24,903 nucleotides of DNA, from NCBI GenBank assembly GCA_021161965.1, contig JAGGZP010000021.1, positions 1 through 24,903 of the forward strand, in the 5' to 3' direction. The notes beneath the pieces are model-generated. The model saw nothing but the letters and a program-made list of their open reading frames with translations, did no database searches and was not told the origin of the DNA. Position 1 is the stretch's first letter, and every line of letters starts with the position of its first letter. The stretch is from a bacterium. Lineage in GTDB: Bacteria; Patescibacteriota; Patescibacteriia; UBA2591; JAGGZP01. This document shows, piece after piece, positions 1 through 24,903 of the stretch. A program made the position numbers and the translations under genes.

Positions 1-82
1 AAAAACTGGCTTTGATCCAAATAATTCTGATCCAAAAGCAAGATTACTAAATTTAGAAAAAGAAATTGAGAAAATAAAATAA
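1..82 (+). CDS. 3' end of an upstream gene cut by the window edge (KTGFDPNNSDPKARLLNLEKEIEKIK*)
   Basis: Open frame from position 2 to TAA at 80-82. GFDPNNSD resembles the acidic Ca-binding repeat in the next ORF. Confidence 0.5.
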   Translation, partial: KTGFDPNNSDPKARLLNLEKEIEKIK

Positions 83-91
83 AAAGATAAG

Positions 92-145
92 ACCTATAAG
101 TCCTATAGGTCCTATAAGTCCTATAGGTCTTATAGGTCCTATAAG
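92..145. repeat. Intergenic tandem array of six 9-bp units, consensus TCCTATA(A/G)G
   Basis: acctataag tcctatagg tcctataag tcctatagg tcttatagg tcctataag, read directly. Confidence 0.95.
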
Positions 146-167
146 ATTTATTTTTAATAATTTTGGT

Positions 168-1721
168 ATGTTTGAAGAAATTGACAGAAAAGAAGAAAAA
201 AATTTTAATCAATCGGAGGGTAAATTTGAAGGCAAAAAAGAATCTAAAGAAATACCCGATGAGGAATTTATTTCGGTGATGCCGGAGAGATTTAGAGAGG
301 GAAAAATTGAATATGTTAAGAAAAAAAAACGTGAGATAAGCAAGGAGATAAAAAAGGAAAAACCAATTACAAAAAAGACAAAATTTGGTTTAACTATCTT
401 TTTAGTACTTATTATAATTGTTGGTGCAGGAATTGGTTTTTATTTTTGGCTAAAATCATATTTAGGTCCGACACCGGTTTTAAAAAGACCAAAAGAAAAA
501 ACGCCTGTTATAACACGAAAAGAAGAGACAATACCGGAACGAAAGTTATCTGCTGAAGTTAGAAATAAAGAAAATAAGCTGTTAAGTCAAGCAACACTTT
601 ATTTTCCAAAAAATTCTTTAGAAGAGAAAGTAGTTGTTGACTTTAAAGGTGAAATGCCTCAAAATTTACCAACCTCTACTTATGATATTATTGGGGGGAT
701 TTATAAAATTGGCCCAGATATTCCTATTGTTTCTAAACCAGTATCTATTTCAATTAAATATAATAAAGATATTGTTAATCTTGACCAAGAGAAAAATTTA
801 AAAATTGGTTATTTTAAAGATGATCTTTGGACAATTTTGCCGACAAGTTTAGATACTTCTATCCAAACCGCTTCAACGACTTTAAATATTATTCCAGCAG
901 ATACATTTGCTCTAATAGTTAAGAAAACTAAAAAGGAAAAGCAAAAATTTAAAATTGCCCCACAAATTTCTTCAAGCCAAGATACGGATAAAGATGGTTT
1001 AACAGATGTTGAAGAACAAATATATCAGACTGGAATAAACAATCCAGATACGGATAATGATGGATTTCTTGATGGCGCAGAAATTTCTAATTTAAATAAT
1101 CCACTGGTTTCTGACCAAAAACTTGCTTTGTCAAATTTAATAAAAGTTTATACGAATAAAAAATGGAATTATTCAATATTTTATCCCGCGATGTGGATAG
1201 TTAAACCTTTGCCCGAAACAGATGAAACACAAGTAATGATTGTTACAAACACTGGTGAATTTTTCGAAGTTTCTGTTACAGAAAATCCTGATAAGTTATC
1301 AATAAAAGATTGGTATGCCCAGCAATCGCCTGATATTGATATTAGTGAAGCAGAATTAACAAATATTGCCGGCTATCCAGCTATTTGGAGTCCGGATAAA
1401 TTAAATCTTTATATCTTGAAAAATAACAATGTTTATATTTTAACTTATAATCTTGGTACAGAAAAAGAAGCGAATTTCAAGACAACTTTTCAAATGATGA
1501 TAAAAAGTTTTAATTTTTTAGAGAAGAAAACTTATACCGGAAACCGACCTGATGGAACATTAATAAAATATGCTAGTTCAACGACAGTTTATTTAATAGA
1601 GGATGGAAAGAAAAGACCAATATATTCAGAAGAAGTTTATGAACGTCTCGGATATAAAAAATGGAAGGTAATTACTATTCCTGATGACGAAACTTACCCA
1701 ACGGGCGAGATGATTAAATAA
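168..1721 (+). CDS. Membrane-anchored modular surface protein: one TM helix, possible ZU5-like beta domain, acidic Ca-binding repeats, PsbP-like domain, C-terminal domain of CPR surface-protein type
   Basis: 517-aa ORF. Hydrophobic helix FGLTIFLVLIIIVGAGIGFYFWL; DTDKDGLTDVEE and DTDNDGFLDGAE repeats; YTNKKWNYSIFYP (PsbP-like start); GTLIK...VYLIEDGKKRPI. Domain names are by recollection, not HMM search. Confidence 0.7.
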   Translation: MFEEIDRKEEKNFNQSEGKFEGKKESKEIPDEEFISVMPERFREGKIEYVKKKKREISKEIKKEKPITKKTKFGLTIFLVLIIIVGAGIGFYFWLKSYLGPTPVLKRPKEKTPVITRKEETIPERKLSAEVRNKENKLLSQATLYFPKNSLEEKVVVDFKGEMPQNLPTSTYDIIGGIYKIGPDIPIVSKPVSISIKYNKDIVNLDQEKNLKIGYFKDDLWTILPTSLDTSIQTASTTLNIIPADTFALIVKKTKKEKQKFKIAPQISSSQDTDKDGLTDVEEQIYQTGINNPDTDNDGFLDGAEISNLNNPLVSDQKLALSNLIKVYTNKKWNYSIFYPAMWIVKPLPETDETQVMIVTNTGEFFEVSVTENPDKLSIKDWYAQQSPDIDISEAELTNIAGYPAIWSPDKLNLYILKNNNVYILTYNLGTEKEANFKTTFQMMIKSFNFLEKKTYTGNRPDGTLIKYASSTTVYLIEDGKKRPIYSEEVYERLGYKKWKVITIPDDETYPTGEMIK

Positions 1722-1727
1722 TCCAAA

Positions 1728-2135
1728 ATGTTAATAGAAATTAATAATCAAACAAAAGCCAGAGTAAATCAAAAATATATTAGACTATTGTTAAGAAGAA
1801 TATTATTAACTATTGATAGAAAACTAAATATCTCAGTTGCTATAGTTGGCAGAAAGCTAATTAAAAGATTAAACAGAAAATACCGCGGGAAAAATAAAGT
1901 AACCAATGTTTTAAGTTTTTCTGGTCTGGAATTAAGTCAGGAAAAATTACCAAAGGGAGAAATTATTATTTGTTGGCCAGTTATTAAAAAAGAGGCAAAA
2001 GTTTATAAACGCTCAATAAAAGAGGAATTAAAAATTATTTTAATACATTCTGTTTTACATTTACTTGGCTTTGAACATGGTAAAAAAATGCGGAAAAAGG
2101 AAAAAAATTTGTTAAATAAATTAAGGTATGTTTAA
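1728..2135 (+). CDS. ybeY: rRNA maturation endoribonuclease YbeY
   Basis: LNRKYRGKNKVTNVLSF, GEIIIC and the H-x3-H-x5-H metal motif HSVLHLLGFEH; adjacent to dgkA. Confidence 0.93.
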   Translation: MLIEINNQTKARVNQKYIRLLLRRILLTIDRKLNISVAIVGRKLIKRLNRKYRGKNKVTNVLSFSGLELSQEKLPKGEIIICWPVIKKEAKVYKRSIKEELKIILIHSVLHLLGFEHGKKMRKKEKNLLNKLRYV

Positions 2136-2496
2136 TGCAAGACTATTAAAAAGGAGTTTTAAAAATGCTTGCCACGGATTAGTTTATACTTTTCGTTATG
2201 AACAAAATTTTCGTATAGAAATAGTAATTGCTATTCTGGTCTTATTTGCAACATTTTATTTTCCTCTAAGTTTAGCACAGAGAATAGTAATTCTACTTCT
2301 AGTTTTTTCTGTATTAATTCTTGAGATAGTTAATTCAATACTCGAGCGTTTAATTGATTTTTTGAAACCGAGAATAGACCAAAGTGCAAGAATAATTAAA
2401 GATATGGCTGCCGCCGCTCTTCTACTTGCAGCAATTGTTTCAGTAGTTATTGGAGTAATGATTTTTTATCCTTATATAAGACAATTGTTTTTGTAA
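2128..2496 (+). CDS. dgkA: Diacylglycerol/undecaprenol kinase family membrane protein
   Basis: EQNFRIE, LEIVNSILERLID, KDMAAAA motifs; three hydrophobic helices; overlaps the ybeY stop by 8 bp. Confidence 0.9.
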   Translation: MFNARLLKRSFKNACHGLVYTFRYEQNFRIEIVIAILVLFATFYFPLSLAQRIVILLLVFSVLILEIVNSILERLIDFLKPRIDQSARIIKDMAAAALLLAAIVSVVIGVMIFYPYIRQLFL

Positions 2497-2505
2497 TTTT
2501 ATCTT

Positions 2506-3732
2506 ATGCTATCAAATGACAATATAATCAATGCTTTAGATATTGGCTCAAGTAATATTAAGTTAGCTAGTGCACGTGTCGACGAACAAAAAAATTTACA
2601 TTTAATTGGAATAGTTGAAGGACCTTCAACAGGTATTAATAAGGGAATAATTACTGATATTGAGGATACAGTAGCAAGTATCTCACATTGTTTGGATAAA
2701 GCAGAAAAAATAATTGGTTTATCACTTGATCACGCTTTTGTTGCTATCTCGGGAACACATATTATCTCACAGGATTCTCGCGGTGTCATCGCTATTTCAC
2801 ACCCTGATGGTGAAATAAAAGAAAGCGATGTAGAGCGTGTTTTAGAGACGGCCCAAACTATTGCTACGCCCCCAAACTATGAAATTATTCATGTAATTCC
2901 TCGCTCTTTTACTGTTGATAATCAGCCCGATATTAAAGACCCAGTCGGAATGACAGGTATTCGTTTAGAAGTAAATGCACAAATTATTTTGGGATTACAG
3001 TCCCAGATTAAAAATTTACGTAAATGTTTATATCGCGTTGGTATCAAGGATGATGAACTAGTTTTTACTCCCATTGCCTCGGCTCAAGCAGTTTTAAATA
3101 AAAGACAAAAAGAATTAGGTGTTGCTGTTATTGATATTGGTGATACAACCACCTCAATAATTGTTTTTGAGGAGGGAGATGTTCTAGCTATAAAAGTTTT
3201 ACCAGTTGGATCGCGGCATATTACTTCGGATATTGCTATTGGTTTGAGAATATCAATGGATTTAGCTGAAAAAATAAAGATGAATTATGGTTCGGCAATA
3301 ATTGATAAAATAAGTAAGCATGAAATAATAAATTTGAATGAGTTAGATAAAAATGAAACGGAAAGTGTTAGTCGAAAAACAATTGTTGAAATAATAAATG
3401 CTCGTTGTGAAGAAATCTTTAAATTAGTTGATAATGAACTAAAAAAGATTGACCGAAGCAGAAAATTGCCGGCAGGAGTAGTTTTAACTGGTGCCGGAGC
3501 GAAATTAAGCGGATTAGTAAATTTGGCAAAAAAAGTATTAAAATTACCAGCAATTCTTGGAGTTCCCGGAGGTTTCCAGGCAGTTAATAAAAAATTTTTT
3601 GATCCGAAATATGCTACAGTAATCGGTTTACTTCTCTGGGGCAGAGAAATGTATCTGAAACCACAGAAAAGGATAAATAGATTTAATTTCGCCGATTTGT
3701 TCAAAAGATATTTTAAAAAAATATTACCTTAA
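2506..3732 (+). CDS. ftsA: Cell division protein FtsA
   Basis: DIGSSNIK, DPVGMTGIRLEV, DIGDTTT, GSRHITSDIAIGL, VVLTGAGAKL; directly upstream of ftsZ. Confidence 0.97.
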   Translation: MLSNDNIINALDIGSSNIKLASARVDEQKNLHLIGIVEGPSTGINKGIITDIEDTVASISHCLDKAEKIIGLSLDHAFVAISGTHIISQDSRGVIAISHPDGEIKESDVERVLETAQTIATPPNYEIIHVIPRSFTVDNQPDIKDPVGMTGIRLEVNAQIILGLQSQIKNLRKCLYRVGIKDDELVFTPIASAQAVLNKRQKELGVAVIDIGDTTTSIIVFEEGDVLAIKVLPVGSRHITSDIAIGLRISMDLAEKIKMNYGSAIIDKISKHEIINLNELDKNETESVSRKTIVEIINARCEEIFKLVDNELKKIDRSRKLPAGVVLTGAGAKLSGLVNLAKKVLKLPAILGVPGGFQAVNKKFFDPKYATVIGLLLWGREMYLKPQKRINRFNFADLFKRYFKKILP

Positions 3733-3738
3733 CCTAAT

Positions 3739-4878
3739 ATGGCAAGAAAGAAAAAAAATAAAATTGTTGGTAATACAAAAATAAAAGTTGTTGGAGTAGG
3801 TGGTGCTGGTTGTACAATAGTTACCAGATTAATGAAATCTGGAATGAGAGGTATTAATTTTTTAGCGATTAACACTGATGCACAGGCTTTAGCACATACA
3901 TCGGCTCATAAAAGGTTACGAATTGGTCGTTCATTAACTCATGGGTTTGGCACAGGTATGAATCCAGAGATTGGTGAAAAAGCAGCTGAGGAGAATAAAA
4001 AAGAGATTGCCGAGAATTTAAAAGGAACGGATTTATTATTTATTATTTCTGGTTTTGGAGGAGGGACAGGTACAGGAGCTACACCAGTTGTTGCTGAAAT
4101 AGCAAAAAAAATGGGAATTCTGACAGTATCTATTGTGACAAAACCGTTTTCTTTTGAAGGACGGCAGCGTAAAATTATTGCTGAACAGGGTTTAAAAAAT
4201 TTGATTTCTTATGTTGATACAAATATAACTATAAGTAATGACCGAGCTTTACAATTAATTGATAAAAACACACCTATACTTAATGCTTTCAATGTGGTTG
4301 ATGAAATAATAAGAAGTTCAGTTCAAGGGATTTATGATATCATCAATAAACCAGGATTAATAAATGTTGATTTTTCTGATATTAAAACTATCTTAAAAGA
4401 TAGTGGTCCTGCCTTAATAGGTGTTAGCGAAGAGAAAGGTGAAGGACGCTCATCTCGTGCCATTAAAAATGCATTAGAAAATCCTCTTTTAAATTTGCCG
4501 GTTAAAACAGCAGAAAAAATTTTGTTTATTGTTTTTGGAGGCGAAGATTTAGTTGTTTCAGAAATTAACGATATTGCTGAACAAATAAAAAAAATTTCCG
4601 CAGAAAATGCCAAAATTATATTTGGAACTGTAATTGACCATTCTTTTAATCAAAGATTAAAATTAACTATTTTGGCTACCGGTTTAGAGCTTGATTTTGA
4701 AAAAAAAGTACAACAAAGTATTTTAGAGACAAAAATAAAATTAAAAAAAGAACATCCTGAGGATAATAAAATAATATCCAAAGTAAAAGAAAAGAAAATT
4801 GAAACAAAAATACCAAATATTGTTATCGAAGACGAATTGGAAATTCCAACATTTATTAGAAAAAAACAAAAGATATAA
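3739..4878 (+). CDS. ftsZ: Cell division protein FtsZ
   Basis: NTDAQAL, GGGTGTG tubulin signature, FSFEGRQR, T7 loop GLINVDFSD, C-terminal core EDELEIPTFIR. Confidence 0.98.
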   Translation: MARKKKNKIVGNTKIKVVGVGGAGCTIVTRLMKSGMRGINFLAINTDAQALAHTSAHKRLRIGRSLTHGFGTGMNPEIGEKAAEENKKEIAENLKGTDLLFIISGFGGGTGTGATPVVAEIAKKMGILTVSIVTKPFSFEGRQRKIIAEQGLKNLISYVDTNITISNDRALQLIDKNTPILNAFNVVDEIIRSSVQGIYDIINKPGLINVDFSDIKTILKDSGPALIGVSEEKGEGRSSRAIKNALENPLLNLPVKTAEKILFIVFGGEDLVVSEINDIAEQIKKISAENAKIIFGTVIDHSFNQRLKLTILATGLELDFEKKVQQSILETKIKLKKEHPEDNKIISKVKEKKIETKIPNIVIEDELEIPTFIRKKQKI

Positions 4879-4939
4879 CATTTGTAATTTTATACGAATT
4901 ATATATTTTTGTTAATTTATATATAGTAAAGCAGATACT

Positions 4940-5605
4940 ATGCACCAATTAAATGCACAAGTAAGAAAAATAATCGGAAAAAAAGTGAAAAGATTACGTC
5001 GACAAAGTTTAATTCCGGCGGTTATATACGGACACAAAATAAAACCATTATCTTTAGTGGTTTCACTAAAAGATTTTGAAAAGGTATATAAACAGGCTGG
5101 TGAGAGTGATTTAATTGAGTTAAAAATTGATAATCAAAGACCAGTTAACGTTCTTATTCACGATGTACAACGTCACCCCGTGACTGACAGGATCATTCAT
5201 GTTGATTTTTATCAAATTAAAGCTGGCGAAAAAATAACCGTAGACATTAAACTAAAATTAGTTGGAGAGGCTCCAGCTGTGAAAGAGAAAGGGAATATTC
5301 TTGTCCCACAAATTGAAGAAATAAAGGTTGAATGTTTACCTAAAGATATTGTTCATGATATTGCGGTTGATATCTCGAATCTTAAAGAAGTTGGTGATAC
5401 AATCCGTATTAAAGATTTAAAAATTCCGCCAACATTGAAAATTTTAAATAAACCGGAAGATGTTGTTGTCACTGTTGAAGCGCCGATAAAGGAAGAAATT
5501 ACTAAACCGGTTGAGGAAGAGATTATAGAAAAACCAATGGAAACTAAAGAAAAAGAAGAAGAAAAAGAAGAAAAGGTAAAAAGTGAAAAAATAGAAGAAA
5601 AATAA
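4940..5605 (+). CDS. rplY: 50S ribosomal protein L25 (CTC type)
   Basis: LRRQSLIPAVIYG, VQRHPVTDRIIHVDFY, CLPKDI, acidic C-terminal tail. Confidence 0.95.
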   Translation: MHQLNAQVRKIIGKKVKRLRRQSLIPAVIYGHKIKPLSLVVSLKDFEKVYKQAGESDLIELKIDNQRPVNVLIHDVQRHPVTDRIIHVDFYQIKAGEKITVDIKLKLVGEAPAVKEKGNILVPQIEEIKVECLPKDIVHDIAVDISNLKEVGDTIRIKDLKIPPTLKILNKPEDVVVTVEAPIKEEITKPVEEEIIEKPMETKEKEEEKEEKVKSEKIEEK

Positions 5606-5619
5606 TTGTTGCTAAATTT

Positions 5620-6636
5620 ATGAAAAATAGCAGAAAAAGATATTTGTTATTAAAATTTGTATTCTTTATTTTATTTTTTCTTTTAGTAATTGGTGTCGCT
5701 TGTCTAAATAAAGATACTTCTTTGCAAAGTCACGAAAATAAGTTGATAGAAAATACAGGAAAGAAAGAGAATATAAGACCCCTTGACGGTCTTTATTATT
5801 TTGGAAAATATAAATTTTTGCCAATAGGTGTGATGTATGATAATTTAGATAAAGCGCGACCGCAAGCGGGACTTAGTTTTGCTTCGATAGTTTATGAGGC
5901 ACCAGTTGAGGCAGGAATTACTCGTTTTTTAGCAATTTTTGATACGGTAAGTTTACCGGAAAAAATAGGACCGATTCGTTCAGCTCGTCCTTATTTTGCC
6001 GAAATAGCTGAAGAATACAAGGGAATTTATGTTCATGCCGGTGGTTCACCGGAAGTATTACGCAAAATTAAAATGGGTTATTATGATTTTTATAATGTCG
6101 ATGATTTTAGTGCTCAGGGAATATATTTTTGGCGAGATTACTCAAAAAAGGCACCACATAATCTTTATCTAAATGTTAAAAAATTTTTGAATTCTTCTTG
6201 GGGAAATTTATCAGTAAAAGATTTTGATGCTTGGAAATTTGAAGATAGTAGTCAAAATAGAGGTAAGGTTAATAAAATAGAAATCAGTTACAGCGAACCT
6301 GTTGAATGGAAATATGATAATTTTAAAAATCAATATTTTAGATACCAAAATAATAAAAAATTCATTGACGAAAATGGCGAACAAATAAGTACAGAGAATG
6401 TAGTTATTCAAATTACTGATATCTCAATAATTGATGATGAGGGAAGAAGAAAAATAAGAATGAAAGGTGAGGGTAGGGCAGTGATTTTCAAAAATGGTAA
6501 GAAAATTTATGGTTTCTGGAAAAAATTAAAAAATGGTCGTACTCACTTTTTTGATAATGAAGGAAAAGAAGTAAAGTTTAATCGTGGAAGGACCTGGATT
6601 GAAATTGTTTCTAAAAATATTAGTGTTAAATATTAA
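5620..6636 (+). CDS. DUF3048-domain (YerB-like) exported protein
   Basis: N-terminal hydrophobic segment; ARPQAGLS, YEAPVEAGITRFLA, GPIRSARPY, HAGGS, APHNLY motifs. Confidence 0.88.
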   Translation: MKNSRKRYLLLKFVFFILFFLLVIGVACLNKDTSLQSHENKLIENTGKKENIRPLDGLYYFGKYKFLPIGVMYDNLDKARPQAGLSFASIVYEAPVEAGITRFLAIFDTVSLPEKIGPIRSARPYFAEIAEEYKGIYVHAGGSPEVLRKIKMGYYDFYNVDDFSAQGIYFWRDYSKKAPHNLYLNVKKFLNSSWGNLSVKDFDAWKFEDSSQNRGKVNKIEISYSEPVEWKYDNFKNQYFRYQNNKKFIDENGEQISTENVVIQITDISIIDDEGRRKIRMKGEGRAVIFKNGKKIYGFWKKLKNGRTHFFDNEGKEVKFNRGRTWIEIVSKNISVKY

Positions 6637-6639
6637 AAA

Positions 6640-6724
6640 GGAAGGGTGGCCGAGTGGTTTAAGGCGCAGGTCTCGAAAACCTGTTGGGATTTTTCCCTCG
6701 GGAGTTCGAATCTCCCCCCTTCCG
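6640..6724 (+). tRNA. tRNA-Ser(CGA), long variable arm, CCA not encoded
   Basis: Acceptor GGAAGGG/CCCTTCC; anticodon arm CAGGT-CT-CGA-AA-ACCTG; variable stem GGGA..TCCC; T-arm GGGAG-TTCGAAT-CTCCC; discriminator G. Confidence 0.97.
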
Positions 6725-6748
6725 TATTAAGAAGGTAAACAAATAAAA

Positions 6749-7228
6749 ATGATTGATGGTGTTAAAATCAAAAAGTTAGTTGTTCATCCTGATGTTGTGG
6801 AGAAAGGAGAAAGTATAAAAAAACTCGGTTTCTTGATAGAGGTTTTAAGGGCTGACGAGGGCTTAATAAAAAAATTTGGGCAAACTACTTTTACTGTTGC
6901 TTATCCTGGCACAATTAAAGCATTTCACTGGCATAAAAGACAAGATGATTTGTGGTTTGTTGCCTCTGGAACTGCCTTAATTGTTTTATATGATTTACGA
7001 AAAGATTCTCCAACAAAAGGACAAGTTCAGATAATTGAAGCTGGAGAGAATGATTATAAATTGATTCTTATCCCAAAAGGCGTAGCTCATGGTTATAAAG
7101 TTTTAAAAGATAAACCAGTTTTGCTTTTTTATCATACAACCGAACCCTATAATCCTAAAAATCCTGATGAGGAAAGAATTCCATTTAACGATTCAAAAAT
7201 TGGTTTTGATTGGAAGAAATATAATTAA
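6749..7228 (+). CDS. dTDP-4-dehydrorhamnose 3,5-epimerase family (RmlC-like cupin)
   Basis: IKAFHWHKRQDDLWFV and LILIPKGVAHGY cupin motifs. No other rml genes in the window. Confidence 0.85.
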   Translation: MIDGVKIKKLVVHPDVVEKGESIKKLGFLIEVLRADEGLIKKFGQTTFTVAYPGTIKAFHWHKRQDDLWFVASGTALIVLYDLRKDSPTKGQVQIIEAGENDYKLILIPKGVAHGYKVLKDKPVLLFYHTTEPYNPKNPDEERIPFNDSKIGFDWKKYN

Positions 7229-7235
7229 AGATAAC

Positions 7236-7244
7236 TTATCCACA
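7236..7244 (+). promoter_or_regulatory. Perfect DnaA-box sequence TTATCCACA just upstream of the 23S promoter
   Basis: Exact 9-mer in an intergenic position; single copy; function unproven. Confidence 0.45.
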
Positions 7245-7253
7245 GATTTATTA

Positions 7254-7281
7254 TTGACAATTTTTAATTTTAGTCTATAAT
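7254..7281 (+). promoter_or_regulatory. Sigma70-type promoter of the 23S-5S unit
   Basis: TTGACA (7254-7259), 16-bp spacer, TATAAT (7276-7281). Confidence 0.9.
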
Positions 7282-7401
7282 TTTTCTCGAAATGTTTAAT
7301 TTTATGAAAAATATTTATTTAAGTAAATTCCATCCAAGCGGGTGATTTATAGACCGTATTTTTCAATACAAAACTAACCGCTTGGAAGCGGTTTTTTCAT
7401 T

Positions 7402-7413
7402 TGCTCTTTACAA
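7402..7413 (+). promoter_or_regulatory. boxA-like antitermination element in the 23S leader
   Basis: TGCTCTTTACAA versus E. coli rrn boxA TGCTCTTTAACA; preceded by a hairpin at 7376-7393. Confidence 0.7.
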
Positions 7414-8001
7414 TTTTGATTCTTAGTGGGGCAATTTAGAAAGCTACAGGGCATATGGTGGATGCCTTGGCACCAAGGGCCGATGAAGGACGTAGCAGCC
7501 TGCGATAAGCCTCGGGGAGGTGGCAAGCAACCTTTGATCCGAGGATTTCCGAATGGGGAAACCCAATGCAGATTAAACTGCATTATCCATCTCATTGACC
7601 GAGATGGAGGGGCACCTGGGGAATTGAAACATCTTAGTACCCAGAGGAAAAGAAAACAAAAGTGATTCCCTAAGTAGTGGCGAGCGAAAAGGGAAGAGCC
7701 TAAATCTTATAAGACCTAAGTCCTTGAACTGAGTTTGCTTTGTGCAAGCTCAATCTCGGATGAAAGGGTGTAGGCCCAAAATGTCTTATAAGAGGTTGTG
7801 GGATAAGTAATGTTCTGCTTCCTACAAAGCAGAGTAAATAAGGGTTCCTTAGAAGAAAGACCTGGAATTGGTCTACCAAAGAAGGTGAAAGTCCTGTATT
7901 CGAAAGGGAGCTTCTTGTTTATAATTACTTAATCCCGAGTAGTGCAAAACTCGTGGAATTTTGCATGAATCAAGGTGGACTATCACCTAAGGCTAAATAC
8001 C

Positions 8002-8047
<46 letters not shown>

Positions 8048-8105
8048 TAGCCCGGTGAGGGCGGTGAAATAGTACCTGAAACCATATGCCAACAAAGAGT
8101 CGGAG

Positions 8106-8315
8106 TCCCGCACCTTTCAGACATGTATTTGACAAAATATTCAGCACTCCTAATAAGACAATTATTTTGAATAATAATGAAGTTTTTTGCTTACTTACAA
8201 AAAGTCGTCAAATACCAAGATATTTGATAATAATCCTAATTGTTTTGACTAGTTCTTTGCGAAAATAAAAAGTTCTGTAAAAACTGGCGACTTTTTATGT
8301 CTGAAAGGTGCGGGA
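8106..8315 (+). other. 210-nt intervening sequence (IVS) in 23S helix 25, apparently non-coding
   Basis: AT-rich insert between conserved GTCGGAG and TGACGGCG, closed by a perfect 19-bp stem (8106-8124 tcccgcacctttcagacat / 8297-8315 atgtctgaaaggtgcggga). Confidence 0.92.
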
Positions 8316-8815
8316 TGACGGCGTTCCTATTGAAGAATGAACCAGCGAGTTACTCTCGGTAGCAAGGTTAACCCTTTAATTGGGGGAGCCGTAGGGAAAC
8401 CGAGTCTGAAAAGGGCGATAAGTTGCCGGGAGTAGACCCGAAGCCGGGTGAGCTACCCATGACCAGGGTGAATCCCGTAGAAATACGGGAGGAGGCCCGA
8501 ACCCGTTGGCCGTGCAACACCATGGGATGAGTTGTGGGTAGGGGCGAAAAACCAATCGAACTCGGCGATAGCTGGTTCTCCCCGAAATAGCTGTAGGGCT
8601 AGCCCTGTTGGCCAGCTTTCGACGGTAGAGCACTGAATGGATTAAGGTGGGTTTTCCTACTTAATCCAACCAAACTCCGAATGTCGAAAGTTTTTGCAAC
8701 AGGAGTCAGACGATGGGGGCTAAGCTCCGTCAGTCAAAAGGGAAACAGCCCAGACCCTCGTCTAAGGTCCCTAAATTCGAGCTAAGTGTGAAAGGTGGTG
8801 AAACGACTTGGACAA

Positions 8816-8846
<31 letters not shown>

Positions 8847-9692
8847 TAAAGAAAGCGTAACAGCTCACTGGTCAAGTTGTTTTGCGCCGAAAATATATCG
8901 GGGCTTAAGCTCGATACCGAAGACAGGGGCTTGATTAGTTTACTAATCGAGCGGTAGGGGAGCATTCTTCACGCGGTGAAGTTCTTGCGTGAGCAAGGGT
9001 GGAGCGTGGAGAAGAGAGAATGCTGGTATAAGTAGCAAAAAGTTCGGTGAGAATCCGAACCACCGTAAGCCCAAGGTTTCCTGGGCACTGATGATCATCC
9101 CAGGGTTAGGCGGTCCTAAGCCGAAGCCGAAAGGCATAGGTGATGGATAGCTGGTTAATATTCCAGCCCTAAAATTGATTCCTTAATCGATGGAGTGACA
9201 CTTCTTTTAATCCCGAGCGCGATTTGGCTATTCGCGTCCAAGAGGAAATTTCTTCCATTGGTAAATCCGTGGAATCAAAGAAATTTTCTCAAGTGAAATC
9301 CTCGCAAGGGGAGATTCGGGAGATAAAGGAGTCAAGAAAAACTTCTAGAGTCCGCTCTTTCAGCGGGGGAATCAATTTTATCCGTACCGCAAACCGACAC
9401 AGGTGGGCGGGCAGAGTATGCTCAGGTGGACGAGTGAGCCCTCGTTTAGGAACTCGGCAAAAAAGCGTCCGTAACTTCGGAATAAGGACTGTCTTGGCCG
9501 AGAGGTCAAGGCCGCAGCGAAAGTTTGCCAAGCGACTGTTTAACAAAAACATAGGTCCCTGCACAAAGCGTAAGCTGATGTATAGGGGCTGACGCCTGGC
9601 CAGTGTCAGAACGTTAAGGGGATCCGTCAAATCTTACTTTAAGTGAGATGTAGCGGTGAACCTAAGCGCTGACGAACGCCGGCGGTAACTAT

Positions 9693-10442
9693 AATCTAGA
9701 CGGTTGTAGTTACCTAAAAAAATCTGGCTGTATGCGGGGAAGTCTGGTTTAAAGCTGTTACTACTTTCTCGTTATTATTGCGGGAAGTAACAATGTAGCA
9801 GCCACAGATTATCCGCAGGAAACCCGATGTGAATTAGTATAAGAGGTTAATATGGATTCAGAAAAATGGCTTAAAAAAATACCCAATCATATTGGTTGGT
9901 ATATTGCTGGCTTTGTTGATGGAGAAGGAAGTTTTAATGTTTCTGTTAAAAAGCGAGACGATTTTACTTCTGGCTATGGTTTAGATCCATCTTTCAATGT
10001 ATCCCAAAAAGATAGAGTAATTTTGTCTTTGATAAAGCGGTATCTAGGTTGTGGAAGAATACGTCAAAGAAAAGATGGTTTGTTGATGTATGAGGTAAGA
10101 AATATTAACGCTCTATATGAGAAAGTACTTCCTTTCTTCAAAAAATTTCATTTTCTTTCAGCGTCAAAAAAGAAGAATTTTTCCGTATTTTCACGTATTA
10201 TTAAGATGATATACCAAAAGAAGCATTTAACCAACGAAGGATTATGGAAAATCCTTGCATTAAGAAAAGAATTAAATAAAAGTCGTGGGAGAAAGAGAAA
10301 ATATACTCTTAAAAATATTAAATTAAAAATTAACTAATTCAGTCGGGGATCCTCAGAGACTATACGCCAGACACATTTCGTTAATTTAAACGAAATGTGA
10401 AGATATAGTCCGATCTCACAAGTGATTGTGAGTTAACATATG
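9693..10442 (+). mobile_element. Group I intron (750 nt) after 23S U1917 (E. coli numbering), helix 69
   Basis: Joined exons give GGCGGTAACTAT|AACCGTCCTAAGG. P1 ggtaactat/gtagttacc has the U9692-G9706 wobble; P10 gacggtt (9699-9705) pairs with the 3' exon; P3 9723-9728/10366-10371; P4 9733-9737/9813-9817; P7 GACTA 10358-10362/TAGTC 10406-10410; terminal G10442. Confidence 0.97.
9852..10337 (+). CDS. Intron-encoded single-motif LAGLIDADG homing endonuclease (I-CreI/I-CeuI-like architecture)
   Basis: YIAGFVDGEGSF motif and VSQKD; 161 aa with no stops; looped out of a P6 extension (gaattagt 9831-9838 / actaattc 10333-10340). Confidence 0.96.
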   Translation: MDSEKWLKKIPNHIGWYIAGFVDGEGSFNVSVKKRDDFTSGYGLDPSFNVSQKDRVILSLIKRYLGCGRIRQRKDGLLMYEVRNINALYEKVLPFFKKFHFLSASKKKNFSVFSRIIKMIYQKKHLTNEGLWKILALRKELNKSRGRKRKYTLKNIKLKIN

Positions 10443-11256
10443 AACCGTCCTAAGGTAGCGTAATCCCTTGCCGGGTAAGTTCCGGCCTGCACGAATGGCG
10501 TAACGACTTGGCAACTGTCTCAACGAGGGGCTCGGCGAAATTGCAATAAGCGTGAAGATGCGCTTTACCCACGGCTAGACGAAAAGACCCCGTGAAGCTT
10601 TACTGCAGCTTGACATTGGATTAAGGTTGAGTCTGTTAAGCGTAGGTGGGAGTCTCGATTTTTCGAGACGCCAATGAGACACCACCCTGATTCAATTTTA
10701 ATTCTAACTCCTGCTAGTCACAGGGGGACAGTGTCTGGTGGGCAGTTTATCTGGGGCGGATGCCTCCTAAAAGGTAACGGAGGCGTTTAAAGGTTGGCTT
10801 AGTTCCGATGGAAACGGAACTGAAAGTGCAAGGGCATAAGCCAGCCTGACTGCGAGACCTACAAGTCGAGCAGAGGGGAAACCCGAACCTAGTGAACCGA
10901 TGCGTCCGTATAGGCGGCGCAAAGATCATCGGATAAAAGCTACTCCGGGGATAACAGGCTAGTCAGGCCCGAGAGTCCATATCGACGGCCTGGTTCGGCA
11001 CCTCGATGTCGGCTCAACGCATCCTGGGGGTGGAGAAGCTCCCAAGGGTTTGGCTGTTCGCCAATTAAAGCGTTACACGAGCTGGGTTCAGAACGTCGTA
11101 AGACAGTTCGGTCTCCTATCTGCCGTGGGCGTCGAATCCTGAGGAGGCCTTTCCCTAGTACGAGAGGACCGGGAAAGACGAACCTCTGGTGTATCAGTTG
11201 TCCTGCCAAGGGCATTGCTGAGTAGCCACGTTCGGTTTATATCCCTTTAAGGGATT

Positions 11257-11289
<33 letters not shown>

Positions 11290-11440
11290 GTCTCCAAGAT
11301 TAGGATTCAAAGACCACCGGGAGATTACCGGTTTGATAGGCTCTAGGTGTAAGCTCCGCAAGGAGTTAAGCCGAGGAGTACTAACGGTCATTGCTTTTCT
11401 AAATTGCCCCGCTAAGGGTCAAAATTGTAAAAAATTATCT

Positions 11441-11557
<117 letters not shown>

Positions 11558-11561
11558 TTTT

Positions 11562-11588
11562 AAAAAACTGGATTTTTCCAGTTTTTTT
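11562..11588 (+). terminator. Intrinsic terminator of the 23S-5S unit
   Basis: aaaaaactgga-tttt-tccagttttttt. Confidence 0.88.
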
Positions 11589-11596
11589 GTTATAAT
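11588..11596 (+). promoter_or_regulatory. Extended -10 promoter TGTTATAAT, 6 nt before the ATG at 11603
   Basis: Exact TGnTATAAT overlapping the end of the terminator T-tract; no clear -35. Confidence 0.7.
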
Positions 11597-11602
11597 ACTC
11601 TT

Positions 11603-12847
11603 ATGAAATATATTGCTGATTTTCATATTCACTCAAAATATTCCCGAGCAACCTCGAAAGATATGAATTTAGAGCATATGGATAAATGGGCAAAAATTAA
11701 GGGAATAAATATTCTTACGACAGGTGATTTTACACATCCAGGATGGTTTGAAGAATTAAAAGAAGAATTAATTGAGGTGATGCCGGGAATATATCATTTG
11801 AAAAAATATAAAAATGATTTAAAAGTAACAAATTTTGTTTTAACTACAGAAGTTTCTTGTATTTACAAAAAAGAAGATAAAGTTAGAAGAATACATCTGC
11901 TTATTTTTGCACCAAATTTAGAAGTAGTTGAAAAGATTAATAGAAAATTAGGAGAAAAATTTAATCTTAAAGCAGATGGTCGGCCAATTTTAGGAATAGA
12001 TACTGAAGAGTTAACAAAAATTCTTTTTGATATATCAAAAGAAATTTTTATTGTTCCCGCACATGTCTGGACTCCCTGGTATTCTTTATTTGGATCAAAA
12101 TCTGGCTTTGATTCAATTGAACAATGTTTTGGAGAAATGACAAAATATATTTTTGCTCTCGAAACAGGTCTAAGTAGCGATCCGCCAATGAATTGGCGTT
12201 TATCAGCATTAGATAGATTTACCTTAATAAGCAATTCTGATGCTCATTCACCAAGTAATTTAGGGCGCGAGGCAAATGTGTTAGAATTAGAAGAATTAAG
12301 TTATAAAAATATTATTGAAACAATTAAAACAAGAAAAAATTTTAAGTACACAATTGAATTTTTTCCTGAGGAAGGTAAATATCATTTTGATGGACATCGT
12401 TTATGTGGTATTTCTTTATCACCCGAGTTAGCAAAGAAAAATAAAAATATTTGCCCAAAATGTGGTTTACCCTTAACTATTGGTGTTTTGCACCGAGTTG
12501 ATGATTTAGCTGACCGGCCACTGGGATTTAAACCAAAAAACGCAGTTGATTTTAAAAGTTTGATTCCTTTGCCAGAAATTATTGGGCAAATATACGGTGT
12601 TGGAAAGAAAACAAAAAAAGTTGAAAGTGAATATAAAAGAATGATTAAAAAGGCTGGTAATGAATTTAATATTCTGCTAAACTTAAATAAGGAAGATTTA
12701 TTAAAAATTACAATTCCCGAAATTGTTCAAGCAATTTTTAATATGCGAGAAGGAAAAGTAATTAAAAAACCAGGCTATGATGGTGTTTATGGAAAAATAA
12801 AAATAAAAGTCGATGAATGGGAGGTTAAACAAAATAGACTATTCTAA
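11603..12847 (+). CDS. PHP-domain nuclease, endonuclease Q / TIGR00375-like family
   Basis: DFHIHSKYSRATS, PAHVWTPW, ETGLSSDP, SNSDAHSP, YHFDGHRLC..CPKCG zinc ligands, PGYDGVYG. Confidence 0.88.
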   Translation: MKYIADFHIHSKYSRATSKDMNLEHMDKWAKIKGINILTTGDFTHPGWFEELKEELIEVMPGIYHLKKYKNDLKVTNFVLTTEVSCIYKKEDKVRRIHLLIFAPNLEVVEKINRKLGEKFNLKADGRPILGIDTEELTKILFDISKEIFIVPAHVWTPWYSLFGSKSGFDSIEQCFGEMTKYIFALETGLSSDPPMNWRLSALDRFTLISNSDAHSPSNLGREANVLELEELSYKNIIETIKTRKNFKYTIEFFPEEGKYHFDGHRLCGISLSPELAKKNKNICPKCGLPLTIGVLHRVDDLADRPLGFKPKNAVDFKSLIPLPEIIGQIYGVGKKTKKVESEYKRMIKKAGNEFNILLNLNKEDLLKITIPEIVQAIFNMREGKVIKKPGYDGVYGKIKIKVDEWEVKQNRLF

Positions 12848-12869
12848 TGTACTTAATAGGAAATGATTT

Positions 12870-14606
12870 ATGACTATTGAAGCATTAAAACAAAAAATAA
12901 TTTATCTCTTTAGAGAAACTCTTTTAAAACTATATCCGAAAAAAAAGGCACTTTTACAATTAGAAATTGAATTAGAAGTACCACCAAATCAAAAAATGGG
13001 TAATGTTTCTATACCTTGTTTTTCTGTAGCAAAATTGTTAAATAAATCTCCTGAAAAAATAGCAGGAGAATTTGTAAAAAGTTTTAAACCGAACAAGATT
13101 ATTGTTGATGTGAAAAATGTTGGACCTTATCTCAATTTTTTTATAAATAAAAAAGTATATTTTGAGACAACAATTAGAGATATTTTAAAAAAGGGTGATG
13201 ATTTTGGTAAATCAGATATCGGAAAAAATAAAAAAATTTTAATTGAATTTTCATCACCAAATGCAAATAAACCACAACATCTTGGTCACTTAAGGAATAA
13301 TTTTCTTGGCATGGCCTTAGCAAATATTTTTTCTTTTTTGGGCTATGATGTTATTCGTGCTAATTTAATCAATGATCGAGGTATTCATATATGTAAAGCA
13401 ATGGTTGCTTATAAAAAATGGGGTGAAGGAAAAGTTCCAAAAGATAAAAAAGGTGACCATTTTGTCGGTGATTTTTATATCTTATTTGAGAAAAGAGTAA
13501 AAGAAAATCCCGAATTATTAGCTGAGGCACAAGAAATGTTAAAGAAATGGGAAGAAGGAGATTCGGAAACAGTTGTTCTTTGGCAAAAATTGACTAAATG
13601 GACGATAGATGGTTTAAAAAAAACTTATAAAGACTTTGGTATAAAATTTGATAAGTGGTATTTTGAAAGCGAAACCTATAAAATAGGTAAAACGATAGTT
13701 TTACGGGCGTTACGAAGAGGTTTATGCTCTCGGCGGAAAGACGGCGCTATTGAAATAGATTTGAGTAAATACGGATTTGATAAAAAGGTTCTAATTAGAG
13801 CTGATGGAACAAGTGTCTATGTTACCCAGGATATTGGCTTAGCTAAATTAAAGTATGATGAGTTTAAACCAAATTGTTCGATTTATATTGTCGCTTCGGA
13901 ACAAGATTACTATTTTAAAATTTTATTTAAAATTTTGGCTATTTTTGGTTTTTCTTGGGTAAAAAATTGTTATCATCTTTCTTATGGAATGGTTTTTTTA
14001 CCCGAAGGTAAAATAAAGTCGCGAGAAGGGAAAATTGTCGAAGCAGATGATATGTTAAATGAAATGATAAATTTAGCGAAAACAGAGATTTTCGCCCGGA
14101 AAAAAGATATTACCCCCTTAGAAGCGTCTTATCGGGCAAAAGTAATTGCTTTAGCCGCAATTAAATTTTTCTTTTTAAAATTTACCCCAAAACAGAATAT
14201 TAATTTTAAGCCGAAAGAATCAATTTCTTTTGAGGGAGCAACTGGTCCTTATATTCAATATACATACGCGAGAATTAAAAGCATCTTAAGAAAAGTCAAA
14301 AATTTCGATTCCAAAAAAAATTCTTTTTCAAATTTGGGTAATGTAGTAGAATTGGATTTGTGCACTTTTTTATTTAATTTTTCTGAGATATTGAAAAAGA
14401 GCCTAGAAACGTATAATCCTGCTTATTTATCTAATTATTTATTAAATTTAAGCCAAAAATTTAATGAGTTTTACCAAAAGCATTCTGTTCTTAACGCTGA
14501 GTCAGAAAATTTAAAAAATGAGCGTTTAGCATTAATTAAATCGGTTGCACAGGTAATTAAAAATGGCCTGAAACTTCTCGGAATCGATGTTTTAGAGGAA
14601 ATGTAA
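12870..14606 (+). CDS. argS: Arginine--tRNA ligase
   Basis: EFSSPNANKPQHLGHLRN (HIGH), RADGTSVYVTQDIG, KIKSREG, FEGATGPYIQYTYARI, LLGIDVLEEM. Confidence 0.98.
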   Translation: MTIEALKQKIIYLFRETLLKLYPKKKALLQLEIELEVPPNQKMGNVSIPCFSVAKLLNKSPEKIAGEFVKSFKPNKIIVDVKNVGPYLNFFINKKVYFETTIRDILKKGDDFGKSDIGKNKKILIEFSSPNANKPQHLGHLRNNFLGMALANIFSFLGYDVIRANLINDRGIHICKAMVAYKKWGEGKVPKDKKGDHFVGDFYILFEKRVKENPELLAEAQEMLKKWEEGDSETVVLWQKLTKWTIDGLKKTYKDFGIKFDKWYFESETYKIGKTIVLRALRRGLCSRRKDGAIEIDLSKYGFDKKVLIRADGTSVYVTQDIGLAKLKYDEFKPNCSIYIVASEQDYYFKILFKILAIFGFSWVKNCYHLSYGMVFLPEGKIKSREGKIVEADDMLNEMINLAKTEIFARKKDITPLEASYRAKVIALAAIKFFFLKFTPKQNINFKPKESISFEGATGPYIQYTYARIKSILRKVKNFDSKKNSFSNLGNVVELDLCTFLFNFSEILKKSLETYNPAYLSNYLLNLSQKFNEFYQKHSVLNAESENLKNERLALIKSVAQVIKNGLKLLGIDVLEEM

Positions 14607-14619
14607 TAATAAATTAATT

Positions 14620-15747
14620 ATGAATAAATTTTTTAGAGCAACAGCCGTATTAATCGGCACAATTGTCGGGGCGGGGATTTTTGCTCTACCTTATGCTTTT
14701 GAAAAATCAGGTTTTTGGGTTGGCGTAATTTATCTGATTATTTTTACTGCCGTGATGATTATAGTTTCACTCTGCTATGGTGAAACAATTTTGAGAACAA
14801 AAGAAAATCTTCAAATGGCTGGTTATGCTAAAAAATATCTCGGGAAAACTGGTAAAATTACCATTACACTTTCTCTAATTTTAGGAACTTATGGTGCTTT
14901 AACTGCTTATACTATTGGAGTCGGTAGATTTTTATGGTTGATTTTTAATCCTCATTTTGGCGGTTCTCCTTTTGTTTACAGCCTAATCTTTTGGTTTATT
15001 GCTAGTTTAATTGTTTTTACTGGGGTAAAAACAATTTCTCATTTAGAGATTTTTATGGTTTTTGCTTTAGTAGCGATTGTCTTTTTGATCGCTTACTTTG
15101 GTGTGGGAAATATTAATTGGGAACATATAAATAAAATTAATTTTAAAAATATTTTTTTTCCTTACGGTGTGACACTTTTTGCTCTAGGTGGTGCTTCTGC
15201 TTTACCAATGGCAAGACAAATACTACGTTCAAAAATAAAGCATTTAAAAAAAGCAATTATCTTAGGAGGAGTTTTACCGACAATTATTTACTTTATTTTT
15301 GCTCTAACAGTTGTTGGTTTATGTGGCGAAAAAACAACAGAAACAGCCTTAACCGGTTTGGTAAAAGTAATGCCCAAAGATGTCCTCACAATTAGTAGTA
15401 TTTTTGGAATTTTAACAATGACTACATCATTTTTGACACTCGGTTATATTTTAATGGATTTATTTATAAAAGATTATAAAATTAAGAAAATCTACTCCTG
15501 GTTACTGGCTGTTTTTATCCCCTTAATTTTATTTTTATCGGGAGTTAGAAGTTTTGTTCAGGTCATTGCTTTGTCCGGAGGAATTTTGACTGGACTACAA
15601 GGAATAATTTTAATAATGACTTATTATCGTGCAAAAAAATACGGAAACCGACAGCCAGAGTATAGTTTTAAGCTACCAAAATTTTTTGCTTACATAATTT
15701 ATTTAATTTTTATTGTTGGAATTTTTTACCAAATTTTTTATCACTAA
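14620..15747 (+). CDS. Amino acid permease (aromatic amino acid transporter/APC-type)
   Basis: GTIVGAGIFALP, many TM helices, FGILTMTTSF. Confidence 0.85.
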   Translation: MNKFFRATAVLIGTIVGAGIFALPYAFEKSGFWVGVIYLIIFTAVMIIVSLCYGETILRTKENLQMAGYAKKYLGKTGKITITLSLILGTYGALTAYTIGVGRFLWLIFNPHFGGSPFVYSLIFWFIASLIVFTGVKTISHLEIFMVFALVAIVFLIAYFGVGNINWEHINKINFKNIFFPYGVTLFALGGASALPMARQILRSKIKHLKKAIILGGVLPTIIYFIFALTVVGLCGEKTTETALTGLVKVMPKDVLTISSIFGILTMTTSFLTLGYILMDLFIKDYKIKKIYSWLLAVFIPLILFLSGVRSFVQVIALSGGILTGLQGIILIMTYYRAKKYGNRQPEYSFKLPKFFAYIIYLIFIVGIFYQIFYH

Positions 15748-15748
15748 A

Positions 15749-18415
15749 ATGAAAAAAGTGAATTGGCACAATTTGTCAACCGATAAAATTTTTCAGATAT
15801 TAAATTCTAGTGAAAAAGGCTTAAAGGAAAAAGAGGCTATTTCTCGCCTGGAGAGATATGGATTAAATAATTTTCCTGAAGAAAAAAAAATAAAAACAAT
15901 AGAGATTTTTCTTGCACAATTTAGAAGCCCTTTAATTCTTATTTTGCTTATCGCTGCGGCTATATGTTTTGCTTTACAGGAATTTATTGATATGAGTGTT
16001 ATTTTAGCAGCAGTGTTTATTAATGTTTTACTTGGATTTTTTCAAGAGAATAAAGCAGAAAAAACACTCGAACGATTAAAAACAATGATTGAATATAATA
16101 CAATAGTAATTCGTGAAGGAAAAGAAAAATTTATTAATTCAAAATATCTTGTTCCTGGAGATGTGATTATTTTGCAAGCCGGTGATGTTGTTCCGGCCGA
16201 TGCGCGCTTAATTAAGGTTTATAATTTAAAAACTGTCGAAGCAGTATTAACTGGTGAGTCATTACCTTCAACTAAAAGAGTAGAAATTTTACCAAAAGGC
16301 ACATCTTTAGCCGAAAGAGAAAATATGGTTTACTCAGGAACTAAGATTGCCAGTGGCCGAGGAAAGGGAATTGTTGTTGCTACTGGTTTAGCAACGGAAT
16401 TAGGAAAAGTTGCTTCTTTAGTTAAAAAAGAGATAGAAAAACCGACACCACTGCAGATTAAAATTGGTAAATTAGCTCGATTTATTGGAGTTATAATTGG
16501 CACTCTTTGTTTTATTCTTTTTTTAACTGGCATATTGCTTGGTCAACCATTTTTAAAAATGCTCTTAACAGCGGTTGCTGTTGCTGTTGGCGGGATCCCT
16601 GAAGGCTTAGTTATTGGTCTTACTATTTGTTTAACAGTTGGAATGCAAAGGATTCTAAAGAAGAATGCATTAGTTAGAAAATTGATTGCCGCAGAAACAT
16701 TAGGCTCAGTAACTGTTATTTGTTCTGACAAAACCGGAACATTAACAAAAGGAAAAATGACTGTTTCAGAAATTATCACTAGCTCAAAAGAGAATCTACA
16801 GGAAATAAAGTCTCTTGCTTTAAAAATTGCTCTTCTTTGTAATAATGCAATAATCGAAAATCCAGAAGATGAAATTCATGCTTGGAAAATAAGTGGAGAA
16901 CCAACAGAAAAAGCATTATTGGAAGCAGCAATTCAAAATGGACTGCATATACGAGAAATTCGTGAGAAATATCCGCGAACAGATGAAATTCCATTTGATT
17001 CCAAAAAAAAATGGATGGCTACTTTGCATTTAGTTAGAGGAAAATTAGATCATCTTTTTAAAAACAAAAAACTTATTTTTGTTAAAGGTGCACCAGAAGT
17101 AATAATTAAAATATCGAAATTTATTAAAATAAATAAAGAAGTTAAAGAACTATCCGAATCACGCCGCAAACAGCTATTTGCAAAATGTAACAAATTGACC
17201 TCAAAAGGGTTAAGACTTTTAGCCGTTGCTTATAAAGAAGCCAAAAAAGAATACTCAATGGATATTAATAGTGTAAATGAATTAACGTTTGTTGCTTTAA
17301 TAGCTTTAAAAGATGCTTTAAGAAATGAAGCGCCGGAGGTGATAAGAGAATGTCGTCAAGCAGGAATCAGGCCAATCATGATTACTGGTGATTCAAAATT
17401 TACTGCGAAAGCGATTGCTCAAGAAGCTGGAATCTTAACGAGGGATAGCGCATTAGTTTTAGAAAGTAAAGATTTAGAAAAGATTTCTGATAAAGAATTT
17501 AAGAAAACAGTTAAAGCAATTGATGTTTATGCCCGAGCTGAACCAAAGGATAAGATAAGAATTGTTAAGGCACTGCAAGAAGATGGGGAAATAGTGGCAA
17601 TGACTGGCGATGGAGTAAACGATGCTCCGGCTTTAAAATCAGCGGATATCGGAATTGCTTTAGGTTCAGGGTCTGATGTTGCAAAGGAGGCAGCTGATAT
17701 TGTTTTACTTGATAATAATTTTAAGACAATTGTAGATGCAGTGAAAGAAGGAAGAACGATTTTTGCTAATATTAAAAAAATTGTTTTGTATTTACTATCG
17801 GGAAGTTTTACTGAAATGATTATTATTTCTTTAAGTTTATTTTTTGGTTTACCGCTACCAGTTTTGCCGGCTCAGATTCTCTGGGTAAATATTATTGAAG
17901 ATAGTCTACCGTCGATTTCTTTAGCTTACGAAAAAGGAGAGAAGAGTATTATTCAAAAAAAGCCTTATCAGCACTCAATTCCTATTTTAGACAAAGAAAT
18001 GAAAGTAATAATTTTTATTATTAGTATTTTTACTGACCTACTTTTATTTGGCTTATTTTACTTTCTTTGGAAGTATTTTCACGATTTAACTTATGCCCGA
18101 ACAATGGTTTTTGTCGGATTGGGGATTGATTCATTATTCTATATTTACAGCTGTAAGCATCTAAGAAAAACAATATTACATTACAATCCATTTGATAATA
18201 AATTTTTGAATTTAAGTGTGCTTTTTGGTTACTTAATGTTTTTTATTGCTATTTATACCCCATTTTTTCAAAAAATTTTAAGGGTTACTGCCTTAGACCT
18301 AAAAAGCTGGTTAATTTTAATATTTTTAGGTTTAATAAATCTTTCTCTTATTGAAATAACAAAATTTTTATTTATAACAAAAGACAATGTTAAATATGTT
18401 GAGAAAAATAAATAA
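15749..18415 (+). CDS. P-type cation-transporting ATPase (P2A-like). Start moved to the ATG at 15749.
   Basis: LTGES, IPEGL, CSDKTGTLT, KGAPE, MITGD, TGDGVNDAPAL. The ORF-track start at 15713 overlaps the permease; ATG 15749 lies 1 nt after its stop. Confidence 0.95.
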   Translation: MKKVNWHNLSTDKIFQILNSSEKGLKEKEAISRLERYGLNNFPEEKKIKTIEIFLAQFRSPLILILLIAAAICFALQEFIDMSVILAAVFINVLLGFFQENKAEKTLERLKTMIEYNTIVIREGKEKFINSKYLVPGDVIILQAGDVVPADARLIKVYNLKTVEAVLTGESLPSTKRVEILPKGTSLAERENMVYSGTKIASGRGKGIVVATGLATELGKVASLVKKEIEKPTPLQIKIGKLARFIGVIIGTLCFILFLTGILLGQPFLKMLLTAVAVAVGGIPEGLVIGLTICLTVGMQRILKKNALVRKLIAAETLGSVTVICSDKTGTLTKGKMTVSEIITSSKENLQEIKSLALKIALLCNNAIIENPEDEIHAWKISGEPTEKALLEAAIQNGLHIREIREKYPRTDEIPFDSKKKWMATLHLVRGKLDHLFKNKKLIFVKGAPEVIIKISKFIKINKEVKELSESRRKQLFAKCNKLTSKGLRLLAVAYKEAKKEYSMDINSVNELTFVALIALKDALRNEAPEVIRECRQAGIRPIMITGDSKFTAKAIAQEAGILTRDSALVLESKDLEKISDKEFKKTVKAIDVYARAEPKDKIRIVKALQEDGEIVAMTGDGVNDAPALKSADIGIALGSGSDVAKEAADIVLLDNNFKTIVDAVKEGRTIFANIKKIVLYLLSGSFTEMIIISLSLFFGLPLPVLPAQILWVNIIEDSLPSISLAYEKGEKSIIQKKPYQHSIPILDKEMKVIIFIISIFTDLLLFGLFYFLWKYFHDLTYARTMVFVGLGIDSLFYIYSCKHLRKTILHYNPFDNKFLNLSVLFGYLMFFIAIYTPFFQKILRVTALDLKSWLILIFLGLINLSLIEITKFLFITKDNVKYVEKNK

Positions 18416-19025
18416 GATAATAAGGATTTTAATAATTTCCGATTTTGTTTTCTTTTTTGCTTCAGGTTTGGTTAACCCAATATTTGCAATCTTTATTACA
18501 GAACAAATAAGAGGTGGGAATGTTAAGGTGGTAGGTATCTCTGCTTCTATTTTTTTAATTACCAAATCGGCTTTACAAATTCCTATCGGGATTCTTTTGG
18601 ATAAAATAAAGCACAAAAAAAGTAACTGGCATTTTCTCTTTTGGGGGTCAATGATAATAAGTCTAGTATTTCTGGGTTATTATTTTAGTAAAGAAGTTTG
18701 GCATATTTATTTGTTGCAAGCTATCTATGGAATTGGAACGGCTATTTCCCTTCCTCCTTGGCTAGCAATTTTTACTCGCCGAATTGATAAAGGAAAAGAG
18801 GCAACAGAATGGAGTATTGAATCTACAGCAACTGGTATTGCTGCCGGGATAAGTGGGGTAGTCGGCGGATTTCTCGCTTCTGTCCTTGGATTTAGATCCT
18901 TATTTCTTTTAATCGCTGTAATCTCTTTGTTCGGAACATTAATTTTAATACCCCTTTACGGATTAATTGAAGGAAAAGAAAAGTTAAAATATAAAAAGTT
19001 AATTAGAAAATATCCACCGGTATAG
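18396..19025 (+). CDS. Half-size (about 6 TM) MFS-family transporter. Start may be 18387 or 18396.
   Basis: Motif-A-like GILLDKIKHKK; about six hydrophobic segments; clean stop; overlaps the ATPase 3' end. Confidence 0.8.
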   Translation: MLRKINKIIRILIISDFVFFFASGLVNPIFAIFITEQIRGGNVKVVGISASIFLITKSALQIPIGILLDKIKHKKSNWHFLFWGSMIISLVFLGYYFSKEVWHIYLLQAIYGIGTAISLPPWLAIFTRRIDKGKEATEWSIESTATGIAAGISGVVGGFLASVLGFRSLFLLIAVISLFGTLILIPLYGLIEGKEKLKYKKLIRKYPPV

Positions 19026-19040
19026 AGTTTGTCTTGGAGG

Positions 19041-19324
19041 AACGCGGATAAACGCGGATTCACGCGGATGAAGAAAAATAAAATATAAAATATAAAAAAT
19101 AAAAAACACAAATAAAAAACTAAAAATTTAACCCCTCACTTGACTCACTATGTAGTGCCATGTAAAAATAAACAATCTTTAAAAGTCTATGTCAAAGAAC
19201 CAAGTGAGGAGGAAAATTAAAAATTTATTGGAAATTGGACATTGAACATTTATCTCTTGATTAGGTCAATTAGGTCAATTAGAAATTAGACATCTTCTTT
19301 TAGGTCAATTAGAGTAATTAGCCA
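19041..19324. repeat. Intergenic mosaic of 10-, 7- and 9-bp tandem repeats around a core with a 9-bp inverted repeat
   Basis: (a/c)acgcggat(a/t/g) x3 at 19041-19070; A-rich 7-mers x8 at 19074-19129; cctcacttg 19134-19142 / caagtgagg 19201-19209; ttggaaa ttggaca ttgaaca at 19228-19248; ttaggtcaa at 19261, 19270 and 19300. Confidence 0.9.
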
Positions 19325-19355
19325 TTCTGTTTAATTTTGTATTATTATTAATTTT

Positions 19356-20438
19356 ATGTCTCAAATCTTAGTTTTTAATTTAGGAAGTACATCACTAAAA
19401 TATAAACTATTTTCTTTAAATAAAGGAAAACTTGTTTTAATTAAAAAAAATGAGTTTGAGAATTTAGGTGAAAATAAAAAAATATCTCATGACAAGGCGA
19501 TAAAAATGGCTTTACAAGAGATTGGAGATCTAACCGACATTATCGCTATTGGTCATCGTGTTGTTCATGGTGGAAATGAATTTGTTGAACCAGCTATTAT
19601 TACCTTTAATACTCTTAAGAGGTTGGAAAAATACAATTATCTTGCACCATTACATAATCCCTATAATTTGGCCGGAATAAAAGCAACCTTAACTTATTTT
19701 CCGACTGTGCCGAATATTGCTGTTTTTGACACTGCCTTTTTTAAACATCTACCTTTAAAAACAAAAATTTATCCGATACCTTTTGAATTTTATAAAAATT
19801 TTGGTATTGAGAAATTTGGTTTTCACGGAATCTCTCATCAATACACAGCTCAGAAAGCAGCTAAGTACCTGAAAAAACCTCTGAACAAATTAAAATTAAT
19901 TACTTGCCATCTAGGGAGTGGTTGTAGTATTACAGCAATTAATAAAGGAAAACCAATTGATACAAGTATGGGTTTTACGCCCCTTGAAGGAATAACAATG
20001 ATGACTCGAAGTGGAGATATTGATCCGGGGATTATTATTGATATTCAGAGAAAAATGGCTGAGAGCAAAGATTATAAAGATATCACTGAAATAATTAATA
20101 AAACTAATCAAATTTTAAATTTTGAATCTGGGATAAAAGGTATTTGCGGGATTGATAATTATTTGCAATTATTAAAGGAAAAAGATAAAAATCCGCGGGC
20201 AAAATTGGCTTTTGAGATTTTTATTTATCGGATCCAAAAATATATTAGCGCTTATTGGGGAATTCTCAATAAAGCTGATGCAATAGTTTTTACTGGGAAA
20301 ATTGGTGAAGGTAAACCGATTACGCGAAGAAAAATTCGACAAGGCTTAAATTTTTTAAAGAAAGCAAAATTTTTAACAATAAAAACTGACGAAGAATTGG
20401 CCATCGCCCAAGAATGCTTAAGTATTTTAAAAAAATAG
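19356..20438 (+). CDS. ackA: Acetate kinase family protein
   Basis: NLGSTSLK, GHRVVHGG, APLHNP, VFDTAF, GFHGISH, HLGSGCS, TSMGFTPLEG, TRSGDIDP, TDEELAIA. Confidence 0.93.
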   Translation: MSQILVFNLGSTSLKYKLFSLNKGKLVLIKKNEFENLGENKKISHDKAIKMALQEIGDLTDIIAIGHRVVHGGNEFVEPAIITFNTLKRLEKYNYLAPLHNPYNLAGIKATLTYFPTVPNIAVFDTAFFKHLPLKTKIYPIPFEFYKNFGIEKFGFHGISHQYTAQKAAKYLKKPLNKLKLITCHLGSGCSITAINKGKPIDTSMGFTPLEGITMMTRSGDIDPGIIIDIQRKMAESKDYKDITEIINKTNQILNFESGIKGICGIDNYLQLLKEKDKNPRAKLAFEIFIYRIQKYISAYWGILNKADAIVFTGKIGEGKPITRRKIRQGLNFLKKAKFLTIKTDEELAIAQECLSILKK

Positions 20439-20557
20439 TTATAAAAGATGCTGTAAGATATCCGGTTATTGAAAAGGCCGAACAAAACCATCAGAGAAGA
20501 AAAGATGTCTTTTCTCCCGATATTAATTCATCTTTTCGATATTAACCGAACAGGATC

Positions 20558-20586
20558 TTGACAAATTTTTTTAAGTATACTATACT
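20558..20586 (+). promoter_or_regulatory. Sigma70-type promoter upstream of the KH-domain gene
   Basis: TTGACA (20558-20563), 17-bp spacer, TATACT (20581-20586). Confidence 0.8.
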
Positions 20587-20645
20587 TTAAAACAGAAAAA
20601 GGTCGATAATAGTTTATTATATCGTAATTTGCTAAGAAGAATAAT

Positions 20646-20945
20646 ATGGCAGCTAAAGCAAAAGACCAAGAATTCTTAGAATACGTTGTCAAGGCATTAG
20701 TAGAACATCCAGAAGATGTAAAAATTACTCGACACGTTGACGAGATGGGTGTTCTTCTTAGCCTTAGCGTAAATCCAGCTGATGTTGGAAGAATTATTGG
20801 TCGACAAGGTTCCATCGCTCGCGCAATTAGAACTTTACTTCGCGTTATTGGATTAAAAAATAGAGCGCGAGTTAATCTAAAAATCGAAGAACCTACCACA
20901 GCAGAAAAAAAATCAGCTGGTAGTGAGGCAGAATTAAAATTATAA
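20646..20945 (+). CDS. khpA: KH-domain RNA-binding protein (KhpA/UPF0109 family)
   Basis: LEYVVKALVEHPEDV and DVGRIIGRQGSIARAIRTLL; next to trmD. Confidence 0.9.
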   Translation: MAAKAKDQEFLEYVVKALVEHPEDVKITRHVDEMGVLLSLSVNPADVGRIIGRQGSIARAIRTLLRVIGLKNRARVNLKIEEPTTAEKKSAGSEAELKL

Positions 20946-20963
20946 TCCTCCTTAAAATATTTA

Positions 20964-20996
20964 AAGTAGAAATCGCTCTGAGAGCGATTTCTACTT
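20964..20996. terminator. Perfect 16-bp inverted repeat between the KH gene and trmD (terminator or binding site)
   Basis: aagtagaaatcgctct-g-agagcgatttctactt; no long T-tract. Confidence 0.55.
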
Positions 20997-21011
20997 ATTA
21001 AAATTTCGAAA

Positions 21012-21749
21012 ATGTTTCAAATTGATATTATTACAATTTTTCCAGATATTTTTAACTCCTATTTTAATACCTCAATTATAAAACGAGCACAAGACAAAAA
21101 GTTGATCAAGATAAAAATTATTAATTTACGCAATTTTACTCGAGATAAACACAAAACAGTTGACGACAAGCCATATGGGGGTGGGCCAGGAATGATACTC
21201 AGACCGGATGTTATTTATCGAGCAATTGTTTCTAGAAAAGCAAAAAGAAAAAATAAAAAGGGCAAAGTTATTTTGTTTACACCTACTGGCAAACAATTTA
21301 ACCAAAGGATTGCTAAAAAATATACAAAGTTAGATTATTTAATTTTAGTCTCCGGACATTATGAGGGGATTGATGCGAGGGTAAACAAATTTGTTGATGA
21401 AAAAATTTCAATTGGTCCTTACATTCTGACTGGCGGTGAATTACCAGCAATGATTGTTGTTGATGCTGTCACTCGATTGATTTCTGGAGTTATTAAACCT
21501 GAAAGTTTAGAAGAAGAAACTGAATTAAAAATTTGCCTACCTACCGGCAGGCAGGAAAATTCTAAATTAAAAATTATTGCGGAATATCCACAATACACCC
21601 GCCCTGAAGTGTTGACAATCAGAGATAAATATGGTAAAAAAATAGTGTTACGAGTACCAAAAATTCTTTTAAGTGGGAATCATAAAAAAATAAAAGAGTG
21701 GAGACAAAAACATAGAAAACAGTTGACAAAAAAATTTGATATTTTATAA
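21012..21749 (+). CDS. trmD: tRNA (guanine-37-N1)-methyltransferase TrmD
   Basis: VDDKPYGGGPGM, GHYEGIDARV, ISIGPYILTGGELPAM, EYPQYTRPE, VPKILLSGNH. Confidence 0.98.
   Translation: MFQIDIITIFPDIFNSYFNTSIIKRAQDKKLIKIKIINLRNFTRDKHKTVDDKPYGGGPGMILRPDVIYRAIVSRKAKRKNKKGKVILFTPTGKQFNQRIAKKYTKLDYLILVSGHYEGIDARVNKFVDEKISIGPYILTGGELPAMIVVDAVTRLISGVIKPESLEEETELKICLPTGRQENSKLKIIAEYPQYTRPEVLTIRDKYGKKIVLRVPKILLSGNHKKIKEWRQKHRKQLTKKFDIL
21520..21575. repeat. 20-bp imperfect palindrome inside a 7-bp repeat array, in-frame within trmD
   Basis: ctgaatt aaaaatt tg [cctacctaccggcaggcagg 21536-21555] aaaatt ctaaatt aaaaatt; translated as ELKICLPTGRQENSKLKI. Confidence 0.8.
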
Positions 21750-21750
21750 T
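21723..21750 (+). promoter_or_regulatory. Sigma70-type promoter of the 16S unit, inside the trmD 3' end
   Basis: TTGACA (21723-21728), 16-bp spacer, TATAAT (21745-21750); same geometry as the 23S promoter. Confidence 0.9.
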
Positions 21751-21761
21751 TAAAACAAATT

Positions 21762-21769
21762 TGTTCTTT

Positions 21770-21773
<4 letters not shown>
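21762..21773 (+). promoter_or_regulatory. boxA-like element in the 16S leader
   Basis: TGTTCTTTAAAT overlapping the start of the processing stem, as in the 23S leader. Confidence 0.65.
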
Positions 21774-23437
<1,664 letters not shown>

Positions 23438-23439
23438 TT

Positions 23440-23468
23440 AAAAAGAAGTGGATATCCACTTCTTTTTT
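23440..23468 (+). terminator. Intrinsic terminator of the 16S unit (28-bp perfect palindrome)
   Basis: aaaaagaagtggat|atccacttcttttt followed by further T. Confidence 0.85.
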
Positions 23469-23470
23469 TC

Positions 23471-23498
23471 TTGCATTTATTAGAAAGTTTGGTAGAAT
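23471..23498 (+). promoter_or_regulatory. Promoter of radA, 6 nt before its ATG
   Basis: TTGCAT (23471-23476), 16-bp spacer containing TG at 23490-23491, TAGAAT (23493-23498). Confidence 0.7.
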
Positions 23499-23504
23499 AT
23501 AAGT

Positions 23505-24857
23505 ATGCCGAAAGAAAATAAAGCAATTTATATTTGTTCAAATTGCGGTGCTCAATTTCCGAAGTGGTTTGGCCAATGTCCAGAATGTGGTGCCTGGGGA
23601 ACATTAAAAAAACAAGAAATTATTGCCGACACAAAGAAAATAAAAATTTCTGAAATAAAAGCTATTCCTTTTAAAGAGATAAAAACCCAAGTATTTTCAA
23701 GAATTAAAACTGATATTCGAGAATTAGATAATGTTTTTGGTGGAGGAATAGTTAATGGTTCGCTTATCCTTTTAGGTGGGGAACCAGGTATTGGAAAAAG
23801 TACATTAGTTCTTCAAATCGCTCACAATTTAGCAAAGAAAAATATAAAAAAGTCTGTTCTTTATATTTCTGGCGAAGAATCAGGTGAACAAATTAAAATG
23901 CGTATGAATCGATTAGAAATCTTTGATGAAAATATTAAATTTTTAGGAGAAACAAATATAGAAAAAATATGTTTGTTAATTAAAAAAATAGAGCCTTTAT
24001 TAGTGATTATTGATTCTATACAGACAACGTATTCTGCAGAGATAGAATCAGAACCTGGCAGTATAAATCAAGTTCGTGTTTGTACAGTAAAACTTCTGGA
24101 AATAGCAAAAAAATATGCCATTCCGATATTTTTAATCGGTCATATAACAAAAGGCGGTGTAGTTGCTGGACCAAAAACATTAGAACATTTAGTCGATACA
24201 GTAGTTTATTTAGAGGGTGACCGTTATCATCAGTTTAGATTATTAAGAACAGTAAAAAATCGATTCGGAACAACTGATGAAATTGGTGTTTTTAAAATGA
24301 CAAATAAAGGATTAATTGAAGTACAAAATCCATCAGAGGTATTCTTAAGCAGCAACCGCCAACCTGAAACAGGTATTGTTACAGGTGTAATTATTAAAGG
24401 AACAAGACCATTTTTAGTTGAAATTCAATCTTTAGTAACAAAAACTCATTATGGTTATCCACAAAGAAGAGCAATTGGTTTTGATATCAATCGTTTAGAA
24501 CTTTTAATTGCTGTTCTTTCCAAACGTTTAGGATTGGGATTAGGTAATTACGATATCCATTTAAATATTGCTGGAGGGATAAAGGTGAATGAACCAGCAG
24601 TGGATTTTCCTGTTTGTTTATCAATGATTTCTGCATTCAAAAATAAAATTTTTGATAAGTGGACAGCAGTATTTGGTGAAGTTGGTTTAGGTGCAGAAAT
24701 TAGACCAGTTTCAGCAACAGAAAAAAGAATAAAAGCAGCAGAAAAAATAGGTTTTAAAAAAATTTTTATTCCGAAAGTCAGAGAAAAAATTAATAAAAGT
24801 AATTATAGAATTAAAATTATTGAAGTCGAAAATTTAAAAGATATTTTAAGACAATGA
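23505..24857 (+). CDS. radA: DNA repair protein RadA/Sms
   Basis: C4 zinc finger CSNC..CPEC, Walker A GGEPGIGKST, IIDSIQT, KNRFG motif, Lon-like C-terminus GEVGLGAEIRPV. Confidence 0.98.
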   Translation: MPKENKAIYICSNCGAQFPKWFGQCPECGAWGTLKKQEIIADTKKIKISEIKAIPFKEIKTQVFSRIKTDIRELDNVFGGGIVNGSLILLGGEPGIGKSTLVLQIAHNLAKKNIKKSVLYISGEESGEQIKMRMNRLEIFDENIKFLGETNIEKICLLIKKIEPLLVIIDSIQTTYSAEIESEPGSINQVRVCTVKLLEIAKKYAIPIFLIGHITKGGVVAGPKTLEHLVDTVVYLEGDRYHQFRLLRTVKNRFGTTDEIGVFKMTNKGLIEVQNPSEVFLSSNRQPETGIVTGVIIKGTRPFLVEIQSLVTKTHYGYPQRRAIGFDINRLELLIAVLSKRLGLGLGNYDIHLNIAGGIKVNEPAVDFPVCLSMISAFKNKIFDKWTAVFGEVGLGAEIRPVSATEKRIKAAEKIGFKKIFIPKVREKINKSNYRIKIIEVENLKDILRQ

Positions 24858-24903
24858 AGTCAAAATTGCAAAAAGTTATTATATTTATTGTCATATTGAT
24901 AAT

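What the first reader, a model, noticed from the sequence alone, without database searches (positions are those of the whole stretch)
8106..8315. Helix-25 IVS has an internal 17-mer exactly complementary to its two loop ends joined
Seen: inside the 19-bp closing stem, the loop starts with gtatttgac (8125-8133) and ends with gacttttt (8289-8296), both flush with the stem. The central aaaaagtcgtcaaatac (8199-8215) is the exact reverse complement of those two pieces joined (gtatttgac+gacttttt). It could splint 8133 to 8289, in the same order as a group I P10/P1 guide, yet there is no group I core, U-G pair or terminal G. The right pairing extends to 12 bp (8199-8210/8285-8296), overlapping the left one, and competes with a local hairpin (8267-8274/8289-8296). 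The two halves also look like a degenerate tandem duplication (tatttga..cctaat..ttttga..agtt.tttgc..aaaaagt). Established: helix-25 IVSs such as those in Salmonella are cut out by RNase III without religation. Inference: a bistable RNA switch, a guide for excision or circularisation, or the footprint of an unrecognised insertion mechanism.
Basis: partly seen in the sequence, partly recalled or inferred. Interest (0 to 1): 0.72.

Follow-up and report, generated by a model that had tools for sequence, protein, structure and literature searches.

The report
Strain-variable branched helix-25 insert in 23S rRNA
A 210-base AT-rich insert at the tip of helix 25 of the 23S rRNA of a tiny hydrothermal-vent bacterium does carry the reported 17-base self-complementarity, but it looks like an ordinary dispensable rRNA intervening sequence with two competing folds, not a splicing guide.

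Summary
There is a perfect 19-bp closing stem (8106-8124/8297-8315), and 8199-8215 is the exact reverse complement of the two loop ends joined. In 5000 dinucleotide shuffles the best such match was 11, against 17 observed.

The two pairings cross each other. Both loop ends are flush with a -35.6 kcal/mol stem, so a full 17-bp coaxial splint cannot coexist with the closed stem. They are alternative nested folds (-68.2 and -66.8 kcal/mol), and each extends the closing helix.

The host is a 31% GC, 572-kb Patescibacteria genome with a complete RNase III gene.

A metagenome contig (L060) from a strain about 99.6% identical has a 27-nt hairpin in place of the whole 210-nt helix. The stem base carries two compensated changes there. 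There is no junction at 8133|8289 and no target duplication. The insert is therefore dispensable and strain-variable, as classical IVSs are.

No homologue of the loop was found in 55 order-level genomes, 401 class-level genomes or the pattern scans, so covariation cannot be tested. No RNA data exist. Rfam finds no ribozyme in the insert but does find the true group I intron in the same gene.

Best reading: a new member of the helix-25 IVS kind, branched, with a bistable-looking top. A guide function is unsupported but not excluded.

The parts
7435..11405 (+). Host gene: 23S rRNA, 3971 nt against a 2925-position model
   Evidence: Rfam RF02541, 2489.5 bits
8106..8124 (+). 5' arm of the 19-bp perfect closing stem of the helix-25 insert. 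The first 7-8 nt correspond to the native helix-25 stem base.
   Evidence: Stem base compared with G006, G031, UBA4787 and L060.
8125..8133 (+). Left loop end (A), flush with the stem. Pairs with 8207-8215 in fold A. In the MFE fold its first 3 nt pair with 8196-8198.
8128..8195 (+). Arm 1 of the predicted three-way junction (MFE fold B)
8199..8215 (+). Central 17-mer. 8199-8206(-8210) pairs with the right loop end and 8207-8215 with the left loop end. It is the hub of the two competing helices.
   Evidence: Unique in the genome at up to 2 mismatches.
8211..8284 (+). Interior of arm 2 (MFE fold B), with local hairpins. Holds the degenerate second copy of the colinear motifs.
8285..8296 (+). 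Right loop end (B; 8289-8296 as reported, 8285-8296 with the extension), flush with the stem. Pairs with 8199-8210 in fold B, with ensemble probability about 0.9.
8297..8315 (+). 3' arm of the closing stem

Best explanation
This is a lineage-specific, strain-variable intervening sequence (expansion) that replaces the tip of helix 25 of the 23S rRNA in a small AT-rich Patescibacteria genome. It is transcribed within the pre-23S rRNA. The RNA forms the perfect 19-bp closing helix, topped by a branched AT-rich region. The central 17-mer is the hub of that top. Either its 5' half pairs with the right loop end (fold B, a perfect three-way junction, the predicted majority), or its 3' half pairs with the left loop end (fold A, a 28-bp continuous extension of the stem). 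Each fold lengthens the closing helix to 22-31 bp of coaxial duplex, which keeps the insert compact and gives a double-stranded substrate of the size RNase III needs. By analogy with classical helix-9/25/45 IVSs, the insert is most likely cut out in the stem by the organism's RNase III without religation, or otherwise tolerated as a surface expansion. The two pairings are alternatives, not a simultaneous splint. No excision at 8133/8289, ligation or circularisation takes place. The double complementarity probably arose from a degenerate internal duplication whose two copies can pair with the same partners. Shown: the anatomy, the non-randomness, the competing folds, dispensability, strain variability and the presence of RNase III. 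Inferred: processing by RNase III, the lack of a guide function and the duplication origin.
For: Position and kind: the insert sits where relatives have an 11-30-nt hairpin between conserved 23S flanks. Seven of 26 relatives' loci carry non-homologous helix-25 inserts of 101-201 nt, so this site is a recurrent IVS site in the order. Literature: helices 9, 25 and 45 are the usual IVS sites, the terminal loop is replaced by an extended stem-loop, distribution is sporadic, and RNase III cleaves in the stem (PMC4990558). In CPR bacteria, 77% of 23S genes carry insertions of at least 100 nt (PMC9297842). Dispensable and strain-variable: contig L060 is 99.4% identical over 20 kb (99.6% outside one hot spot). 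It has only 7 single-base differences in the 23S outside helix 25, yet carries a 27-nt hairpin in place of 8106-8315. Competing folds: fold B is -68.2 and fold A is -66.8 kcal/mol, with pair probabilities of about 0.9 and 0.08, and B stays 1.4-2.8 kcal/mol ahead of A at each of the five temperatures tested from 25 to 70 C. The two helices cross, so nested folds exclude each other. Opening the stem costs 35.6 kcal/mol against 9.0 or 5.7-13.7 gained. RNase III: the gene is complete, with catalytic and dsRNA-binding domains. No catalytic RNA: Rfam gives nothing better than E=1.7 in 8090-8330, while the same tool finds a group I intron at 10290-10432 in this gene. Not mobile within the genome: no second copy exists, and the 17-mer is unique at up to 2 mismatches. 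Composition: the loop is 26% GC and the genome 31%. Duplication: colinear repeats and alignment p = 0.002-0.13.
Against: An exact, gap-free 9+8 complementarity with both partners flush to the stem is more orderly than a merely compact fold requires, and it far exceeds shuffles. None of the other IVSs examined shows it. In both cases the first copy of the putative duplication pairs better than the second, which hints at selection for the long-range pairings. Support for the duplication is statistically modest. No RNA evidence exists for cleavage, retention or anything else. No homologue exists to show whether the pairings are conserved. The steric argument against a simultaneous splint is reasoning, not a model: a strained side-by-side pseudoknot, or a transient co-transcriptional splint before the 3' stem arm is made, is not excluded.
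Confidence: 0.6

Rival explanations
1. Functional bistable or co-transcriptional folding switch. Helix A (8125-8133/8207-8215) forms first during transcription. Helix B displaces it once the 3' end is made. The switch times RNase III cleavage or a step of 50S assembly.
For: Two structurally distinct folds lie within 1.4 kcal/mol. Both pairings are perfect Watson-Crick and abut without a gap. The 5'-proximal partners are transcribed before the 3' ones. The first-copy ends pair better than the second-copy ends.
Against: The near-identical strain lives without the insert, so no essential timing role is needed. AT-rich RNAs commonly have many near-degenerate folds; the MFE has a frequency of 0.0008 in the ensemble. 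There is no conservation data.
Confidence: 0.12
2. Footprint of DNA-level templated synthesis. The insert was built by fold-back or template-switch copying, or by internal duplication, within the hairpin. The 17-mer complementarity is a neutral scar of that event with no RNA-level role.
For: All three helices (19, 9 and 9 bp) are perfect Watson-Crick without G.U, as expected of DNA palindromes. The halves share colinear degenerate repeats. The relatives' inserts are long palindromes of short repeat arrays, which suggests hairpin-templated growth at this site.
Against: The sequences next to the 17-mer do not resemble the stem arms, as a nested inverted copy of the hairpin would predict (inspection). 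The filled/empty comparison shows whole-helix replacement rather than an insertion into the short allele's loop. The extension of helix B uses a G.U pair, which works only in RNA.
Confidence: 0.15
3. Internal guide (splint) that aligns 8133 and 8289 for excision of 8134-8288 with religation or circularisation. This would be analogous in order to group I P1/P10, with protein enzymes doing the chemistry (an endonuclease plus RtcB).
For: The exact 17-nt complementarity is in the right order. The genome retains an RtcB ligase gene, which contains an intein and is cut by a contig end.
Against: The full coaxial splint is incompatible with the closed 19-bp stem unless several base pairs melt (geometry by reasoning). 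There is no ribozyme core. 8133-8207 is a C-G pair rather than U.G, and 8288 is C rather than G. No splicing endonuclease (PF01974) was found. RNase III ends are not RtcB substrates (established enzymology). RtcB is present in 24 of 55 genomes of the order and does not track helix-25 inserts: 5 of the 7 relatives with inserts lack it. No 8133->8289 joint was seen in contigs of four DNA runs. The strain without the insert has a different hairpin, not the predicted spliced product.
Confidence: 0.04

Closest known systems
Classical 23S rRNA intervening sequences at helix 25 / helix 45 (Salmonella, Helicobacter, Proteus, Leptospira, Coxiella), excised by RNase III without religation
   Same: Same site (the tip of helix 25). 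The terminal loop is replaced by an extended stem-loop. There is a long perfect closing stem. Composition is AT-rich relative to rRNA. Presence is sporadic even between near-identical strains. RNase III is encoded by the host.
   Different: No sequence similarity to any other IVS was found. The top is branched, with a 17-mer complementary to both loop ends, rather than a simple long hairpin. Processing is not demonstrated. The host is a Patescibacteria genome with a single rRNA set.
Heptamer-array (repeat-armed) IVS hairpins, with or without an S23p four-helix-bundle ORF
   Same: Several relatives in the same order carry this type at the same helix (arrays such as AGAAATT in L024 and L029). 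The sister strain has one in 16S helix 6.
   Different: The window's insert has no tandem or heptamer arrays and no credible ORF.
Group I intron internal guide sequence (P1/P10)
   Same: A single internal strand is complementary to the two flanking ends in the order that would align them for joining.
   Different: There is no catalytic core, no U.G at the would-be 5' site and no terminal G. The guide lies 65 nt from the site. A genuine group I intron with a LAGLIDADG gene exists elsewhere in the same 23S and is readily detected.
rRNA expansion segments built by helix-into-helix accretion (three-way-junction insertion fingerprints)
   Same: The MFE fold is a perfect three-way junction, in which arm 1 (8125-8198) looks inserted into a longer trunk hairpin like that of UBA4787 or G031.
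   Different: Those expansions are retained and conserved within lineages. This one differs between strains of one species.

Membership tests
23S rRNA intervening sequence (IVS), helix 25 type | Lies at the tip of helix 25 (or 9/45), replacing the short terminal hairpin between conserved flanks | tested here: met
   Rfam LSU match. The flanks align to relatives whose helix 25 is 11-30 nt. Empty allele in L060.
23S rRNA intervening sequence (IVS), helix 25 type | Bordered by complementary sequences that form a long stable stem | tested here: met
   19/19 Watson-Crick, -35.6 kcal/mol. Whole-insert fold z = -7.8.
23S rRNA intervening sequence (IVS), helix 25 type | Sporadic distribution between strains and species; dispensable | tested here: met
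   Absent from a strain with 7 single-base differences in the rest of the 23S. Not found in 55 order-level or 401 class-level genomes.
23S rRNA intervening sequence (IVS), helix 25 type | Excised from the precursor by RNase III, leaving a fragmented 23S without religation | not testable with these tools
   No RNA run holds the insert. Only the enzyme's presence is shown.
Group I intron | Conserved catalytic core (P3-P9) detectable by covariance model | tested here: not met
   No RF00028 match in 8090-8330 at E<=10. Positive control: 49.2 bits at 10290-10432.
Group I intron | U.G pair at the 5' splice site and a terminal G at the 3' end | tested here: not met
   8133 is C paired to G8207, and 8288 is C.
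Repeat-armed (heptamer array) IVS cassette | Inverted arrays of short tandem repeats forming the arms | tested here: not met
   TRF finds no array at minimum score 30. The repeat finder shows only single colinear motif pairs.
Archaeal-type bulge-helix-bulge excision with RtcB ligation | Splicing endonuclease and RtcB both encoded | tested here: not met
   PF01974 was not found in a 90.5%-complete genome. An RtcB N-terminus with an intein is present. The BHB motif itself was not searched.

The most novel reading that the evidence does not exclude
The 17-mer is a working internal guide. During transcription it holds the two loop ends side by side before the 3' stem arm appears. This allows a protein-catalysed second processing step: removal or circularisation of 8134-8288, possibly sealed by the genome's RtcB. 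Alternatively it sets a folding timer for RNase III cleavage. Either would be a processing route not known for bacterial IVSs.
Probability: 0.05. Interest if true: 0.8.

Novelty: new member of a known kind. Interest (0 to 1): 0.3.

Why it matters
If the ordinary reading holds, the value is descriptive. It documents a helix-25 IVS in a Patescibacteria genome and shows that such inserts turn over between strains about 99.6% identical. Three rRNA insertion polymorphisms separate the two assemblies: the 23S helix-25 insert, a second 23S intron, and a 16S helix-6 insert. Each IVS swap replaces the whole helix rather than leaving a clean insertion scar. That bears on how rRNA inserts spread in CPR bacteria, and on the risk of mis-assembling or mis-binning their rRNA genes. 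Only if the guide or timer reading were true would it open a new processing mechanism.

Tried and rejected
Searches for homologues to test covariation:
- BLAST of the insert against 55 genomes of the order and 401 of the class gave only short AT-rich chance matches.
- Exact and degenerate stem patterns in genome contigs found only UBA4787, which has a non-homologous loop, and one chance hit in a coding gene.
- Two pattern scans of metagenome contigs found nothing.

Reaching more alleles through neighbouring genes:
- EndoQ-like protein homologues, cupin/epimerase homologues and the exact homing endonuclease were followed.
- This produced the decisive L060 contig. All other contigs either lack the rRNA synteny or stop short of helix 25.

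Sequencing runs:
- No RNA holder of the insert is listed.
- Reads were laid on four DNA runs kept as contigs. It showed no 8133->8289 joint, but contigs cannot exclude rare variants.

Ideas tested and dropped:
- The insert or its stem is a copy of a repeated genomic element, such as the mini-palindrome noted earlier at 21520-21575. Rejected: there is no second copy in the genome.
- X and Y (the loop sequences flanking the 17-mer) are relics of an inverted copy of the stem. Rejected: no convincing similarity by eye.
- An ORF in the insert. Rejected: only a 60-aa frame that starts in conserved rRNA.
- The similar apex of the two 'empty' hairpins (ACTTG-CTYG-CAAGT) is a repeated capping element. 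Rejected: it occurs once in the genome, and CUUG is the usual 16S helix-6 tetraloop.

Full report
**What is there.** The window carries a 23S rRNA gene at 7435-11405 (+), a 5S gene, and an unlinked 16S gene further downstream. The 23S gene is 3971 nt against a 2925-position model. The window is contig C29 of a 572-kb, 92-contig, 90.5%-complete genome with 31% GC. Its relatives include a record titled 'Patescibacteria group bacterium UBA4787'. No genome of the same family is held.

The reported feature lies between conserved 23S flanks, exactly where relatives have the short helix-25 hairpin.

**Checking the observation.** All coordinates are right.
- 8106-8124 and 8297-8315 form a perfect 19-bp stem.
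- 8199-8215 is the exact reverse complement of 8125-8133 joined to 8289-8296.
- The right pairing is 9 bp Watson-Crick, and 12 bp with one G.U.
- The competing local hairpins exist at 8265-8273/8290-8298 and 8208-8214/8221-8227.

In 5000 dinucleotide-preserving shuffles of the 172-nt loop, the best internal complement to the joined ends was 11 nt, against 17 observed. Seven non-homologous helix-25 inserts of relatives and one 16S insert, scanned far more permissively, gave 0-12, always in low-complexity repeats.

The 'degenerate tandem duplication' has only modest support. Colinear motif pairs sit at spacings of 95, 86, 78 and 68 nt. Alignment p-values range from 0.002 to 0.13 depending on the scoring scheme. 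TRF reports nothing.

The sequence is not an assembly artefact. A contig of an independent vent study (X2) matches 8139-8310 without a difference. A 296-nt contig of X1 spans the whole insert and both flanks.

**Topology and energetics.** The two pairings cross (8125 < 8199 < 8215 < 8296), so in nested structures they exclude one another.
- The unconstrained MFE (-68.2 kcal/mol, z = -7.8) uses the right pairing. It is a perfect three-way junction: the stem plus a 3-bp extension, arm 1 (8128-8195), and arm 2 closed by 8199-8210/8285-8296.
- Forcing the left pairing gives -66.8 kcal/mol, with a 28-bp continuous helix on the 5' strand.
- Ensemble probabilities are about 0.9 for the right pairing and 0.08 for the left. 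Fold B stays 1.4-2.8 kcal/mol ahead at each of the five temperatures tested from 25 to 70 C.

Forming both helices as one coaxial 17-bp splint would put 8125 and 8296 about 45 A apart. Both are covalently flush with the base pair 8124:8297. The stem is worth -35.6 kcal/mol, against -9.0 and -5.7 (or -13.7) for the two small helices. My inference is that the full splint cannot coexist with the closed stem. Only a strained side-by-side pseudoknot, or a transient form before the 3' stem arm is transcribed, remains possible.

**Context in relatives.** Of 26 helix-25 loci from the same order, most are 11-30 nt, and seven carry inserts of 101-201 nt.
- The seven inserts are long, essentially unbranched hairpins. 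Several are built of inverted short-repeat arrays. They fall into at least four unrelated sequence types.
- The window's extended stem resembles those of G031 (a 45-nt hairpin) and UBA4787.
- Its first 7 bp equal the whole helix-25 stem of G006, which is capped by a GTAT loop.
- That short form is also present in run X1 at higher depth, from another organism.

The loop itself has no homologue. Nothing matched in 55 order-level or 401 class-level genomes, in four pattern scans, or elsewhere in its own genome.

**The empty allele.** Following the neighbouring EndoQ-like gene led to a 31.7-kb JGI metagenome contig, L060.
- It is colinear with the window and differs at 119 positions in about 20 kb. 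Of these, 46 fall in one hot spot.
- Within the 23S there are only 7 single-base differences outside helix 25.
- Yet 8106-8315 is replaced by a 27-nt hairpin: 11 bp, one bulged A and a CUCG loop.
- The stem base differs by two compensated changes (T-A to C-G and G-C to T-A). No SNP lies within 350 nt upstream or 85 nt downstream.

So the insert is dispensable and strain-variable. The two alleles differ by replacement of the whole helix. There is no target-site duplication and no breakpoint at 8133|8289.

The same pair of strains also differs at two other rRNA sites.
- L060 has an 861-nt intron-like insertion at window position 10954.
- L060 has a 168-nt hairpin insert in 16S helix 6.

**Enzymes.**
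- The genome encodes a complete RNase III, with catalytic and dsRNA-binding domains.
- It also has the N-terminus of an RtcB ligase interrupted by an intein and cut by a contig end.
- RtcB occurs in 24 of 55 genomes of the order and does not follow helix-25 inserts.
- No splicing endonuclease was found.
- Rfam finds nothing meaningful in the insert at E<=10. It does detect the real group I intron of this gene (9695-10442; 49.2 bits), which carries a LAGLIDADG gene.

**Interpretation.** The site, closing stem, composition, sporadic presence and host RNase III all match the classical IVS description (PMC4990558), and such insertions are common in CPR 23S genes (PMC9297842).

I therefore read this as a new, sequence-orphan member of the helix-25 IVS kind. 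Its unusual point is a branched top, in which one 17-nt strand can extend the closing helix on either side. The guide and circularisation idea is disfavoured for several reasons:
- the geometry;
- the lack of a catalytic core or splice-site signatures;
- the lack of a matching enzyme set;
- the absence of a joined allele.

It cannot be excluded, however, because there are no RNA data and no homologues. The exactness and register of the complementarity remain somewhat more orderly than the ordinary reading requires. That residue is why a functional switch (0.12) and a DNA-templating scar (0.15) are kept as rivals.

Noticed in passing
window 9695-10442: A 748-nt group I intron sits in the 23S (RF00028 at 10290-10432: 49.2 bits, just under the cut-off of 50, E 2.6e-11). 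It carries a LAGLIDADG homing endonuclease gene at 9852-10337 (PF00961, E 2.3e-19). It lies within LSU model positions 1863-2061. The order relative G033 appears to carry an insertion at the same site; G031 does not.
   Followed up: partly
L060 8490-9350 (equivalent to window 10954): The 99.6%-identical strain has an extra 861-nt insertion in the 23S, between LSU model positions about 2472 and 2476. It gives a weak group I signal (25.9 bits, E 2.9e-4) and holds a 200-aa ORF at 8621-9223. The window lacks it, so intron content differs between strains.
   Followed up: partly
L060 20303-20470 versus window 21905-21931: In 16S helix 6 the sister strain has a 168-nt unbranched AT-rich hairpin insert with heptamer-like repeats. 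The window has a short hairpin with a CUUG loop. As at helix 25, the whole helix is replaced.
   Followed up: partly
window 21911-21924 and L060 5830-5843: The apices of the two 'empty' hairpins (16S helix 6 in the window, 23S helix 25 in L060) are nearly the same 14-mer (ACTTG-CTYG-CAAGT). It occurs only once in the genome. This is probably chance plus the common CUUG tetraloop.
   Followed up: partly
G000 contig C17 12503-13434 (L055 1354-2283): The RtcB RNA ligase gene is interrupted by an intein after about 50 profile positions and truncated by the contig end. RtcB is present in 24 of 55 genomes of this small-genome order.
   Followed up: partly
window 5500-6000: This is a SNP hot spot between the two strains: 46 of 119 differences, inside the DUF3048-family gene.
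   Followed up: no
L024, L029, L009, L020, L021 (helix 25 of relatives G013, G012, G036, G039, G030): The helix-25 inserts of other families in the order are 150-200-nt palindromes built from inverted arrays of 7-nt repeats (for example AGAAATT). Four of them share a homologous stem base containing CACTAAT. This matches the repeat-armed IVS hairpins noted elsewhere in this scan.
   Followed up: partly
window 21836-23359 relative to 7435-11557: The rRNA genes are unlinked and in the order 23S-5S ... 16S. About 10 kb of protein genes lie between them, on the same strand.
   Followed up: no

What the first reader, a model, noticed from the sequence alone, without database searches (positions are those of the whole stretch)
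21520..21575. Palindromic repeat element translated in-frame within the TrmD linker
Seen: between IKPESLEEE and AEYPQYTRPE there are about a dozen more residues than in typical TrmD. The DNA is a 7-bp array (ctgaatt aaaaatt .. gaaaatt ctaaatt aaaaatt) interrupted by cctacctaccggcaggcagg. On the minus strand (cctgcctgcc-ggtaggtagg) both mismatches become G-T wobbles, a REP-like strand asymmetry. The 7-bp period matches the array at 19074-19129. Established precedent: Rickettsia palindromic elements insert in-frame into genes. Inference: a much smaller mobile palindrome is adding peptide (CLPTGRQ) to an essential enzyme; the mobiliser is unknown.
Basis: partly seen in the sequence, partly recalled or inferred. 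Interest (0 to 1): 0.65.

Follow-up and report, generated by a model that had tools for sequence, protein, structure and literature searches.

The report
Mobile mini-palindrome translated inside TrmD
A 21-base GC-rich hairpin-forming DNA element, present about twenty times in this tiny hydrothermal-vent bacterium and letter for letter in many other bacterial phyla and phage contigs, has landed in frame in the flexible linker of the essential tRNA methyltransferase TrmD and adds seven amino acids; what moves it is still unknown.

Summary
Window 21534-21554 (21 nt, peptide CLPTGRQ) is missing at exactly that point from the three closest TrmD genes, which keep the AT-rich flanks.

- **Family in this genome:** the insert carries a 20-nt palindrome, CCTGCCTGCCGGYAGGCAGG. 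There are 21 sites in this 572-kb, 31% GC Patescibacteria genome, and all but the trmD copy lie outside genes or at gene ends.
- **Not an artefact:** assemblies from two further vent studies, beside the likely source sample, carry the insert.
- **Wider spread:** the same 16-mer occurs in 109 of 401 sampled genomes of the phylum (reversed control 0). The exact 20-mer also occurs in Bacteroidota, Planctomycetota, Omnitrophota, Proteobacteria and others, and in 47 viral-contig stretches.
- **Other genes:** it sits in frame in FtsK, a dehydratase, a histidine kinase and Trp-tRNA synthetase. In the synthetase a 21-nt GLPAGRQ insert recurs at one codon, with about seven changes on the tree.
- **Unit size:** core-in-core nesting shows a 20-nt unit with no target duplication.
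- **Flanks:** the 7-nt array flanks are older than the palindrome and were not shown to be its target.
- **Mover:** no RAYT was found here. Single-domain GIY-YIG (Ssn-like) nuclease genes co-occur with the core, but only about 3% of cores lie beside one, so the mover is unproven.

This scan has reported the same cross-phylum palindrome before on other DNA. I found no paper on it.

The parts
21012..21749 (+). trmD (tRNA m1G37 methyltransferase), 245 aa. Intact and single-copy in the genome.
   Evidence: ORF. Pfam PF01746, E 7.6e-45. One match in G000. Carries all 40 invariant columns of a 56-sequence alignment.
21534..21554 (+). The 21-nt in-frame insertion (7 codons, C175-Q181, CLPTGRQ): TG plus the first 19 nt of the palindrome. 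The next base, G of codon E182, completes the 20-mer.
   Evidence: Absent at exactly this point from L213, L006 and L008, which keep both flanks. Present without gaps in contigs of runs X1, X2 and X3.
21536..21555 (-). The 20-nt palindromic core. Its minus strand is the family's GGT orientation: it forms the more stable hairpin (8 bp with G.T pairs) and is antisense to the trmD mRNA.
   Evidence: Family consensus from 21 genomic sites.
21522..21533 (+). Left AT-rich arm (ELKI). Older than the insertion and shared with relatives.
   Evidence: DNA and protein alignment. Corresponds to the TTGAAAA period-7 array in L006.
21555..21575 (+). Right AT-rich arm (ENSKLKI): three 7-nt units read in three frames. 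Older than the insertion.
   Evidence: Relatives read ENCKLKI, KNLKLKI or ENHRVKI.
21513..21599 (+). The whole inter-domain linker (residues 168-196), predicted disordered. This is the permissive site that holds the arms and the insert.
   Evidence: AlphaFold2 model: pLDDT below 50 for residues 168-196, with flanking domains mostly above 85.

Best explanation
**Shown.**
- Window 21534-21554 is a secondary insertion of one copy of a dispersed, gene-less palindromic micro-element with consensus (G)CCTGCCTGCCGGYAGGCAGG.
- The unit is 20 nt and appears as 21 nt inside genes.
- It lies in the disordered linker between the SPOUT domain and the C-terminal domain of TrmD, six residues after the invariant acidic residue E169.
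- It keeps the reading frame and lies within the trmD coding frame.

**Inferred.**
- It is translated as the loop CLPTGRQ.
- The loop is tolerated because the linker is flexible and already hypervariable in this phylum.
- The element spreads as a folded single strand, because it enters loops of other hairpins, the centre of its own copies, and repeat arrays, and leaves no target duplication.
- Only copies whose length is a multiple of three, read in the LP(A/T)GRQ frame, survive in essential genes.
- The family passes between phyla, probably on phages.

**Guess, about 25%.** The mover acts in trans and is a single-domain GIY-YIG nuclease of the Ssn/UPF0213 type, not a RAYT.
For: - **Empty sites:** three relatives have clean empty sites, including the sister gene. 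The four family-f4 genomes in the order sample (including the two empty-site relatives L006 and L008) hold no copy of the core anywhere.
- **Distribution in G000:** there are 21 copies. Eighteen of 21 lie outside ORFs in a genome that is 89% coding (P about 7e-15). Two of the three ORF hits turn out to be a C-terminal tail and an upstream region.
- **Independent assemblies:** two further vent studies, beside the likely source sample, carry the insert.
- **Spread:** the 16-mer is in 27 of 55 genomes of the order and 109 of 401 of the phylum, with the reversed control at 0. The exact 20-mer is in at least 120 stretches from many phyla and 47 viral-contig stretches.
- **Same behaviour elsewhere:** L035 has two extra 21-nt core-bearing inserts in trmD compared with L036. 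The core lies in frame in FtsK, a dehydratase, a histidine kinase and TrpRS.
- **TrpRS:** 8-9 of 120 homologues carry a 7-residue GLPAGRQ insert at one codon, with 7 parsimony changes. The inserted DNA is unchanged while the flanking synonymous sites differ.
- **Unit size:** core-in-core nesting gives a 20-nt unit with no duplication.
- **Flank context:** inverted repeats of 6 bp or more flank 8.3% of sites against 1.0% of controls. Shared direct words flank 21.5% against 4.9%.
- **Permissive site:** the linker has pLDDT below 50.
- **GIY-YIG lead:** the order core, then 20-67 nt, then a GIY-YIG ORF, then usually a tRNA gene is seen at 5-6 of 183 sites. Within the order, 22 of 27 genomes with the core have two or more GIY-YIG hits, against 9 of 28 without it. 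G000 has three such ORFs. Published Ssn nucleases cut ssDNA next to their own hairpin repeats (PMC11893778).
Against: - No relative closer than 76% nt identity exists, so the insertion cannot be dated. No empty allele was seen in the population, although contigs hide rare variants.
- Movement itself is not observed; it is inferred from presence and absence.
- None of the three GIY-YIG genes in G000 lies next to a core.
- About 97% of exact cores have no GIY-YIG gene nearby.
- Two core-bearing genomes, 83-88% complete, show no GIY-YIG hit.
- The co-occurrence may only reflect how rich a genome is in mobile DNA, and related genomes are not independent samples.
- GIY-YIG nucleases cut but are not known to join DNA, so a paste step is missing.
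- The trmD copy departs from the common flank pattern: T before and C after in the GGT orientation, where 97% of copies have a purine before.
Confidence: 0.75

Rival explanations
1. An old composite insert that relatives have trimmed. A whole module (7-nt array, hairpin, 7-nt array) entered the TrmD linker long ago. The unstable palindrome was later deleted precisely in most lineages, and G000 simply kept it.
For: - The junction 'gaaaattg' followed directly by the core also occurs in intergenic copies in G000 (C54, C83, C45) and in the trmD linkers of L035 and L036.
- Removing a core there would leave ...aat tgc aaa..., which reads ENCK and resembles the common ENCKLKI motif.
- Palindromes are prone to deletion (established knowledge).
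Against: - In G000 the core sits one 7-nt unit upstream of the ENC position and coexists with ENS.
- The sister gene and both other relatives lack it, and the family-f4 genomes (to which L006 and L008 belong) lack the core entirely.
- The copy differs from the genome's consensus at only one private, synonymous base, although trmD itself is only 76% identical to its sister.
- In TrpRS the inserts stay unchanged while flanking synonymous sites differ.
- TTGAAAA-type words are not significantly enriched next to cores in G000: 4 of 21 sites against 10.7% of controls.
Confidence: 0.12
2. A working cis-signal, not a passenger. The hairpin is kept inside trmD because it acts on nucleic acid. It could be a processing, pausing or termination signal ahead of the 16S rRNA gene that starts about 100 nt after trmD, or a site for a DNA-binding protein.
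For: - trmD is followed directly by the 16S gene.
- The sequence is held unchanged across phyla, which implies recognition by something.
- Intergenic copies sit in repeat-rich spacers near gene ends.
Against: - The stable hairpin is on the antisense strand. The trmD mRNA carries two A.C mismatches, one from a synonymous change that weakens the fold further.
- The sister genome has the same trmD-16S layout without the hairpin.
- Orientation of the other copies relative to neighbouring genes is mixed, about 5 sense to 10 antisense.
- No Rfam family matches.
Confidence: 0.08
3. An adaptive protein loop. The seven residues were selected for a role in TrmD, such as tRNA or partner binding, and the DNA palindrome is incidental.
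For: The linker becomes ordered on tRNA binding in studied TrmDs (established knowledge). The insert is fixed in three samples.
Against: - No other TrmD among the best 120 hits carries it.
- The same peptide appears in unrelated proteins: TrpRS, FtsK, a kinase and a dehydratase.
- Twenty other copies in G000 are non-coding.
- The linker differs completely between near-identical TrmDs (P0037 and P0041).
Confidence: 0.03
4. An assembly or library artefact.
For: Many copies lie near contig ends, and most carriers are metagenome bins.
Against: - Contigs from three runs in three studies span it without gaps.
- It keeps the reading frame of an essential gene.
- Degenerate and nested copies exist.
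- Isolate genomes also carry it: Winogradskyella, Olivibacter and Flagellimonas.
Confidence: 0.02

Closest known systems
REP / BIME elements with RAYT (TnpA-REP, Y1 HUH) transposases; GTAG- and CGTC-tagged REPs (Di Nocera et al. 2013, PMC3733652)
   Same: - A short GC-rich imperfect palindrome in many copies, mostly between genes.
- Embedded in mosaic stacks of other short repeats.
- Occasional copies inside real genes, where they add residues in loops or linkers.
   Different: - Only 20-21 nt long.
- No unpaired GTAG or CGTC tag beside the stem.
- No RAYT found in this genome or in two near-closed relatives that carry cores.
- The same letters occur across more than ten phyla, whereas most REP families in that survey sit in one or a few species.
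Ssn single-domain GIY-YIG ssDNA nucleases with their NTS/SRM hairpin repeats (Chenal et al. 2025, PMC11893778)
   Same: - A hairpin repeat scattered through the genome, together with genes for roughly 80-95-residue GIY-YIG-only proteins.
- In some loci the repeat directly flanks the nuclease gene.
- Strand-specific features fit recognition as ssDNA.
   Different: - The sequence does not fit the NTS/SRM motif.
- Copy number is about 20 here and at most 31 16-mer sites in any sampled genome of the phylum, not hundreds.
- None of the three genes in G000 lies beside a core.
- Membership of cd10448 could not be tested. The nearest solved relatives are UPF0213 proteins.
- That paper reports no in-frame gene insertions or cross-phylum identity.
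Rickettsia palindromic elements (RPE; cited in PMC3733652, otherwise from my own knowledge)
   Same: A palindromic repeat inserted in frame into housekeeping genes that stay functional.
   Different: RPE-1 is roughly 100-150 nt and confined to Rickettsia. This element is 21 nt and shared across phyla.
GC clusters of yeast mitochondrial DNA (own knowledge; reviewed in PMC8811140)
   Same: - A GC-rich palindrome spreading in a very AT-rich genome.
- Found in spacers and in frame in a protein gene.
- No known mover.
   Different: Organellar, 30-50 nt, in several sequence classes, with reported short target duplications. Here no duplication is seen.
Free-standing GIY-YIG homing endonuclease genes, for example phage T4 SegB in the tRNA gene cluster (PMC2330249)
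   Same: Small GIY-YIG genes lodged against tRNA genes, and recurrence of an insert at one site in related genes.
   Different: SegB-type enzymes carry DNA-binding domains and move their own gene. Here most hairpins travel alone, 21 nt at a time.

Membership tests
REP/RAYT (REPtron) | Short imperfect palindrome, many copies, mainly extragenic | tested here: met
   21 sites, 18-20 of them outside genes.
REP/RAYT (REPtron) | Conserved unpaired GTAG (or CGTC) tetranucleotide at one foot of the stem | tested here: not met
   The flank profile over 182 exact copies shows only a purine preference at -1 and G/T at +1. GTAG occurs inside the 3' arm of the GGT variant, not as a tag.
REP/RAYT (REPtron) | Cognate Y1 HUH transposase (PF01797) in the genome | tested here: not met
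   - No hit in G000, which is 90.5% complete.
- Core-bearing near-closed relatives G031 and G002 also have none.
- Across the order the association is weak (odds ratio 3.5).
Ssn / SRM system | Single-domain GIY-YIG protein of about 90 aa encoded in the genome | tested here: met
   Three ORFs of 76-91 aa, PF01541 at E 5e-15 to 4e-12.
Ssn / SRM system | The nuclease belongs to CDD family cd10448 | not testable with these tools
   - No CDD library is available here.
- The PDB sequence search gives UPF0213 proteins 1YWL and 1ZG2 at E 6e-4.
- NCBIfam gives only weak, sub-threshold hits to the group I intron endonuclease model.
Ssn / SRM system | The repeat flanks the nuclease gene | tested here: inconclusive
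   Not so in G000. In other genomes the core lies 20-67 nt upstream of a GIY-YIG ORF at 5-6 of 183 sites.
Ssn / SRM system | The repeat fits the NTS/SRM motif (CGTC + ATTCCC...GGGAAT type) | tested here: not met
   The sequence is unrelated to the motif printed in PMC11893778, compared by eye.
Ssn / SRM system | Strand-specific cleavage of ssDNA next to the hairpin | not testable with these tools
   Needs an enzyme assay.
MITE | Terminal inverted repeats around a non-coding interior, with a target-site duplication | tested here: not met
   The element is the palindrome alone. In nested copies the two halves of the outer copy add up to exactly one 20-nt unit, so nothing is duplicated.
Rickettsia palindromic elements | In-frame insertion into conserved genes | tested here: met
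   TrmD, TrpRS, FtsK and others.
Rickettsia palindromic elements | RPE sequence and size (about 100-150 nt for RPE-1) | tested here: not met
   The insert is 21 nt. The RPE size is from my own knowledge.

The most novel reading that the evidence does not exclude
The 21-nt palindrome is a self-contained homing micro-element, the smallest known. It re-enters the same codon of essential genes in separate lineages, as the roughly seven gains in Trp-tRNA synthetase suggest. It is copied into single-stranded hairpin loops after cuts by Ssn-like GIY-YIG nucleases that it accompanies on phages and tRNA-side cassettes. That link would keep its sequence identical across bacterial phyla.
Probability: 0.2. 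Interest if true: 0.85.

Novelty: new variant of a known kind. Interest (0 to 1): 0.62.

Why it matters
- **A limit case for mobile DNA.** An element of only 20-21 nt, with no gene, no terminal repeats and no target duplication, keeps the same letters from Patescibacteria to Bacteroidota and phages. It can sit translated inside essential enzymes such as TrmD, TrpRS and FtsK.
- **A practical marker.** The xLP(A/T)GRQx peptide flags such insertions in protein alignments and in annotations of uncultured bacteria.
- **A testable role for the small nucleases.** If these are Ssn-like GIY-YIG nucleases and are the movers, the finding would give that newly described enzyme family a role in spreading its own repeat. 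It would also supply a new ssDNA recognition sequence.
- **A permissive site.** The TrmD linker in this phylum emerges as a place where repeat DNA is repeatedly turned into protein.

Tried and rejected
- **RAYT/Y1 transposase as mover.** None was found in G000. Across the order the link to the core is weak, and core-bearing near-closed genomes lack it.
- **The palindrome targets the TTGAAAA-type 7-nt arrays.** Not supported in G000: 4 of 21 sites against 10.7% of random intergenic sites.
- **Orientation tied to transcription.** Mixed.
- **Known RNA family.** No Rfam match.
- **Literature.** No paper holds the 12-mers of the core or the peptides LPAGRQ, PACRQAG, CLPAGR or LPTGRQ. Searches on palindromic repeats in the Candidate Phyla Radiation gave nothing relevant.
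- **Dating by a near relative.** The best non-self TrmD is only 68-69% identical.
- **Empty alleles in the population.** None was seen in contigs of four runs, but contigs drop rare variants. No run shown to hold the stretch is an RNA run, so transcripts could not be examined.
- **The earlier notes' claim that the core 'almost always' accompanies a GIY-YIG gene.** My count is about 3-5% of exact copies.

Full report
**1. What is there**

The window is contig C29 of a 572-kb, 31% GC genome in 92 contigs, 90.5% complete. Database names for its TrmD relatives place it in Patescibacteria. Runs holding near-identical DNA are hydrothermal-vent metagenomes.

trmD runs from 21012 to 21749 on the plus strand and matches Pfam PF01746 at E 7.6e-45. 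It is the only copy in the genome. The linker reads EETELKICLPTGRQENSKLKIIAEYPQYTRP.

None of 100 shuffles gave a match at up to three mismatches. Folded as DNA, the minus strand gives an 8-bp stem with G.T pairs at -6.7 kcal/mol (z -3.1). The plus strand gives -4.9 kcal/mol (z -1.6) with A.C mismatches. The reported strand asymmetry is therefore real.

**2. It is an insertion**

I pulled TrmD genes from 29 genomes of the same order and aligned them. The closest ones, L006 and L008, keep both AT-rich flanks at DNA and protein level (NLKI|ENCKLKI and DLKI|KNLKLKI). They lack exactly 21 nt, 21534-21554, which is seven codons reading CLPTGRQ.

A tree built with the linker masked puts P0002 as sister to the window's protein, with support 100/92. 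Its DNA (L213) is 76% identical over trmD and has the same khpA-trmD-16S-radA gene order. It reads tta aaa ttc | gaa aat at the same spot, again without the 21 nt.

None of the 119 other best TrmD hits in a 5.8-billion-protein collection carries CLPTGRQ. The 16-mer of the core is absent from all four family-f4 genomes in the order sample, the family of L006 and L008.

Contigs from three runs in three studies (X1, X2, X3) cross the site with no gaps and at most one base difference. This rules out an assembly artefact. It also shows no empty allele, although contigs hide rare variants.

**3. It belongs to a dispersed family**

In the orientation that allows a G.T pair, the family consensus is CCTGCCTGCCGGTAGGCAGG. 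G000 has 21 sites at up to four mismatches.

Eighteen of the 21 lie outside ORFs of 70 aa or more, although 89% of the genome is coding (P about 7e-15). Of the three sites inside ORFs:
- One forms only the last residues of a methyltransferase-like ORF (C45).
- One lies upstream of the true start codon (C63).
- trmD is therefore the only internal copy.

Intergenic copies sit in stacks of short-period repeats and other hairpins, much like BIMEs. The trmD copy differs from the consensus at one private base. That change is a synonymous CTG>CTA, and it weakens the hairpin in the mRNA.

**4. The 7-nt arms**

TRF calls no array at 21520-21575. In L006, however, the same position holds a period-7 array: TTGAAAA, 4.4 copies, 91% matches.

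Many Patescibacteria TrmDs carry this LKIENCKLKI-type motif. It can be read as a 7-nt array translated in all three frames. The codon that would be TGA in a perfect array varies instead among Cys, Ser, Leu, Trp, Tyr and Arg. That reading is my inference.

The arms predate the palindrome and are not part of the 21-nt insertion. Such 7-mers are not significantly enriched beside cores in G000: 4 of 21 sites against 10.7% of random intergenic sites. I therefore do not claim that they are its target.

The linker as a whole turns over very fast. Near-identical proteins such as P0037 and P0041 have unrelated linkers. Several linkers read like translated intergenic repeat modules, for example gcggat-type 10-mers in L010.

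**5. Reach beyond this genome**

The 16-mer TGCCTGCCGGYAGGCA occurs:
- at up to one mismatch in 27 of 55 genomes of the order;
- exactly in 109 of 401 genomes sampled across the phylum, with up to 31 sites per genome.

The same pattern read backwards occurs in none of these genomes.

The exact 20-mer occurs in at least 120 stretches of species-representative genomes. About two would be expected by chance in 596 Gb (my estimate). Carriers include Bacteroidota (among them isolates of Winogradskyella, Olivibacter and Flagellimonas), Omnitrophota, Planctomycetota, Nitrospirota, Chloroflexota, Gamma- and Deltaproteobacteria, Bdellovibrionales and Ignavibacteria. It also occurs in 47 stretches of IMG/VR viral contigs.

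Flanks are unrelated between copies. In the GGT orientation the base before the core is a purine in 97% of copies, G in 75%.

**6. How it behaves**

*Nesting.* Several loci (L057, L063, L096, L102, L146) hold one core inside the centre of another. The two halves of the outer copy add up to exactly one 20-nt unit. The unit is therefore 20 nt and leaves no target duplication.

*Flank context.* Flanks are enriched for inverted repeats of 6 bp or more (8.3% against 1.0% of controls). In those cases the core sits at the tip of a pre-existing hairpin, including one terminator-like stem (L147). Flanks are also enriched for shared direct words (21.5% against 4.9%).

*Inside genes.*
- L035 has two extra 21-nt core-bearing inserts in trmD compared with the related L036 from the same sample. 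One lies in a loop of the N-terminal domain and one in the linker.
- Exact cores lie in frame in FtsK, a GDP-mannose-type dehydratase, a histidine kinase ATPase domain, a PMT_2 glycosyltransferase and Trp-tRNA synthetase, always read as xLPAGRQx.
- In Daviesbacteria TrpRS, 8-9 of 120 homologues carry a 7-residue insert (GLPAGRQ or SLPAGRQ) at one codon, and the rest have a clean 7-residue gap.
- On a tree with the insert masked, this state needs seven changes. Most carriers for which an immediate sister is resolved have a sister without it.
- In three carriers the 21 inserted bases are identical except for the C/T variant position, while flanking synonymous sites differ.

*What this suggests.* The pattern fits repeated recent gain, or conservation at the DNA level, better than one old insert drifting like its neighbours.

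*Length.* All five inserts measured at DNA level (this trmD, the two in L035, and TrpRS) are 21 nt. They arise as 20 nt plus one junction base (trmD and TrpRS) or plus one internal extra base (L035). I read this as selection for frame-preserving copies, which is an inference.

**7. Why TrmD tolerates it**

An AlphaFold2 model built from a 56-sequence alignment has mean pLDDT 80. Both domains are confident, but pLDDT is below 50 for residues 168-196. The insert, residues 175-181, lies inside this stretch. It sits six residues after the invariant E169 and ten before the conserved EYPQYTRP. All 40 invariant columns of the alignment are intact in this protein. That the linker is flexible and becomes ordered on tRNA binding is established knowledge for E. 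coli and Haemophilus TrmD.

**8. The mover**

*Y1/RAYT.* No Y1/RAYT (PF01797) was found in G000. Such genes do exist in 35 of 55 genomes of the order, but the link to the core is weak: odds ratio 3.5 (21 of 27 core-bearing genomes with a Y1 hit, 14 of 28 without the core). The near-closed core-bearing genomes G031 and G002 have none.

*The GIY-YIG lead.* Earlier notes from this scan pointed to small GIY-YIG genes, and I tested that here.
- In L089 (a complete WWE3 genome) the order is: a tRNA 5' fragment, the core, 20 nt, a 79-aa GIY-YIG ORF, then an intact tRNA-Lys.
- The same order, with the core 20-67 nt upstream of a GIY-YIG ORF that is usually followed by a tRNA gene, recurs at 5-6 of 183 exact sites.
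- G000 has three such ORFs of 76-91 aa. One lies against a tRNA gene (C30) and one is preceded by a tRNA-Arg gene about 100 nt upstream (C48). One duplicates the 5' end of what reads, by eye, as an epimerase-like gene (C77). None is next to a core.
- Within the order, 22 of 27 core-bearing genomes have two or more GIY-YIG hits, against 9 of 28 without the core (odds ratio 9.3). Related genomes are not independent samples, and both features may simply track how much mobile DNA a genome holds.

*Published background.* Chenal et al. 2025 (PMC11893778) showed that single-domain GIY-YIG proteins (Ssn, cd10448) bind and cut ssDNA next to their own hairpin repeats (NTS/SRM). Those repeats often flank the ssn gene, and the authors raised the idea of an IS-like unit.

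*Limits.* This core does not fit their motif. I could not test cd10448 membership. The nearest solved relatives of the L089 protein are UPF0213 proteins. I therefore rate an Ssn-like mover at about one in four.

**9. Comparison and verdict**

The element works like a REP, RPE or SRM-type palindromic repeat, and like the GC clusters of yeast mitochondria. It fails the defining tests for REP/RAYT membership (no tag, no RAYT) and for MITEs (no duplication). It is much smaller than RPEs and is not lineage-bound.

In-frame REP and RPE insertions are already known (PMC3733652), so the kind is known and this is a new variant. No paper in the searched library holds its sequence or peptide.

The scan has described the same cross-phylum 20-bp palindrome several times on other DNA. 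This report adds:
- a clean three-way empty-site comparison in an essential gene;
- support from independent assemblies;
- the linker model;
- recurrence at one codon of TrpRS;
- a lower estimate (3-5%) for how often the core lies beside a GIY-YIG gene.

Noticed in passing
window 19130-19215; also G000 C54:~19100-19190, C66:~11800-11890 and the C63 end: An element of about 85 nt, closed by cccctcacttg...caagtgagg(g), recurs in at least four spacers. Each copy is flanked by stacks of 7-10-nt repeat arrays. It has no ORF and no significant Rfam match (best hit E 0.42).
   Followed up: partly
TrmD linker in relatives (P0001-P0120; L010, L011, L035-L037): The TrmD inter-domain linker is hypervariable across Patescibacteria. 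Near-identical proteins (P0037/P0041, P0038/P0059, P0018/P0043) have unrelated linkers. Many linkers read like translated intergenic repeat modules, for example gcggat 10-mers in L010 and tatcca repeats in L011.
   Followed up: partly
L131, L210, L212 against L209, L211 (Daviesbacteria trpS): The same 21-nt insert (GLPAGRQ) sits at one codon of Trp-tRNA synthetase in 8-9 of 120 homologues, with about seven changes on the tree. The inserted DNA is unchanged while flanking synonymous sites differ.
   Followed up: yes
G000 C77:8439-8680: A 79-aa GIY-YIG ORF lies between a stranded copy of the first codons (MKKIIIVAGARPNF) and the working start (MKRKIKKVIIVVGARPNFIK...) of what reads as an epimerase-like gene. 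It looks like a cassette that replaced the start of the gene.
   Followed up: no
G000 C30:5870-6403 and C45:6600-6750: A second hairpin family (gtgaaccacgtagggttcac type) accompanies a GIY-YIG ORF wedged against a tRNA gene whose 5' part is duplicated upstream. The same hairpins lie about 60 nt from a core copy on C45.
   Followed up: no
G000 C54:19380-19470 and C5:250-330: Palindromic modules built around GCGATCGC (tcaaatttctcgcgatcgcgagaaatttga type) are repeated in spacers. The octamer is the same as the cyanobacterial HIP1 word.
   Followed up: no
L035:~3200-3230 (JGI 3300033145): A second 21-nt core-derived insert lies in a surface loop of the N-terminal domain of the same trmD gene that also has one in the linker. 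It is absent from the related L036.
   Followed up: partly
window 21750-21850: trmD is followed directly by the 16S rRNA gene instead of rplS, then by radA. The sister contig L213 has the same order.
   Followed up: no
L126:3861-4151: The core lies in frame between an upstream ORF and a GIY-YIG domain inside one 714-codon open frame. This may be a fusion or a read-through artefact.
   Followed up: no
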